Origin: Vampirovibrionaceae bacterium NZW_1234
GTDB taxonomy: Bacteria; Cyanobacteriota; Vampirovibrionia; Vampirovibrionales; JAGQHJ01
Direction: 5' to 3'
Length of the DNA: 64,000 nt
Assembly (NCBI GenBank): GCA_041697335.1
Contig: JBGUGD010000038.1
Location: 64,001-128,000, forward strand
The first letter of the stretch is position 1. Each line of letters begins with the position of its first letter. The notes under the pieces are model-generated. The model was not told where the DNA came from. It worked only from the letters and a program-made list of their open reading frames with translations, and made no database searches. Below are positions 1 to 64,000 of this stretch, piece after piece. A program made the position numbers and the translations under genes.

Positions 1-116
1 ATAAAACAGCGTCAGGCAAAACCGGGTGGGATGCCTCAATAAACCCCATCAATCATGAAAATTGCCTCAGCAATCCAAAGGATGACTGTTGGCATGCCCA
101 ATCGACTGAATACAGG

Positions 117-650
117 CTACAGTGGTTTAAAGTCCGGGATGGCGCTATCTTTGGCCGAGATTTGGCTCAGCGGCAACGGCCAGGAAATGGCGAAATACGG
201 ATCGTCCCAGCGGACACCCCGCTCCGCACTGGGGGTATAGGACGTGGAGACCGGATAAAAGACCTCGGTATGGTCTTCCTGGGTCTGAAACCCATGGGCA
301 CAGCCGGGCGGCACATAGAAGGACTGCCGGTTTTCGGCGGTCAACAGGACGCCGGTCCATTGCAGATAGGTGGGCGAATCCGGTCGCAGATCGACAATCA
401 CATCGTAAATGGCGCCTCGGATGCAGCGCATCAGCTTGGCTTCCTGATGCGGGGCAATCTGGTAATGCAGTCCCCGAATGGTCCCTTTCTCCCGGCTATA
501 AGAGAGGTTACACTGGGCAATGTCCGAGACCAGACCATGCTGGGCAAACTCCTCCCGGCACCAGGCACGCCCGAAGAAGCCGCGCTCATCGCCGAAGGTT
601 TCTAAATCAATGATGTAGGCCCCATGAATCGGGGTGGGGGTAAATTTCAT
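117..650 (-). CDS. rfbC: dTDP-4-dehydrorhamnose 3,5-epimerase (RmlC cupin)
   Basis: FGDERGFF, GTIRGLHYQ, IYDVIVDLRPDSPTY and PPGCAHGFQT motifs. Confidence 0.93.
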   Translation of the reverse strand: MKFTPTPIHGAYIIDLETFGDERGFFGRAWCREEFAQHGLVSDIAQCNLSYSREKGTIRGLHYQIAPHQEAKLMRCIRGAIYDVIVDLRPDSPTYLQWTGVLLTAENRQSFYVPPGCAHGFQTQEDHTEVFYPVSTSYTPSAERGVRWDDPYFAISWPLPLSQISAKDSAIPDFKPL

Positions 651-708
651 CGGCGGCGGTTTCCTTGCACATCTCTGGGAAAATCGGGTCTGACAAACAC
701 GGTACGGC

Positions 709-1821
709 CTAAAGGGAAGATTGCAACCACTGGTCCAGAAACAGAGTCAGGCTCTGGAAGTCGTCCCGTTGTTTCATGCGCCGGTGCACCCACTGGCCAA
801 ACCGTTTATCGCGCTGGGGCAGGGCGTACTGGTGGTAGGTGATGCGCTCTTTCAGGGTTTGGGCCAAATCCACCACACTGTCCCACAGAACTGCCGGGAT
901 GGACTTCAGCCGAGTCGGAGGGCCCTGCTGCTGACCAATGCGAAGCCCTTGCACCAGGAATCGTTTGGGGAACAGATACATCCGCCCCAAAAAAGCACTG
1001 AAGGCATAATCCACCAAACGATCGGCTTCATCCGGAGGCACTTCGGGCTGTACCCGCTTGGCATGCTTGACGACACAGGCCTTAAAGCGATTGTACTGCT
1101 CCACAAAGGCGGGTTTATAGATCTCCCGGTCGAAGACGACTTTCTGATGCACGGCCTGCTGATCCTGGCGGCCCATATAGAAGGTGTCCACCACTTTGAC
1201 CTTGCCGTACAGGCAGGCCATGGCGTTCATCAGAAACTCCATAAAGACAAAGTAATCCGGGTGAACCGTCTCCACCACCTCCTGCATCACCCAGGCCAGA
1301 TGCTCGGTGCGGTAGACGGCATAGGTCAGATCGGAATAGTTGTAGAAGAAGCGAATCACCCGCGTCAGCGGCTCCTCGTCTTGCGTGGACGAAAGCCAGG
1401 GGTAAAGATGTTGCGTCAACTGGTAACGGCGGTTTTCCGGGTTGATTAGGACAAAGATATCGTGGCCGTGAGCCGCGGTATGGTCCGGATGCGTGCGTAA
1501 AAAGGCCACAGAGGCCTGAAGCCCTGCCGGGTTCAGAAAATCATCATCAGGAACAAAGGCCGCATAGGGGGTCGTCACCGAGCGAAGCCCCTCCTGCCAG
1601 CGAAGATACTGGGGAAAGTCCGGCGCAAAGCCTTGGTACTGGACTCCTGCAGCCTGACATAAACGCTTGTTCTCCTGGGCAATCTCCGGGTTCGAGCCGT
1701 CCAGAACGATCACCGTCAGTTCCGTCAAGTCATAGGCCTGTGAAAAATAGGTCAGCGTGCGTCTCAAATCCTCAGGACGCTGATAGGTGGGAATAAGCAG
1801 GGTCAGATCCGATAAGGTCAC
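709..1821 (-). CDS. Glycosyltransferase, GT-A fold (TIGR00180-like)
   Basis: LTLLIPTYQRP...VIVLDGS...PDDDFL; paralog of 4603-5736. Confidence 0.8.
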   Translation of the reverse strand: MTLSDLTLLIPTYQRPEDLRRTLTYFSQAYDLTELTVIVLDGSNPEIAQENKRLCQAAGVQYQGFAPDFPQYLRWQEGLRSVTTPYAAFVPDDDFLNPAGLQASVAFLRTHPDHTAAHGHDIFVLINPENRRYQLTQHLYPWLSSTQDEEPLTRVIRFFYNYSDLTYAVYRTEHLAWVMQEVVETVHPDYFVFMEFLMNAMACLYGKVKVVDTFYMGRQDQQAVHQKVVFDREIYKPAFVEQYNRFKACVVKHAKRVQPEVPPDEADRLVDYAFSAFLGRMYLFPKRFLVQGLRIGQQQGPPTRLKSIPAVLWDSVVDLAQTLKERITYHQYALPQRDKRFGQWVHRRMKQRDDFQSLTLFLDQWLQSSL

Positions 1822-2409
1822 GAACTTCCGCCAATGGGTCTCACTAAGACAGGGGCTGGTTTTATTATACCAGTGGACATTGCATTACCGTCGCCCAAGG
1901 CTTGGCTGACACAAAGGCGATTCCGCACGGGGGCACCAGGGCACGCATGGCGCGGGAGCCCACCTGGGGCAATCCCGTCTAAAATACCACGTCAAAGCCC
2001 AGAGGGCCTTTACCGGATCTGCGGGCCGAGCCCGATGCCACAACGGCCCCATCACACTTTGTAATAGTAGAAACCCGGAACAAGCGGGCGTCGGAATCCC
2101 CTCAAAAAAATTCCTCTATTCATGGGATTAAGGATATATCAAATGTGTCGAATAATGATAACAGTTGGGATAGGAACATTGCGATCAGGCCAGAATCCTG
2201 GCATGATGTTTATCAATGTGGGTCGCGCTTGACGGTGCCAAATCACATTTATGTATCAGGCGGGACTTTCGAGCAGGTGATGAGGGCAACCCCCACGCCC
2301 GGGCTCTATTCCTTTCCTGTAACCCGCCCTGAGAGCTTGAATCCTGGTCTTTTGACCATCCGAAGGGCATCTTCCCGATGAACCCCAGCGAGCGAAAGGA
2401 ACGCGTCTG

Positions 2410-3510
2410 TTGAAAATTCTGGTCACAGGAACAGAAGGCTATATTGGCTCTGTGTTGGTGCCGCTTCTGGTGGCGCATGGACACGAGGTGGTTGGTGTGG
2501 ATACGGGCTACTACAAGGCCGGATGGCTGTATGAAGATGCCACGGCCCCCCATTATCGCCTGCTGAACAAAGATATTCGCGACATCACCCTGAACGACCT
2601 GGACGGCTGCGACGCCGTGGTTCATATGGCGGAATTGGCCAATGATCCGGCGGGCGAGCTTTGCCCGGACGTGACCTATGCCATCAACTACCATGGGTCC
2701 CTACACCTGGCACGGCTGGCCAAGCAAGCCGGCGTGTCCCGATTTGTCTACACCTCCTCGTGCAGTGTCTACGGGGTGGAAACAGATGCCATGGTTACGG
2801 AAACCTCGGATTTGAATCCCGTCAGCGTCTATGCCCAGTGTAAGGTGCTGGTGGAACAGAATGTCATGCCGATGGCCACAGAGTCTTTCTCACCGGTCTT
2901 TCTGCGAAACGCCACGGTCTTTGGCTTGTCCCCCCGAATGCGCTTTGATCTGGTCCTGAACAACCTGTCGGGTCTCGCATGGACCTTGGGTGAAATCAAC
3001 ATGATTAGCGACGGCACCCCGTGGCGCCCCCTGGTGCATGTTCAGGATGTCTGCCAGGCTGTTCTATGTGCCCTTCAGGCCCCCCGGGACATTGTCCATA
3101 ATCAGATTTTTAACGTCGGTGATACCCGAAACAATTTCCAGGTCCGCGATATTGCCGAAATCGTGGCGGAGGTCTTCCCGCACTGCCAGATTCGCTTTGG
3201 CGATCGGGGCAACGATGCGCGCAGCTACCGGGTGGACTTCAGCAAGATTCACGACCAGTTGCCGGGCTTTTCCTGCCAGTGGACCGTGAAAGCCGGGGCC
3301 GAGCAGCTGAAAGAGATGTTCCAAAAGCTGGATATGACCTACGAACAGTTTATGTTCCGGGGCTTTACGCGCATGCGCCAACTGGAATACCTGTTGTCGA
3401 CCCAGCAGATTGATGATTACTTCTTCTGGGCGCGTCCATCCACCCTGGTGCACCAGTTGCCCACACCGCTGTATCCGGCTGACGCCAGCCTGGTAAGCCG
3501 TGCCGGTTAG
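2410..3510 (+). CDS. NAD-dependent sugar epimerase/dehydratase
   Basis: GTEGYIG, SSCSVYG, YAQCK (YxxxK), MRFDLVLN, DGTPWRP. Confidence 0.9.
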   Translation: MKILVTGTEGYIGSVLVPLLVAHGHEVVGVDTGYYKAGWLYEDATAPHYRLLNKDIRDITLNDLDGCDAVVHMAELANDPAGELCPDVTYAINYHGSLHLARLAKQAGVSRFVYTSSCSVYGVETDAMVTETSDLNPVSVYAQCKVLVEQNVMPMATESFSPVFLRNATVFGLSPRMRFDLVLNNLSGLAWTLGEINMISDGTPWRPLVHVQDVCQAVLCALQAPRDIVHNQIFNVGDTRNNFQVRDIAEIVAEVFPHCQIRFGDRGNDARSYRVDFSKIHDQLPGFSCQWTVKAGAEQLKEMFQKLDMTYEQFMFRGFTRMRQLEYLLSTQQIDDYFFWARPSTLVHQLPTPLYPADASLVSRAG

Positions 3511-3529
3511 TCAGGGTTTTCAGGGTGCC

Positions 3530-4483
3530 ATGAAGCGGGTTCTGGTGACAGGTGCAACGGGCTTTATCGGCCGCCACTGCCTGCCCTACCTGGTGGCTGC
3601 CGGGTATGAGATTCACGCCTTGACATCGCGTCCTTCATCGGATGCGGATTGGCAAGCCCTGGCTGAGGCCTGGCCCCAGGTGACCTGGCATGCCGTCTCC
3701 ATGTTTGAAACCGAGAAATTGGAACGGCTGGTAGCCGAGGTTCAACCGACCCATCTGCTGCACCTGGCTTGGGAGCTTCCGCCCAAGCTGTCGTGGGATT
3801 CCCCCAAGCACTTCCTATGGATGGAAGCCAGCTTGAAACTCCTCCTGGCCTTCCACCAGCATGGCGGACAGCGGTGTACCTTCAGCGGCACCGGCTTTGA
3901 GTATGACGCCCGCTATGGGTATTGCTCCGAGTCACTGACCCCGAAGGCCTCGACCAACTTGTACGGCACAACCAAGCATTGTCTCCAGTCCATGACCGAG
4001 ATCTACTGCCAGCAACACCAGCTCAGCTACGCCTGGGGACGGGTCTTTTTCCTCTATGGCCCCTATGAGGCCAAGTCCCGTCTGGTGGCCTCTATCATCA
4101 ATGCCTTATTGGATGAGGCACCGGCCCGGTGTTCGCATGGCAACCAGATCCGGGATTATCTTCACGTGGCCGATGCGGCCTCCGCCCTGGTAGCGCTTTT
4201 GGACAGCGACGTGACCGGACCGGTCAACATTGGTTCGGGTACGGCGGTGACGCTGAAGCAAATCATCTATGCCATTGGCGATATTCTGGGCAAATCCCAT
4301 CTCATTGAACTGGGCGCCCTGCCCAGCCCGCCCAATGAACCGGCCTTGCTGGTGGCACAAGTGGAGCGGCTTCAGCGGGAGTTGAAATGGTTGCCCCAAT
4401 ACTCCCTGGACCATGGCCTTCGCGAAACCGTCGCCTGGTGGCAATCCCAGCGCTATTGTCTAAATATGCCAGGCACCGTATGA
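3530..4483 (+). CDS. NAD-dependent epimerase/reductase (extended SDR)
   Basis: GATGFIG, YGTTK, RDYLHVAD; ATG at 3530 chosen as start. Confidence 0.88.
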   Translation: MKRVLVTGATGFIGRHCLPYLVAAGYEIHALTSRPSSDADWQALAEAWPQVTWHAVSMFETEKLERLVAEVQPTHLLHLAWELPPKLSWDSPKHFLWMEASLKLLLAFHQHGGQRCTFSGTGFEYDARYGYCSESLTPKASTNLYGTTKHCLQSMTEIYCQQHQLSYAWGRVFFLYGPYEAKSRLVASIINALLDEAPARCSHGNQIRDYLHVADAASALVALLDSDVTGPVNIGSGTAVTLKQIIYAIGDILGKSHLIELGALPSPPNEPALLVAQVERLQRELKWLPQYSLDHGLRETVAWWQSQRYCLNMPGTV

Positions 4484-4602
4484 TACTAATATCCCCCGGC
4501 GATGCCGCTGTTCCCGGCCCGAATTTCGGGAGTTCGTCCTTAAGAGAAACGGTCGTTGCTATGCCTCCATCCGTTGCGTTTAAACACAAGATTTGATCCG
4601 CC

Positions 4603-5736
4603 ATGTCGGTTCCATCCCCCGCAGAGCTCACATTACTGATCCCCACTTATAACCGCCCCGCCGATTTGCGGCGGACAATCCGGTACCTGGCCCACGTGTA
4701 TCATCTGGAGTCGTTGCCGGTGATTGTGCTGGACGGCTCGACGGATTCCGAGGCCTTGTACCAGAACAAGCGGCTCTGTGACGAATACGGCGTGCGCTAC
4801 AATGTCTACGATCGCCGAGTCAGCCAATTTGAGCGCTGGCTGGATGGGGCCAGACAGGTCGAAACGGAACTGGTCTGCGTGGTGCCGGATGATGATTTCC
4901 TTTTGCCAGAAGGGCTTGAAAAAGCCGTGGGCTATCTGAAAACCCACCCCGACTACGCCTCGGCCCAGGGCTATTATACCTATCTGCTATTGGAAGAAGG
5001 CCAGTTCTGGTTTGAACCCCATTTCTGGACAACCCGGAAATCCATTGAAGCCGATGACCCGCTGGAACGGCTCATTGATTTTTACAACCATTACTCCGAT
5101 GTTATCTATGCGGTTCACCGTCGGGAGCATTTGCAGTTCTTGCTGGAGCAGACGGTTCAAAACTATTCGGACTCGGAAAGCTTTGTCTTCATGGAGTTTC
5201 TCTTTGGTGCCATGACCGCCCTAAAGGGCAAGGTCAAGGTCCTGGACGTGCCCTACTCCTTACGCCAGCGTGGGCAGGCCAATCACCAGAAGCTCTGCTT
5301 TGATCGCTACATCTACACTGCCGATTTCCTTGAGAAGTACCAAAAATACAAGGCCAGTGTCATTGCCTATGCCCGGGACCGTTATCGAGCCGACCCGGAA
5401 ACCGTGGACGCGGTTGTGGACTACGCCTTCGGCATGCTGCTGAGCATCCTGTTTCTGCACCCCAAGCAGCTAAAAGTACGGGCGCTGCGTCACCTCCGTC
5501 CCGAACCCCCACGCGAGGGCGCTCTTGGCGCGTTCGCCCTGTTGGGCGAAATGATTCAGGACCTGTGGCAGGCGTTTGCCACCCGCCTGGTGTTTTATAT
5601 TTACGTCTTACCCCAAAAGCACCCGGCCTTCCATTGGCTGGCCAATGCCATCTACTCGCAGCACCCGGATTTTATGGATATTCACACGTTTTTACGCCAG
5701 GAAATCAAAGCCGAACAACACGAACCTTCCTACTAG
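4603..5736 (+). CDS. Glycosyltransferase, GT-A fold (TIGR00180-like)
   Basis: LTLLIPTYNRP...VIVLDGS...PDDDFL; collinear with 709-1821. Confidence 0.8.
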   Translation: MSVPSPAELTLLIPTYNRPADLRRTIRYLAHVYHLESLPVIVLDGSTDSEALYQNKRLCDEYGVRYNVYDRRVSQFERWLDGARQVETELVCVVPDDDFLLPEGLEKAVGYLKTHPDYASAQGYYTYLLLEEGQFWFEPHFWTTRKSIEADDPLERLIDFYNHYSDVIYAVHRREHLQFLLEQTVQNYSDSESFVFMEFLFGAMTALKGKVKVLDVPYSLRQRGQANHQKLCFDRYIYTADFLEKYQKYKASVIAYARDRYRADPETVDAVVDYAFGMLLSILFLHPKQLKVRALRHLRPEPPREGALGAFALLGEMIQDLWQAFATRLVFYIYVLPQKHPAFHWLANAIYSQHPDFMDIHTFLRQEIKAEQHEPSY

Positions 5737-5737
5737 C

Positions 5738-6853
5738 CTAGACGTTCAGCGGTCGTTGGGAGAACCGGGCAATGGCCTCGGCAACCTGGTCCACGGCTTC
5801 GGCAGGCAGGTGGGGCCCCATGGGCAGGCTTAGAATTTCCCGGGACAGGTTTTCGGCCACAGGGTAGGATTGATGGCCATGACTGGCCCGGTAGGCTCCC
5901 TGGCGGTGGGGGGGCGTCGGGTAGTGGATGAGGGTCTGAATGCCCTGTTGTGTTAAATAGGCTTGGAGCGCCTCGCGATCGGCGGAGCGAATGACAAACA
6001 GATGCCACACGGACTCGACTTCCGGAAGAATGTGCGGGACCTGAATATCCGGCACGCTGGATAAACGCTGGATGTACTGCTCGGCAACCGACCTGCGATG
6101 CCGGTTCCAGTCATCCAGAACCCCCAGCCGCACGCGTAAGAACGCGGCCTGAAGTTCGTCCAGGCGCGAGTTTACCGCAGCCACATCGTGAACGTATTTC
6201 TGGGTTGAGCCGTAGTTGCGAAGCTTCCGGATTTTTTCAGCCAATGCGGCATCCTGGGTCACGACAGCCCCGCCATCGCCCAAGGCCCCGAGATTTTTGC
6301 CGGGATAAAAACTAAAGCCGGCGGCAATACCAAAGGTCCCGACAGGTCGACCCTGATACCGAGCCCCATGGGCTTGTGCCGCATCTTCAATGACAGCAAG
6401 ATTATGCTCTTGGGCAAAGGCCAGAATGGGCACCATATCCGCAGGCTGACCATAGAGATGCACCGGCATAATGGCCCGGGTTCGGGGGGTCAATGCCGCC
6501 TCCAGACGAGCCGGATCCAGATTATGGGTACCAGGATCGGGTTCGACGCCCACCGGGGTTGCTCCGGTTTGGGATACGGCCAGCCAGGTTGCGATAAACG
6601 TATTGGTAGGCACCAAAACTTCATCGCCTGGGCCAATCTCCAGGGCACGCAGTATTAGATACAGGGCATCCAATCCGTTACCCACGCCAATGCAATGCGA
6701 GGCCCGGCAGTAAGCGGCAAATTCCGATTCAAAAGCCTCCAGTTCCGGCCCCAGGATAAAACAGCCGGAATCCATGACCCGGTGATAAGCGGCATCCAGT
6801 TGGGGCCGCAAGGCATCGCAGCCGGTTTTCAAATCGAGAAAAGGAATGGTCAT
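5738..6853 (-). CDS. DegT/DnrJ/EryC1/StrS sugar aminotransferase (FdtB-like)
   Basis: [44 protein letters not shown] overlaps the stop of the FdtA-like gene. Confidence 0.93.
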
Positions 6854-7269
6854 GCTTGGGGTTCCCGATTGCGGACACTTTCGAGAAACTCGGAATAGCA
6901 CCGGTAGTAATCGGCTTCGTCATAATACATAGAGGCCAGGGCCATACAGACCGATCCGGAGGAGAAGTTGTCAATCTCCCGCCAGACGCCAGGGGAAATA
7001 TAGAGGCCAAAATAAGATCGGTTCAAATGATAACGTTGCTTGTGGTGTCCATCGTCCAGCAAGACATCGAAGCTGCCGGACATGGCAATGAGAACCTGCT
7101 GCAATTCCTTGTGGGCGTGTCCCGCCCGGTGAGCCCCTCCGGGAACGTCGTACATATAATAGACCCGCTTGATGTCAAAAGGCACATGGCGCTCGGCCTC
7201 GATAAAGGTCAAATTGCCACGGGGGTCGTGGATGATGGGAAAATCAATGAGTTTACAACGGTCCAGCAT
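6850..7269 (-). CDS. fdtA: FdtA/QdtA-family dTDP-6-deoxy-3,4-keto-hexulose isomerase (cupin)
   Basis: [36 protein letters not shown]. Confidence 0.88.
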
Positions 7270-7363
7270 CGGGAATCAGCAGTCTCATGAAGGGAATGTT
7301 ACTTCAGTGTATCTTATTTGCGTTGGGTTTGGCTCCTCGTAACAGTGGAGACCGGGGTAGATG

Positions 7364-8485
7364 CTAGACATTGATGCGAGAGTGCTCCAGAGCCCGGATT
7401 TGCTGTTTGCATTCCTGCACCTGGCGAATGTTGAAGATATCCTGATCGCTGACCATCCGGGCCAGCTCGGGGAATCCGAAGTCACAGCGGGCCATAATCT
7501 TTTCGGCCAGCGCCACATCGCCCATGGCTTCATAGATGGCCAGCACCCCAAAACGCCGATGGGTGGCACTGTTGCAGGCAATGCCAAAGTCCAGGGCATG
7601 GCGGCCCACCAGAAACGGCACCATGTCATCATCCCCGGCCACCGCCCCATAGGTCTGGGCAGCCGGAAAGATAGCCTTAAAGTCGCTCAAAGAGCGGATG
7701 TCGAGAAAGTTCATCAGCACCTGCACATGCTCCCAATCATACAGGGGAATATCCCGCTGAACGTAGGCGCTGGCATTGGCCCCGCCGGCTCGGACCCGGT
7801 ACTGCATCAGGGGCTCCTGGAGGATATGAATGGGGTGATGCATGCAAATTTTCACCCACAGCTCAAAGTCTGCGGTCTTCACCAGGCGGCCATGGCGGAA
7901 ATAGTCGTCCAGCCAGGGCAGAAGCGAGGGTCGCAGCATGGCCGTCGGGGCACACAGGCAGTTGAAGTTGTGGAAGAAATGATTCAACCACTCATAGCGA
8001 GAGCGGTTCGGCTGGGTAAAGCGGTTTTTTTCGAGGGTGGGTGGCTTTCGCAATGCCGGATCAGTGTAATAATCCTCAAATACGTAATGACTCAAATCCT
8101 CAAAGGGCTGGCTGTCATCATCAATAATCTGAACCCATGTCAGCACGGCGGCCACCTCGGGGTGGGCATCCAGGTAGGCGACCTGCTTCTGGAGTTTCTC
8201 GGGCAAATACACATCGTCGGTGGGCAAAAAGGCCATGTAGTCGCCCTGGAACTGCCGGAAGCACTGGTAGGTGGTGTAGGGAGCCCCGCTGTTCTTGCTG
8301 TTTCGGGCCTTGCGGATGCGCGGATCGGTCATGGCCTGAATCCGCTCCCAAGTGCCGTCCTGAGAGGCATCGTCGACAATCACCAGATCAAAATCCTGAA
8401 ACGGTTGATTCAACACACTGTTGACCGCTTCCTGGACGTATTTGCCGTGATTATAGCTGGGGGAAAGAATACTGACCTTGGGCAT
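7364..8485 (-). CDS. Family 2 glycosyltransferase
   Basis: PKVSILSPSYNH, VIVDDASQD, DDVYLPEKLQKQ, DFELW. Confidence 0.9.
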   Translation of the reverse strand: MPKVSILSPSYNHGKYVQEAVNSVLNQPFQDFDLVIVDDASQDGTWERIQAMTDPRIRKARNSKNSGAPYTTYQCFRQFQGDYMAFLPTDDVYLPEKLQKQVAYLDAHPEVAAVLTWVQIIDDDSQPFEDLSHYVFEDYYTDPALRKPPTLEKNRFTQPNRSRYEWLNHFFHNFNCLCAPTAMLRPSLLPWLDDYFRHGRLVKTADFELWVKICMHHPIHILQEPLMQYRVRAGGANASAYVQRDIPLYDWEHVQVLMNFLDIRSLSDFKAIFPAAQTYGAVAGDDDMVPFLVGRHALDFGIACNSATHRRFGVLAIYEAMGDVALAEKIMARCDFGFPELARMVSDQDIFNIRQVQECKQQIRALEHSRINV

Positions 8486-8532
8486 ACGCCATCCGTTACT
8501 CCAACACCGGTGTCTTAGTCTATCGTATCACG

Positions 8533-9333
8533 TTACAGGCGAATCCCGCCGCACCGGGACAAATCGCAGAACGTCGAAAGCGTTCCCTCCCGAGCCATGG
8601 CTTCGTAAAGGGTTAAATCCTGGACCGTATCCACTTCCAACCACCCATGGGCCACAGGGACCGCCTGAATGGGCCATCCGGCATCGATCAGCTCCTGAAG
8701 GAAGCGAGTCATAAACATTTGCCCAAAGGCCCTGCCATCGTAGGTCCGGGTCCGATCCATGGCCTGGTAGAAGGCCAGAATCGGGGCCAGCTGATCGCCC
8801 CGAAAGCGAATCAGCCCCATGTACTGGGCCTGGATGTCTTCATACCCTTTCGGCTTTTCGCCCAGTTCCAGCAGACGCCCGGTGGCATCCAACTTCAGGG
8901 TCTCGGCATCCTGGAGCGGGTCTTCCTGCCGAAGCTCCCAGTAGGACCGCCACTCGGTATCCACGGTCAGGGCCAGAGGCGCGTCACAGGCCAACAGGGC
9001 CTCCAATACCCGGGGCTCGTAGACGATATCCCCGTAACTGATGAGAAGATCCTCGGCGGTGTGAAAAAGCGACTCGGCACAGAACAGGGAATGCACCATG
9101 TTGGTGGTCTCAAAGGCCGGGTTCAGAATTACCTGAACCCCCAGGGCTGTGGACAGGGTCTCGGCACGATAGCCCCCCAGAACCGTGACATCCCCAATGC
9201 CGCAGGCCTTGAACACGGCCAACTGACGTTCCAGAAGCGAATAACCGGCCAGGGGGACCAGGGCCTTGGGACGGTCATCGGTATAGGGCCGCAGGCGAGA
9301 TCCTTGTCCTGCCGCCAAAATCAAGGCCTGCAT
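8533..9333 (-). CDS. Nucleotidyltransferase, putative CTP:phosphoglutamine cytidylyltransferase (Cj1416-like)
   Basis: LILAAGQGSRLRPYTDDRPK, TNMVHSLFCA, SYGDIVY, WLEVDT; gene context. Confidence 0.8.
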   Translation of the reverse strand: MQALILAAGQGSRLRPYTDDRPKALVPLAGYSLLERQLAVFKACGIGDVTVLGGYRAETLSTALGVQVILNPAFETTNMVHSLFCAESLFHTAEDLLISYGDIVYEPRVLEALLACDAPLALTVDTEWRSYWELRQEDPLQDAETLKLDATGRLLELGEKPKGYEDIQAQYMGLIRFRGDQLAPILAFYQAMDRTRTYDGRAFGQMFMTRFLQELIDAGWPIQAVPVAHGWLEVDTVQDLTLYEAMAREGTLSTFCDLSRCGGIRL

Positions 9334-9965
9334 TCATCGGCTCCAAAGACGGCATCAAACAACATCCGATCGTGCGGGGCCAATGCCGCCTCACGCTCGG
9401 GATGCCACATCACCCCATAGATACGACCTTCACTCTGGCGGACGGCTTCGATGCTCCCATCGTCACACACGCCCCAAATCGCCAGGGTATCTGCCAGGGT
9501 CTCCGGGAGAATCCCGTAGTGGTGAAAGCTATTGACCTCGAAGACCTGTTCCCAGAGTGCGTCCTCCTTCGGGATGATGCGGTGCCGGGTTCGCACATGG
9601 CCGGACACCGGCGTCAACGACCCGCCGAAATAGTGGTTGATCACCTGCATGCCGCGACACACCCCCAGCACCGGAAGCCGGTGTTGACAGGCGTAGCTCA
9701 AAATGGCCGCTTCGGCCTCATCCCGTTCCGGGGCCGGGGTCTCGGGATGGGGGAGACTGCTCAGATCATTGCCCCCGGTGAGGATGATGCCGGACAGATT
9801 CAGGTCATCAAGGTAGGCTTCGATATTCAGGCGAAGATTAGGCAGCGGTACCGGCTGAAACCCCAGAGATTGAATCAAGGGGGCCCACGCCTGATCCAGG
9901 GCATCCCGGCGCTCGCCGTGCGGGGTCACCTCCACGCGCTGGGTCAGCCCGATAAGGCGCTTCAT
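9321..9965 (-). CDS. Class I glutamine amidotransferase/peptidase C26, putative gamma-glutamyl-CDP-amidate hydrolase (Cj1417-like)
   Basis: GLTQRV, RDALDQ, LTGGND, GVCRGMQ, VNSFH, WHPER. Confidence 0.82.
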   Translation of the reverse strand: MKRLIGLTQRVEVTPHGERRDALDQAWAPLIQSLGFQPVPLPNLRLNIEAYLDDLNLSGIILTGGNDLSSLPHPETPAPERDEAEAAILSYACQHRLPVLGVCRGMQVINHYFGGSLTPVSGHVRTRHRIIPKEDALWEQVFEVNSFHHYGILPETLADTLAIWGVCDDGSIEAVRQSEGRIYGVMWHPEREAALAPHDRMLFDAVFGADECRP

Positions 9966-11323
9966 CGCAGAACCTCCGGGTGCGGGATCCGATTGCCCTG
10001 TGCCTGGAGAATGGCAATATGCTTCAACACCGGGTGAATCACGAAAAACGTTTCCGCCTGGTCTTGTGGCTGAGGCGTGGTGTGAAACCGGCCTTCACGC
10101 AGATACTCTTCCAGCACCGCGACCAGGGTTTGGGCGCGCATCCAGGGATCGTAGTCCTGATCGATGGCCATGGGGTCTTCGGGAATCGCAAACGAACGGC
10201 TCATCAGCACCTCGCCGGTGTCGATGGCCTGCTCCAAAAACAGGGCCGTCGCGACCAAACGTTGCTCTTTGAGAAGGCTGTAGTACATGGGCGTACTCCC
10301 CCGATACTGGGGCAACTGCCCGGGATGGACATGCAGGTAGTGCTTGCCCTGTCCAAAAAAGCTGGGGCCAAGCACCGCCCCGCTGGGCCCGGAGAAAATA
10401 ACATAGGGCTGATGAAACTGACGCAAGGCTTCGGTGACGGACGCATCGTTGATGGACTCGGCTTCGATCACAGTCGTTGGAATGCCCATACGGGCCAGCA
10501 CGGCGTCCACGGGGGTTGTGTTGTCAAAGCGCTCTGACGGCCTAGGCTCTACTGGAGACGAGACGGCAGAGGGAGCCTTGACCAGAATAGCCGCCGCAGG
10601 TACTAGCCGATGGCAGGCCATGGCATCCAGATAGGCCCGGGAGCGCCCGGTCTCCGCCAGCAGGCAGATCACATCCGACATCACCTGCGGGGAGGTCCGC
10701 TCGGGAGCGCCATCGGAAATGCGATTGCCCTCAGGGGCAGGATCGGGGCTTGTGCGGGGCGAAGCCCACAGCAATTCGACGGCAGCTTGCTCCAACGCCA
10801 ATGATGCATGATAGGCCTCGCAGGCCTCGGGGGTTGAGAACTCCGCCAGGCGCGTCGCCAGATAGTCGTTGAGCTTTAGAAGGCAGCTCAAGGCCCGGAG
10901 GTTTTGGCGAGCCGGTTGTCGTTGCTGCCCCAGGATATTTCCAAAGCGGGCATAGCTGAGCAGGGAAATTTCGTCGCCACTGAGCGGCTTTAAAGACGCA
11001 TCATACCCGGTCTTAATCACCCGCGTGGTTTCAAACTTCTTGATAAGGATGTCCACCCAAGACTGCTGGTCTTGGCCCTCCTCCGGAGTCAGTGTGGCCA
11101 GACGGGCCAGAAAGCCCTCGGTGTGTTGTAGCGGATTTGTTCCATCAGGGCAAGGCGCTTCGGTCGTCGCCACGGATGGGGGTGGGGTAGCTTCTTGCAA
11201 GTACTTTGCCAAAAGCGCCCGGTTCTGGGCATAGGCGGCCAAAAAGGCCTCACCCTCGAAGGGGGTGTACATATACAGCGTTTTTTGGGCTTTGTAAGGC
11301 GTCTGTGTATAGCGATAGGTCAT
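9962..11323 (-). CDS. Protein with C-terminal formyltransferase-like domain and unknown N-terminal domain
   Basis: LHVHPGQLPQYRGSTP and AIDTGEV motifs of the N10-formyl-THF transferase fold. Confidence 0.65.
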   Translation of the reverse strand: MTYRYTQTPYKAQKTLYMYTPFEGEAFLAAYAQNRALLAKYLQEATPPPSVATTEAPCPDGTNPLQHTEGFLARLATLTPEEGQDQQSWVDILIKKFETTRVIKTGYDASLKPLSGDEISLLSYARFGNILGQQRQPARQNLRALSCLLKLNDYLATRLAEFSTPEACEAYHASLALEQAAVELLWASPRTSPDPAPEGNRISDGAPERTSPQVMSDVICLLAETGRSRAYLDAMACHRLVPAAAILVKAPSAVSSPVEPRPSERFDNTTPVDAVLARMGIPTTVIEAESINDASVTEALRQFHQPYVIFSGPSGAVLGPSFFGQGKHYLHVHPGQLPQYRGSTPMYYSLLKEQRLVATALFLEQAIDTGEVLMSRSFAIPEDPMAIDQDYDPWMRAQTLVAVLEEYLREGRFHTTPQPQDQAETFFVIHPVLKHIAILQAQGNRIPHPEVLR

Positions 11324-11832
11324 GTCAGCGAAATGCCTCGCGCTCGTATGCTCTCCAGAACCGCCTCGGCCAGGGGGGCAAAATCCGTCTGCTCGACGGT
11401 GTTCTCCAAAACCAGATCCGGGGACTCGGGTTCGTGAAAGGGAATATCCAAGCCCACAACACCTTCGGAGGAACCCTCATACAGCCCTTTTTGGTTTCTC
11501 GCCCGCAGGGTCTCCAGCGGCACGCGGATATAAACCTCGTGGTAATCGGCGACATGAGTCCGGTTCCACGCCCGTTGCTCGGGGAAGTTGGAGAGAATAC
11601 AGACGATCACATGCTGGCCCTGATCCGCCAGATACTTCCCCAGACGACAGAGACGCCACCCGTTTTTCTCCCGATCCGCCTGGGAATAGCCCAGGTCATT
11701 GCCCATCACCTCGCGGATACCGTCGCCGTCCAACAAAATCGTGTTAGGCCAGGTGGCTTTCATCCGGGAAAACAAGGCCCGCCCGATGGTGGTTTTACCG
11801 GAACCGGCCAGGCCAATCAACCAAATGATCAT
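11320..11832 (-). CDS. APS-kinase-like protein, putative cytidine diphosphoramidate kinase (Cj1415-like)
   Basis: IWLIGLAGSGKTT, LLDGDGIR, QKGLY, VVGLDIPFHEP; ATG overlaps the upstream TGA. Confidence 0.82.
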   Translation of the reverse strand: MIIWLIGLAGSGKTTIGRALFSRMKATWPNTILLDGDGIREVMGNDLGYSQADREKNGWRLCRLGKYLADQGQHVIVCILSNFPEQRAWNRTHVADYHEVYIRVPLETLRARNQKGLYEGSSEGVVGLDIPFHEPESPDLVLENTVEQTDFAPLAEAVLESIRARGISLT

Positions 11833-12998
11833 GGGGCACTCACCTCGACACGCTGCAAAATTTCCAATAACCGCTGGGCTGCGACACGTCCAGCTTGTCC
11901 CTGGGTATCCAGGAAGAACCGGGCGTTCAGGATTGCCCGCGCCTGTTGCTGCGCCCGGGCGATGTCCGGGTCGTTGAAAATACGACAGAGTGCTTCCGGC
12001 GTCGCCGAATCCAGATTCACAAAATGCTGCCGCAGCATCTGATCCGGCGACTCGGCCGACATGGTCTGATGCCCTGCTGCCCCCGGCATGTTCAGCAACA
12101 GCAAATTGGTGTTCGAGTAGAGGGCGCCAAAAGGCGAGCCGCCATAGTCGGCAATCACCCAATCAGCCAGGGCAAAGAGTTCGGCATTGTCATAGTCCGG
12201 CGCATCCAGAAGCACCAGACCATCTACCTGGCGAACCGGCCCGAGAATGGCCGGATCGGTCAGCGGATGGGGTTTGAGAATCAGGTTGTAATCTTCACCA
12301 AGGGCTGCGATGGGCTCCAGAAAACGGGGAATAGAACATAAGTCACCACATGTGGGAAGCCAGACGAGGCTTTTTCGTTCGGAGGACAGCCCGAGCCTTG
12401 CCCGAACCTCGGCCCCTTGAACCGAACCGTTTTTGACCCCATCAAAACGAGGGTAGCCCACCTGATAGACCGGCGTTGACACTCGCTGCCTCAGTTGCTC
12501 CTCCTGGTAGGGGCCATAGACCAGCACGGCATCGTATTCGCCATTGTATTGGCCAAAATTCCACAGATCCTTGCCCAAGCCATACATCATCCGCACCTGG
12601 GTCCGGCTGAGGTGGCGGAACATGACGAAATAATTCACGCCCGGATTCGGGAAGAAGGGCGGAGCCACATAACAAAAGGGCACATGAGAGACCAGCACCT
12701 GAAACCTGAGGCAGGCCTTCATGACCTCGTAAACAGAATAATGCCGGTACCCGGCCCGCTCGCACCAGGCCTGAATCTGGCGAGCCTGGTCCAGGTCGGT
12801 CGCAAAGTTCAGAACCACCCGGCGGTCCTCGGGTAAATGGTCCAGAATCGAAGCATAGTGGCCCAGCATTAGGGGGACGTTGACGGCAAAGGCAATCTGA
12901 GCCACATCGGTCTGGGGCACCAGGTCGTCCATGGACTGGAACCGTTGGGCCGTGTCATCATTCCATGCCAGGGTCGGGTCAGGGGAGCTTGCCATCAT
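11829..12998 (-). CDS. CDP-glycerol glycerophosphotransferase-like (TagF/GT-B) protein
   Basis: VGYPRFD, LVWLPT, LILKPHP, ADWVIADYGG. Confidence 0.7.
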   Translation of the reverse strand: MMASSPDPTLAWNDDTAQRFQSMDDLVPQTDVAQIAFAVNVPLMLGHYASILDHLPEDRRVVLNFATDLDQARQIQAWCERAGYRHYSVYEVMKACLRFQVLVSHVPFCYVAPPFFPNPGVNYFVMFRHLSRTQVRMMYGLGKDLWNFGQYNGEYDAVLVYGPYQEEQLRQRVSTPVYQVGYPRFDGVKNGSVQGAEVRARLGLSSERKSLVWLPTCGDLCSIPRFLEPIAALGEDYNLILKPHPLTDPAILGPVRQVDGLVLLDAPDYDNAELFALADWVIADYGGSPFGALYSNTNLLLLNMPGAAGHQTMSAESPDQMLRQHFVNLDSATPEALCRIFNDPDIARAQQQARAILNARFFLDTQGQAGRVAAQRLLEILQRVEVSAP

Positions 12999-13187
12999 CC
13001 TCTTCCGTTCACAGGCCCGATGCGCACTGGGGTGTCCGAAGCCCGGGAGGTCGGTTTAAACCGCTATCTACGCAGGCTGAAGGGGGACAAATCGCACCGA
13101 GGCAGATATGATAAAGTAATACGTTGATTGTACGGCATTCCGGTCATTGATGGAAATGTCACCGGCAAACAAAATGAGGCCCCTGTC

Positions 13188-15605
13188 GTGACACACACGT
13201 CGCTTCAACTGGGAACCAAGGCCGAAACCCTGGCACAACTGCAAGGGGTTCTTCGCCATGCCACGGTATTGCCCCTGGTACGTATTCCAGTGGTTGATTA
13301 CCTCGCCAACCCGGAGGGATGGTATCACAGGGTATGTGACACCCTGACCTCCCCGCTGCTGGCGGTTCGATCCTCATCGACCCTGGAGGACACGGCCACA
13401 TCCTCAATGGCGGGTCATTTTGCCAGCGTCTTGAACGTCCCGGCGGCAGATCCCGATGCCCTTCACCAGGCCATCGGCGAGGTGATTGCCTCCTACGGAG
13501 ACTTGGAAAGGCACCAGGAAGTTCTCATTCAGCCCATGATGACGGATGTCGCTTGTTCTGGCGTGGCGTTGACGCTGGACCTGGACATGCTCGCCCCGTA
13601 CTACGTCATTGAATACAGCACCACCGGCACCGATGTGGTCACCGGCGGCAAGGCAGACACCCGGCGGACCTATGTCTGCTTCAAGCAATCTCCTGTTCCA
13701 GCGCCTGAAGCCTGGCTGGACAAACTCATCACTGCCTGCCGGGAGCTGGAGGCCCTGTTTCAAACCGACGCCCTGGACATCGAATTCGGGGTTACGGGCC
13801 AGGAGGAGATCGTCCTCTTCCAGGTGCGACCGCTGGCCAAAGCCCATGGAGCCCCTCGTCCCGGTAAGACCCTGGATTTGAGTGTCGCCCTGGAGAAGCT
13901 GTACAAGAAAATCGACAAGCTTTCCCGCCCGCATCCCAGCATGATGGGCTCTCATGCCCTCTTCGGTGTGATGCCCGACTGGAACCCGGCTGAAATTATT
14001 GGCATTCGCCCCAAGCCCCTGGCCTTGTCGCTGTATAAAGAACTAATCACCGATCAGATCTGGGCCATCCAGCGGGAAAAGTACGGCTACCGCGATCTCA
14101 AGTCCCACCCGCTTCTCGTGTCCTTCTTCGGCCTCCCCTATATCGACATCCGGGTGGACTTCAATTCCTTTATTCCGGAGGCCCTGGACCCCAAGACCGC
14201 CGAAAAGCTGGCCGATATCTATCTGGAGCAACTCATTGAAAGCCCGCAGTGCCATGACAAGGTGGAGTTCGAGATTGTCCACAGCTGCTACTGCCTGAAC
14301 ACCCCGGAGCGGTTGGGGACCCTTGGCCTCACGTCGGACGAGCAGCAACGCTTTCAGCAGGCCTTGCTGACGCTCACCAACCGCATTATCCAGGAAGACG
14401 GCGGCTTGTTTGATCAGGATGTCCAGGCGGTGCAGGAGCTGCCCACGCGCATGCAGGCCGTCATGGATTCCGAGTTGGCCCTCGTTGATAAAATCTACTG
14501 GCTCATCGAAGATTGCAAACGCTACGGCACGCTCCCCTTTGCCGGAATCGCCCGAGCCGCCTTCGTGGCCGTACAACTCCTCAGCTCGTTTGTGGCGGTG
14601 GGCCTGTTTACACCGGACGATTACCAGGCCTTTCTCAACAGCCTGAACACCATCAGCAAGCAGCTTTCGGCGGACGTCCATGCCTGGCAGTCCAGTGTAC
14701 TGTCTCGGGAGGAATTCGTCAGACGATACGGCCACTTGCGCCCCGGGACCTATGACATTCTCTCCCCTCGCTACGATCAGTCTCTCGATGTGTATTTCCC
14801 GACGGCCCTGAAATCCCCCATCCTGGATCCGGGGACCGAAGAAGCCCCGACCCCGGTGACGCCCTTTGAACTTACACCGGACCACCGGGCCCGGATCAAT
14901 GAGCACTTACACGCCCATGGGTTCCAATTCTCCGTGGATCACTTGCTGCGGTTTATTCGCGAGGCCATCGAAGCCCGTGAGGCCTCAAAATTTGAGTTTA
15001 CCAAGTGCCTGAGCCAGATTCTCGAATCCATTGCGCAATTAGGCGAGCGGGTTGGCCTCAGTCGGGAGGATATGGCCTTTGTGGATGTCGAGAGCATCCG
15101 CAAGCTGTATGTATCCCTCACGGAAGACGACGTGGGTACACGTCTCCAGGCGGACATCCGCCAGGCCCGGCAGCATTATCAATACACGCAGGCCCTGAAG
15201 CTCCCCAGCCTGATTCGGAAACCCCAAGACGTCTACAGCTTTTACCTTGATGCCGAGCGCCCGACCTTTGTGACCCAAGGTGTTGTGGAAGCCCCGGTGG
15301 TTCTTGAGGCAGACCTCTATAACCGGGACGTCACCGGTTGCATCGTCCTGATTCGCTCTGCGGATCCCGGCTACGATTTTCTGTTTGCCAAGAACATTGC
15401 GGGCCTGGTGACCCAATACGGGGGAGCCAATTCACACATGGCCATCCGCTGTGCCGAACTGGGCTTGCCTGCCGTCATCGGCGCAGGAGAAGCCTTATTC
15501 AATCAATGGACCACGTGGGATCGCCTTCGCATCGACGGCATCAACCAGCAGGTTCTGCCCCTGTACGGCACTTCTGCCCAGCCCATGGTCTCGGCCTCAC
15601 GCTAG
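13188..15605 (+). CDS. PEP-utilizer-fold kinase, putative L-glutamine kinase (Cj1418-like)
   Basis: TKAETL, VRSS..ED..SMAGHF, LDIEF, FQVRPL, GVMPDWNPAEIIG, YGHLRPGTYDI, ADPGYDFLF, GANSHMAIR phospho-His motif; GTG start inferred. Confidence 0.85.
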   Translation: MTHTSLQLGTKAETLAQLQGVLRHATVLPLVRIPVVDYLANPEGWYHRVCDTLTSPLLAVRSSSTLEDTATSSMAGHFASVLNVPAADPDALHQAIGEVIASYGDLERHQEVLIQPMMTDVACSGVALTLDLDMLAPYYVIEYSTTGTDVVTGGKADTRRTYVCFKQSPVPAPEAWLDKLITACRELEALFQTDALDIEFGVTGQEEIVLFQVRPLAKAHGAPRPGKTLDLSVALEKLYKKIDKLSRPHPSMMGSHALFGVMPDWNPAEIIGIRPKPLALSLYKELITDQIWAIQREKYGYRDLKSHPLLVSFFGLPYIDIRVDFNSFIPEALDPKTAEKLADIYLEQLIESPQCHDKVEFEIVHSCYCLNTPERLGTLGLTSDEQQRFQQALLTLTNRIIQEDGGLFDQDVQAVQELPTRMQAVMDSELALVDKIYWLIEDCKRYGTLPFAGIARAAFVAVQLLSSFVAVGLFTPDDYQAFLNSLNTISKQLSADVHAWQSSVLSREEFVRRYGHLRPGTYDILSPRYDQSLDVYFPTALKSPILDPGTEEAPTPVTPFELTPDHRARINEHLHAHGFQFSVDHLLRFIREAIEAREASKFEFTKCLSQILESIAQLGERVGLSREDMAFVDVESIRKLYVSLTEDDVGTRLQADIRQARQHYQYTQALKLPSLIRKPQDVYSFYLDAERPTFVTQGVVEAPVVLEADLYNRDVTGCIVLIRSADPGYDFLFAKNIAGLVTQYGGANSHMAIRCAELGLPAVIGAGEALFNQWTTWDRLRIDGINQQVLPLYGTSAQPMVSASR

Positions 15606-16984
15606 CCAATGGGGGCCAGTTGCCCCACGCCCAGAAATCGAATATTCTGTGCCCGATTCTGATAGGCATCTCGGGCTTCCAGACGTTGGATTCGCTCCGC
15701 CACGTCTTTAAAACCCACTTTGGCAAAGCATCGGGTCAAAATCGCCTGCAGGGTAAACCGGTCGTAATAGCCCTGGAGCTTCTGAAAAGCGGATTCTGCG
15801 GCATCCTCCCGGTAGTTGGGGTTGGCAATGGCGTAGGCGCACTTGTCCCGAAGCTCCGAGAAAGAGGAATAGGCAATAAAATCCGTATCCTCTTCAAAAC
15901 CCAGATGCTTCAGAGGCTCACGACACAGCCCCTGGGTCACCAGCAGGCTTTTGCAGGCCACCATATCAAACACCCGAAACGACAACGACGTGTTCATCGC
16001 CGCGGTCACCTGGGCGTTCAGCCCCATCTTGGAGGTGTTGTATATCACGGCGTTTTCCGGGTAGGAGAACACGGCCTTGAACTTGAAATGCTTGAGCAGC
16101 TCGATGTTGGCAATGGAAATTTGCCGCACCCATTCGCCCACCGGCATCCCATAGATGGCGAGGTTGAATTCAGAGAGGGCCGAAAGCGCATGGAGCCGAT
16201 TATAAAACGTATTCTGCATCTCAAAGGCCGACTGAATCATCATGGGCGAGGCCAACAGGTCATAATGCGGATCCGTCGGGTCCATGTGACAGCCGCGTGC
16301 CTCCAACAGGTCGGCCAGGTTGTCGATATAGCGGGTTTCATGCTCGTGAAACACATCGAGCAGGGTGTTTAAATTTTGGTAGGCCTGCTCCTCCGACTGA
16401 TCCATCATCCGAGACACCGTGGCCCGAATGTAGCGCAAGAAGTTGACGTTGGAGAAGGCGGTCCCGATAAAGGATACATCCACGTCCCGAGGCCGGTTCT
16501 GGGGATAGAAGGTAAAGTGATCCAGGAAGAAATTCAGCTGTTCAAACTGCGCATCTCGGATCTGGAAGGCCTCCAGGATATTCTTGCGGGTATGAAGCCC
16601 GTCACCATGGTCAAAGGAGAGGATGGCTACCACGTCTCGCTCGGTGAACTGGCGGCATTCGGCAGGGATTTGGTTGTACTGATCGACAATCAGGTTGATA
16701 ATGGGCATCTCCGGCCCCAGGAGCTTCAGAACCTCCGGGCTCAGGCCACAACGGTTGACACAGAACACGACATCCGGCTGAAAATCCTCAATAGCTTCCA
16801 GCATCTTCGGAAATTCGGGCTGGGTGTTGATGCTGCCGTTAAAAATCGTATTGACGAAGGCATTGGTCCGAATGGCCAGCACCGGCATCTGGGCCGGGGC
16901 GAAATAGTTCTCGAGAATGGTATGAATATAGGGCCCAAACTGCCCATCCAGATAGCCATCGGCCAAAAACAACACCTTGGTCAT
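15602..16984 (-). CDS. CgeB/DUF3880-like GT-B glycosyltransferase
   Basis: DVDVSFIG, IYNTSKMGLN, FRVFDMVAC. Confidence 0.7.
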   Translation of the reverse strand: MTKVLFLADGYLDGQFGPYIHTILENYFAPAQMPVLAIRTNAFVNTIFNGSINTQPEFPKMLEAIEDFQPDVVFCVNRCGLSPEVLKLLGPEMPIINLIVDQYNQIPAECRQFTERDVVAILSFDHGDGLHTRKNILEAFQIRDAQFEQLNFFLDHFTFYPQNRPRDVDVSFIGTAFSNVNFLRYIRATVSRMMDQSEEQAYQNLNTLLDVFHEHETRYIDNLADLLEARGCHMDPTDPHYDLLASPMMIQSAFEMQNTFYNRLHALSALSEFNLAIYGMPVGEWVRQISIANIELLKHFKFKAVFSYPENAVIYNTSKMGLNAQVTAAMNTSLSFRVFDMVACKSLLVTQGLCREPLKHLGFEEDTDFIAYSSFSELRDKCAYAIANPNYREDAAESAFQKLQGYYDRFTLQAILTRCFAKVGFKDVAERIQRLEARDAYQNRAQNIRFLGVGQLAPIG

Positions 16985-17308
16985 ACACACCACTCTCTTT
17001 AATATACAAAACCGCCTAACACAAAAGCCCTGGTCCCTTTAGAACGGTATCGGCCCGATTCCATACCGTCTTTCATGATCATGAGCCCTCTATCCAATTA
17101 TACAAAACTTCTGCCATCCCAAAACGGTCCCCTCCCTCACCGTAGAAAGCGCGTCTGAAGTTCGGGAAAACGGCGCCCGACATAATCTACCCCACCTGTT
17201 TTTCCCTCTGATCAATTCTGATGCCTGCCTGGTTTTTTCTTGGATGTCTGCATTTTGTTCTGTTATCCGTTGCGTTTTGTTTTCGTTGAGAAAGAAAGAT
17301 ACCCCATC

Positions 17309-17713
17309 ATGAAACTCTCCTCCTCGCACCCCATGCGCTTTACCGGCGCGATCTTCAAAAGTACGCCCGGCCGTGAGGGCATTACTGTTAGCGGCAGCAC
17401 CTATAAACTTCTCAAACCCGGGCAGGTGGAATTCGACGGCAAACTCCTGGAGGAGGAATACCCGGATCTGGCAGCCCTGTCCAATGCTATGGTCTCGGAT
17501 ACGCCCCCCAGCATTCAGGAAAAACGCGTCACCCTGTTGCATGTGCTCCAAAAACTGGTCCACGATAAAAAAGTCACCTTGGACGCGACCGCTCACCAGG
17601 GTTTGGTGTCGCTCCTCGAAACCGGCCAGATATCCTCCTTCCAAAGCCCTCAGAACCAATGGGCCTGCGATCATTTTTTACCCCAACCCCAGCGCGGCCC
17701 GATTCGGAAATAA
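17309..17713 (+). CDS. Hypothetical protein with N-terminal MRFTG motif
   Basis: Open ORF with purine-rich upstream region; no family recognised. Confidence 0.55.
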   Translation: MKLSSSHPMRFTGAIFKSTPGREGITVSGSTYKLLKPGQVEFDGKLLEEEYPDLAALSNAMVSDTPPSIQEKRVTLLHVLQKLVHDKKVTLDATAHQGLVSLLETGQISSFQSPQNQWACDHFLPQPQRGPIRK

Positions 17714-17762
17714 CCTCCGAAAGAGAAGGGAATCCTTCTGGCGCCTGTCGGATAAATCGGTC

Positions 17763-18713
17763 TTAACCGGCTTTTTGTACCTTAAACGAAGCCTTGGGTG
17801 AAACCAGGGCCAGCAGCGCCTGGGTATTGGCGGCAAACGAGTAATCCGCAAAGGCTGGCTCCACCAGCACGGCCTGTCGAATGGCGCTTAAGGACTGGCC
17901 CTCGGATACCAGCCGAACCATCAAATCCTGAAACGGGGTAATCGTGGGATTGGGGCCGGAAATGGTCAAGGCAGTCCCTGTGTAAACCCTGCCATTCTCC
18001 AGCTTCACGGCAAGCCCCGACCATGTTTTTCGGGAGGGATTGGGCAGATAAGATGCCCCGGCTGCCTGACGGGCCTGACGTGTCAGATACTGAGGGCGAA
18101 TCGGCTTAATCGCATGAGAGACGGCGATGGCAGGAGACTGAAACAGGTTTTGCTCAGGGGTCGCGTAGGAATATCCTACGGGGAAGAGCTGATCAATGGT
18201 CATGGTTACCATGGGCTGACCCGGGACCAGGATGTGAACGGGTAACGACCCATGCCCAGCCTCCCGCACAATCTGACGACACGGCCCACAGGGTTGCAGG
18301 GATTGAATCAGGCGTTGAATCCCCGTTTCCCCATGCTGTCGGGCTAAGGCCAGAACAAAGGGTTCCGCATGCAAGGTATCGGCAGGGGCGGCTCCTTTGA
18401 GTTCAATATTCGCGCCCAGGTAAGCCCTCCCACTGTTCCCAATGGCCACAATCCCGACACGTCGCCCGGTGACGGCAGGTTGCGAGATGGCCTGGGCTTT
18501 GGTCAGCAACTGAGCATAATAGGCCATGGATGCCGGATCATCGGGCACAAAGGGCAACGGCTTTTCAATGACCAGTGGACTGGACGTCTGTGTTGCCGCC
18601 TGGCTTCCCAGACGCAAAGACGTCACCCGAGACGGGCTCAGAAACCCTGGCTTGGTAGCGTGCTTCCCCGGGCAGATTGTGGCTACCCCACGCCCATACG
18701 ATACGGCCTGCAT
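17763..18713 (-). CDS. cdd: Cytidine deaminase (two-domain, E. coli Cdd-like) with N-terminal extension
   Basis: YLGANIE, HAE, PCGPCRQ zinc motifs plus a second degenerate deaminase domain. Confidence 0.82.
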   Translation of the reverse strand: MQAVSYGRGVATICPGKHATKPGFLSPSRVTSLRLGSQAATQTSSPLVIEKPLPFVPDDPASMAYYAQLLTKAQAISQPAVTGRRVGIVAIGNSGRAYLGANIELKGAAPADTLHAEPFVLALARQHGETGIQRLIQSLQPCGPCRQIVREAGHGSLPVHILVPGQPMVTMTIDQLFPVGYSYATPEQNLFQSPAIAVSHAIKPIRPQYLTRQARQAAGASYLPNPSRKTWSGLAVKLENGRVYTGTALTISGPNPTITPFQDLMVRLVSEGQSLSAIRQAVLVEPAFADYSFAANTQALLALVSPKASFKVQKAG

Positions 18714-18901
18714 GTCGGCTGGATTCCTTGTATTGTTGCGTTGCTTTGAAACGCCTTACGCATCCTATCTAAAATAAAACAACTTATCAAGATGCGAACC
18801 CACAAACCGGACACGGCGTTGTTTCCCTGGCCTAACTTTGTTAGCATGACCCCTCACAGGTCCTGGCTTTGAAATTCGCAGGACCTCTCAAGGAGCCCCC
18901 C

Positions 18902-20098
18902 ATGTCACCCACCACCACTCTGGACATTGACGCCCTCCGGGCCGACACGCCCGGTTGCTCGCATGTGATTCACCTCAACAACGCCGGAGCTGCACTCATC
19001 CCCAGTCCCGTCGCCAATGCCGTTATGGACTACCTGACCCAGGAAACCCGCATCGGCGGCTATGAAACCACAGCCGCTCGCCTGGATGAACTGGAAGATA
19101 CTTATCACGCCCTGGCCACCCTGATTAACGCCCGGCCCGATGAAATTGCCTTTATGGAGAATGCAACCCGAGCCTGGGATATGGCCTTTTACGGCATTCC
19201 ATTTTCTCCGGGGGACGTTATTTTGACGTCGGTATCCGAATATGCCAGCAATATGATCGCCTTTCTCCAGGTGGCCCAAAAAACGGGCGCCGTTGTCCAG
19301 GTCATCCCGAATGACGCGTTCGGCCAAACCTCGGTGAGCGCGCTGGCCGAGATGATTCATCCCCAGGTCAAGCTGATTGCCATCACCCACATCCCCACCA
19401 ATGGGGGCCTGGTGAACCCGGCTGCCGAAATCGGTGCTCTGGCCCGGGAGCACAATATTTTATACCTCCTGGATGCTTGCCAGTCCGTGGGGCAAATGCC
19501 CATTGATGTGGAGGCTATTGGATGTGACTTCCTTTCGGCTACCGGGCGCAAATACCTCCGAGGCCCTCGTGGCACCGGCTTCCTGTATGTGCGCCGAGAG
19601 CGCCTGAACGCCCTGGAACCTCCTCTGCTGGATTTGCATGCCGCCACCTGGGTGGCCCCGGATCGCTATGAGATGCGCCCCGATGCCCGTCGCTTTGAAA
19701 CCTGGGAGACCCACTACGCCGGAAAGCTCGGCCTGGGTGTTGCGGCTCGCTATGCTCTGAATCTGGGATTGCCTGCTATCTGGGATCGAATTCACATGCT
19801 GGCGTCCCGACTCCGGTCCTTGTTACACGATCTCGACAACGTGACTGTCCAGGATTTGGGACAGGTGCAATGCGGCATTGTCAGCTTTAGCGTTACCGGT
19901 ATGGCTCCCCGGGATCTGCAACAGGCCCTTCGACAGCAGAACATCAATATTTCTGTTTCACCCCGGGAATACACCCTCAACGATATGCGCCAGCGCGGGC
20001 TGGAAACGATCCTTCGGGCCTCCGTGCACTATTACAATACCGACGCCGAACTCCAGCAATTTGCAACGACTCTGGATCGCCTGCTGCATTCTCAATAA
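18902..20098 (+). CDS. Class V PLP aminotransferase (cysteine desulfurase/lyase-like)
   Basis: HLNNAGA, LDACQSVGQ, ATGRKYLRGPRGTG, RASVHYYNT; AAGGAG RBS. Confidence 0.88.
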   Translation: MSPTTTLDIDALRADTPGCSHVIHLNNAGAALIPSPVANAVMDYLTQETRIGGYETTAARLDELEDTYHALATLINARPDEIAFMENATRAWDMAFYGIPFSPGDVILTSVSEYASNMIAFLQVAQKTGAVVQVIPNDAFGQTSVSALAEMIHPQVKLIAITHIPTNGGLVNPAAEIGALAREHNILYLLDACQSVGQMPIDVEAIGCDFLSATGRKYLRGPRGTGFLYVRRERLNALEPPLLDLHAATWVAPDRYEMRPDARRFETWETHYAGKLGLGVAARYALNLGLPAIWDRIHMLASRLRSLLHDLDNVTVQDLGQVQCGIVSFSVTGMAPRDLQQALRQQNINISVSPREYTLNDMRQRGLETILRASVHYYNTDAELQQFATTLDRLLHSQ

Positions 20099-20183
20099 CA
20101 GATGAAGTCTCCTCCAGCCCAGCCTTGTGAGTTCATGCCTACTATGCTACTGTAATCACCACACAAAGCACGTGAACAGGGGA

Positions 20184-20810
20184 ATGAGCATGACCGTGGT
20201 ACCAACATTCTTGCGTTTCGGCATCACGTTTAAACCGGTCCATATTTCATCGGGCAAAGGGCAGTCCAAACAGACCTACCGCCCCAACCCTTCGGACATT
20301 GCCGTGGGTTTCAGCGCCCCACTGACCGAGGCCGATTTGGCTCCCCTGCTTTCCCCGCTCAAGGTCATTGTCAAAGAGGCCACCGCGTTCAATGCCGAAA
20401 AACAGTGGCTTACCGTCCAGTTGCCCAAGGGCAAAACAGCTTCTCAAACCGCATGGGATGGGCTGGTCGATTTGCTCCAAAAAGGCTCTCTGCGCTTTTT
20501 ATCGCCACTGTTGACCCAACCCGGTTACCCCGAGTCTCCACAAATTCCGATCAATGAAATCATCGTGAAGTTCAAGCGCCTGCCCGGTGCTAAAAAATTG
20601 GCCCAGTGGATGTCCGGTCATGGCCTGGAGCTGAAACAGGCGGGTTCGGAATCGGGACACCTGTTTTACAGCCCCGGAAAACCGTGGAATGAGGTCCTGG
20701 CTCTGGCCGATGCCATTGACAAGGAAAAAAACGTGGCCTACGCCACCCCCAATTTCCTCAGGATCACCCCGGCTCCGAAGCCCTCCCCAGTCCCCAATAA
20801 AACGGCTTAG
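20184..20810 (+). CDS. Hypothetical protein with LRFG N-terminus and C-terminal subtilase-propeptide-like domain
   Basis: INEIIVKFK...VAYATPNF pattern. Confidence 0.55.
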   Translation: MSMTVVPTFLRFGITFKPVHISSGKGQSKQTYRPNPSDIAVGFSAPLTEADLAPLLSPLKVIVKEATAFNAEKQWLTVQLPKGKTASQTAWDGLVDLLQKGSLRFLSPLLTQPGYPESPQIPINEIIVKFKRLPGAKKLAQWMSGHGLELKQAGSESGHLFYSPGKPWNEVLALADAIDKEKNVAYATPNFLRITPAPKPSPVPNKTA

Positions 20811-20816
20811 ACACCC

Positions 20817-21218
20817 ATGACGTTTTACTGGCCTGCCTGCTTACTGACATGGCTCTGGGGCTTGTGGCATGGGCTCTGGCGCCAGAGCATCCTGACCCTG
20901 TTCTTATATGTCATCTTTGCCCTGATCCCCTTGATTATCGCCTCCACCGAGGCCATTCCCATCCGGCCGGAAACCATGGGCCTTCGCCTGTCATTGATAT
21001 ACGTGGGCCTGCTCTATCACCTGGTTGCTGCTGTAGTCTGGGGACGATACGGCTTTCGCTGGCTTGGTCCGGAGAGACTTTCCGCTCACCCTGTCTCCAT
21101 GCTCATCGGGATGACCTTTAATGCAGGCTATTGGGCTTTTTACCTTTTTTATCTTTACTTTCTCACGTATTTCACGATTCATTGCAGTCAACAGGCCAGC
21201 CAATGCCTAACGTATTAA
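20817..21218 (+). CDS. Small membrane protein
   Basis: Three to four hydrophobic segments. Confidence 0.55.
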   Translation: MTFYWPACLLTWLWGLWHGLWRQSILTLFLYVIFALIPLIIASTEAIPIRPETMGLRLSLIYVGLLYHLVAAVVWGRYGFRWLGPERLSAHPVSMLIGMTFNAGYWAFYLFYLYFLTYFTIHCSQQASQCLTY

Positions 21219-21458
21219 CACCGAGATTCATTCTTATTGGAAATTAAAAACTCCATTCGCTTCTATTAATAACCCGTTAAAAACCAACACGACTCTCTCA
21301 TGTTTTCTCCCACCCTGTCTCCATTTTCTGTCGAAAAGGGCAGGTTTATTGACTCTAAAAATTTCATTAACGGGGGTTTAGTTATTTCGCATCCTGCCGA
21401 CACCCATGTTACCGGAAAAAAGAAGACAGAAGAGAGAACAAGAGAGGAACCGTTGAAG

Positions 21459-21689
21459 ATGCATGATTTGGCCGATTTTTTTCGTCACTCCGTCAAGGAA
21501 AACACCAAGCTTCAGTCCCGCAATCGGGAGCTGATGGAGACATTGGAATCCGTATTGACCTTTCTGATGCATGAAGAGAGAATGGCGGCAAATGCCATCC
21601 GGCATCAATATATTTTAAAAGTCCGTACTGTCCTGCAACCCAGCCAGCTTCAAGAGCCCACCCTGGCCCAAGGCGTGGCCACTCCCTAA
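21459..21689 (+). CDS. Small coiled-coil hypothetical protein
   Basis: GAGGA RBS; helical heptad character. Confidence 0.5.
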   Translation: MHDLADFFRHSVKENTKLQSRNRELMETLESVLTFLMHEERMAANAIRHQYILKVRTVLQPSQLQEPTLAQGVATP

Positions 21690-21721
21690 ACCCACTTGGG
21701 AAATTACGGCTCTAAAAATCG

Positions 21722-23161
21722 CTAAAAAGCCATCCCAGGTATCATCCCACCCGGGGGCATTCCCCCGTTCATCATGCTGGGATCCATGCCGCCGCTATTT
21801 CCATAGCCCGGATAAAGCTGAAGGTTATCCATAATGGATGGACGCTGACTGCGCAACCCGAGGAGTTCAGCCAACCCATTGGGTTGTGAAGGTCCGTAGC
21901 CCGGGTAGTTTTGCAAATTTTGAGCAATCGATGGCGGTTGCGGTGAAAGTCCCAGAATGCTTGCGGCACTAGGACCAAAGGAAGGTGCATACCCCGGATA
22001 AGCCATCAAGTTTTGAGCAATGGAAGGTTGTTGTGGCATCATGCCAAATCCGCCGGGAAAGCCTCCGAAGGATCCAAAACCACCCGGAAACCCACCCATC
22101 CCCCATGGTGATGCACCAAAGCCTGGAGCATAGCCAGGGATACCCCCCATTTGAGCCCCATTGGCATAGAGGAACTGATTGGCCAGGTTCAGGTTGTTAA
22201 ACATCGGATTGAAATTCAAATACTGTGGCCCCTGATACCCCGGTGTGGGAATAAATCCCGGCACCCCACCAATACGGGCACCGTTGTTGTACAAGAAATT
22301 ATTCCGGTTTTGCAATTGACCAAACATACCATTAAAATTCAAATACTGAGGCCCCTGATACCCCGGCGTGGGAATAAATCCCGGCATACCCCCAATACGG
22401 GCGCCGTTATTATAAAGGAAATTATTGCGGTTCTGCAGTTGCCCAAAAAGCCCATTAAAATTTAAATATTGCGGGTTCTGATAGCCCGGTGTGGGAATAA
22501 ATCCCGGAACGCCGCCAATACGAGCACCGTTGTTATAAAGAAAATTATTGCGGTTCTGCAATTGCCCAAAAAGCCCATTAAAATTTAAATATTGCGGGTT
22601 CTGATAGCCCGGTGTGGGAATAAACCCGGGGACACCCCCAATACGTGCTCCGTTGTTGTACAAGAAATTATTGCGGTTCTGCAATTGACCAAACATGTTA
22701 TTAAAATTTAAATACTGTGGCCCCTGATAGCCCGGTGTTTGAATAAACCCCGGAACACCGCCAATACGAGCACCATTGTTGTAAAGGAAATTATTGCGGT
22801 TTTGCAGTTGGCCAAAAAGCCCATTAAAGTTTAAATATTGCGGGTTTTGATAGCCCGGTGTTTGAATAAACCCCGGAACGCCGCCAATGCGTGCACCGTT
22901 GTTATAGAGGAAATTATTGCGGTTCTGAAGCTGACCGAACTGCCCATTAAAATTCAAATACTGTGGCCTCTGATATCCCGGCGTTGGTATAAATCCAGGG
23001 ATGCCCCCGATGCGGGCGCCACTGTTGTACAGGGAATTATTCCGGTTCTGAAGCTGACCGAAAAGCCCGTTGAAGTTCAGGTAGCTCGGGCCGGACGCGC
23101 CTGCCCAAGGCTGAAATTGAAATCGATTTGGTTGTCCACGCAGTGTTGCCCAATGTGCCAT
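21722..23161 (-). CDS. N/Q/G/F/Y-rich tandem-repeat protein (prion/amyloid-like)
   Basis: Seven near-identical 41-aa repeats plus one degenerate copy, then three PSIxxNLxxYPGY repeats; copies differ mostly at synonymous positions. Confidence 0.8.
   Translation of the reverse strand: MAHWATLRGQPNRFQFQPWAGASGPSYLNFNGLFGQLQNRNNSLYNSGARIGGIPGFIPTPGYQRPQYLNFNGQFGQLQNRNNFLYNNGARIGGVPGFIQTPGYQNPQYLNFNGLFGQLQNRNNFLYNNGARIGGVPGFIQTPGYQGPQYLNFNNMFGQLQNRNNFLYNNGARIGGVPGFIPTPGYQNPQYLNFNGLFGQLQNRNNFLYNNGARIGGVPGFIPTPGYQNPQYLNFNGLFGQLQNRNNFLYNNGARIGGMPGFIPTPGYQGPQYLNFNGMFGQLQNRNNFLYNNGARIGGVPGFIPTPGYQGPQYLNFNPMFNNLNLANQFLYANGAQMGGIPGYAPGFGASPWGMGGFPGGFGSFGGFPGGFGMMPQQPSIAQNLMAYPGYAPSFGPSAASILGLSPQPPSIAQNLQNYPGYGPSQPNGLAELLGLRSQRPSIMDNLQLYPGYGNSGGMDPSMMNGGMPPGGMIPGMAF
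22100..23083 (-). repeat. 123-bp coding tandem repeat (7 copies plus 1 degenerate)
   Basis: aaatactg(t/a)ggcccctgata at 22218 and 22341 (period 123). Confidence 0.95.
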
Positions 23162-23480
23162 GTGATCTCGCCCCAATCCATCTTGTCCAACTATCTAACG
23201 TTATTGCGTCCCAGGTTATATTCCGAAATGTCTGTCCAATTTTATCGGTGTCTGTAACTGTATAAAAACAACGAATCTTAAGTTTTTGTTAATAAACTTT
23301 TTATCGTCCCCGGATATCCTCCGTCCCGCATTCTTCATTGATTGGTCTAAAGCCGCGCAGGAACAGGTTCGTCAGGCATTTAGATTCTTTTAATTAAAAA
23401 TCAATCAATTCAGGCTCACCCCATGTTTTTATTCTGGTAGATCGTATGTGTTGTCGACCATTGAGAGGAAGGAAGCAGAG

Positions 23481-23732
23481 ATGTCAGTCCAGTTCCCTAA
23501 TCGCGCTGCGACATCGGGTCCGCGTCAGCGACAGAGTATTTTCCAAAAACAACGAGCCATTGCCGACCGGCTGAGAGATCTCCTGTTGCAACAGCAACAA
23601 CGCTCGGCCCAAGCGCAATTTACCCCCCAGCCCCTGAACCTCAATTTTAACGGGGCCAATTCCGGTCAACAAAACCAAATGTCCTTCAATGCCCCCACCC
23701 CTTTCGGGGGCGGAAACCAATGGATTGGTTAA
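23481..23732 (+). CDS. Small Q/N-rich protein containing LNFNG
   Basis: GAGGAAGGAA RBS; followed by a terminator. Confidence 0.7.
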   Translation: MSVQFPNRAATSGPRQRQSIFQKQRAIADRLRDLLLQQQQRSAQAQFTPQPLNLNFNGANSGQQNQMSFNAPTPFGGGNQWIG

Positions 23733-23759
23733 GTCTCACCGTGTTCTAAACCTCCATCC

Positions 23760-23795
23760 AAAACATCCCCAACGTGGCGCGCTGGGGATGTTTTT
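23760..23795 (+). terminator. Intrinsic terminator
   Basis: aaaacatcccca ... tggggatgttttt. Confidence 0.75.
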
Positions 23796-23842
23796 GTTAT
23801 GGTCTTGCCGTAATAAAACACAACACAGGACACGCCCTGCCG

Positions 23843-24043
23843 ATGTTTAGCTTAAGCCCAACCGATATCCTGGTCCTGGTCGGCTCCAGCATTCTGATGA
23901 GCCTGTACATCGCCATCGAAGTTCTCAGCAGCATTAAGAATCCCAAGCTCTCCGACGAAGAACGGCGCAACCGCATTTTTCGGGTCGGCATCATCGAAGC
24001 ACTTGCCATGGGGCTTTTGGTGGCCTTTATCCTCATTTTTTAA
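23843..24043 (+). CDS. Small two-TM membrane protein
   Basis: Two hydrophobic segments joined by a charged loop. Confidence 0.55.
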   Translation: MFSLSPTDILVLVGSSILMSLYIAIEVLSSIKNPKLSDEERRNRIFRVGIIEALAMGLLVAFILIF

Positions 24044-24188
24044 GCCATCGTCATTGTTCATCCACCCCTATTAAAACCGCCCTGTTTATGACACCATAAG
24101 ACCATCGTCGCATGGCAGGGGTGTGTCTCTGCATGGCTGCCCTCAACTGCGACACCTGTTTTGGGAGCGTCGTTAGGAGCTTACTGCC

Positions 24189-25298
24189 ATGATCCACCAG
24201 ATTCAATTCGGCCTAAAAACAGCGGGCCGCAAAGATCTTACCCCTGCTGTCACTCGGCAAACCCCGCGCTTTGCATCAAGTGCAGCCTCAGAGCCCACCA
24301 ACCCGGAAGGCGATAACAGTTCCCCGGGAGTGATTCTGGATCTCTCCGGCCAGGCCAAAGACGTGTTCCCAAGCGTGTCCGTGTCCTGGGAAAAGGAACG
24401 CGAGTTGCTGCCGCAAATCAAGGCCGGTGCCGAAGCCGATTTTAAAGCATTACTGGCCGGGAGCTCCACAACAGTCCCCATGGACGTGACCAGCAAGATG
24501 GGGGTGGGCCGTCATTATCGCCCACAAATTACGGTTACAGTGGACGAGGATAAAATCCAAGATGCCTACACCGTGCTGCGGAGTCTCCCTGGGGTTGCCC
24601 CGCTTTACACGCATCCCGATATCAGCACGCTTGGTCCCAATAAAAACAACACCCGTCGCTTCCTCTGGCAATACAAAGCCCTTCCCGAAATTCTGGTCGG
24701 CCAGGTTTGGCAGACCAAAACCCCGACCGGGGCCTGGACCAACCCCCGGGAGATGTCAGCTGTGGAACTCAAAGCAAACTCCCCAAACTACCCCATCATG
24801 GTCCACCTCAAAGATAAAAACGACGACCAAAAACGGGTCACGGCCTTTAACGAACTGGCGGCTCTCATCAGCAATGCCAAGACAAAGGTCAAAGGCGCTC
24901 AGAATATTACGCTCACCCCAACCCTGGTGGAAGGAAACAGCGGCGAGCAAGAGGTCTTCATCTACACTTCGGCCAAAGAGGCCAAATTGGCCAACAAAGT
25001 CCTTAATCTTGGATTGCCCGGATACCGTGAGCGCCATGTGATCTCTCGTCTGGGCTGGTTCTCCAAACCCCGATGGCTGTTCAACCTTCAGCGCAAGCTT
25101 CAGCCCAACACACCTGTCAGCGGCGTTATTGACATCCGGATACCGTCACTGCTCATGAGAAATAGCTCGACCCTCCGGGAATGGATGGACCGGCGAAACG
25201 GCATTAATCACGTTTTAGACTATACGTCGAAGAAGGTGCCCGGCTATACGCTACGCGTCAACATTCGGGACCAGGGCCTTCAGCTTCTGGGCGGCTAG
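24189..25298 (+). CDS. Hypothetical protein (N-terminal IQFG/PRFA motifs)
   Basis: 369-aa ORF with AGGAG RBS. Confidence 0.7.
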   Translation: MIHQIQFGLKTAGRKDLTPAVTRQTPRFASSAASEPTNPEGDNSSPGVILDLSGQAKDVFPSVSVSWEKERELLPQIKAGAEADFKALLAGSSTTVPMDVTSKMGVGRHYRPQITVTVDEDKIQDAYTVLRSLPGVAPLYTHPDISTLGPNKNNTRRFLWQYKALPEILVGQVWQTKTPTGAWTNPREMSAVELKANSPNYPIMVHLKDKNDDQKRVTAFNELAALISNAKTKVKGAQNITLTPTLVEGNSGEQEVFIYTSAKEAKLANKVLNLGLPGYRERHVISRLGWFSKPRWLFNLQRKLQPNTPVSGVIDIRIPSLLMRNSSTLREWMDRRNGINHVLDYTSKKVPGYTLRVNIRDQGLQLLGG

Positions 25299-25590
25299 AA
25301 AACAGTCCCCCCTCGGCGTTACTTGTTATGCCCCCGATCCGTCAGTAAGCCCTCCCGGCGAGGATCCGCCCGAAAGTTAAAGTTCCCCGGACCGCACTCC
25401 GACGGCGAACGCTTGGTCGGGTCGATGCCATGCTGGTGCGGTGGCGGCTGGCTCACGGGTCCCGTCTGGGACTGTTGAAATTCCTGGTCTTCCGGGCCAA
25501 AGCGATGATGCTCGTGAGGATGGGCATCGTGGCCGTGTTTGCGTTTTCCCATGGGTCTGACTCCTCTGGTTTATCACTGCTTTCTATGGG

Positions 25591-26004
25591 TTAGGACGGA
25601 CGGGTGGAACCGTGATAGGCCGTATGCTGTGGCACCCCCTGTTTCATGATGCGCTGTAAGTCGGTAGATGTAATAATCCCCACCAGCCGTCCATGCTCCA
25701 CCACGGGCAAGCAATGAATATGGCGCTCCTGAAAGAGGGCTCCCACCCGCTTCAAGTCCGTTGTAGGCTCAACCGTAATCACATCCCGGCTCATGACCTC
25801 TTCCACACGCTGTTGATCCGGGATTTCCTGAGCACCATCGCCCCCCAAATCCGTATCGGTAATAACGCCCAAAATAGCCCCCTGGTCACTGGTCACCACC
25901 AGATGATGGATCCGAAGGCGCCACATCAGATCATTGGCTTCCACCACGGTGGCTTTGGGGGAAATGGTTTTTGCCGGGGACGTCATGGCCTGAAACACAC
26001 GCAT
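25591..26004 (-). CDS. CBS-pair protein
   Basis: MTSPAKT...IHHLVV...GVITDTDL and MSRDVITV...LPVV..GRLVGIITSTDL. Confidence 0.88.
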   Translation of the reverse strand: MRVFQAMTSPAKTISPKATVVEANDLMWRLRIHHLVVTSDQGAILGVITDTDLGGDGAQEIPDQQRVEEVMSRDVITVEPTTDLKRVGALFQERHIHCLPVVEHGRLVGIITSTDLQRIMKQGVPQHTAYHGSTRPS

Positions 26005-26156
26005 AAGTTCTGCCTCCCGAGCCCACGCTCTATCAGACACGGCTAAAACGTGCTTGAGTCTTATCCTGCTAGATCACTTTAGCTTGTAACTGGGGCAATT
26101 TGTGCTGGTCGACCGGGCAGGTTGGTGCGTTCGAGCCTGCTTCGATGCAGAGGGTT

Positions 26157-26525
26157 TTATCCAAAAGTTTCCAGGCGTCTCTTGCGGGAATCCATAAAGG
26201 CTTTGGCGACATCCTGATAGGCTGTGGAAGGGAGCGCCGCCACTTGTAATTCGCGCTTTTTCGCCTCGAGCAGAGCGGCCAGGGCATTGCGATCTTTATG
26301 CTTGGTATTGGTGACCAGCAACACCTGACCGTCCACCAAATCCAGAGAGCTGACATTCTTGTCGTAGGCTTGGGGCTTTTTCCCGTCAAAAACCGGATCT
26401 TTCGTCAACCGACTCATGTAATCCAGATAACCGCTCAAGCCTCGCTGATCCAGGGCACGCTCAGCGGCCGCTGCACTGGTGGAACCCAAAACATAAACCT
26501 GACCGAATCGAGGGGTAACATTCAT
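26157..26525 (-). CDS. Hypothetical protein starting MNVTPRFG
   Basis: Open ORF with GGAG upstream. Confidence 0.6.
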   Translation of the reverse strand: MNVTPRFGQVYVLGSTSAAAAERALDQRGLSGYLDYMSRLTKDPVFDGKKPQAYDKNVSSLDLVDGQVLLVTNTKHKDRNALAALLEAKKRELQVAALPSTAYQDVAKAFMDSRKRRLETFG

Positions 26526-26612
26526 TCCGATACTCAGCTCCGCACTTGTAGGATAGCTAGGCCAATAAAATCACTCCAGGAGAAAAATTGCGCCATCTTG
26601 CATCGATTGGGC

Positions 26613-27449
26613 TTACGGCAGAAAATCCAACCCGATATCCAGGGCCGGGGCGCTCAAGGTAATCTGACTGGTTGAAATAACGTCCACCCCGGTTTCGGCA
26701 ATGGCCCGGACCGTGGCTAATGTCACCCCACCACTGGCTTCGGTGATGGCCTGCCCGTCAATGGCTTTAACCGCCAGGGCCAGGGTCTCCAAATCCATAT
26801 TATCCAGCAGAATCACATCCACCTGGGCCTCCAGGGCTTCCCGGACCTGAGCCAGGGTATCGCATTCAACTTCGATACGAACCGTATGGCCCACGGTCTT
26901 ACGAATGGTCGCTACCGCTGTTGCAATGCTGCCTGCCGCCTGGATGTGATTGTCCTTAATCAGCACCGCATGAGACAGGGATTTGCGGTGAGGCATGCCC
27001 CCACCATGGAGCACCGCTTGAATGGCCCAGCTACGCAGGCCCGGAATGGTTTTTCGGGTATGGGTGATCTTGGCCTCTGTACCTGCCAGCGCCTCGACAT
27101 ATTGCGCTGTCAGCGTCGCAATCCCCGAGAGATGCTGCAAAAGGTTCAAAGCCAAACGCTCGGCTTTTAACACCGAGGCCGTGGGACCGTCCAACGATAA
27201 CAGCACAGTGCCTTTTTCAACCCGATCGCCATCCTGAACCCGTAGGCAGACCTTCACCAGGGGATCCACTTTCTCAAAGACCGTTTGTGCCGCAGTCAGA
27301 CCGGAAACGACACCCGCCTGACGCACAGCCACCTGCGCCCGACACTGGGACTCCGGAGAAAACAGGGGGTCGGTCGTAATGTCACCAAAGGCCAGGTCTT
27401 CTGCCAACGCCAAATCAATCAGGGCCAACTCCGGGGTGAGGAGCGTCAC
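26613..27449 (-). CDS. nadC: Nicotinate-nucleotide pyrophosphorylase
   Basis: ALAEDL, TRKTIPG, LIKDNHI, IEVEC, ILLDNM, EASGG. Confidence 0.95.
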   Translation of the reverse strand: MTLLTPELALIDLALAEDLAFGDITTDPLFSPESQCRAQVAVRQAGVVSGLTAAQTVFEKVDPLVKVCLRVQDGDRVEKGTVLLSLDGPTASVLKAERLALNLLQHLSGIATLTAQYVEALAGTEAKITHTRKTIPGLRSWAIQAVLHGGGMPHRKSLSHAVLIKDNHIQAAGSIATAVATIRKTVGHTVRIEVECDTLAQVREALEAQVDVILLDNMDLETLALAVKAIDGQAITEASGGVTLATVRAIAETGVDVISTSQITLSAPALDIGLDFLP

Positions 27450-29062
27450 CGGGGAATCTCCTCTTTCGTACTTTCCTCTTTCAGCACACGGTGGTATACC
27501 GAGTGCCGTGCCTGGGGCAACAACTCGGGAAAATCTGTCCGATAATGGGCTCCACGGCTTTCCTGCCGATTCAGGGCCGCTTTGGCAATCAGGCGACAGG
27601 TGGTCAGCATATTGCGAAGCTCCACACCAAAGGGCACATAGGAAAACAGATCCTGCTCCGTGGCAAGGGCTTCAATCCCATCCAGTTCAACCAACAGGCT
27701 TTGTAACCCGGCTTCATGGCGCAAAATCCCGGCATCCTGCCACATGAGCCGGCGCAGGCTATCGATGCTGCGTTGCAGGACCTCGTTGTGGCCATACTTG
27801 AGAGAGGGCTGGGAGAGTTGCGGGAAGTGGTTGAAAATGTCCACGGGAATGACTTCGGAATAGGTTTCCAGATGCGCCGCAACCCGGCGGGCCAGGACCA
27901 CGCATTCCAACAATGAGTTACTGGCCAGGCGATTGGCCCCATGCAAGCCGGAGCTAATGACTTCGCCAACGGCATACAGGTTTTCAACCGTCGTCCGTCC
28001 CACGGTATCCACCAAAACCCCACCCATGCCATAGTGGGCGGCTGGCGCCACGGGGATCTGATCCTTGCGAATATCCACCCCATACTCAAGGCATGCTTGC
28101 AAGATATTGGGGAAACGGGTCTCGATAGTGTCCACCGGCAGATGAGTAATATCCAGGGTCACAAAAGGACGCCCGTCTTTCAGAATCTGGGCCGAAATGG
28201 CGCGGGTCACCACGTCTCGGGGAGCCAGCTCCCCATCGGGATGATAATCCCTGGCAAAGGCCCGACCATGCTGATCACGGAGAATCCCGCCTTCCCCGCG
28301 CAGGGCTTCGGAAATCAGAAAGCGGACCTGGCCCTCAAAGCAAAAGGCGGTGGGATGAAACTGAACAAACTCCATATCCTGAATCTTGGCACCGGCATCG
28401 TAGGCCAGGGCCACGCCGTCACCGGTGGCAATCACCGGGTTGGTGGTCTGGGCATAAAGCCGCCCGATGCCGCCGGTCGCTAAAATAACATGCTGAGCCA
28501 GGATCAGCATTTCCTGGATGTTCTCGGGGTCATCGTAGCGAACCACATGAACCCCGTAGCAACGGTTGTCAATGGTCAGCAGGCGCAGGGCAATGCATTC
28601 TTCGAGGGCTTCAATATACGGATCGGCTTGGACTTTCTGAATCAGGGTGTCCTGAATGGAACGCCCGGTGGCATCGCCTCCGGCATGCAAAATGCGTTGA
28701 GTCGAGTGAGCGGCTTCCTTGGTAAAGGCCAGCTTGCCACCAACCCGATCAAAGGGCACGCCCAGTTTCAGCAAGTCCTGGATGGCGAGATGGCCTTCGC
28801 TCAGAATGGAGCGGGTCACGCTCTCTTCAGTCAACCCGGCCCCGGCAATCAGAGTGTCTTTGACATGAAGCTCAATGGAATCGTTGTTGTTTTCCGGCAG
28901 CACTGCCGCAATGCCCCCTTGCGCCATCCATGAACTGTTTTCCTGAAGGCAGGTCTTGGTCACCACAAGCGAGGAAATTCCAGAGTCAGAGAGTTTCAGC
29001 GCTGTCAGCAGACCGGCAATACCGCTACCAATGATGACAACGGGGGACTTACGGATGTCCAT
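27446..29062 (-). CDS. nadB: L-aspartate oxidase
   Basis: GSGIAG, AQGGIAA, MEFVQFHPT, LISEALRGEG, LHGANRLASNSLLE. Confidence 0.95.
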   Translation of the reverse strand: MDIRKSPVVIIGSGIAGLLTALKLSDSGISSLVVTKTCLQENSSWMAQGGIAAVLPENNNDSIELHVKDTLIAGAGLTEESVTRSILSEGHLAIQDLLKLGVPFDRVGGKLAFTKEAAHSTQRILHAGGDATGRSIQDTLIQKVQADPYIEALEECIALRLLTIDNRCYGVHVVRYDDPENIQEMLILAQHVILATGGIGRLYAQTTNPVIATGDGVALAYDAGAKIQDMEFVQFHPTAFCFEGQVRFLISEALRGEGGILRDQHGRAFARDYHPDGELAPRDVVTRAISAQILKDGRPFVTLDITHLPVDTIETRFPNILQACLEYGVDIRKDQIPVAPAAHYGMGGVLVDTVGRTTVENLYAVGEVISSGLHGANRLASNSLLECVVLARRVAAHLETYSEVIPVDIFNHFPQLSQPSLKYGHNEVLQRSIDSLRRLMWQDAGILRHEAGLQSLLVELDGIEALATEQDLFSYVPFGVELRNMLTTCRLIAKAALNRQESRGAHYRTDFPELLPQARHSVYHRVLKEESTKEEIPR

Positions 29063-29193
29063 GGGCTTCCTTTTATGTTCTTCTGCATCATCAACCCGAG
29101 TGGATTTGGTGTATTATCGCGTAAGGGTGTTATAGAATAAAGCCTGATTTTGCGAGCCGTTGCTCATTTTAGAAGTGCCTCGGCTCAAAACGG

Positions 29194-31203
29194 ATGGAGG
29201 CGTCTGACAACCTGATGGAGTTTGCGGCTGAAAGCATCCAATCCATTACACTGATTCTGGCCGTTGCTGGTCTGATTGGCCTGCTGTTCAATGTTGTCCG
29301 CCTTCCTGCGGTATTGGCCTTTATCCTCACCGGGGTTGTCATTGGTCCGGGTGGGCTAAAATGGGTCGCCAATGAAGAAGTCATTCGCCATATTGCTGAG
29401 ATTGGCATTGTCTTTCTGCTCTTTGTCCTCGGTGCGGAACTATCCCTGCCCCGAATCAAAGAAATGCGGATTCATTCGCTTTGGGCCGGGGTACTTCAGC
29501 TCGTCATCACCATCATTATTATGTCGCTCGGCTTTACATTAGCCGGGCTGGACTTAAAGGCCGCCATCTTCCTCGGCGGTGCCCTATCGCTCTCGAGTAC
29601 GGCGCTGGTACTGAAAATTCTGGGCGATCAGAATGAACTGGATGCCGCCCATGGCCGCATTGCCATGGGGATTCTCCTGGTTCAGGATCTGGCCCTGGTC
29701 CCCTTAATGGCCTTTATGCCTCTGCTTACTGGGCATGGGGGTGAAGGCCAGATTCTTCAGGCTTTTCTGGTGACAACCGGAAAGGTCTTGTTATTTTTGG
29801 CCTTTATCGTGTTGATGAGCTGGCGCTTTGTCCCTCGCCTGGCGGATAGGTTTGCGGCCAAGGCCAGCAAGGAGATCTTTGGGCTCCTGGCCATTGCTTT
29901 TGGCTTGCTGATTACAATGTTGGCAGAGTGGATGGGACTGTCTCACGCAGTTGGCGCATTTTTGGCGGGCCTCTGCCTCAGCCAGAGCCTGGTCAGCCGT
30001 CAGATCGTCGCCGACCTGATCCCGTTTCGCGATGTTTTTTCCAGCGTTTTCTTCGTCTCCATCGGGATGCTCCTGAACGTGCCCTTTCTGTTGGGCAACC
30101 TGCCCCTGATTCTCTTGGTTACCTGTGTGATTGTGGTGGTTAAACTTCTGGGCATCAGCTTGGCGGTCTATTTTCTCCGGTTTCCGGCAAAAACCATCTT
30201 CTGGTGTGCCATGTCGTTGTTTCAGGTTGGGGAATTCTCGTTTATTTTGCTTCAAACCGGCCTACAGACCGGCACCCTAGACGGGGTCCTCCTCAATACC
30301 GTGACCAGTGCCATTGTGCTAACCATGCTGCTGACCCCCCTAGCCATCCGCTCTATCCCCAGCTGGCTCAATTACATCGAATCCGACGGCGGGTGGCTCA
30401 AAGGTCTGGAAAAGGCACTTCCTGGGGGTGCGATGCCCCCGCTGAAAGATGAAGTGATTATTGCGGGCTATGGTCCCATTGCCAAAAACGTCGCCCATGT
30501 ACTGCAAAGCCATGACATCGGGTTTCGGGTCATCGAAATGAACATCAACACGGTCAAGCGGCTCCAGAATCAGGGCATCCACTGTGTCTTCGGCGACTCC
30601 TCCAATGCCGAAGTTTTGCATGCAGCTGGGATCCAGGAAGCCAAGGTTTTTGCCATCACCATCCCGGACATCCGCGCCACGGAGCTGGCCATTCAAAATG
30701 CCAAACGCCTCAACCCCCATATTTACTGCATCGTACGCACCCGCTATCAGCATCCCATCGGGGCATTGTTTCAGATGGGCGCCGATGAAGTGGTCTACGA
30801 GGAGTTTGAAACCAGCATGAGTTTTATCTACTCCATCATCGATGTCTTTGGCGACACGGTCAGCGACAAGGAAAGCTACATGCTGCTGCTGCGGGAAAAC
30901 CGTAAATCCCTGATGAACGCCGGAAAAGCCATCGAGGAGCAAATGCGCTACGGCCGCTTCAGCGTCTTCAAAGATACCAAGATTGAGTGGATCACCATCC
31001 CCGAAGGCAGCAATCTGGAAGGCTCAACGGTGGCCGATGCCGCCCTGCGCCAGCGCACCGGGGTCAATATTCTGTCCATTCTCGATGAGGATGGCGTGAC
31101 GCAACTCAACCCCGAACCGGATACGGTGCTCAGATCCAACCAGGTTCTTGTCGTCATCGGCACCCTGGAGCAACTGACGCACCTGGAATCGTTGTTGTGC
31201 TAG
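29194..31203 (+). CDS. CPA2 (Kef-like) cation:proton antiporter with TrkA-N/TrkA-C domains
   Basis: Multi-TM domain (LSSTA, LLVQDL, FFVSIGM, QVGEFSF), then IAGYG and an RCK-C domain. Confidence 0.9.
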   Translation: MEASDNLMEFAAESIQSITLILAVAGLIGLLFNVVRLPAVLAFILTGVVIGPGGLKWVANEEVIRHIAEIGIVFLLFVLGAELSLPRIKEMRIHSLWAGVLQLVITIIIMSLGFTLAGLDLKAAIFLGGALSLSSTALVLKILGDQNELDAAHGRIAMGILLVQDLALVPLMAFMPLLTGHGGEGQILQAFLVTTGKVLLFLAFIVLMSWRFVPRLADRFAAKASKEIFGLLAIAFGLLITMLAEWMGLSHAVGAFLAGLCLSQSLVSRQIVADLIPFRDVFSSVFFVSIGMLLNVPFLLGNLPLILLVTCVIVVVKLLGISLAVYFLRFPAKTIFWCAMSLFQVGEFSFILLQTGLQTGTLDGVLLNTVTSAIVLTMLLTPLAIRSIPSWLNYIESDGGWLKGLEKALPGGAMPPLKDEVIIAGYGPIAKNVAHVLQSHDIGFRVIEMNINTVKRLQNQGIHCVFGDSSNAEVLHAAGIQEAKVFAITIPDIRATELAIQNAKRLNPHIYCIVRTRYQHPIGALFQMGADEVVYEEFETSMSFIYSIIDVFGDTVSDKESYMLLLRENRKSLMNAGKAIEEQMRYGRFSVFKDTKIEWITIPEGSNLEGSTVADAALRQRTGVNILSILDEDGVTQLNPEPDTVLRSNQVLVVIGTLEQLTHLESLLC

Positions 31204-31475
31204 GGCCGTTTGTTATACAAATCCTGCGCCATTTGGTTAACCGCTGTATACAAGGGTTCTAAGGCAACCGCAACGCCCTTGAATATTGCACCGGAAGGCT
31301 GATTGTCATTTCCGGACTTATAGTAATTAATCACGGCCTGGGCCGCCGCTAAGTTTTGAAAAACAGTCGGGTTTATACCGTTATTGCTCGGCGTTTTTGG
31401 ATCTGGAAAGAAATCATCATCGGTTTTAATGCCAAAACGAACCTGGGGAGCTAACGAAGAAAAGCGAACCTGCAT
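31200..31475 (-). CDS. Hypothetical protein starting MQVRFSSLAPQVRFG
   Basis: GAGGAG RBS; convergent 4-bp overlap with the antiporter. Confidence 0.65.
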   Translation of the reverse strand: MQVRFSSLAPQVRFGIKTDDDFFPDPKTPSNNGINPTVFQNLAAAQAVINYYKSGNDNQPSGAIFKGVAVALEPLYTAVNQMAQDLYNKRP

Positions 31476-31932
31476 TTTTGGATCTCCTCACAATCATCAC
31501 AACACGTTCTTCTACTTGAGCAGAAAGCCTTGCCCTCAGGCACCGGCCTTACCTCTGCCGTGTTTCATTATGCAATGCTGATTTCAATCGGAACCCCAAA
31601 AAATACATAAAAAGGGATCATTGTTACACTTATTTATGATGCATTTATGGATTCCGGTTCCTGCCAGCCGCCGTGCCATTGCCCCAGGAAGGCACCTCAG
31701 GCAAACCGCTTCAGAGGCAGCCCAGGTCTTCTGAACACAGACAATCCTCCCATACGCTCTCTAACCGGGCATAAATCGTTCGGAGCGCCAAACAGGTATC
31801 GCATTTCAAAAGCATCACAACAGCGTTTGCAACCCTTTCTTTACAGGTAATTTGCATATCCATACGAACCATGATTCAATCATGGACACTTTTGGGAGTC
31901 GTTGACATTTTGTATCAACAAGGAACGATTTG

Positions 31933-32316
31933 ATGATTATCACTCAAACTGCCGTACGACCGGTTAATACTCGTGTCATGAAGTTTAAAAGTCTGGACCT
32001 GGGCCATTTGGTCACCGCAGCGGTTGCCTACCAGGTGGGCAAATCCGGCAAATCCGAAACAGACGCCCCGCAGCCGCTCACCCCTGAGGAGAGGAAACTC
32101 TACTCCGGAACACTCCTGGCTTCGGCGGGTATCCTGGTTGGTTTTCTGGCTCTGTGTGTGACGGCACCCTTAACCGGCCTGCAGTTGTATCCCTTTAACC
32201 TGTCTTCTAATAAAAACACGGCTGTCTCCAAAACGGATAGCCCCCAAACAAAGGCGCAGACCGACGCAACAGCGGCCCCGAAGCAATCCACCTGGCACCT
32301 CTATCCCTTCAAGTAG
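31933..32316 (+). CDS. Hypothetical single-TM protein
   Basis: AAGGA RBS; one hydrophobic segment. Confidence 0.5.
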   Translation: MIITQTAVRPVNTRVMKFKSLDLGHLVTAAVAYQVGKSGKSETDAPQPLTPEERKLYSGTLLASAGILVGFLALCVTAPLTGLQLYPFNLSSNKNTAVSKTDSPQTKAQTDATAAPKQSTWHLYPFK

Positions 32317-32492
32317 GGTGAGTCCTTTTCAACCAAACCTGGTAACCGCAAACCGGGTAACCGAGTGATCTCGCGGATCGGTACGTTATTGCCTATACCT
32401 CAGCACAGGGGACTGATCGACTGGCGTAGCCGATACAAACAATAGCCGTTTACGGATTTCTACGTCAGGTATTGCGCGACGGTCGGCAATGT

Positions 32493-33047
32493 CTAGTCTT
32501 CTTTACGATAAAACCCAAAGGCCGCAGGCTTGAACTTGTCCAACTCGGCCCGAAGCTGCTCGCGGCTTTCTTCCAGGCGCTTAATTTCGTCCCTCAGGGA
32601 ATCGTTTTCGCTTTTGCTGCGGATCAATTCCACCACCACTTCATCCAGGCCCGACAATTTGTCATCGAGCAACTGGGACAAATCCCGCAGGATTTCTTCC
32701 TTGGCGTTGCTCACGGACTCCACGATGCCCGACAAATCCGCCCGAGATAACGCCACACTGCGTTGGGCAGAGGCATAGCCGCCACGAGCCGGGGTTAGTT
32801 GTGGGCCGGTCTGCAAGGCCGTACTTTCCGCAGAGCGCGGCGCCAGGCCCAATTTTTCATCTTCAAAAGCTTTTTGCAGGGTTTCGACATCTTTAATACC
32901 AAAAAACAGATGCCCCGTGCGCTCGTTGCGATGGGGGTGAATCCCCAGCCGATTGCATAAGTTCAGAATCTTGGCCTCTTCGGTATGAAGTAACTCGCAC
33001 AAGTACGCCATGGTATACGGAAACGCATCGGTTGACATCGGATTCAT
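32493..33047 (-). CDS. MerR-like HTH plus coiled-coil protein
   Basis: YTMAYLCELL...RNERTGHLFFGIKDVETL; long C-terminal coiled coil. Confidence 0.55.
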   Translation of the reverse strand: MNPMSTDAFPYTMAYLCELLHTEEAKILNLCNRLGIHPHRNERTGHLFFGIKDVETLQKAFEDEKLGLAPRSAESTALQTGPQLTPARGGYASAQRSVALSRADLSGIVESVSNAKEEILRDLSQLLDDKLSGLDEVVVELIRSKSENDSLRDEIKRLEESREQLRAELDKFKPAAFGFYRKED

Positions 33048-33478
33048 GAACGGGCTGCCTCGTCTCAGTCGGTTTTAAACTGACATCATCTTAACACAAA
33101 CCCCGCCATCGAAAAGGACCTCAAGCACAAAGGGCAGCCATCAGAGTCCCATGTTCCGGTTCAGGCCGCTCTGAAGGTACTGACGGCCTTTACAATCAGG
33201 GAAACCCTATTCCATACTCAACCCAAGCAAACCCGACATTCTGCACAGAAAGTCCCTTCAAGCATGAAAAACACTCCAGGCAGCTTATGCCGTTTCAGCC
33301 ATTGAATGCCAGAGAAGCCCTTCAATTTGCTACACTTGTCAAAGCAACAGGCTGCCTGTCCCGTGAAAAACCGTCTTTCAGGCGGACATTATCCGAAAAA
33401 GCGTGTGCTATAATCTAGTTGGTCAAAACCCCTTTTCTGGTTAAACACATTAGTTTTAGCGACGGGATACAGGAGTCC

Positions 33479-35392
33479 ATGAAAAAGCATCAAACAACCG
33501 GTGTCTGGATCTTAGTGCTGATCCTTCTGGTGGTGGTCTTTGCTTCCACCCTGATCTTCAAAGATCAAGGCGCCATCCCCAAGGATTTGAACCAGACGCA
33601 ATTTAGCGAAATGGTACGAAACAAAGAGATTACGTCGGTCGTGATTCAGGAACGAGACCTGATGGCCGTAGGCAAGGATAAAAAGCAGTACAAGCTGGTC
33701 CTGCCCGCCAACGATGTCTCCTCCGATCGGATTATGCAGACGTTGGAAGAGAATAATGTACAAATCACCCAGGTCCGCCCGGAAGAAACCGGCAAGTGGA
33801 TTGGCGCGCTCACCACATTTATTGTGCCGCTGATTCTCGTCGGCCTCGTCATTTTGATGATCCGCAGCGCCCAGAGCGGTGGCTCGCAAGCCATGTCCTT
33901 TGGCAAAAGCCGGGCCAAGATGATGCCGGAAAACAAGGTCAAAGTGACCTTCAAGGACGTGGCCGGCATTAGTGAAGCCAAACAAGAGCTGGAAGAAATC
34001 GTGGACTTCCTGAAGAACTCCGAGCGTTACCAGAAGCTCGGGGCCCGTATTCCCAAAGGTGTTCTGCTGGTTGGGGCACCGGGTACCGGTAAAACCCTGC
34101 TGGCCAAAGCAGTGGCCGGAGAAGCCGGTGTGGCCTTCTTCACCATCAGCGGTTCGGACTTCGTCGAAATGTTCGTCGGGGTCGGTGCCAGCCGGGTACG
34201 CGACTTGTTCGAGCAAGCCAAGAAACACTCCCCCTGTATCATCTTCGTCGATGAAATTGATGCCGTGGGCCGTCAGCGGGGCGCCGGTTTAGGCGGCGGC
34301 CACGACGAGCGGGAACAGACCCTGAACCAGTTGCTGGTGGAAATGGACGGTTTTGACTCGGCCAGCGGGATCATTATGATCGCCGCCACCAACCGCCCGG
34401 ACATTCTGGACAACGCCTTGCTGCGTCCGGGTCGTTTCGACCGCCAGGTCATCCTGGATCGCCCAGATGTCACCGGCCGGGAGGAAATCCTTCGGGTTCA
34501 TGCCCGCAACAAACCTCTGGCCACGGACGTTGACTTGAAGCGTCTGGCCAAAAGCACCCCTGGCTTTACCGGGGCCGACCTGGAAAACCTGTTGAACGAA
34601 GGGGCCCTGTTGGCCGCTCGTGAAAACCGGGACAAAATCCACATGGAGCACCTGGACTTGGCCATCGACAAAGTCATTGCCGGGCCTGAAAAGCGCTCCA
34701 AAATCATCAAGGAAAAAGAAAAGGAAATCATCGCCTACCACGAAGTGGGTCACACTCTGATGGGCATTTTTGTTCCCAGCCAGAACAAGTTCCGCAAGGT
34801 CAGCATCATCCCCCGCGGGATGGCCCTCGGGATGGCCTGGAATATGCCTGAAGACGACAACCACCTGGTCACCCGGGAAGAGCTTCTGGCCAACATTGCC
34901 AGCATGCTGGGCGGTCGGGTAGCCGAGGAAGTCATCTTTGGCCGTATCACCACCGGGGCCTCCAACGACATCGAGAAGGCCACGGATCTGGCTCGTCGCA
35001 TCGTCACCATTTATGGGATGAGCGAGCGCCTGGGACCCATCAAGTTCGGCAAGAGCAACGAACACGTGTTCCTCGGCCGCGACTTCGGCAGCGATCGCGA
35101 TTACAGTGAGGAAGTGGCCTCGGCCATCGATCACGAAATCAAGACCATCATCGAGACCCAGTACCAGCTGGCCCAAAAGCTGCTGACGGAAAACCGGGAT
35201 ATGATGGACGCCATCGTCAAGGTGCTCTTGGAAAAAGAAACCATTGACGACAAGGAAGTCACGGGCATTATGGACAAGGTGCTGGAAGAGCGGGGCGAAA
35301 CCCCTCGGTTCTCCTCCCAGCTTCAGCGGGAAACCGAAGAAGCCGAATCCACCAACGGCACCGGTGCCCCCGAGCGGGAAACCGTTCACTAG
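33479..35392 (+). CDS. ftsH: ATP-dependent zinc metalloprotease FtsH
   Basis: Two TMs, [34 protein letters not shown]. Confidence 0.97.
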
Positions 35393-35413
35393 GCCGAATC
35401 ACCTACCGAACAA

Positions 35414-36922
35414 TTAAACATCCTTACGAACGCCGGGAAAGTCTACTTTCCCGGTTAGTTTGTATGTGACCCAGTGTTGGAACTTGGGCGCCAGCCAGCC
35501 AATGCACACGCCGCTGATGACATAGCTGGACAGCAGCGCAATGGTCTTGTACCGACCCGTCAAGGCCAGCATCCCAGGCATCCGGGTGCTGTTCACCTTC
35601 ATCAGCCGGGTGGCCAGTCCGGGAGCCACGTGGGACGAAGTCCGTTTGAAGAGACCCATCTGCCGGGGCAACCAGAGCAGTAACCGCTTTAAGGCATCTT
35701 CCTCGGCGGGGGCGCTGATCAGCAGGCCTTTTAAATCTTCCACATCCACCAGCTTCCGGGGGTCTAACAGATAGTGGTGCTTCGTGGAGGAGACCTTGCC
35801 GCCGAAGATTTTCCGGAAGGCGGTCAGGGGCAGGGATTCTTTGGAAGACAAGACGTGAAGCTTATTCTGTAACCGGGCCAATTCCAGAATCGGGTCCTTA
35901 TCAAACCTGCCGGTCAAAGGATTTAACCGCTTGGCAATCTCATCAAAGGCATTCTTGCCGGTTAAGCCTTTGAAGAAGGCCAGTTGCTCCTTCCACAGCT
36001 CAGGCTTGAACTGCTTTTTCTTCAGCCACGCCAGAGAATCGTAGGTCAAGCCGGTAAACACGCCTTTGGATTTGTCAAACCACCGCTTCAGATGCCCCTT
36101 CACATAGTCCCCGAGGAAATAGAGAAACAGGACAATGGACCCTTCCCGAATGGCCACTTCCGTCCGATCCACCCAGTTCCGGGCCTTGTACAACCGGCCG
36201 CCGGAAATCCCCATATCGATGGCCACGTTGCCGTAGAACTCGCTGTTGATGAGATTGGCAATCCCTTCCAGCAAACCGGCATTCCCACCAAACCGAGGGT
36301 AGGGTTGGGCTGCTGCCCATGCCGGCTGCTGTAAGGGCCCCCTCAGCCCTGTGGGGCTGAGCCCAACCTGATGACTGGATGCGATAGAACCCGAATTTTT
36401 GGAAAGAAGCGTGTGAAGCGCCTCAAAATTGATGCTTTTCTGGGGCTCGGAAACCTTGGGGGTGCTCTCCTTGCTGAGCTGGAACCGGGTAATGGCCTGG
36501 TTAATGGAGGGAATCACCCACCCGATAATGGCCACCGGAATAATGGTGCCAATCAGAAACTTGGCGATGTTGGCTTTCAAATAATCGTTCTTCCGGGAGA
36601 GAATCCACTGGGGAATGGCTTGCTGGTTTTTCTTCAGGAAGAGCATAATATCGACCTTGGGGTCCAGCCCTTTCCACCGCATCATGGGGTTCAGAATCCA
36701 CTTTTCCAAGGCCTTCCGACCGGCCAGCCAGACCAGGGTGGTGCTGAACTCCTCGATCATCCGCTCCCGGCCCGCATGATTGGCCCCGACGCCACCCCGA
36801 TTGTATTCCATTGCGCTTCTGCCGGCGTTATCAATGAGGTCCTTCACCCACAACGGGTAAAGGGAGTGCTCATTGTCGAGCGCCGAGAAGACTTTGGTTG
36901 TAACAGCGGGGGAGATTCTCAT
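35414..36922 (-). CDS. Hypothetical membrane-associated protein with internal two-fold repeat
   Basis: 502 aa; halves end in IIGWVIPSINQAITR and CIGWLAPKFQHWVTY; linker contains YPRFGG. Confidence 0.75.
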   Translation of the reverse strand: MRISPAVTTKVFSALDNEHSLYPLWVKDLIDNAGRSAMEYNRGGVGANHAGRERMIEEFSTTLVWLAGRKALEKWILNPMMRWKGLDPKVDIMLFLKKNQQAIPQWILSRKNDYLKANIAKFLIGTIIPVAIIGWVIPSINQAITRFQLSKESTPKVSEPQKSINFEALHTLLSKNSGSIASSHQVGLSPTGLRGPLQQPAWAAAQPYPRFGGNAGLLEGIANLINSEFYGNVAIDMGISGGRLYKARNWVDRTEVAIREGSIVLFLYFLGDYVKGHLKRWFDKSKGVFTGLTYDSLAWLKKKQFKPELWKEQLAFFKGLTGKNAFDEIAKRLNPLTGRFDKDPILELARLQNKLHVLSSKESLPLTAFRKIFGGKVSSTKHHYLLDPRKLVDVEDLKGLLISAPAEEDALKRLLLWLPRQMGLFKRTSSHVAPGLATRLMKVNSTRMPGMLALTGRYKTIALLSSYVISGVCIGWLAPKFQHWVTYKLTGKVDFPGVRKDV

Positions 36923-36968
36923 GGAGAGGGGCGTTCCTACGGTTTCTGGGGTAACGGGGGAAGGGCTT

Positions 36969-37006
36969 GAAACAAATCAGCCCCGGCAGGTGTCTTGCCG
37001 GGGCTG
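36969..37006 (-). terminator. Attenuator terminator 2
   Basis: Minus strand cagccccggca-loop-tgccggggctg followed by atttgtttc. Confidence 0.75.
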
Positions 37007-37028
37007 TAGGTCGTTTGGGTGTGTCTGT

Positions 37029-37127
37029 TTATGACAACGAACGCCAGCCTCGGCACAATCCAGGGCGGCGACGGCGTTGTTGCTGTTGCGCTTGTCTCAG
37101 GCTGGTTGTCACGAGGTTGAGGTTCAT
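37029..37127 (-). CDS. Leader peptide 2: MNLNLVTTSLRQAQQQQRRRRPGLCRGWRSLS
   Basis: Translated by hand; 3' part complementary to the 5' arm of the downstream terminator. Confidence 0.72.
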   Translation of the reverse strand: MNLNLVTTSLRQAQQQQRRRRPGLCRGWRSLS

Positions 37128-37165
37128 TGCGGGGGAGGTCCTGTTTCTGGTTTAGGGCTGTAACG

Positions 37166-37200
37166 AAAAACCACGGATCTTGTGTTGTGGATCCGTGGTT
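37166..37200 (-). terminator. Attenuator terminator 1
   Basis: aaccacggatc / gatccgtggtt 11-bp stem followed by a U-run on the minus strand. Confidence 0.78.
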
Positions 37201-37236
37201 GTAAGCTGTTTATGCGGTTTTTTAAACGAGCAACTT

Positions 37237-37308
37237 TTACCGTGGATCCACCTGAGGTTGGCGGCTACGGCGACGGCGTTGTTGTTGCTGTGCAAAAAGT
37301 TGACTCAT
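37237..37308 (-). CDS. Leader peptide 1: MSQLFAQQQQRRRRSRQPQVDPR
   Basis: Translated by hand; shares AQQQQRRRR with leader 2. Confidence 0.72.
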   Translation of the reverse strand: MSQLFAQQQQRRRRSRQPQVDPR

Positions 37309-37317
37309 AGTACAGTC

Positions 37318-37345
37318 ATTATCACTGTAAAAAGCATATTGTCAA
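37318..37345 (-). promoter_or_regulatory. Sigma70-like promoter for the leader region
   Basis: TTGACA-16nt-GATAAT ending 9 nt before the ATG of leader 1. Confidence 0.55.
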
Positions 37346-37416
37346 GGCGACACAATCTCGATTTCGCCGATTTGTAACACCCCGTTACAAATCCGAAAAG
37401 ACATCTCGAGTTGATA

Positions 37417-38445
37417 TCAAATGCCGGTATTCAGCAGATCGTGGAGGTGGACAATGCCTTCGGAGTACCCCTCGGCGGTGTTCACCGGAAGGACGGTAAT
37501 CTTGTTGTTCTCCATCATGGCCAATGCGGCGGCGGCCAAGGCTTCCTTGCCAATGCTCTTGGGATTGGCCGTGTAAACATCCCGGGCCTTCAGCGTGGCG
37601 ATGTCCTGATCCCGGGTGAGGGCCCGGCGGACATCCCCATCGGTAATCACGCCGCAGGTCTTGCCTTGGGCATCGGTCACCAGGGTCACCCCGAGTTTTT
37701 TCGAGGTAATTTCCAACAGGGCTTCTTTAAAAGGCGTATCCAACTGCACCACGGGCAGGGCATCACCGGTATGCATCACGTCACCCACCGTTAGCAGCAG
37801 TCGCTTTCCAAGGCTGCCTGCCGGATGAAAGACGGCAAAGTCGTTGGTTGTAATGCCTTTTCGGCGCATCAGGGTTACGGCCAGGGCATCGCCCATCACC
37901 AGGGTGTTGGTGGTGCTGGCCGTGGGGGCCAGGTTCAGGGGGCAGGCCTCCTGCTCCACGGAAATGTCGAGGACCACATCACTGCGGCGGGCCAGGGTGG
38001 ACTCCCCATTGCCGGTCATGGCAATCAGGGGGAGGTTAAAATGCTTGACTACCGGCAAAACTTGAAGTAGTTCCGGAGTTTCGCCGCTGTTGGAGATGGC
38101 AATGACCACATCGTCTTTCATAATCATTCCCAAATCCCCGTGCATGCCTTCGCCCGGATGGAGAAAGAAGGCCGGTGTGCCGGTACTGGAGAACGTGGCA
38201 GCTATTTTCTTGGCGATAATACCGGATTTGCCCATCCCGGTAAGAATCACCCGCCCCTGGCAGGCTTCCAGAATCCGAATTGCCCGTTCAAAGCGATGAT
38301 CCAGGCGGGCTTGCATCTGATGCAAGGCGGCGATTTCAATACTCATCACCCGATGGGCTTCTTCCACGGGATTAATGGTTTCAGCCGGGGGTGTCAGGCG
38401 TTCCCTGGACAGCGGTTCCTCTTTGAGGTGTTCCATCGGAGTCAA
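37417..38445 (-). CDS. kdsD: Arabinose-5-phosphate isomerase (SIS + CBS)
   Basis: GMGKSG, STGTPAFFLHPGEGMHGDLG, EACPLNLAPTAST, FHPAGSLG. Confidence 0.93.
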   Translation of the reverse strand: MTPMEHLKEEPLSRERLTPPAETINPVEEAHRVMSIEIAALHQMQARLDHRFERAIRILEACQGRVILTGMGKSGIIAKKIAATFSSTGTPAFFLHPGEGMHGDLGMIMKDDVVIAISNSGETPELLQVLPVVKHFNLPLIAMTGNGESTLARRSDVVLDISVEQEACPLNLAPTASTTNTLVMGDALAVTLMRRKGITTNDFAVFHPAGSLGKRLLLTVGDVMHTGDALPVVQLDTPFKEALLEITSKKLGVTLVTDAQGKTCGVITDGDVRRALTRDQDIATLKARDVYTANPKSIGKEALAAAALAMMENNKITVLPVNTAEGYSEGIVHLHDLLNTGI

Positions 38446-38632
38446 AGACCACTCCTTGAGGTTGTGTCAACTCTGCTTGAATCATAGCACAAACGATTCG
38501 CCTCGGAAGCCATGGGGGGATGACTTGCCCAGGGCCTAACGGACTGATCATTGGCAAACAACGCCCGGTGGCGTCTTTAATTCCGGATTCCGGTGTTTTT
38601 CAAACCAATTGTCACGTTTTATGACGTTTTTT

Positions 38633-38659
38633 TAAACTTTGTTCGAATCGGGTCGATAC
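38633..38659 (+). promoter_or_regulatory. Sigma28 (FliA)-like promoter
   Basis: TAAA-N15-GTCGATAC against consensus TAAA-N15-GCCGATAA. Confidence 0.45.
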
Positions 38660-38702
38660 AGAAATTAACTTTCCTCCGAAAACGACTGAGAGAGCTACGC
38701 CA

Positions 38703-39692
38703 TTGCTGATTAAACTACGTTTTGATGAAGTTGTAAGCCAGCAACCCTTGGCTTATGACATTTTAGACAGTCTTGGCCGGGTCATTTACCAGGCCGGCGA
38801 GACCGTGGAGAGCAAGAATCTTCGTAAAATCGCCCCCGACGGCATGTTCCGTCATCAAGAAAAACTTCCCCTGGAGTGGATTGTTCAGGACGAGATGCCC
38901 CAATTCTCGGACACCACCCAGTTGCAGTCCATCCTGAACCAATCCGATGAATACGCCCTGGAAGAACTGAATATTCCCTTCCTCCTGAACCGGGAAGAAG
39001 CCGTGCCCTACCTGAACAGCATGTTCGGCTTCTGGAAAAAAATCGAAGACGGCGAAGATTTCGATCTGGCGTTACTGGACATCATGCGCCATCAGTTGAT
39101 AGCCGATATCGTCCCCAAGATGGGACAACTCCAGTATTTAAACCAGCTTCGCATCCGGGATGAAGTCACTTTTTCGCACACCCTGGATGTGACGGCCATT
39201 AGCATTGCGCTGGGAGCCAAGCTCGGGCTTGATAACAAAGACCTCGAGACTTTGGCTCTCGCCGCCCTTCTCCATGATCTGGGCAAACTGTTCATCCCCA
39301 AACCCATTATGTTCAAGCCCACCCGGCTCACGGACAAAGAGTTCGAGGTCATGCAACTGCACCCGGAAATCGGCTACCGCATTATTCGGGAAGAACTGAA
39401 GCTGCCCGAAGAAGTGGCCCGCCCCGCCCTGGAGCACCAGGAGCTGTATGCCGGCGGCGGCTATCCGCAAAACCTCCGGGGAGACGAAATCCACTACTTC
39501 TCCCAGATTGTGAAAATTGCCGACGTCTATGATGCCTTAACGTCAAAACGCCCCTACAAAGAGAGCATCTGCTCCTACAAGGCCATTAAAATCATGCTCC
39601 TCGAAGGCAGCCAAAGCTTCAACCCGGAAATCCTGCGTCCCTTCCTGGATTTAGCCAACTTCCCCAAAGACGAAATTCCCGACGACCTCTAA
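38703..39692 (+). CDS. HD-GYP cyclic-dinucleotide phosphodiesterase
   Basis: LLHDLGK, HPEIG, EHQE..GGGYP, IADVYDALTSKRPYK. Confidence 0.9.
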   Translation: MLIKLRFDEVVSQQPLAYDILDSLGRVIYQAGETVESKNLRKIAPDGMFRHQEKLPLEWIVQDEMPQFSDTTQLQSILNQSDEYALEELNIPFLLNREEAVPYLNSMFGFWKKIEDGEDFDLALLDIMRHQLIADIVPKMGQLQYLNQLRIRDEVTFSHTLDVTAISIALGAKLGLDNKDLETLALAALLHDLGKLFIPKPIMFKPTRLTDKEFEVMQLHPEIGYRIIREELKLPEEVARPALEHQELYAGGGYPQNLRGDEIHYFSQIVKIADVYDALTSKRPYKESICSYKAIKIMLLEGSQSFNPEILRPFLDLANFPKDEIPDDL

Positions 39693-39755
39693 AACATGGC
39701 CCATTCGCGCCACACCCAACCCCGGCCCAGATAGGCCAGCCTTGCGCAATGGCTT

Positions 39756-40040
39756 TTAGCCTGCAATTTTTTTAAGGGGTTTGTGCGTTTTGCCAGCGAC
39801 ATAGAGATCATAATTCGTCTGGAGGTTCATCCACATCTCTGGGCCGGTTCCAAATGCATCTCCCAACTTGAAGGCCATTTCCGGGCTGACGGAGCGCTTT
39901 CCATTAATAATTTCATTTAAGCCGTTACGGGCAATACCCAAATACTGGGCAAGCTGGGTTTGGGTTAACCCCAAGGGGCCCATATATAATTCTTTCAAGA
40001 TTTCGCCAGGATGAGTAGGTTGTCTGTTTGTGGGCAACAT
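39756..40040 (-). CDS. higA: HigA antitoxin
   Basis: PTHPGEIL, HTH, WMNLQTNYDL. Confidence 0.92.
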   Translation of the reverse strand: MLPTNRQPTHPGEILKELYMGPLGLTQTQLAQYLGIARNGLNEIINGKRSVSPEMAFKLGDAFGTGPEMWMNLQTNYDLYVAGKTHKPLKKIAG

Positions 40041-40055
40041 AATCGAAAGCTCCTT

Positions 40056-40346
40056 TCAATGATAATCTGTGATTTGGACATCATACGCGTGTCCGTTCTC
40101 AAATCTGAAGATAATGCGGTATTGATCATTCACGCTGACAGACCAAAAATCGTTTAAATCGCCCGACAACTTATGCAGCCGTGTCCCTGGCGGTGTTCCC
40201 ATGGCGTTGGCATCAATCACGGCATTCAGTTGATCCAGCATTAACCGGGCTCGACGGTGCAACTGAGAAGGAATTTTTCGGGCAGATTTTGTGTTTCTGC
40301 CCTGAAAGATATCTTCCGTGGTGTCGTCGCGAAATGAGTGAATCAT
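40056..40346 (-). CDS. higB: HigB (RelE-family) toxin
   Basis: MIHSFRD, PPGTRLHKLSG, SVSVNDQYRIIFRF, ITDYH. Confidence 0.92.
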   Translation of the reverse strand: MIHSFRDDTTEDIFQGRNTKSARKIPSQLHRRARLMLDQLNAVIDANAMGTPPGTRLHKLSGDLNDFWSVSVNDQYRIIFRFENGHAYDVQITDYH

Positions 40347-40458
40347 GCCTTTATTGTAGCGCGTAGCGTCATAAATTACAATCCGGGGATAGAAAGTAAA
40401 CACACGCCATTGCCCTTCCGATGCCGGAAGGAACATGGTCTAGAACGACGCCTGAAGA

Positions 40459-41244
40459 TTAAAAATTCTGAGAAAACTCTTTGAGCAGGACCGGGATATC
40501 TTGATTTGGATTGACTTTCAGGTCCGTGGAAATCATATCGGCCTTGTAGCGATGGTTGGGCAGCATGGCCACTTCGCGAATAAAGGTGCGGGCCGAATCC
40601 ACGGGAACGGCAAATCCAATGCCGATGTTCGTGCGTTTACCTTCGGGGTTGAAAATGGATTGGTTGATCCCGATGATTTCCCCGTCGGTATTCAGCAAGG
40701 GTCCGCCGGAATTGCCGGGATTGATCGAGGCATCGGTTTGAATGCGGTTACGCTGGCGATCGATGCGGCTGATAATGCCCAGGGTCAGCGTCCGATCAAA
40801 GCCGTAGGGATTGCCGATGGCCAGGACCTTTTGGCCCACTTTAATGTTTTCCGACCGGCCCAGGCGTACATAGGGCATGGGCCGATCGGTTTTCAACTTT
40901 AAAATGGCCAGGTCTGATTTTTGACCAATACGTGCCAGCACCGTCGCTGGATACTCTTCTCCGGACTCTAACGCCACCATGGCCTTTTGGGCATCGCCAA
41001 TCACATGGCTGGACGTCAGAAGAATGCCGCTGGGATCGATAATGACGGCGGCCCCCTGGGAGGGTCCGTCGTCCATTTCAACGGTCAGCGTCACCACGGC
41101 CGGAGCGGCTTTTTCATACACAGAAATATTATTCACCTCTTCGCTGTCCAATGCGTTGACGGGACAGACGAACAGAAAGAGTAATGTTGTCAGAACCAAC
41201 AAAAACCCTAACCATCTCTGCTGAGGATGCCATGAACGGTGCAT
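40459..41244 (-). CDS. Trypsin-like S1C serine protease without PDZ
   Basis: Signal/TM segment, TSSHVI, DLAIL, IQTDASINPGNSGGPL. Confidence 0.88.
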   Translation of the reverse strand: MHRSWHPQQRWLGFLLVLTTLLFLFVCPVNALDSEEVNNISVYEKAAPAVVTLTVEMDDGPSQGAAVIIDPSGILLTSSHVIGDAQKAMVALESGEEYPATVLARIGQKSDLAILKLKTDRPMPYVRLGRSENIKVGQKVLAIGNPYGFDRTLTLGIISRIDRQRNRIQTDASINPGNSGGPLLNTDGEIIGINQSIFNPEGKRTNIGIGFAVPVDSARTFIREVAMLPNHRYKADMISTDLKVNPNQDIPVLLKEFSQNF

Positions 41245-41648
41245 GGATTTGAAATTATCCCTTCTAATGATTGGCCGGAAAAACAAGAGAGTTTCTCTAC
41301 TATGGTTAACATAAGTCCGGTGAAGAAAGAAGATTTCCCCTAAAACTGTTGCAATTTGTAAAACTTGGGATCGCACTCAAAAATCCGGCTTTCATGCACA
41401 GGGGGCATGCTTGGGGGAATAGGTCAAAAAATCATATATTAAGTTTTTTAATGACTACACAAAAAAATGATTCAACAAAATTGAGAATATGTTACTATTG
41501 TTAAAGTCTAACCATTCCTTTCTTTCTTACGTTTTGAGCGGCTCTGGGATTATCGTCTGGCCGCTTTTTCTCTGTCTTGGGGAAAACACGTTAAGCCCCG
41601 GTCATGCACACGACATGCCCGAGGTTCCACTGAGGTCAGACTCCGGTG

Positions 41649-42179
41649 TTATAATTCTTCTTTTTTCGCCATCACGTCGGCCAGCATCTGGGCCTCGATG
41701 AGATACTTCACCGTCGACAGCAATGTTTTCGGCTTAAAATCGGAGACCACCAGCAGATTGCGATACCAGGCAAAACAGCTGTCAGGGCGTTGCCGTTCGG
41801 CATCCATCTGCATTTTCTGGCGCAAAAACTCAGGTGTGGCCAAAGTTGCGGCATATTTTTCCGGCTTGGTTCTGCCCGGTTTTGCGACACTCACCTGCAA
41901 TGTGGCTTCATCACACACATCACCGGCAATATCCAGGGCCACCCTTGCCCCACGGACGGTCAACTCATCGTGATAACTGGAAGGATTCACAGGGCCCTGC
42001 TCTCTTTTCTGTTTCGGATCCGATTTCTCTTTTTCCACTCTATCTTTGTTGGGCTCCCAAGGCTCACCATTGGGCTTCAAATGCCCCTGAAACAAAAGGG
42101 GCTTGGGTAAACGGCTTCTTGAAAAGCCTGCTGGTGCAGATAACGCATACGGATTGGAATACGGGCTGATGACAACCAC
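41649..42179 (-). CDS. Hypothetical protein (N-terminal LLFQG motif)
   Basis: AAGGAG RBS before GTG. Confidence 0.6.
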   Translation of the reverse strand: MVVISPYSNPYALSAPAGFSRSRLPKPLLFQGHLKPNGEPWEPNKDRVEKEKSDPKQKREQGPVNPSSYHDELTVRGARVALDIAGDVCDEATLQVSVAKPGRTKPEKYAATLATPEFLRQKMQMDAERQRPDSCFAWYRNLLVVSDFKPKTLLSTVKYLIEAQMLADVMAKKEEL

Positions 42180-42262
42180 GGTGCAACTCCTTCAGGAACA
42201 CGCCACTCACACATGGCGATCGCTGACAATCTAAAGACGGTCAAAATATAAAATTGCGTGCA

Positions 42263-44110
42263 CTACAGAATATTAAAAACGTCGGTTTCATCACTTTTAT
42301 CATAAAAGGCCCGAATCGTCCCGTTCAAGGGAATCGCCATATCCACATAATATTGCGGGGTTGAGGCATAGGTAGCACTGGAGAGCTGAGGTTGCCCTTG
42401 CAGCAAGGCATTGTATCGCGGCTGACGACGAATCGTGTCCAGGGTGGTTTGGTTCATCACCACCCGCACCGTCTGGGTGGGACCGGACCACGAGGGATCG
42501 ATAATGACCCGCTCGCCACCACGATGACGCAACTCCAAGCGAATAGAGCCGCTTTTGGACTTGGCCACACGGGTTTCAATCTGACCCGCCCCTTGCCCGG
42601 AAGCGCCGTTTAAATGATCGGCCACCATGGTCTCAAGTCGCTGAGCCGATGTGGATCGAACCCGCGCCTCAATGGCCTTCAACGTATCATGATGGACTTC
42701 CACATGTAAAAATCCATTGGTGGTCAAATTCCGCCGCATAAAAAGACATTCGCGAGCGGCCGAATACCACGGCTGTGTGTGGAGGTTCAGTTTTAATTTC
42801 TGGCTGATGCTGGCCAGCTTTTCAAAATCCGCCCGCATTTGGACATGATGTTGAAGCTGGGTCTGGGACTGAAGACTGATGTCGGTCAGGCGCTGACGAA
42901 AGCGATCCCGGACAAGATCTTGAAACGGGCCGGCCAGGTCTGCCTGGGCCGCAAATTTTTCAATCGCCTTTTCAACCAGCGCCACGTGGTTGTTGAGCTT
43001 GGAGGAACTGATCAGGATACCCGCGTTATTGTGCAACGAACTCCCGGTCAGGTTCTGCATGATGGTGTTAAACGGGCGCGAGGCCTTCACGATCCGCATA
43101 ATATCTGCCGCAGGCAAGTGGGGTGTCGTGGGTCCCGCCGGTATATTACGATGATCCTGAACGGCTTGGGCCAGTTGGTCTATGCTTGTTGCCGCCCGAA
43201 GCGTCGAAATCGCAGCCTGCCGATGCTCTAGGCGTTGGGCTCGACGCAGATGGAGCTGCCCCACCTCAGCATCATTTGGTCCCTGCTCTGAAGCGGGCCG
43301 ATTTTGGAAGTAGTACTGAAGCGCCTGATGCTCGGCAATGCGAGCTTCATTCTCCAGGGGGTCATTCTCATAGTTAAAGCGGGCATCGTCCAATGCTGTT
43401 CTGGCGTTGATTAAATCCTGCTGCACTTGGGGCGAATTACTGCCGGTGGTGGCGAACTCGCTATCGGCCGCTTGCGATGCGGCCATAAATTGCTGGGTGG
43501 CTTCCTGAAACGCCTGATCCGCACTTCGGTAGGCTTCCACCCGCGCCCGATAGCCGGGCTCATTGTTTTGAGCCCGTAAGATGGCATCGGCATGGTGCAA
43601 TTCATGGGCCAGCTCATTAATACGAACAGAATTTCTGGTATTTCTGGGCAGCCCGATCTCGATTTGATCCGGCCCCACTTCACGTGTGAAGGCTGTTTCA
43701 TGACTGCTCAAGAGACGGATGGCGACTTTTCCGTCCATTTCCGGACGAAATCCATAGGGAGCCAATTGGTCGTATTGAACTTGCCCCCGACCATTCACAA
43801 TGGCAATACTGTGGGTAGACTCACATCCGGTCCGAACCCGGTGCAAATCGGCGCTTGCCGATTCCTGAGGTTTCTGGGCACCGGAAACAACGGCTTGCAC
43901 TAACCCTGAGAGCCCTTGAACCAGGTTCCCGAGCGGGCCGGTCAACGCGGGCTTGGGCGACTCCGGAGATTGAGGGTTTTGGGCTTTTGTAGACAGCTCC
44001 ACCTGATCCCCTTCGGCCCCGAAACGCATGGACATGGATGCCGCTGGGGTAAAGGCATGCGGGCGAACCTGAGAAACTTGCTGACGACTCTCCAAAGACA
44101 ATGGACGCAT
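42263..44110 (-). CDS. Hypothetical protein with MRFG N-terminus and HExxH motif
   Basis: ELAHELHHA and downstream PLENEA. Confidence 0.7.
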   Translation of the reverse strand: MRPLSLESRQQVSQVRPHAFTPAASMSMRFGAEGDQVELSTKAQNPQSPESPKPALTGPLGNLVQGLSGLVQAVVSGAQKPQESASADLHRVRTGCESTHSIAIVNGRGQVQYDQLAPYGFRPEMDGKVAIRLLSSHETAFTREVGPDQIEIGLPRNTRNSVRINELAHELHHADAILRAQNNEPGYRARVEAYRSADQAFQEATQQFMAASQAADSEFATTGSNSPQVQQDLINARTALDDARFNYENDPLENEARIAEHQALQYYFQNRPASEQGPNDAEVGQLHLRRAQRLEHRQAAISTLRAATSIDQLAQAVQDHRNIPAGPTTPHLPAADIMRIVKASRPFNTIMQNLTGSSLHNNAGILISSSKLNNHVALVEKAIEKFAAQADLAGPFQDLVRDRFRQRLTDISLQSQTQLQHHVQMRADFEKLASISQKLKLNLHTQPWYSAARECLFMRRNLTTNGFLHVEVHHDTLKAIEARVRSTSAQRLETMVADHLNGASGQGAGQIETRVAKSKSGSIRLELRHRGGERVIIDPSWSGPTQTVRVVMNQTTLDTIRRQPRYNALLQGQPQLSSATYASTPQYYVDMAIPLNGTIRAFYDKSDETDVFNIL

Positions 44111-44267
44111 AATCTGGGACCCTCACTTCACATCTGGCGATACGTAGACAAACTGGCAACAACACGTGGTCTGTGATCAACGAATGATGAAGTAAGACCC
44201 CTCAAGGCCCGTTGATGCTAGTGTGTTAACCTGTGTAACAATTGGATCCCCAGTGCCAGCTCCCCGC

Positions 44268-44550
44268 CGCTGGCCACGCCTGCTTTGAAGGGGTCAGATG
44301 CGAGGCGAGAGGAGCAGAGGGAAGGAGCGTATCTGAAATACGTGACTGACCGAGCACCGCATCAACGACGCCGATGGCCTTTCTTCAGAGCCCTCCTCGC
44401 GCTCACCACGTGTCGCTGGCCACGCCTGCTTTGAAGGGGGCAGATGCGAGGCGAGAGGAGCACAGGGAAGGAGCGTATCTAAAATACGTGACTGACCGAG
44501 CACCGCATCAACGACGCAGATGGCCCCTTCAGAGCAGGCATGGCCAGCGA
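44268..44550. mobile_element. Tandem pair of MITE/REP-like elements (period 146 bp)
   Basis: Copy 1 44268-44391, copy 2 44413-44550; copy 2 has 27-bp terminal inverted repeats (25/27 match). Confidence 0.75.
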
Positions 44551-46422
44551 CTAGGCTTCCATGAGGTTTTTGTCGTCTATCAATCCAGAATCGTAATCCG
44601 CGCCATCGGCAAGAAGCCCCCCAGGAATCAGCGGCAGGCGGAACCCGAAGACACTGCCTTTATTCACCTGGCTACGCACAAACACCGTGCCATGATGATG
44701 CTCTTCAATGGCAATCTTCACCAAGTGCAGCCCCAATCCGGTGCCCTTAACCGTATGAACCTTGGTTTCAACCCGGTAAAACCGATCCCAGATACGGGCC
44801 AAATGCTCTTCCGGAATTCCCACGCCGGTGTCTTCCACCGACACTTCCAATTCCTTGCCGTTGTCCACGATTTCGGCCCGAACTTTCACCCGCCCGCCTT
44901 CCGGGGTGTATTTAATGGCGTTGCCTAACAGGTTGCGCAAGACCCGCTCAATGCTGTCGCTGTTCATATAGACCTTGGGCAGATTCGATTCGAGGGCCGT
45001 GGAGATAATCAGCTGCTTCTGCTCGGCCAGAACCTTGATGGATTGAACCGTCAGGTTAATGAGCGGCGTCATATCCTGATAATCCATTTCCATTTTGTAT
45101 TCCGGCGCTTCCAGACGGGAGAAGTCCAGAATATCGTTGACCATCTTCTTCAATCGGTCGGTCTCGATGTTCAGGGTCTGCATGAATTCGTTGTAGGTTT
45201 CACTGTCCAGCTCATCGCCGTGGTTCACAATGGTATCCACATAGCTCTTGATGGTGGTGACCGGGGTTCGCAATTCGTGGGACACATTGGAAATGAACTG
45301 GGTTTTCATCTTGTCGATTTCCATTTCCCGGGTGATATCGCGCATAATCATGACGTAACCCAGCGACAAGCCCTCGGTATCTTTAATGGAGGAGATAATC
45401 AGGCGCAAGGTCCGGCTCCCGATTTCCACAGAGCGGGTAAAGGTCTCCGGCTCCCCTTCCTGCAAGGCCTTTTTAAAGTCGGCAATCACCGCCTCAAAGG
45501 GATGTTCCCCGTCATCGGTGGTGTACTCGGTAATGGGGGTTCCCAGCAAGACTTCGCTGTTTTTAATATCGAGCATGTCACAGGCGGATTCGTTGATGAT
45601 GACGGCCTCGGCATCGTTATCCGCCACCAGGACCCCGTCGGTAATACTGAGCAAAATGGCTTCCAGTTTGTTGCGTTCAAAGGTCAGGGTATCGATGTTC
45701 TGATCTTCATAAACCCGCAACCGGGTCGACATATCGTTAAAGGACTCGGCCAGGTGCTTGAGTTCGCCCCAAAGCTCATCAGAGGGGATACGATAGCCAA
45801 AATCGCCGGTCGATAGGCGTTTCACCCCCCGAACCAACGTCCGAAGGTGCTTGCTTAAAATCCAGGTAATCCCTACCACGGCAATACTGGAAATGATCCA
45901 GGCACTTAAAAAAGCCACAATCAAGGTCAATTGGCTGGCCGAATTCAGGCGATTCTTGCTCTTGGAGGTAAGCCCGATATGGACAGAGCCCATCAGCGGC
46001 TCATTGGGGTTATGATTCGGGTGAAGCTTGGTCACCTGGTGAAACAGATTCCTGTCCTTCAGGCGGGCCTTGACCTCGCTCCGGTAGAGCACTCGCCCTG
46101 TCCCATCCTGGAACTCGATATAGGCGATGTCCGGGTGTGAGCGAATAATTTTATCAATGAACTGATGGACTTCTTCCGGGGGCTGGGCATTCTGAATTTC
46201 GGCCGCCCCGGCCAGGGAGATGGCCGTGGTCAAGGAGTGGACCGTCTCTTCATAGGAACGCTCCAGGGCATTGTCAAAATGCCGGTAAATAAAGAAACAT
46301 ACAATGGCCAGTGTCACCGTACTGAGCAACAGACCAAAGATCAAAATCCGGTTTTCCGAAGTGAAAAACTGGGGTTTTGCAGAAATAAAGTATTTGGTTT
46401 CAGACAAGGGGAGCTGGGACAT
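44551..46422 (-). CDS. Sensor histidine kinase, TM-HAMP-PAS-HisKA-HATPase (NblS/Hik33-like)
   Basis: FISNVSHELRTP, NAIKYT, RFYRVETKVHTVKGTGLGL. Confidence 0.88.
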   Translation of the reverse strand: MSQLPLSETKYFISAKPQFFTSENRILIFGLLLSTVTLAIVCFFIYRHFDNALERSYEETVHSLTTAISLAGAAEIQNAQPPEEVHQFIDKIIRSHPDIAYIEFQDGTGRVLYRSEVKARLKDRNLFHQVTKLHPNHNPNEPLMGSVHIGLTSKSKNRLNSASQLTLIVAFLSAWIISSIAVVGITWILSKHLRTLVRGVKRLSTGDFGYRIPSDELWGELKHLAESFNDMSTRLRVYEDQNIDTLTFERNKLEAILLSITDGVLVADNDAEAVIINESACDMLDIKNSEVLLGTPITEYTTDDGEHPFEAVIADFKKALQEGEPETFTRSVEIGSRTLRLIISSIKDTEGLSLGYVMIMRDITREMEIDKMKTQFISNVSHELRTPVTTIKSYVDTIVNHGDELDSETYNEFMQTLNIETDRLKKMVNDILDFSRLEAPEYKMEMDYQDMTPLINLTVQSIKVLAEQKQLIISTALESNLPKVYMNSDSIERVLRNLLGNAIKYTPEGGRVKVRAEIVDNGKELEVSVEDTGVGIPEEHLARIWDRFYRVETKVHTVKGTGLGLHLVKIAIEEHHHGTVFVRSQVNKGSVFGFRLPLIPGGLLADGADYDSGLIDDKNLMEA

Positions 46423-46512
46423 GAAAAGCGACTACTCTCAGGACTATCCACTTACCATTGTATCGGATCTCAGCGGACTTTACCTGATTTAAACTCAAAC
46501 GGGGGGAAAAGT

Positions 46513-48537
46513 TCAATCAATCAACTTACCTTGTAGTAGTTCCTTGGTGTAAATTTTAGCCTGCTGCGTATCAAAGTCATCCACGTCCGGCGACGATACC
46601 GGCTCAGCAGCCACCAGGGCCGGTGAGGGTGGGGTTACAGGCTCCGAAGGCCCCGCCGAAATGGCCGGTTCATCAAAGCGCGGGGTGGCTTGGGTGGCCA
46701 AAGAGGCCATGGTTTCAGATACCGAAGGCTCAACTGAAGGGGCCGTCATGGCAGGCTGGGGAACCGGTTCCGAGGGTTCAACCGGAGGCAAGGGCATCGC
46801 AGGCGGGGCACTCATATTCATGGCTGGTGACGTTGCCACCGGCGCAGGAGCCGCCCCCTGTTGGAAGTGAAAGCGCACGGATTGCCCCGTCACAGCCAGG
46901 AAAGCTTGCTCCAGATGCTTGGCCCGATCCGGGGTTTTCTTGAACATCTCGTAAATGGCTTCCGTGGAATAACTCAAGGTGGCGATACCGTTTTCAAAGG
47001 AGACCAGCCGGAAATGCTCATTAATAATGGTGCGTGACGGCAGACTCTTAATGGCGGCCAAGACCTGGGGCCAGATTTGAGCGACATCGCTACCACCGGC
47101 CAGTGCGGGCGAAAAAGCGGTCGCTTGCGGGGGCGTCTCTTGGGGTGGCATCGGTTTTTCCGGCATCGGGGCAGGTGTCTGCTGCTGGGTCGGCGGGGCC
47201 TCGGTTGGCCGTTGCAACTGTGCCGACGGCGGCACGGAAGGTGACACCGGGGGTGTTGTCATCGCAGGTTGAGGAACCGGTGAGGCCGGACGACTGGCGG
47301 CCTGAGATCGTTGAGGAGACGGAGACGCCATGGGCATGGCACCGCCCTGAAGGGCTTGCTCCAAAGCCTCCACCCGAGCCGCCAGGGACTTGACCAGATG
47401 AATTTCCTGGCGATAACACAAGTCCAACAACCCCACTTCAAACCAGAGCTGGGGCTGATGGCTGTGGCGCAACTGGGACTCCATCGTGGAGAGTCGCATT
47501 AGCATCTGGGGGATTTCTTCGACTTCAAAACCTTGGGCCTGTTGGCACAGCTTGGCGTAAAAATCGGGGGTCAGATCCAGCTGATCGGCATCGGCGCTGG
47601 GGCCGCAGGATTTGGCCAAAAGCAGGTTGCGAAAATGCTGGGTCAGTTCCTTGACCATCTGCACCGGTTCAATGCCCCGCTCCTGCAAATAGCGAATCTG
47701 CTGCAAGATTGCGTGAGGGTCCTTGTCCTGGATGCCCTGGGTCATATTCCACAGGATGTCCTCTTCCAGCATCCCGATAAAGGCCCGCACCGTCTCCGGG
47801 GTAATGGCCTGGTTGCTTTCAGCCTTGCCCAGGACCGAGACCTGATCCAGAAGGCCCAAGGCATCGCGAAGCCCGCCTCGCACATGGCGGCCGATCAAGG
47901 CAACGGCTTCCGGCGTAATCTGGATGCCTTCTTTTTCGGCCACATAGCTTACCCGGCTTTCGATCTGGGTGCGGGTAATGCGGGCGAAATCGAAGCGTTG
48001 GCACCGGCTGATAATGGTCTGCAAGACCTTGTGGGGTTCGGTCGTGGCAAAGATAAAGACCACGTTTGGCGGGGGCTCTTCCAGGGTTTTCAGCAGGGCG
48101 TTAAAGGCCGCGGTGGTGAGCATGTGGACTTCATCGATGATGTAAATCTTGTACTTGCCTTCCAGGGGGGAGAAGGCGACTTTGTCGGTCAAATCCCGAA
48201 TATCGTCCACCCCGTTGTTGCTGGCGGCATCGATTTCGGTCACGTCCAGGGCATTGCCCTGGGTGATGGAGACGCAACTGGGGCAAACCTGGCAGGGGGT
48301 TACAGTGGGTCCTTCCTGGCAATTCAGGGACTTTGCCAAAATACGGGCACTGGAGGTTTTACCGGTACCTCTGGGGCCGCAGAACAAGTAGGCGTGAGAA
48401 ATTTTTCCTTGCGTCAAGGCGTTTCCAAGAGCAGTGGCAACCACTTCCTGTCCCACCAAATCGCCCAAGGCCTGGGGGCGGTATTTGCGATAAAGCGGTA
48501 TATAGGTTTCAATCACGGCGTAACCATTCCCTTCCAC
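46513..48537 (-). CDS. dnaX: DNA polymerase III subunit gamma/tau
   Basis: LYRKYRP, GPRGTGKTS, EIDAASN, IIDEVHML, SRCQRF; Pro-rich linker. Confidence 0.96.
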   Translation of the reverse strand: MEGNGYAVIETYIPLYRKYRPQALGDLVGQEVVATALGNALTQGKISHAYLFCGPRGTGKTSSARILAKSLNCQEGPTVTPCQVCPSCVSITQGNALDVTEIDAASNNGVDDIRDLTDKVAFSPLEGKYKIYIIDEVHMLTTAAFNALLKTLEEPPPNVVFIFATTEPHKVLQTIISRCQRFDFARITRTQIESRVSYVAEKEGIQITPEAVALIGRHVRGGLRDALGLLDQVSVLGKAESNQAITPETVRAFIGMLEEDILWNMTQGIQDKDPHAILQQIRYLQERGIEPVQMVKELTQHFRNLLLAKSCGPSADADQLDLTPDFYAKLCQQAQGFEVEEIPQMLMRLSTMESQLRHSHQPQLWFEVGLLDLCYRQEIHLVKSLAARVEALEQALQGGAMPMASPSPQRSQAASRPASPVPQPAMTTPPVSPSVPPSAQLQRPTEAPPTQQQTPAPMPEKPMPPQETPPQATAFSPALAGGSDVAQIWPQVLAAIKSLPSRTIINEHFRLVSFENGIATLSYSTEAIYEMFKKTPDRAKHLEQAFLAVTGQSVRFHFQQGAAPAPVATSPAMNMSAPPAMPLPPVEPSEPVPQPAMTAPSVEPSVSETMASLATQATPRFDEPAISAGPSEPVTPPSPALVAAEPVSSPDVDDFDTQQAKIYTKELLQGKLID

Positions 48538-48707
48538 AGATGAAAACGTGCCCTTAAGTGTACCACCTGGGCACCCTCAAGGCGATCTTGATTTTTAAAT
48601 GCATGGGCATCCTCCAACGCCAAGGCCCGTTCAACACGACGTCTCTCTGGGAATGTTACGGTTTGTAAGCGGCTGTGACCCCAATCCTCGTTTTTTCGGA
48701 ATTATTC

Positions 48708-48853
48708 GGACAAAAAATAAAAAACCCTCTTTGCAGAGGGAAATTTGTAAAGCGAAGAGATAAAGGGGATTTATTACGAAGAGGGGAGATGATTTATATT
48801 TGTATAAAAACAATTTTTTAAGATTCGATGTTAGAGTGTTACCGAATGTAACG
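48708..48853 (-). ncRNA. Candidate sRNA, copy 1 (with upstream operator and terminator)
   Basis: Near-identical to 50479-50624; ends in ccctct-gcaa-agaggg plus U-run on the minus strand. Confidence 0.5.
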
Positions 48854-48983
48854 CCCGCCCCGGAGCAAAACAGCTTCTTTTTATAAGAAGGATGATCGCA
48901 AAAAACGGTGTGACAGAAACCCGAAAGCCTGTTAAGCTGGACCTAAACGAGCATCCAGAACAAGAGGGAAAACGGGTTCCGAG

Positions 48984-49967
48984 ATGGGCGAAAAAAAGAA
49001 AAATTCCTCCCCAAAACGAACCGCCCCTAAAAAGCGGGGTACCAAAACCAGTGCCTTTGGCACCTCGGGGCGCATCAATCACGATGCCTCGGAATTTTAC
49101 GAGAGCAAACTCTATGAGCATCTCCAGATAAAAACCACCGCGCCGGGCGACGAATGCCCCTTGCCCGAGGAGGCCGTCAACCGGATTTACTGTGCCTCCA
49201 GCCAGCAGATGTCTCACCTGCCGGATAACTCGGTGCATCTGATGATTACCTCGCCCCCGTATAACGTTAAAAAAGAATATGACGACGATTTAACCCTGGA
49301 CGATTACCGGGCCATGCTGCGGGCGGTTTTTGCCGAAACCTACCGGGTGCTGGTTCCCGGCGGGCGGGCCTGTATCAATGTGGCCAACCTGGGTCGAAAA
49401 CCCTATATTCCGCTTCACAGCTACATTATTGACGATATGCACCAGCTGGGGTTTTTGATGCGGGGGGAAATTATCTGGAATAAAGCCTCCAGCGCCAGCC
49501 CGTCGACCGCCTGGGGCAGCTGGAAATCGGCGGGGAATCCGGTGCTTCGGGATATTCATGAGTACATCCTGGTGTTCAGCAAAGACACGTTTACCCGCAA
49601 AAAAACCGGGCGTATCGATACCATTGGGCGGGACGAGTTTTTGGAGTGGACCAAAAGCGTCTGGACCTTTCCGGCGGTGTCGGCCAAGAGTATCGGGCAT
49701 CCGGCCCCTTTTCCGGAAGAGTTGCCCCAGCGCCTGATTCAGCTGTATTCCTTTCAAGAGGATGTTGTGCTCGATCCCTTTAATGGCAGCGGCACCACGT
49801 GTGTGGCCGCCCTCAAGGCCGGTCGACGCTATGTGGGCTATGACGTTGATCCTGCCTATGTGGCCCTGGCCGAATCTCGTGTCGAGGCGGTTAAAGCCCA
49901 GATTGCCGAAGACGCCCCGTCCGAAAGCCAACCGGTGGAAGCCGCGCTGACCCCGCTGCCGGGCTAG
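48984..49967 (+). CDS. Orphan amino-DNA methyltransferase (beta class, likely N4-cytosine)
   Basis: TSPPY precedes HPAPFP and DPFNGSGTT. Confidence 0.9.
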   Translation: MGEKKKNSSPKRTAPKKRGTKTSAFGTSGRINHDASEFYESKLYEHLQIKTTAPGDECPLPEEAVNRIYCASSQQMSHLPDNSVHLMITSPPYNVKKEYDDDLTLDDYRAMLRAVFAETYRVLVPGGRACINVANLGRKPYIPLHSYIIDDMHQLGFLMRGEIIWNKASSASPSTAWGSWKSAGNPVLRDIHEYILVFSKDTFTRKKTGRIDTIGRDEFLEWTKSVWTFPAVSAKSIGHPAPFPEELPQRLIQLYSFQEDVVLDPFNGSGTTCVAALKAGRRYVGYDVDPAYVALAESRVEAVKAQIAEDAPSESQPVEAALTPLPG

Positions 49968-50060
49968 TCTTTATAATAAGCGTTACATTAAAGCGAAACT
50001 GAACAGGGGCTATCACCTCGTTTCATGTTTCGGGTCATCCTGACCTGGGACAGGAGGGGT

Positions 50061-50182
50061 TGACCGTGTGGCCAAATTGGCCACACGGTGGCTCCCAAGG
50101 TTGCATGTTCTGAGCGTACGGCGAAAGAAGGCCGATTGAATGTGCAATGACCGTGTGGCCAAATTGGCCACACGGTCATTGC
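50061..50182. repeat. Two copies of the palindrome ACCGTGTGGCCAAATTGGCCACACGGT
   Basis: 50063-50089 and 50144-50182 (second copy has 19-bp arms). Confidence 0.9.
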
Positions 50183-50478
50183 CCTCGCCGGAAGCGGGGA
50201 AATTGCTTCTTTGAATGGCTTTTTCCGGTTCAATCCGCATAAGACCTCGTTTAAAATGGGTTTTTACTTTTGATATACCCAAAAACCCTTTATTTTAAAC
50301 GTATTTTTCATTAAATAATCATTAAGATTCCCTATATTAAGCCATTTACACCATTTTCAACCTTAAAATACGCTTTCAGATTGAACAACACCCAAAATCA
50401 CACCGACCTTTGCACAAAATAACAGGATCAGTCCCACACAAACGAGGCTCTCAGCCTTGCACGAGACGGTCGAAAAAG

Positions 50479-50624
50479 GGACAAAAAATAAAAAACCCTC
50501 TTTGCAGAGGGAAATTTGTAAAGCGAAGAGATAAAGGGGATTTATTACGAAGAGGGGAGATGATTTGTATTTGCATAAAAACAAATATTCTAGACCCGAT
50601 GTTAGTTTGTTACCAATTGTAAAA
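50479..50624 (-). ncRNA. Candidate sRNA, copy 2
   Basis: Direct repeat of 48708-48853. Confidence 0.5.
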
Positions 50625-50823
50625 AAGATTGCGAAACCGTTGCCCTTGAGGTTTAACAAAGGGAGAAGCGTGGCTGGATATTCGGCTGGAGAACGCCCCT
50701 GGCAACAGCATGGGATGAACGATGCGAGGCCAGCACAGGTGCTTTTCATTCTCTTATTTTGGTGTTACAGTTTACTATCCAAACCGCAAAACAATTTGTT
50801 TCAGAACTCCGTGGAGGTCCGTC

Positions 50824-51330
50824 TTGAATACATACGAAGTACTCATTATCTTTAAGCCCATCCTGGACGTCGAAAATGTTGACGCCGTCTTGGAAAACTT
50901 CCAGAAGAACATTGTGGAAGCCAACCAGGGCCAAGTTGCTGAAGTGGATCGTATTGGTCGCAAGCGCTTGGCATTTGAAATCGGCAAGTTTAAAGACGGG
51001 TTTATGACGCTGTACCTGCTTAAGTTCCCGCCGGAAAAAGTGGCTGACTTCAGACGGGCCTGCCAAATCAATGAAGACGTATTGCGAGTCACCCTGGTGC
51101 GTCAGGACAGCCTGCCCCAGACCCGTGAAACCTTCCAGGAAGCACGTCGTGAAGAAGGCCCTGGCGGTCGGCCCCATCGCGGTGGTCCCCGTCGTGATTT
51201 CGGTGGCCCCCGGCGCGACTTCGGTGGTCGTGGCGACCGACCCGACTTCCGTGGCGGCGACAGACCCGATCGTGGTCCGGACCGCGGTCCTCGTCAATCT
51301 GCAGAGCCCGCCGTTACGCCTGCCGAATAG
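50824..51330 (+). CDS. rpsF: 30S ribosomal protein S6 with R/G/D/P-rich tail
   Basis: YEVLIIFKP, GRKRLAFEI, INEDVLR; GGAGG before TTG; rpsF-ssb-rpsR order. Confidence 0.93.
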   Translation: MNTYEVLIIFKPILDVENVDAVLENFQKNIVEANQGQVAEVDRIGRKRLAFEIGKFKDGFMTLYLLKFPPEKVADFRRACQINEDVLRVTLVRQDSLPQTRETFQEARREEGPGGRPHRGGPRRDFGGPRRDFGGRGDRPDFRGGDRPDRGPDRGPRQSAEPAVTPAE

Positions 51331-51379
51331 GCACGTAGCATAACACTCCCCCCTCTGAGGCAGAAAAGGAGATACGACG

Positions 51380-51868
51380 ATGGCACTTGCACGAGCCACA
51401 ATTAGCGGAACGCTGATCAGCGAACCCGAAAAACGGTTTACCCCCAACAACATCGCTGTTGCGAACTTTACGCTACAGGTAAATGCAGCCACGTCCAAGG
51501 AAGCGCCCTTTATGGTGCGCGTCACCTGCTGGCGGGCATTGGCCGATACCGTTGTCGAGCAACTGCACAAAGGCGATCACGTGGTTGTTGACGGCCGGTT
51601 ACAGGTGAATCAATTTGAAAGCGCTTCGGGCCTAGCCAAGCGCATGTACGAAATTGATGCCACCAACGTCTATAAAGGTGAGCTGAGCCCCCTGGGTGCG
51701 GCCTTTGAAGCCCAAAGCGGCACTCGCTCGCAAGGCAACCAAGGCAGCAGCTATGGCAACTACCAGCAGCAGCCGGTGTCGGTGGGTGTCAGTCAACCGG
51801 CAAGCGTATCCTCCGGGGACTCCTTCCCCCAGGATGATGTGCTGACCGAAGACGACATTCCGTTCTAG
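51380..51868 (+). CDS. ssb: Single-stranded DNA-binding protein
   Basis: PEKRFTP, KGDHVVVDGRL, C-terminal DDIPF. Confidence 0.93.
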   Translation: MALARATISGTLISEPEKRFTPNNIAVANFTLQVNAATSKEAPFMVRVTCWRALADTVVEQLHKGDHVVVDGRLQVNQFESASGLAKRMYEIDATNVYKGELSPLGAAFEAQSGTRSQGNQGSSYGNYQQQPVSVGVSQPASVSSGDSFPQDDVLTEDDIPF

Positions 51869-51949
51869 ACTTGCAAAAGTCACCCAAACCAATTACCATC
51901 TTTTCTACAGAACACGTAAGGAAGAAGAAGCAACGAGGTTTATTTCCGA

Positions 51950-52180
51950 ATGGCACACGAATCCTCCCGTAACCGCAAGAAAATCTGCAATTTCTGCGCC
52001 GATCAGATCGAGAACATCGATTTTATGGATGCAGGCAAGATGAGACGCTACTTAACCGAGCGGGGCAAAATCCTCCCGCGTCGGATTACCGGGACCTGTG
52101 CCAAGCACCAGCGCATGCTGGCCAAGCGGGTTAAAACCTCTCGCCAAGCTGGCTTAATTCCTTACGTTATCGCCAGCTAG
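51950..52180 (+). CDS. rpsR: 30S ribosomal protein S18 (zinc-binding type)
   Basis: CNFC, ERGKILPRRITGTCAKHQR. Confidence 0.96.
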   Translation: MAHESSRNRKKICNFCADQIENIDFMDAGKMRRYLTERGKILPRRITGTCAKHQRMLAKRVKTSRQAGLIPYVIAS

Positions 52181-52444
52181 AGATACCCTCAGGCGATTCA
52201 ACACTCCTTTTTTCAACGGCACCAGATTTTCTTGGTGCCGTTGCCGTCTCAAGGCATTCCTGCACCATTCCCGGGCACCGAAGAGAACGCCTTCTGAACC
52301 CGACGAAATAATCTACTACTGGTGTATTGAAAGTTGTGGGGATCCGTCCCACAATGAAACACATCGAAACACACAAAATTTTCTTCGACGGCCCGTTGCA
52401 GGCCCCCGAGATGTGAACGACAGAGCCCACACGTTGAGATTAAG

Positions 52445-53254
52445 ATGATGCCCACAGCTGCTAAGTTTATTGCAACGCTTCGGCCCGCGTGGATGAAGTC
52501 CAGGGCAAACTTGGCTCGCATCGGCTTTTTGGGCCCCTCCGCAGCGATGGTCGTCTGTGATCTGGAGCAAAACGCATTGGTGCGTAACTTTACGGAAGTC
52601 AACAGTCGGCGTCTGCTTCTGCTGATGACCTCCAAATCCACGGTGCGCTCCCAACGCATTCTTCAAAACGTTTCGGAAGCCATCCTCAATCATAATGTCG
52701 GCCCTGTGGTCCTGGACCCCAAAACAATCAGCATGCACTTCCATCGCTACATGAGCCTGGAGCGTCGTTTTTCCGAAGATTCGGCGACAGGCCTCCTGCC
52801 CTATGAGTTCCAAGGGTTCCTGCTGTATGACGACCGGCTTTATGTGTTACACAACAGTCGGGATGAACGCTGTTATGTCTGTCGGCACGGGCGCATGGTA
52901 GGCTTTACGCTGAGCTCCAAATCCTTTGTCCCCTTGCAACCGGATGACCTGCTGCTTCTGGCGCATGACCGGGATATGCGCCACTTGGTGCAATCCGGCA
53001 TGATTGCCGAGGTGTATGGCCTGTTTGCCCGTCAGCCCTTTTGCGATCCCCGGGATTCACGCGGACAGCACCGAGTTCAGCAAGCCCTGCATTTTCCCGT
53101 CCTTGGACTTCGCCTGAGTTCGGCTCCGGCGACTCCCATTCGGGCCAAAGCTCCCGGAGTCGAAGTGCGGATGTCCTTGCTCCAGTGGATTTTAACCTTT
53201 ATCTGTATTGTCTGGCTCCTGGGACTCATTGCTTACGCAACTACGCACTTCTGA
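52445..53254 (+). CDS. Hypothetical protein with C-terminal TM
   Basis: 269-aa ORF with hydrophobic C-terminus. Confidence 0.55.
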   Translation: MMPTAAKFIATLRPAWMKSRANLARIGFLGPSAAMVVCDLEQNALVRNFTEVNSRRLLLLMTSKSTVRSQRILQNVSEAILNHNVGPVVLDPKTISMHFHRYMSLERRFSEDSATGLLPYEFQGFLLYDDRLYVLHNSRDERCYVCRHGRMVGFTLSSKSFVPLQPDDLLLLAHDRDMRHLVQSGMIAEVYGLFARQPFCDPRDSRGQHRVQQALHFPVLGLRLSSAPATPIRAKAPGVEVRMSLLQWILTFICIVWLLGLIAYATTHF

Positions 53255-53320
53255 CGGATTGCATCTGCAGGAGAGATCGCTCACGATAGGATTTGACAAA
53301 GAGACGAGAGGAGAACGGTT

Positions 53321-53674
53321 ATGGGATTGATCATCAACTGGATTTTACTGGCCTTAAGCCTTATTCTGATTGCCTATATTATCCCCGGGATTGAAGTCAA
53401 CAGCCTGGGTACCGCGTTTTGGGCAGGCTTGATCATCGGACTCATCAACATTACCATCCGGCCCATCTTACGCTTTATCTCCCTGCCCGTGACATTTTTA
53501 ACGCTGGGCCTGTTTGCCTTTGTGGTCAATGCCTTTCTCTTCTGGCTGGCCTCGGCCATTGTCCCGGGGTTCGAGGTCAACGGGGTTTTACCGGCCTTGA
53601 TTGGCTCCATTCTTCTGTCGCTTCTCTACAGCCTATTTGACCGGCTTCTTCCACATCCGATGGCTCGTGTCTGA
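53321..53674 (+). CDS. YvlD/phage-holin-4 family membrane protein
   Basis: IRPIL..ISLPVTFLTLGLFAFVVNA. Confidence 0.85.
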   Translation: MGLIINWILLALSLILIAYIIPGIEVNSLGTAFWAGLIIGLINITIRPILRFISLPVTFLTLGLFAFVVNAFLFWLASAIVPGFEVNGVLPALIGSILLSLLYSLFDRLLPHPMARV

Positions 53675-53949
53675 TCCGGGTCTCGGAAAACACGCCGTAT
53701 CCACAGTCCTTATATTTATTTAAGGAAAAAAATGAGATTGATTGTTTTTATATAAATGGTAGTTTGATAAGACGTGTTTCTTCGGTCTCCGGTGATATAG
53801 GTACAAATGGCTGTATGAAAGCAATCCCTTCCTGTAAGGGCGGACTTAACGTCTACACGTTAAGCGGCCAGTGCAGCGGAGGAGGTCGACACGTTCAGCG
53901 ATGACACCTGGCCCCACTTTGGGAGGGTGTTGAAATGCGCACGAAACTG

Positions 53950-54076
53950 CCTACTTGAATTACCGCTTTCTTTCTCTTTCTACTCCTCACACATTCTATC
54001 CTGCTATCTTGCAAATGGATAACTCACATGAACACATAAAAGCAGTGTTTCGGAAGCTTCCAAACACTGCTTTTTA
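53950..54076 (+). ncRNA. Candidate Yfr1-motif sRNA (5' end uncertain)
   Basis: ACTCCTCACAC at 53982-53992 upstream of an orphan terminator. Confidence 0.4.
54038..54075 (+). terminator. Intrinsic terminator (potentially bidirectional)
   Basis: aaaagcagtgttt / aaacactgctttt. Confidence 0.8.
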
Positions 54077-54259
54077 ATGGTTATCCTGCCCCGGCGTCCA
54101 ACGGACACACCTTGAGGGGCAGTGACCGAACCTGCTCAGCCTTCATCCGCCCTCAAATCTGTGGAAACGGACATTCCCTGATATTATGGTTTCATACTGG
54201 GTTTTGTGTTGCCGGGCAAACTCAGCCGAGGCAACCTGGGAAAAAGGACTTACCGAAGA

Positions 54260-54784
54260 ATGTATAAGTACGTTTTCACGTTCTGTTTAGGTCTGCTGAC
54301 ATGGATGCCGTTTGCCCAAGCAGGGGATCCGTTACCGTTTTCGATAACACTCCCACAATCGTTTGCGGCGCTGCAAAAAAAAGTGTTGCCGGTTGAAACC
54401 TATTTAGGCCAAGGCACCATGACCCGTTGGATTTCGAATAACCCGGAAAAGCTTTGCACCGTGGTTTTATATGATTACTCCCCCCAGGTCATTGCGTCCT
54501 ATTCCGATAATGCCTTGCTTGAAATGACGCAAGAAGACGTGACGATGAAAGGGCAAATTCTCTCCCAACAAAATACGACTCTCGGTCACTTCAAGGGCAA
54601 GTCGTACTGGTTTCGGCACCCCAACGGCAAGGCCTACGGCCGATTCAACTTTATCGTTGCCCGACCCAAACTCTATCAATACGGCTGCATTGCAGGCTCG
54701 GAGGCCGCGTTAAAAACGCCCGAAGTGAACACATTCGTTCAGTCGTTTCGCTTATCACACGAGCACTCCCTACCGGGGGGGTAA
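54260..54784 (+). CDS. Secreted hypothetical protein
   Basis: Signal peptide MYKYVFTFCLGLLTWMPFAQA. Confidence 0.65.
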   Translation: MYKYVFTFCLGLLTWMPFAQAGDPLPFSITLPQSFAALQKKVLPVETYLGQGTMTRWISNNPEKLCTVVLYDYSPQVIASYSDNALLEMTQEDVTMKGQILSQQNTTLGHFKGKSYWFRHPNGKAYGRFNFIVARPKLYQYGCIAGSEAALKTPEVNTFVQSFRLSHEHSLPGG

Positions 54785-54816
54785 CATTGGAGCAAAACGT
54801 TCCGGAACGCGTGGGG

Positions 54817-55131
54817 CTATTTATGATGAGCCGGGGGCTTGGGCGGATTTTGATGGGCACCGGGCTCGGTTGGTTTGGTCTGGTCCTTGGTCGGGTGCGG
54901 CCCACTGCAGGCATGCGCAATAAACAACCCCACAAATGCGACCCACGCACACAAAATGCCTAAGACCGTTTCATTGTCGATGTGTTTTTGAGCCCCATGG
55001 TCTCCCGAGGTGGTTTTGGTGTGTTTTTCGGGGTTACCGCTCTGCTCCGATCCGGTAGGGTTGGTGGGTTGATGACCGAATCGACTCTTGGGAACGGGTA
55101 CGGTTGGATTGAACGTCAACACGGTTTTCAT
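54817..55131 (-). CDS. Small single-TM protein with SRFG N-terminal motif
   Basis: MKTVLTFNPTVPVPKSRFG; one TM. Confidence 0.6.
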   Translation of the reverse strand: MKTVLTFNPTVPVPKSRFGHQPTNPTGSEQSGNPEKHTKTTSGDHGAQKHIDNETVLGILCAWVAFVGLFIAHACSGPHPTKDQTKPTEPGAHQNPPKPPAHHK

Positions 55132-55400
55132 GGCCAGATATCACTTTTTACTGACGCGACACCTATACATAACCCAAAGCGACGGCGAAATTGCTGCATC
55201 CTTGTTTGATAGTTGAGATATACCGCTTGCGGATAGGCGGTTATGGCGCTTTTTTCCAAGCGCCCGCTTGGGATAAGGTCGATATCGCCCTCCATTAAAT
55301 ACAGGATCCTGGACGCCTCGGGCTCCACATTGAATGGGCTTTGGCCGATACGTCATGTGGAAAAACAAGACAAGACGAAGGACGAAGAAAGAAGGTCGGG

Positions 55401-55889
55401 ATGGCTGTATTACCGCAGAAATGTGGACACTGCAAAGGACTGTTTCTGCCCAAATCCCTGGGCGCAGCCAAAGTGTTCTGCATCAAGTGTGCCGTAAAAT
55501 GTGAGGAGGCCTCCGAGCACATTCGCGTGTATCTAAAGCGCCATCCCGAGGCCAAACAGAGCGAGATTGCCGATACCCTCAGAATTCCGCGGGATTTCGT
55601 CAACTACCTCTTCGACCAGGGACGATTTGTGCCCAGCCTGAGCGATCGCCCGGCCGGGTCCCGGCGGCCATGCATTGTGTGTTCTCGCGTACTTTCCCCG
55701 AGTGAGGATGTCTACTGCACCACCTGCCAAAAAATGATTGATGCCCGCCTTCATGTGCGCCTTACCGGAAAAAGCACGCTTCCGCCAACACCCCAGCGAG
55801 AAGGCGACCCGAGCCGATCCACAGCCCTCCCCCCTCGCCTAAAACCGCCAGGCATCCCATCGCCAGAAAACCTATTTCCTCCTCGCTAG
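55401..55889 (+). CDS. YvyF-like (flagellar operon) zinc-ribbon/HTH protein
   Basis: CGHCKGLF...CIKC...IRVYLKRHP...EIAD...QGRF plus a second CxxC pair. Confidence 0.6.
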   Translation: MAVLPQKCGHCKGLFLPKSLGAAKVFCIKCAVKCEEASEHIRVYLKRHPEAKQSEIADTLRIPRDFVNYLFDQGRFVPSLSDRPAGSRRPCIVCSRVLSPSEDVYCTTCQKMIDARLHVRLTGKSTLPPTPQREGDPSRSTALPPRLKPPGIPSPENLFPPR

Positions 55890-55947
55890 GCACTTTCCCA
55901 GGGAGGAGAATTGCCCCGGCCATTCGGGTTAATGGTATGATTTTCAT

Positions 55948-56793
55948 ATGATCAAGCTGATTGCATTGGATTTGGATGGCACCATTGTCAACGAGGCACT
56001 GGAAGTCTCGCCGCGAACGCTGGCCATGCTGCAACGGGTGCAGGACGAAAAAGGCGTTAAGGTTGTGGTGGCCACAGGACGGATGTTTCCGTCATCCCTG
56101 CCCTTTGCCCGACGCCTGGGCCTGACCACGCCGGTGATTTCCTACCAGGGGGCCATGATTCGGGATATTGCCGAGCGCCTGGATCGGATTCACGACCATC
56201 CCATTATGTTTCACCAAACCATTGAGATGGACGTGGCTCGGGCCATTGTGGACTTTGTTCACGAGGAGCGGCTTCACACCAATGTGTACGTCAACGATCA
56301 CCTGTTTACGTCCCACTGGAATCCCAACTCGGTGTACTACCAAAACATTTCCGGGGTGGTCCCCCAAGAGGCGCCGAACTTGCATGAGATACTCACGGGC
56401 GCGCCGTCGAAAATCATGATCATTGATGACCGGGCCGATGAGATTGTGGCCCGCCTGAAAACCCATTTCTCCCAGGATGTGAGCATCTGCAAGTCCCGAA
56501 CGAATTTCTGTGAAATTGTGCATACGGCCGTGTCCAAATGGAACGCCATTCAACACCTGATGTCCCTGTGGAACATCCAGGCCTCCGAGGTGATGGCCAT
56601 CGGGGATCATGAGAATGACCTGTCCATGATTACGGCTGCCGGGGTGGGCGTGGCCATGGGCAATGCCCCGGATAACGTGAAGGCCCTTGCCAACTACGTG
56701 ACCGATCCGGTGGGCGAGGATGGGGCGGCCAATGCCATTGAAAAGTTTGTGTATGGGCATCTGCCCCTGGAGGACGTCCACGTACCCTCATGA
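55948..56793 (+). CDS. Cof-type HAD IIB hydrolase
   Basis: ALDLDGT, VATGR, SKW, AIGDHENDLSM. Confidence 0.92.
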   Translation: MIKLIALDLDGTIVNEALEVSPRTLAMLQRVQDEKGVKVVVATGRMFPSSLPFARRLGLTTPVISYQGAMIRDIAERLDRIHDHPIMFHQTIEMDVARAIVDFVHEERLHTNVYVNDHLFTSHWNPNSVYYQNISGVVPQEAPNLHEILTGAPSKIMIIDDRADEIVARLKTHFSQDVSICKSRTNFCEIVHTAVSKWNAIQHLMSLWNIQASEVMAIGDHENDLSMITAAGVGVAMGNAPDNVKALANYVTDPVGEDGAANAIEKFVYGHLPLEDVHVPS

Positions 56794-57275
56794 GAGTTGG
56801 TCATGGGTTTGACTTGCATACACTAGAGTCCGGCATTCCGTTTATGCTGGGCGGGGTTCAACTGGAATGGCCCAAAGGCCCCAAGGGTCACTCGGATGGC
56901 GACGTGATTCTGCATGCGGTGATTGACGCCCTTTTGGGGGCGGCAGGCCTGGGGGACATCGGCGAGTGGTTCCCGCCGTCGGATGACACCTATAAGGGGG
57001 CCGACAGTTCGGACCTGTTGCAACGCACCCTGCGTTGCCTGGAAAACGAAAATTGGCGTATTCATAACATCGATGTCACGGTGATGCTGGAAGCCCCCAA
57101 ACTGAGCGCCTACAAAGAGCGCATTCGGGATCACCTGGTGACCTTGGCCGATCTGCAACTGAACCAGGTCAATATCAAAGCCAAAACCATGGAAGGCCTG
57201 GGTCCTATTGGCGAAGGCGACGCGGTTGCCGCCATGGTCACCGTGCTGATTGAACAGAAACGCGAAGCACCCTAG
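56790..57275 (+). CDS. ispF: MECDP synthase
   Basis: RVGHGFDLH, GHSDGDV, GDIGEWFP, NIKAKT. Confidence 0.95.
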   Translation: MRVGHGFDLHTLESGIPFMLGGVQLEWPKGPKGHSDGDVILHAVIDALLGAAGLGDIGEWFPPSDDTYKGADSSDLLQRTLRCLENENWRIHNIDVTVMLEAPKLSAYKERIRDHLVTLADLQLNQVNIKAKTMEGLGPIGEGDAVAAMVTVLIEQKREAP

Positions 57276-57715
57276 GCGTAGCGGATCCAGTTGATCATAT
57301 CGTGCCCGAGGGTGGCGCGTCCGGTGGCGGGTTTGCCGTCCTTGGTGACCGGACAGGAGGGGCCGGTACATGGGGAAGACAGTTCCAGAGCCTTGGAAAA
57401 CGGTGTCTTGGAGCGCACCCATTGAATGGCAATGACCGGCTTATCGGGGTTTTCTCGGACCTGCCTGGCTGCCGCCCGATTCAGGCGAACGCGATCCACC
57501 AGGGCTTCGACAGCCAGGGGGATAAATTGCAACAGATGCGGCACCCGCTCAGACAGGGTGGCCTTGGCACATAAAGCAGGGGAGAGGGCGTCAATCGCCT
57601 CGGCGGGCAGGTGTGGAATTTGTTTTAACAAGGGTTTCAGTGCAGTGACATCGGCTTGGGTTGTGGTGCGACCAAAGCGCATGACAGGGGTGTAGGCGGA
57701 TGTGTGAATGGGCAT
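57272..57715 (-). CDS. Hypothetical protein starting MPIHTSAYTPVMRFG
   Basis: GAGGAG RBS. Confidence 0.65.
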   Translation of the reverse strand: MPIHTSAYTPVMRFGRTTTQADVTALKPLLKQIPHLPAEAIDALSPALCAKATLSERVPHLLQFIPLAVEALVDRVRLNRAAARQVRENPDKPVIAIQWVRSKTPFSKALELSSPCTGPSCPVTKDGKPATGRATLGHDMINWIRYA

Positions 57716-57892
57716 GATTCTGGGTTCTCCTCACTCTGCAATTCTTTACTCTGCAATTCTTTTGGCTGTAATTTTTTGGGGCTGCAGTTTTCCGGCGGCT
57801 CTGTTTTTGGCGCCATGTTCCGGTACTGAATCAAGCCACTATAAGCAAGATGAAAGGAAGATGCAAATAGAAAAACAATAGTATTGCGCAGT

Positions 57893-58864
57893 TTAAGAGG
57901 AAAGCGTCCTCTGGGCACGCGGATGAGCCTTGAGGTAGGCCGCTTTGAGACGCTCTGTTGTGACGTGGGTATAAATCTGAGTCGTGCGAATGCTGACATG
58001 CCCCAACAACTCTTGGACCACCCGCAAGTCCACGCCATGATTCAACAGATGGGTGGCAAAACTGTGTCGGAAGGTGTGTGGCGAAATGGCCTTGGTGATT
58101 CCGGCCTCTTTGGCAATCTGGCACAACAGCCGGTGGACGCTTCGGGTGGTGAGGGCCTGGCCTTTGTAGTTTAAAAATACCGTGTCCCCCGGCCTTGGGG
58201 CGTGGCCAGCCAAAGCGGCGTATGCCTTCAGCAGGTATTCTTCCAGGTACTGCAAGGCCTCCTGGCTGATAAAGCTGATGCGCTCCTTGCGGCCCTTGCC
58301 CATAATGCGGATTTCCCCTTCGCCCATCATGATATCGCCCACCTGCAATTGCACCAGTTCCGCCACCCGCACGCCGGAGGAGAACATAAACTCCAGAATT
58401 AAGAGGTTACGAAGGGCAATAGGCTCCAACTGGCGCCAGTCTGCAATGGACCCGGTTACGGCGAGCTTCATCTGAAGCAATTCTTCCGGGGTCAGAAATT
58501 CGGGGAGCTTCTTAAGCTGCTTGGGGGCCTGAAACTGGAGTGACAATTCCCCCAACTCAAAGAACTGCTCTTTAATCAGGTACTTGAAAAACATCTTCAG
58601 GGCGCTGAGCTTTCGGGCAATGCTGCTTTTCGCAAGATTCTGACTGTGCAGGTGCTGGGTAAACTGACCCGGTGCCCGCTGAAGCCAGGCCAAGTCCACC
58701 TCGACGGACCGGGATTGATCTTCCAGCCAGCGCACAAAGCCTTCCAAGTCCTTGCTGTAGGCGCGCAGCGTATTGGACGATAAATCCCGCTGCAGGCTCA
58801 AACTGGCTAAAAATTCTTCTCGACCCTCAGCAAACCGGTGTAATAAACTGTCTGTCCTCTCCAT
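57893..58864 (-). CDS. xerC: Tyrosine recombinase XerC/XerD
   Basis: SGVRVAEL, GKGRKER, PHTFRHSFATHLL, QELLGH, TQIYTH. Confidence 0.88.
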   Translation of the reverse strand: MERTDSLLHRFAEGREEFLASLSLQRDLSSNTLRAYSKDLEGFVRWLEDQSRSVEVDLAWLQRAPGQFTQHLHSQNLAKSSIARKLSALKMFFKYLIKEQFFELGELSLQFQAPKQLKKLPEFLTPEELLQMKLAVTGSIADWRQLEPIALRNLLILEFMFSSGVRVAELVQLQVGDIMMGEGEIRIMGKGRKERISFISQEALQYLEEYLLKAYAALAGHAPRPGDTVFLNYKGQALTTRSVHRLLCQIAKEAGITKAISPHTFRHSFATHLLNHGVDLRVVQELLGHVSIRTTQIYTHVTTERLKAAYLKAHPRAQRTLSS

Positions 58865-59005
58865 ATCTGTGATTATACGGCTGCTTTTCAAAAAGGGCCA
58901 GAGGGAGCTCAGCACGTCAGCGAGGCCCGGGGACGGTTTTTCGGGGGCACGGGTTTGTGCTAGGATAGCCAGTACACAAAACACGACTCAAGAGGTGTGT
59001 AGACG

Positions 59006-60190
59006 ATGGCTTTGGAACAGGCATACTCACAACCCCCGCTCCTGGTGACCTATCAACTGGTCCTGCCCCCGGAGAAACTGAACGCCGCTACCGTCGAATC
59101 GATGGCGAACAAGATTGCCATTGGCCAGACCGTGGGCACGGAACTTGCAGCCGATCTGACCTTGCTGAGCGACTACCGGGCCACGGTGGCCGACTATCGA
59201 ATTTTGCCGGAAACCACCCCCGAGGGCGAAGGCATTGCACTGATCCAAATTGCCTTTCCGCTCAATACCGTCATCAGCGATATTGGCACCCTGACTTGCG
59301 TGATTTTCGGCAAGCTGTCGATGTCCGGCAAGATCCGCCTCGTGGAAATCGATGTTCCTCCCGTGTTAGCCGAGCGGTTTGGCGGTCCCAAGTTTGGCTT
59401 GGCGGGCATTCGTGAGCGTGCCCAGGTGGCTGAAGGCCCCTTGCTGATGAGTATTTTTAAGCCCTGCCTGGGCCTTCCCGGGCACATGCTGGCAGAAAAG
59501 CTTTTTCAAACCGGCTTGGGCGGCGTTAACATGGTCAAGGACGACGAGGTTATCTCCGATCCGGATTTTGACAGCGCCCGCCGCCGTCTGGCCGCTTGCC
59601 TGGCGGCCTCTGAAAAAGTAAAACAGGAGACCGGAAAACCCATTCTCTATGCCATCAATCTCTCCGGCCCTGCCGATACCCTATTGGATCGGGCTCGGAC
59701 CCTGGCCCGTGACGGCGCCCCTATGCTGCTGTTCAACTACCTGTGCTATGGCCTGCCGATGCTCTCGGCCCTGCAAGCGGATCCGGCAGTCAATATCCCC
59801 CTGATGGCACACCCTTCCCTGGCTGGGGCGTTTTATGGCTCACCATGGCATGGGGTTTCGCCCAAAGCCCTGTTTGGCCAGCTGCCTCGATTGGCCGGGG
59901 CGGATCTGGTCCTGTTTCCCAGTCCCTATGGATCGGTCGCCCTGGGCTTTGAAGATGCCATGCGGGTGAAAGCGGCTTTAAGCGTGGAAATGTCCGGCCT
60001 AAAACCAAGTGCCGTGGTGCCGTCCGCCGGTATCAAAGCCAGCATGGTCCCGGCCATCCTCAAGGATTTTGGCTCGGATGTGGTCATCAACGCCGGAACC
60101 GGCATCCACGATCACCCGCAGGGTTCTGCCGACGGCGCCCGGGAGTTTGTTCGGGCCATCCGGGACTATCACGCCGTTCCGGCGGTTTAG
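59006..60190 (+). CDS. mtnW: RuBisCO-like protein (form IV), DK-MTP-1-P enolase
   Basis: GKLSM, GPKFG, MSIFKP, VKDDE, MAHP, PSAGI; mtnX/mtnB context. Confidence 0.88.
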   Translation: MALEQAYSQPPLLVTYQLVLPPEKLNAATVESMANKIAIGQTVGTELAADLTLLSDYRATVADYRILPETTPEGEGIALIQIAFPLNTVISDIGTLTCVIFGKLSMSGKIRLVEIDVPPVLAERFGGPKFGLAGIRERAQVAEGPLLMSIFKPCLGLPGHMLAEKLFQTGLGGVNMVKDDEVISDPDFDSARRRLAACLAASEKVKQETGKPILYAINLSGPADTLLDRARTLARDGAPMLLFNYLCYGLPMLSALQADPAVNIPLMAHPSLAGAFYGSPWHGVSPKALFGQLPRLAGADLVLFPSPYGSVALGFEDAMRVKAALSVEMSGLKPSAVVPSAGIKASMVPAILKDFGSDVVINAGTGIHDHPQGSADGAREFVRAIRDYHAVPAV

Positions 60191-60200
60191 GGGACCTGTC

Positions 60201-60905
60201 GTGAGCGTCGTCATCGAGCATCGCCAGCCGGTTATCTTTAGTGATTTTGACGGGACCATTACCGAACGGGACGTCATTCAGATGATTATGGAAGCCTTTG
60301 CCCCACCCGTGTGGAAGGACATTGTGGCTCAAATCCTGGATGCCCGGACCTTGAGCATTAAAGACGGGGTGACCCAACTGTTTGACCTTCTCCCGGGCAG
60401 CCTGCATGACGATATTGTTGCCTTTGTGAAAGAGAATGTGCGCTTTCGGCCCGGCTTTCCCGAGTTTCTGACGTTTTGCCAGGCCAAGGGCATCCCCTTT
60501 AATGTGGTCAGTGGCGGCGTCGACTTTTTTATCGAGCCTGTTCTGGCCCCCTATCGGGATCGGTTGACCCTGTACTGCAATCGCGCCCGGATGACACCGG
60601 AGCGCATTGAACTGAGTTTCCCTTATGGCGCCACCGATTGCGAGCCATGCAACCAGTGTGCCTGTTGCAAAATCGGGATTCTGGACAGGTACTCCCCCGA
60701 GACCCACTACAGAATCGGTATTGGGGACAGCATTACGGATTTGGGGATGTCCCGGCGTGCGGATTGGACCTTTGCCCGAAGCCGCCTGATTGACTATACG
60801 GCTGAAGCCGGAATCCCCACAACGCCGTTTGAGACCTTTTATGACATACAAGCGGCCCTGGAGGCCAAACTGACGGAGGTGCCCCTTGGAAGCCCTCGAT
60901 CGTAA
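60201..60905 (+). CDS. mtnX: HK-MTPenyl-1-P phosphatase (HAD IB)
   Basis: FSDFDGTIT, VVSGG, CACCK, IGDSITD. Confidence 0.88.
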   Translation: MSVVIEHRQPVIFSDFDGTITERDVIQMIMEAFAPPVWKDIVAQILDARTLSIKDGVTQLFDLLPGSLHDDIVAFVKENVRFRPGFPEFLTFCQAKGIPFNVVSGGVDFFIEPVLAPYRDRLTLYCNRARMTPERIELSFPYGATDCEPCNQCACCKIGILDRYSPETHYRIGIGDSITDLGMSRRADWTFARSRLIDYTAEAGIPTTPFETFYDIQAALEAKLTEVPLGSPRS

Positions 60906-61557
60906 CACCGCACAACAGCACATCATCGATGCCGCCCGCCTGTTTTATGATCGGGGCTGGTTGTTGGGCACCGCCGGAAACCTGTCGGTGAGACTTTCGG
61001 CGTCGCCACTCAAGTTTGTAATTACCGCAAGCGGCGTTGATAAAGGCCTGCTCTCCCATGAGGATTTTGTGGTGGTGGATGCCCAAGGCCAATTGACGGA
61101 AGCCTCCTCCCATAAAGCCTCTGCCGAGACCTTGCTGCATGCCGCGATTTATCAGGCCTATCCCCACGCCGGGGCCGTGTATCATGTGCATTCCGTTGCC
61201 GGGACGACCTTGTCCCAGACCATGCCCGCCGAGGCCCGGAGTCTGCGGTTTGAAGGTCTGGAGATGATCAAGGGCCTGGGCTTCAACACCCATGAGACCT
61301 CGATTGACCTGCCTGTTGTGGACAACCACCAGGACATGGCCTATCTGGGACAATGCTTTCCGGAGGTCGCCAACCCCGAGGTGCCGGGGTTAATGCTGAA
61401 GGGGCACGGCATCTATACCTGGGGCCGTACTCCGTTTGAGGCCAAGCGGCATATCGAAATCTGGGAATTTCTGTTTCAGGTGAGCCTTAACCAACGGCTG
61501 CTGGGGGCGTTGCCGTCACCGGCTCATACACCGCTTCCCATCCGGCAGGGGTCATAA
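60886..61557 (+). CDS. mtnB: Methylthioribulose-1-phosphate dehydratase
   Basis: GTAGNLS, ITASGVDKG, SAETLLH, HVHS, GHGIYTWG. Confidence 0.92.
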   Translation: MEALDRNTAQQHIIDAARLFYDRGWLLGTAGNLSVRLSASPLKFVITASGVDKGLLSHEDFVVVDAQGQLTEASSHKASAETLLHAAIYQAYPHAGAVYHVHSVAGTTLSQTMPAEARSLRFEGLEMIKGLGFNTHETSIDLPVVDNHQDMAYLGQCFPEVANPEVPGLMLKGHGIYTWGRTPFEAKRHIEIWEFLFQVSLNQRLLGALPSPAHTPLPIRQGS

Positions 61558-62026
61558 ACACCCGCAAGGCCACAATGAAACGGTCCTCGGCCAAGGTGAA
61601 CCAATGACGCGTATAGGCAGGCACCACGATGAGATCGCCTGCCTGCACATGGATGTCAAAGGGCTCGCTGTCCGGGGGCACAATCCCGAAAATACCGTTG
61701 CCACTCAACACCACCCGGACCTCGTCATCGGTATGGTGATGGGTTTTATCGAACTTGGCGAGAATGGCATCGAGGTTGGGGGTCTCCGGTGACAGGCAAA
61801 CGACGTCTTCGGACAAGTAACCATGGGCCTCTTTTAAGGCCTTTAACGGCGCCTCGATGGCCTTGAAAATCTGGGCCTGATACTCTGGGTTCTTGGCGGC
61901 TTCTCGACATACGCTGGGGTCCACGGTGCTGATGTCCCACACCCCGCGCTCAATGCCAACCGGGTCGCACAGGCGAGCCATCTCTTCAGGCTGCGTGAAT
62001 TTCGTTGTGCCTTGTTGTATCCACAT
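61487..62026 (-). CDS. mtnD: Acireductone dioxygenase
   Basis: HHHTDDEVR, GDLIVVPA..HWF, ALRVF...GW. Confidence 0.9.
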   Translation of the reverse strand: MWIQQGTTKFTQPEEMARLCDPVGIERGVWDISTVDPSVCREAAKNPEYQAQIFKAIEAPLKALKEAHGYLSEDVVCLSPETPNLDAILAKFDKTHHHTDDEVRVVLSGNGIFGIVPPDSEPFDIHVQAGDLIVVPAYTRHWFTLAEDRFIVALRVFMTPAGWEAVYEPVTATPPAAVG

Positions 62027-62210
62027 GGGTCCCGTCTCCAGACTCAGTACCACTCTGGCGGTTATTGTAGCGTAAATGGAGACCCATGTCCCAAGGGGAC
62101 GCTTTAAATTCGTTCACACACTAGCATCAATCCGGCTTGAGAGGATTTTATGCCGCTAATTTCGGGTGTGAACCTTATGGTTACGATGGGACAAACTTGG
62201 GAGATGGGAT

Positions 62211-62921
62211 ATGCATTTGAATGCGGTTCAGTCCGTCCGCTTTGGCGGTTTTCACGTGTCGGAAAAACGCTTTCGGGACAAGGACATGATTATTTTTTGC
62301 TTGGGCGGCGGGCCTTATGAAACGTTTAGTACACTGGAAATGAGTCAATACCGCCAGGCGGCTCCTGTGGTAACCTGTGTCGATGACCACTTTCCGGAAT
62401 TGACGTACAAAAGTCCGTTTGACATCCGGCCGGCGATGATGGCCCACTTTGGCTGGGAACAGGATCCCTGGCAACAGTTGAAGGTCAGCCTGGAGCCCAA
62501 GGAGCCGTTTAAGGCCTTGGCGAGTAGCTTGGCGTCTCAGCGGGAGTTGATTGCTGCCTTCATGATGCAGAATCAAGCCCGTGCCCGGGCATTATTAACA
62601 GACCTGTGCTCGCAGATGACCTTGCGGCCTTCGCAACGCAACACCAAAACGGATGACGGCGAATCCAAGCCCGCCCTGAAAGAAAGCCTGGAACGGCTTC
62701 GCCAGATGAACATTCGCCCCCCTTATCTGCCTGATGAGATACCGGAGGATCAGCACGAATCCGTTTTTGCAGAAACCAAGCGCCGTATCCTTGACGCCTT
62801 GGCCAACCCGCTCACCAAGCTGACCTACCGGGTCATGGTGAAGGATGACTCGGCCCAGGAGACCCAAGGGCATTTGAAAGTGGCCCTGGAAGTGCCCAAA
62901 GTGGACACAGGACTTCAGTAG
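62211..62921 (+). CDS. Hypothetical protein starting MHLNAVQSVRFG
   Basis: GGGAG RBS; 236 aa. Confidence 0.65.
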   Translation: MHLNAVQSVRFGGFHVSEKRFRDKDMIIFCLGGGPYETFSTLEMSQYRQAAPVVTCVDDHFPELTYKSPFDIRPAMMAHFGWEQDPWQQLKVSLEPKEPFKALASSLASQRELIAAFMMQNQARARALLTDLCSQMTLRPSQRNTKTDDGESKPALKESLERLRQMNIRPPYLPDEIPEDQHESVFAETKRRILDALANPLTKLTYRVMVKDDSAQETQGHLKVALEVPKVDTGLQ

Positions 62922-63052
62922 CCTGTTTATTTGCCGATAACCGGATACATCTTCATGCGACGGGGGGTACACCCCCTCTAGCGAAAGGCACAACGGAATT
63001 GCTATAATGGATGTATCAGGACACGAATGCAATCGGAAAGGTAGGCCCTTGT

Positions 63053-63226
63053 ATGACCCAAACCGCCCATGAACCCCACGTTCACTCCGAACACTGCGGG
63101 CATCATCACCACAGCCATAGCCCCTATGTGCGCGAGTCAGCCAAGATCGGGCGGAATGACAAGTGTCCCTGCAACAGCGGAAAGAAATTCAAAAAGTGCT
63201 GCGGCAGCGCCGATGCCGCCAAATAG
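63053..63226 (+). CDS. Small His-rich SEC-C motif protein
   Basis: [14 protein letters not shown] then [18 protein letters not shown]. Confidence 0.88.
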
Positions 63227-63253
63227 CCGTTCATCGGGCTTAACGTAAGACTT

Positions 63254-63289
63254 AAACAAAACCGCCACCTCTGGTGGCGGTTTTTGTTT
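63254..63289 (+). terminator. Intrinsic terminator
   Basis: aaaaccgccacc-tc-tggtggcggttttt. Confidence 0.8.
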
Positions 63290-63486
63290 GGCGCTCGCCA
63301 TGCCGCTTTTCCCCGGGGTTGTGAAACATACCAAGGGGGCTTCTCTTCAGAATTTCTAAATATTTGTAAATCCAAGGGAATGACAACTATCAAAAAATTC
63401 TTAAGATCTTGTTTTTATATGTATACGTAACAGTTCTCTCGAACACTCGCCATGGGCGAGGTGTGACAGGTTGGAGGCGACATTTT

Positions 63487-63759
63487 ATGTCAGGCTTTGA
63501 CAAAATCCCTGGATTTTTTAAGCCACAATTTCAAAATTTTTCGCCCTCCCCCGCAGCGCAACGCCGGGTGGAGCCCAACCCGTTTGAGACCGCAAACGCC
63601 TTTCCCAATTCGCCGTTTTCGAACTTCGCCTCCACCATGGGGCAGTCGGATCCGGGTGGGATAGACATTGAAGCCGTCTTGCGAGATCTGGAACAAATGG
63701 CCAAGATGATGGACGCGCCCAAGCGCCTGCCCGGAACCGGGATCGATCGTCTCAGTTAA
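63487..63759 (+). CDS. Small hypothetical protein
   Basis: GGAGG RBS. Confidence 0.55.
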   Translation: MSGFDKIPGFFKPQFQNFSPSPAAQRRVEPNPFETANAFPNSPFSNFASTMGQSDPGGIDIEAVLRDLEQMAKMMDAPKRLPGTGIDRLS

Positions 63760-63837
63760 GACGTTTCTTGAACCCAATGCATCGGTTCCCGTTCGGTCTG
63801 TCAGATCGGGCGTTCGAGCTACAGCGCCAGCTTTCCT

Positions 63838-63872
63838 AAAGAGGAACGGAAAACTTTTCCGTTCCTCTTTTC
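63838..63872. terminator. Bidirectional terminator
   Basis: aaagaggaacggaaaa-c-ttttccgttcctcttt between convergent ORFs. Confidence 0.8.
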
Positions 63873-64000
63873 GTAGTCATCCTAAAAACGAGAGCCCTTA
63901 AGCCTGGGCACCATAGGTGGCGTTGCGGTACTTGGTTTTCAACGCCTCCGTTTTCGCCAGGACAGCTGCACTCAAGAGCTGCTTGGGCCGAGGGTATGTA

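Follow-up and report, generated by a model that had tools for sequence, protein, structure and literature searches.

Two putative leader-peptide attenuators in series, with arginine-codon runs, upstream of a predicted membrane-protein gene in the Vampirovibrionales

Layout of the locus

The window, i.e. the whole 64,000-nucleotide stretch of DNA analysed here, belongs to a host known only from a metagenome-assembled genome. Its minus strand carries, in order, one promoter, a micro-ORF with its terminator (unit 1), a second micro-ORF with its terminator (unit 2) and a gene for a 502-aa protein (Table 1). An initial annotation had placed a promoter, two micro-ORFs, two hairpins and the strands complementary to them in this region, and all were found again at the same positions in the letters of the window. 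The promoter before leader 1 reads TTGACA-N16-GATAAT, with the -35 box TTGACA at 37345-37340, the -10 box GATAAT at 37323-37318 and a spacer of 16 nt.

The promoter blocks and the position of the ATG are kept in two aligned genomes of the same family. The start codon of leader 1 lies 9 nt past the -10 box, so the 5' UTR, counted from the presumed transcription start, is probably only about 3 nt long, and initiation at unit 1 would have to be near-leaderless. The leader start codons have weak Shine-Dalgarno sequences ahead of them or none, which counts against the attenuator reading. A search for a second minus-strand promoter between units 1 and 2 found none, and unit 2 is therefore probably reached only via read-through of terminator 1. 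No tRNA was found near the locus, and a family search with the plus-strand ORFs that overlap the region assigned no family. An Rfam search gave no match at gathering score; its four matches (E 0.4 to 5.3, far below gathering scores) are to eukaryotic snoRNA, miRNA or lncRNA models.

Table 1. Features of the leader region and the gene that follows it (positions in the window)
Feature	Positions	Strand	Description
Sigma-70-type promoter of the leader transcript	37318..37345	-	11/12 consensus matches
Leader ORF 1	37237..37308	-	23 codons + stop
Antiterminator 5' strand, unit 1 (putative)	37239..37251	-	last codons of ORF 1
Intrinsic terminator 1 (predicted)	37162..37200	-	hairpin 37200-37169, -16.3 kcal/mol, then U-rich tract UUUCGUU
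Leader ORF 2	37029..37127	-	32 codons + stop
Antiterminator 5' strand, unit 2 (putative)	37045..37055	-	within ORF 2, 13 nt before stop
Intrinsic terminator 2 (predicted)	36970..37006	-	hairpin 37006-36978, then AUUUGUUU
Regulated gene (putative)	35414..36922	-	502-aa protein

In leader ORF 1, a Gln4-Arg4 run plus one further Arg occupies 37290-37261, which places five Arg codons, all CGC or CGU, in a seven-codon window after four Gln codons. Further along the ORF, GUGGAUCC (37251-37244) is complementary to GGAUCCAC (37194-37187) in the 5' arm of terminator 1. When folded, the antiterminator strand of unit 1 pairs with both the 5' arm and the loop of that terminator, taking up 8 of the 11 arm bases (z about -3.0); the fold without a ribosome has this strand sequestered by the Arg-codon region. 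The full-length fold of unit 1 has an energy of -41.7 kcal/mol (z -3.64), with the terminator hairpin intact at minimum energy; the 3' arm and U-tract of terminator 1 are kept in relatives of the family.

Leader ORF 2 has its Gln4-Arg4 run at 37088-37065, and its four Arg codons are again all CGC or CGU. Here UGCCGAGGCUG (37055-37045) is complementary, with one mismatch, to CAGCCCCGGCA (37006-36996). The duplex has -18.7 kcal/mol, a value equalled or bettered by 0.3% of shuffles, and the alternative pairing takes up 10 of 11 arm bases (z -2.6 to -3.0). Hairpin 2 consists of 11 pairs, nine of them G-C, at -23.2 kcal/mol, and it too is intact at the minimum energy of the full-length fold (-62.8 kcal/mol, z -4.90). 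The end of terminator 2 is 55 nt from the regulated gene.

How unusual is the Gln4-Arg4 core? As a degenerate codon pattern it has two matches in the window, where 100 shuffles predict 0.00, and the genome-wide pattern search suggested earlier located it in the 3.7-Mb genome at these two sites only. The two 27-nt cores have four differences, each at a third-codon position and synonymous. Small ORFs that have three consecutive Arg codons and a terminator and lie outside long ORFs number 14 genome-wide; among these, the two leaders are the sole tandem pair and the cleanest cases.

Competing pairing and conservation in relatives

An Arg-codon window in a leader ORF was found in 23 units from 20 genomes. 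For the pairing test, the nascent RNA of each unit was folded over the segment that begins 13 nt past its first Arg codon and extends to the loop of the terminator. All 23 units pair the 5' arm of the terminator with a strand inside the ORF or at its end, and in 22 of them this partner lies upstream of or over the stop codon. Against dinucleotide shuffles the mean z is -2.55, with p<=0.05 in 17 units and not in the other six; the mean paired share of the terminator arm is 0.71. The control consisted of 60 ordinary terminators after long ORFs in the genome of the window, which gave a mean z of -0.16, p<=0.05 in 8% and 0.38 of the arm paired. A duplex test gave weak values for unit 1 of two relatives. 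An antiterminator within each ORF that competes with its own terminator, as the initial annotation had it, is thus statistically specific with respect to both shuffles and control terminators. All elements of the trp/his-type layout are present: a leader ORF with a clustered run of regulatory codons, an intrinsic terminator, and an ORF-internal antiterminator strand that excludes the terminator and can be covered by a ribosome at the end of the ORF.

Genomes across an order, the Vampirovibrionales, share this layout ahead of the same gene family. The order search comprised 22 short-form orthologue loci. An Arg-window ORF followed by a hairpin and U-tract stands upstream of the orthologue in 19 of 22 genomes, a count that, like the others given here, overstates independence because the relatives are kin. 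Two of the three loci that lack a leader are cut by contig ends, and at the third (G016) no leader was found in the 1077 nt upstream. Of the four family-level genomes that have the gene, three carry two units in tandem and one has a single unit, after which its contig stops. A start codon is present in the run-bearing ORF of every one of the 23 units and a stop near the antiterminator strand in 22; in one second unit (G004) the frame stays open as far as the terminator. A scan of metagenome contigs added one distant locus only.

Outside the run, the leader peptides show no conservation between genera, and Pro follows or interrupts the Arg run in many of them. The idea of tracing the Gln4-Arg4 peptide itself through related genomes did not bear out: a search of 40 relatives for the pattern gave chance matches inside coding regions only. 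The unit is kept by position and design, not by sequence.

Arginine codons in leaders, regulated gene and paralogues

Among the Arg codons of the leader windows, 90 of 95 are CGU, CGC or CGA (collectively CGH), where usage in the downstream genes predicts 27.4. The regulated gene avoids these codons. Its 28 Arg codons comprise 23 CGG, four AGR and one CGU, with no CGC or CGA, and its CGH share of 0.036 is the lowest among the 1424 genes that have 15 or more Arg codons (median 0.667). The bias concerns Arg specifically (chi-square p 1e-10; next strongest family p 0.003) and opposes the overall preference of the gene for C-ending codons. In 17 of 18 relatives the CGH share of the orthologue is below that of a background sample, with p<0.05 in 11. 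A Pfam search with the next most CGH-poor genes of the genome returned nothing informative, and no wider regulon can be named from it. The assembly contains tRNA-Arg(UCG) and tRNA-Arg(CCG); neither tRNA-Glu nor tRNA-Arg(ACG) was found in its tRNA set, which is incomplete.

Selective-charging theory, as outlined in passages of PMC1183508, holds that regulatory codons belong to the isoacceptor that loses its charge first, with robust codons used elsewhere; according to the same passages, the regulatory codons of classical attenuators likewise show a biased synonymous choice. The partition of codons between leaders and regulated gene is what this theory would lead one to expect. The gene is almost wholly CGG in its Arg codons and so would still be translatable during a shortage of CGH tRNA. 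Independent support for the proposed sensing of Arg thus comes from the codons used in both the leaders and the regulated genes.

The initial annotation had proposed a joint sensor of Gln- and Arg-tRNA charging and hence of nitrogen status. The Arg part draws support from codon choice; the Gln and nitrogen part is not established. The Gln run is peculiar to this genome. In relatives, Asn, His or other residues more often precede the Arg run; Asn, Gln and His together make up 42 of 92 residues before the run and 67 of 515 elsewhere in the leaders. The regulated gene is mildly Gln-poor (at the 9th percentile for the residue and the 5th for its CAA codon), and a role for Gln is only weakly supported. 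A reading in which Gln and Asn codons report amide nitrogen via GatCAB was dropped because GlnRS and AsnRS are both detected above curated cut-offs, alongside GatB.

What does the regulated gene encode? The initial annotation could put no name to it, and its 502-aa product indeed has no match in Pfam, NCBIfam or PADLOC. The protein is helical with two long hydrophobic helices, and belongs to a family without a name that is largely confined to Melainabacteria. Its gene is not one of amino-acid biosynthesis, which counts against the attenuator reading: genes behind trp/his-type leaders typically, though not by definition, make or supply the amino acid that is sensed. With the AlphaFold model (mean pLDDT 84.5), a Foldseek search of the PDB gave a best E of about 1 and a wide VIA-align search a best Z of 5.9, which is noise for helical models. 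The ESM Atlas gave unnamed Melainabacteria clusters only. A link to an APC permease was also considered and rejected: the permease is 8 nt upstream of one long paralogue here, and the neighbour in nine of ten other genomes is an NTP_transferase.

Of interest are the paralogues in another family of the class. One clade has an Arg-codon leader at all 12 loci, with CGA CGA at 11 and CGA CAA at one, and none of the 76 Arg codons in the six of its genes that were retrieved in full is CGH. Its sister clade has a His-run leader at 14 of 14 loci, every His codon being CAU; these leaders show his-type alternative pairing, and five of six proteins contain no His at all. In a quick tree, the type of leader follows the paralogue clade.

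Proposed mechanism, alternatives and significance

It is likely that one transcript, begun at the promoter at 37345-37318, carries two ribosome-mediated (leader-peptide) transcription attenuators one after the other; these would sense slow decoding of Arg codons and gate the predicted membrane-protein gene. If the leader carries no ribosome, or if a ribosome translates it up to the stop codon, the strand within the ORF would be sequestered or covered, the terminator would form and transcription would end. Slow decoding of the Arg run, composed of CGU and CGC here and of CGU, CGC and CGA in relatives, would stall the ribosome and leave the downstream strand free to pair with the 5' arm of the terminator, with read-through as the outcome; here the four preceding Gln codons may contribute. 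Both units would have to be passed, so that read-through would be the product of two probabilities, which would keep basal expression low and make the response steep. A shortage of charged tRNA for CGH Arg codons, i.e. arginine limitation as felt by the most-used isoacceptor, is the most likely signal.

The closest models are the classical attenuators of Proteobacteria (trpL, hisL, leuL, thrL, pheL). These have the same run of codons for one amino acid, the same mutually exclusive antiterminator and terminator, and the same anti-antiterminator that holds the regulatory-codon region when no ribosome is present; hisL is similar in design to the His-run leaders of the sister paralogue. In contrast, the present system would sense Arg codons, has two complete units in series and precedes a single predicted membrane protein of no named family instead of a biosynthetic operon. 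Its host is a non-photosynthetic relative of cyanobacteria, and there is no sequence or Rfam relationship to the classical leaders. We know of no classical Arg-run terminator attenuator, and a literature search found none.

Tandem T-boxes and riboswitches are serial terminator switches for one ligand class with a steeper response; there, the RNA senses uncharged tRNA or a metabolite directly, whereas the sensor here would be a translating ribosome. The initial annotation, which knew of no Gln+Arg or serial double attenuator of this kind, needs correction on two points. Serial double attenuators are already in print for the Salmonella mgtCBR virulence operon, whose leader likewise has two short ORFs in series, each expected to govern its own stem-loop switch (PMC3641672, in part). 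Unlike these, both units here share the Gln4-Arg4 core, and the series would therefore sharpen one signal and not integrate two. In the mgtCBR leader, one ORF reportedly responds to ATP and the other to proline-tRNA. A leader ORF with Arg codons has been published as well: in Salmonella speF orf34, as described in passages of PMC6386406, pausing at consecutive Arg codons under low arginine alters mRNA folding and downstream expression, and Rho-dependent termination, ribosome-binding-site occlusion and RNase G sensitivity are involved. In those passages orf34 has two Arg codons and a conserved peptide; the leaders here have runs of three to six and no peptide conservation, their terminators are intrinsic instead of Rho-dependent, and the downstream gene is not a decarboxylase, whereas speFL-type leaders precede ornithine decarboxylase.

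Could the run act through the peptide rather than through its codons? Poly-Arg, often followed by Pro, might stall the ribosome from within the exit tunnel, possibly when a small molecule is present, and this stall, not tRNA supply, would then set read-through. The basic run is the sole peptide feature common to all units, Pro stands after or within it in many leaders, and an Arg-containing, ligand-sensing leader exists in enterobacterial speF (PMC6386406, in part). Peptide arrest, however, leaves unexplained why 90 of 95 leader Arg codons are CGH and why the regulated genes avoid the same codons. The His-run sister leaders in front of His-free proteins point to codon or amino-acid supply, and the peptides outside the run are not conserved between genera. 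What is conserved is a class of synonymous codons, not a peptide only, so the arrest motif that the initial annotation kept as an alternative becomes less likely, and we regard it as quite improbable. An RNA motif independent of translation fares worse and is the least credible of the readings. In this view a protein or RNA would bind the CGN repeats and thereby control the terminator, in the manner of TRAP or PyrR, and the frames would be incidental. CGCCGU-like words do recur in several leaders, and in the fold without a ribosome the antiterminator strand is paired to the Arg-codon region. But the run is always within an ORF that has a start codon, with a stop near the antiterminator strand in all units but one; the four core differences in the window are all synonymous; AT-rich relatives retain just two CGA codons and yet keep the frame; and both the codon avoidance in the regulated genes and the His-run parallel would go unaccounted for.

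The units might also be small genes in their own right, each specifying an Arg-rich micropeptide or a small RNA and merely adjoining the membrane-protein gene; in a milder form, the leader products would act in trans in addition to their role as leaders. Each unit does end in a good terminator, and trans functions are described for the rhizobial trpL attenuator RNA and leader peptide in passages of PMC6614838 and PMC7298713. Against this, a promoter-like site is present at unit 1 only, the strand complementary to the terminator arm is specific, the units stay immediately ahead of one gene family throughout the order and beyond it, the peptides vary freely except for the codon run, and no Rfam family matches. 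Independent small genes are thus very improbable, if less so than the RNA motif, and the serial attenuators remain the preferred reading.

Leader-peptide attenuation is a textbook mechanism, but to our knowledge nearly all known cases control operons for amino-acid biosynthesis in a small number of phyla. The present example would extend it to the non-photosynthetic sister group of the cyanobacteria, to the sensing of arginine codons by two copies in series, and to an uncharacterised protein family. New are the CGH bias of the leaders, the avoidance of CGH by the regulated gene and the parallel between Arg and His paralogues. The match between the codons that a leader reads and those that its gene avoids would be a natural, genome-encoded illustration of selective-charging theory.

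A more tentative proposal concerns the family as a whole. Within the class Vampirovibrionia, the paralogues of this one uncharacterised membrane-protein family might be amino-acid-specific starvation effectors, each wired through its leader to one tRNA and purged of what the leader senses (no His in one case; no CGH, with CGG and AGR instead, in the other), and they perhaps acquire the missing amino acid from the environment, a host or prey. If true, the Arg leaders would report the state of one isoacceptor and not arginine as such, and could equally be a sentinel of tRNA loss, be it by failed modification or by an anticodon nuclease. The codon match may provide a first functional handle on the family, as proteins made when a particular amino acid runs out. 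It may also serve as a computational signature for starvation-specific genes in uncultured bacteria: a codon run in the leader, with that codon or residue depleted downstream.

The tandem leader of the 502-aa gene

Attenuation by leader peptides is classical, and the two units that lie in series upstream of the gene for a 502-aa membrane protein are best read, from their sequence, as ribosome-mediated attenuators. The initial annotation had described a promoter, two micro-ORFs, two hairpins and two complementarities at 36922..37345, and a reading of the minus strand bears out each of these elements, position for position.

Elements of the tandem leader and the regulated gene
Feature	Coordinates	Strand	Remarks
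Promoter-like site	37345-37318	minus	TTGACA, 16 nt, GATAAT; 11/12 matches
Micro-ORF 1	37308-37237	minus	read from the strand
Hairpin 1	37200-37169	minus	U-rich tract next
Micro-ORF 2	37127-37029	minus	read from the strand
Hairpin 2	37006-36978	minus	U-rich tract next
Regulated gene	36922-35414	minus	next gene downstream of the units; 502 aa

The 502-aa protein has no Pfam family, and no Rfam family matches the leader region. A KpsF-like SIS+CBS gene lies upstream of the units and a convergent ftsH beyond the 502-aa gene; the units would therefore serve this gene alone. A promoter-like site was found for unit 1 only, with -35 and -10 blocks kept in an alignment of family relatives, so unit 2 is probably accessible only via read-through. 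Leader ORF 1 starts 9 nt past the -10 box (window 37306-37323). Two family relatives keep this spacing, which points to a nearly leaderless RNA, from which unit 1 is probably translated. A clear Shine-Dalgarno sequence is absent before most leader ORFs.

How novel is such a leader? The initial annotation knew of no described Gln+Arg or serial double attenuator of this kind; tandem leader-ORF attenuators are in print for mgtCBR (PMC3641672). An Arg-codon leader ORF is likewise already described for Salmonella speF, where it acts via Rho, RBS occlusion and RNase G (PMC6386406). A 2010 account gave Proteobacteria, Actinobacteria and, as a new addition, Firmicutes as the only phyla with known leader peptides (PMC2965389). 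Among the open-access papers searched, no Arg-run terminator attenuator was found, and searches joining Melainabacteria or Vampirovibrio with leader peptides or attenuators returned nothing relevant, only one paper on RiPP leader peptides.

Conservation of the leader and its arginine codons

The Gln4-Arg4 codon pattern occurs at two places in the window, both of them the micro-ORFs (0.00 expected), and nowhere else in the 3.7-Mb genome; four differences separate the two cores, every one a synonymous third-position change. Both units were also conspicuous among 14 loose candidates in a scan of this genome. The literal pattern is absent from 40 relatives save for chance intragenic matches. Judged from these comparisons, it is the leader design, not the literal pattern, that travels with the gene. 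All three same-family genomes bearing an orthologue again have upstream micro-ORFs that contain an Arg run, each with its own terminator: two units in two genomes and a single unit before a contig end in the other. Among order-level relatives (Vampirovibrionales, Melainabacteria), a profile search detected the protein family in 47 of 49 genomes and yielded 30 loci, 22 with the short protein form; a micro-ORF with an Arg-rich window, then a hairpin and U-tract, lies upstream in 19 of these 22, counts that are not independent because the genomes are kin. Two misses (G042 and G014) are truncated by contig ends, and G016 has no Arg-window leader within 1077 nt upstream. Nor was an Arg-window leader found for the long paralogues (about 870-1060 aa), both in this genome included, or for two forms of family f2 (G017, G011).

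Variants occur among the relatives. The leader ORF of the second unit in G004 (L009 1313-1501) has no stop before the terminator, its 62 codons reaching into the main gene start; decay of the unit, a frameshift from assembly or a variant design may account for this. In genus g20 and G014 (L016, L018, L033, L034, L042), a small ORF of ~100 codons separates the main gene from the Arg leader and terminator; it has three copies of a ~16-residue repeat and its own hairpin and T-run after it. The 867-aa long paralogue of this genome (contig C13, about 187500-191500; L120) begins 8 nt past an APC-type amino-acid permease gene, a link that is not kept: in 9 of 10 other genomes (L122-L132) an NTP_transferase (sugar-nucleotide pyrophosphorylase-like) gene takes that place.

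The conserved determinant, as far as sequence comparison can tell, is a run of Arg codons from one synonymous class, CGU, CGC and CGA (CGH). The 95 Arg codons of the leader windows comprise 41 CGC, 21 CGU, 28 CGA, 3 CGG, 1 AGA and 1 AGG, i.e. 90 CGH, against 27.4 predicted from usage in the downstream genes. The 502-aa gene has 23 CGG, 1 CGU, no CGC or CGA, and 4 AGR. With a CGH share of 0.036, it ranks lowest among the 1424 genes that have 15 or more Arg codons (median 0.667). The skew concerns Arg specifically (chi-square p 1e-10; next strongest codon family 0.003) and opposes the gene's own preference for C-ending codons; the Arg content of the protein is ordinary (60th percentile). In relatives, the orthologue's CGH share is below background, for which up to 20 kb of each genome was sampled, in 17 of 18 cases (p<0.05 in 11); only G012 departs from this, with CGA in the gene and CGY alone in the leader. 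A few other CGH-poor long ORFs of this genome (C15:2698-3624, C37:62355-63113 and others) have shares of 0.18-0.35, and Pfam gave no family for them except one collagen-repeat protein.

Is glutamine sensed as well? Of the proposed Gln/Arg sensing, the Arg part gains support from the CGH run kept in leaders and shunned by the gene; evidence for Gln is modest, the 502-aa protein being at the 9th percentile for Gln and the 5th for CAA use. Asn, Gln or His make up 42 of 92 among the four residues ahead of the Arg run, vs 67 of 515 elsewhere in leaders, and the Gln run of this genome may be a second input. ARAGORN recovered tRNA-Arg anticodons CCG, CCU, UCG and UCU in a set of 42 that is incomplete, since tRNA-Glu is missing; tRNA-Arg(ACG) was not found in it either. 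For tRNA-His, the same incomplete set has an AUG anticodon call in addition to the usual GUG, and it also holds a four-base-anticodon oddity on contig C3. GlnRS (C39 44587-46800) lies within an open frame of 954 aa that matches the GatB tail in its C-terminal part; it looks like a glutaminyl-tRNA synthetase that is fused or extended.

Predicted alternative RNA structures

Folding with and without a ribosome, as the initial annotation suggested, gave antiterminator pairing with the ribosome on an Arg codon and intact terminators without it. Nascent RNAs of 23 units from 20 genomes were folded from 13 nt past the first Arg codon, about where a ribosome holding that codon in the A site would have its 3' edge, through the terminator loop. 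In all 23 units the terminator 5' arm paired with a segment from the 3' portion of the ORF (mean z = -2.55 vs dinucleotide shuffles, p<=0.05 in 17; mean paired fraction of the arm 0.71), and this partner lay before or over the stop codon in 22. As a control, 60 ordinary terminators that follow long ORFs in this genome had a mean z of -0.16; 8% reached p<=0.05, and the mean paired fraction of the arm was 0.38. A previous run, on 13 units, agreed with this. The simpler duplex test reached significance for 7 of 13 units and was weak for unit 1 in two relatives. In ribosome-free, full-length folds of the two window units (unit 1, -41.7 kcal/mol, z -3.64; unit 2, -62.8 kcal/mol, z -4.90), the terminators are intact and the antiterminator strands pair with the 5' part of the ORF. 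Together, the predicted folds supply the three states of a trp-type attenuator. With two units in series, read-through probabilities should multiply.

Paralogues and selective charging

Searched for across the class, the protein family turned up in 56 of 161 genomes (E<=1e-25), and one AT-rich family of the class, f7, has three paralogues per genome. In a quick maximum-likelihood tree, leader type tracks the paralogue clades (SH-aLRT 100 each), and the order-level Arg-leader genes form one group. Paralogue 1 has no Arg-window ORF upstream in any of 14 loci scanned. Its loci (L080-L093) have an AT-rich upstream block, kept across genera beside a divergently oriented gene, which may be an operator or promoter element. 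For about a dozen of its best matches, the search gave a single in-frame TAA or TAG within the matched stretch, where the profile may merely overrun the true start.

Paralogue 2 has a leader ORF in all 12 loci, with Arg codons CGA CGA in 11 and CGA CAA in one. Its proximal unit has no obvious U-tract; a second, more upstream CGA CGA micro-ORF with a strong terminator is present in at least seven loci, so the tandem arrangement recurs. The leader of paralogue 3 carries four to six His codons in 14 of 14 loci, all CAU, and its ORF end is complementary to the 5' arm of a downstream terminator; z was -2.5 to -7.4 in nine of 13 automatic terminator picks, the other four being poor picks. CGH accounts for 0 of 76 Arg codons in six paralogue 2 genes, 35 of 124 in paralogue 1 and 21 of 68 in paralogue 3. 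Five of six paralogue 3 proteins are free of His and the sixth has two; six proteins of paralogue 1 total 36 His, and six of paralogue 2 total 35. Among 156 family representatives, just 3 are without His.

The regulated gene would be written for translation while CGH codons are decoded slowly. Selective-charging theory holds that regulatory codons are those of the isoacceptor that loses charge first, and that robust codons are found in genes needed under starvation (PMC1183508). The arrangement of codons in leader and gene is what this theory predicts: the isoacceptor in highest demand would lose its charge first, and CGH makes up about two thirds of Arg codons in this genome. For His, both codons are expected to share a single tRNA. 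On that premise, starvation-proofing would be possible only by omitting His, as the sister paralogue 3 does.
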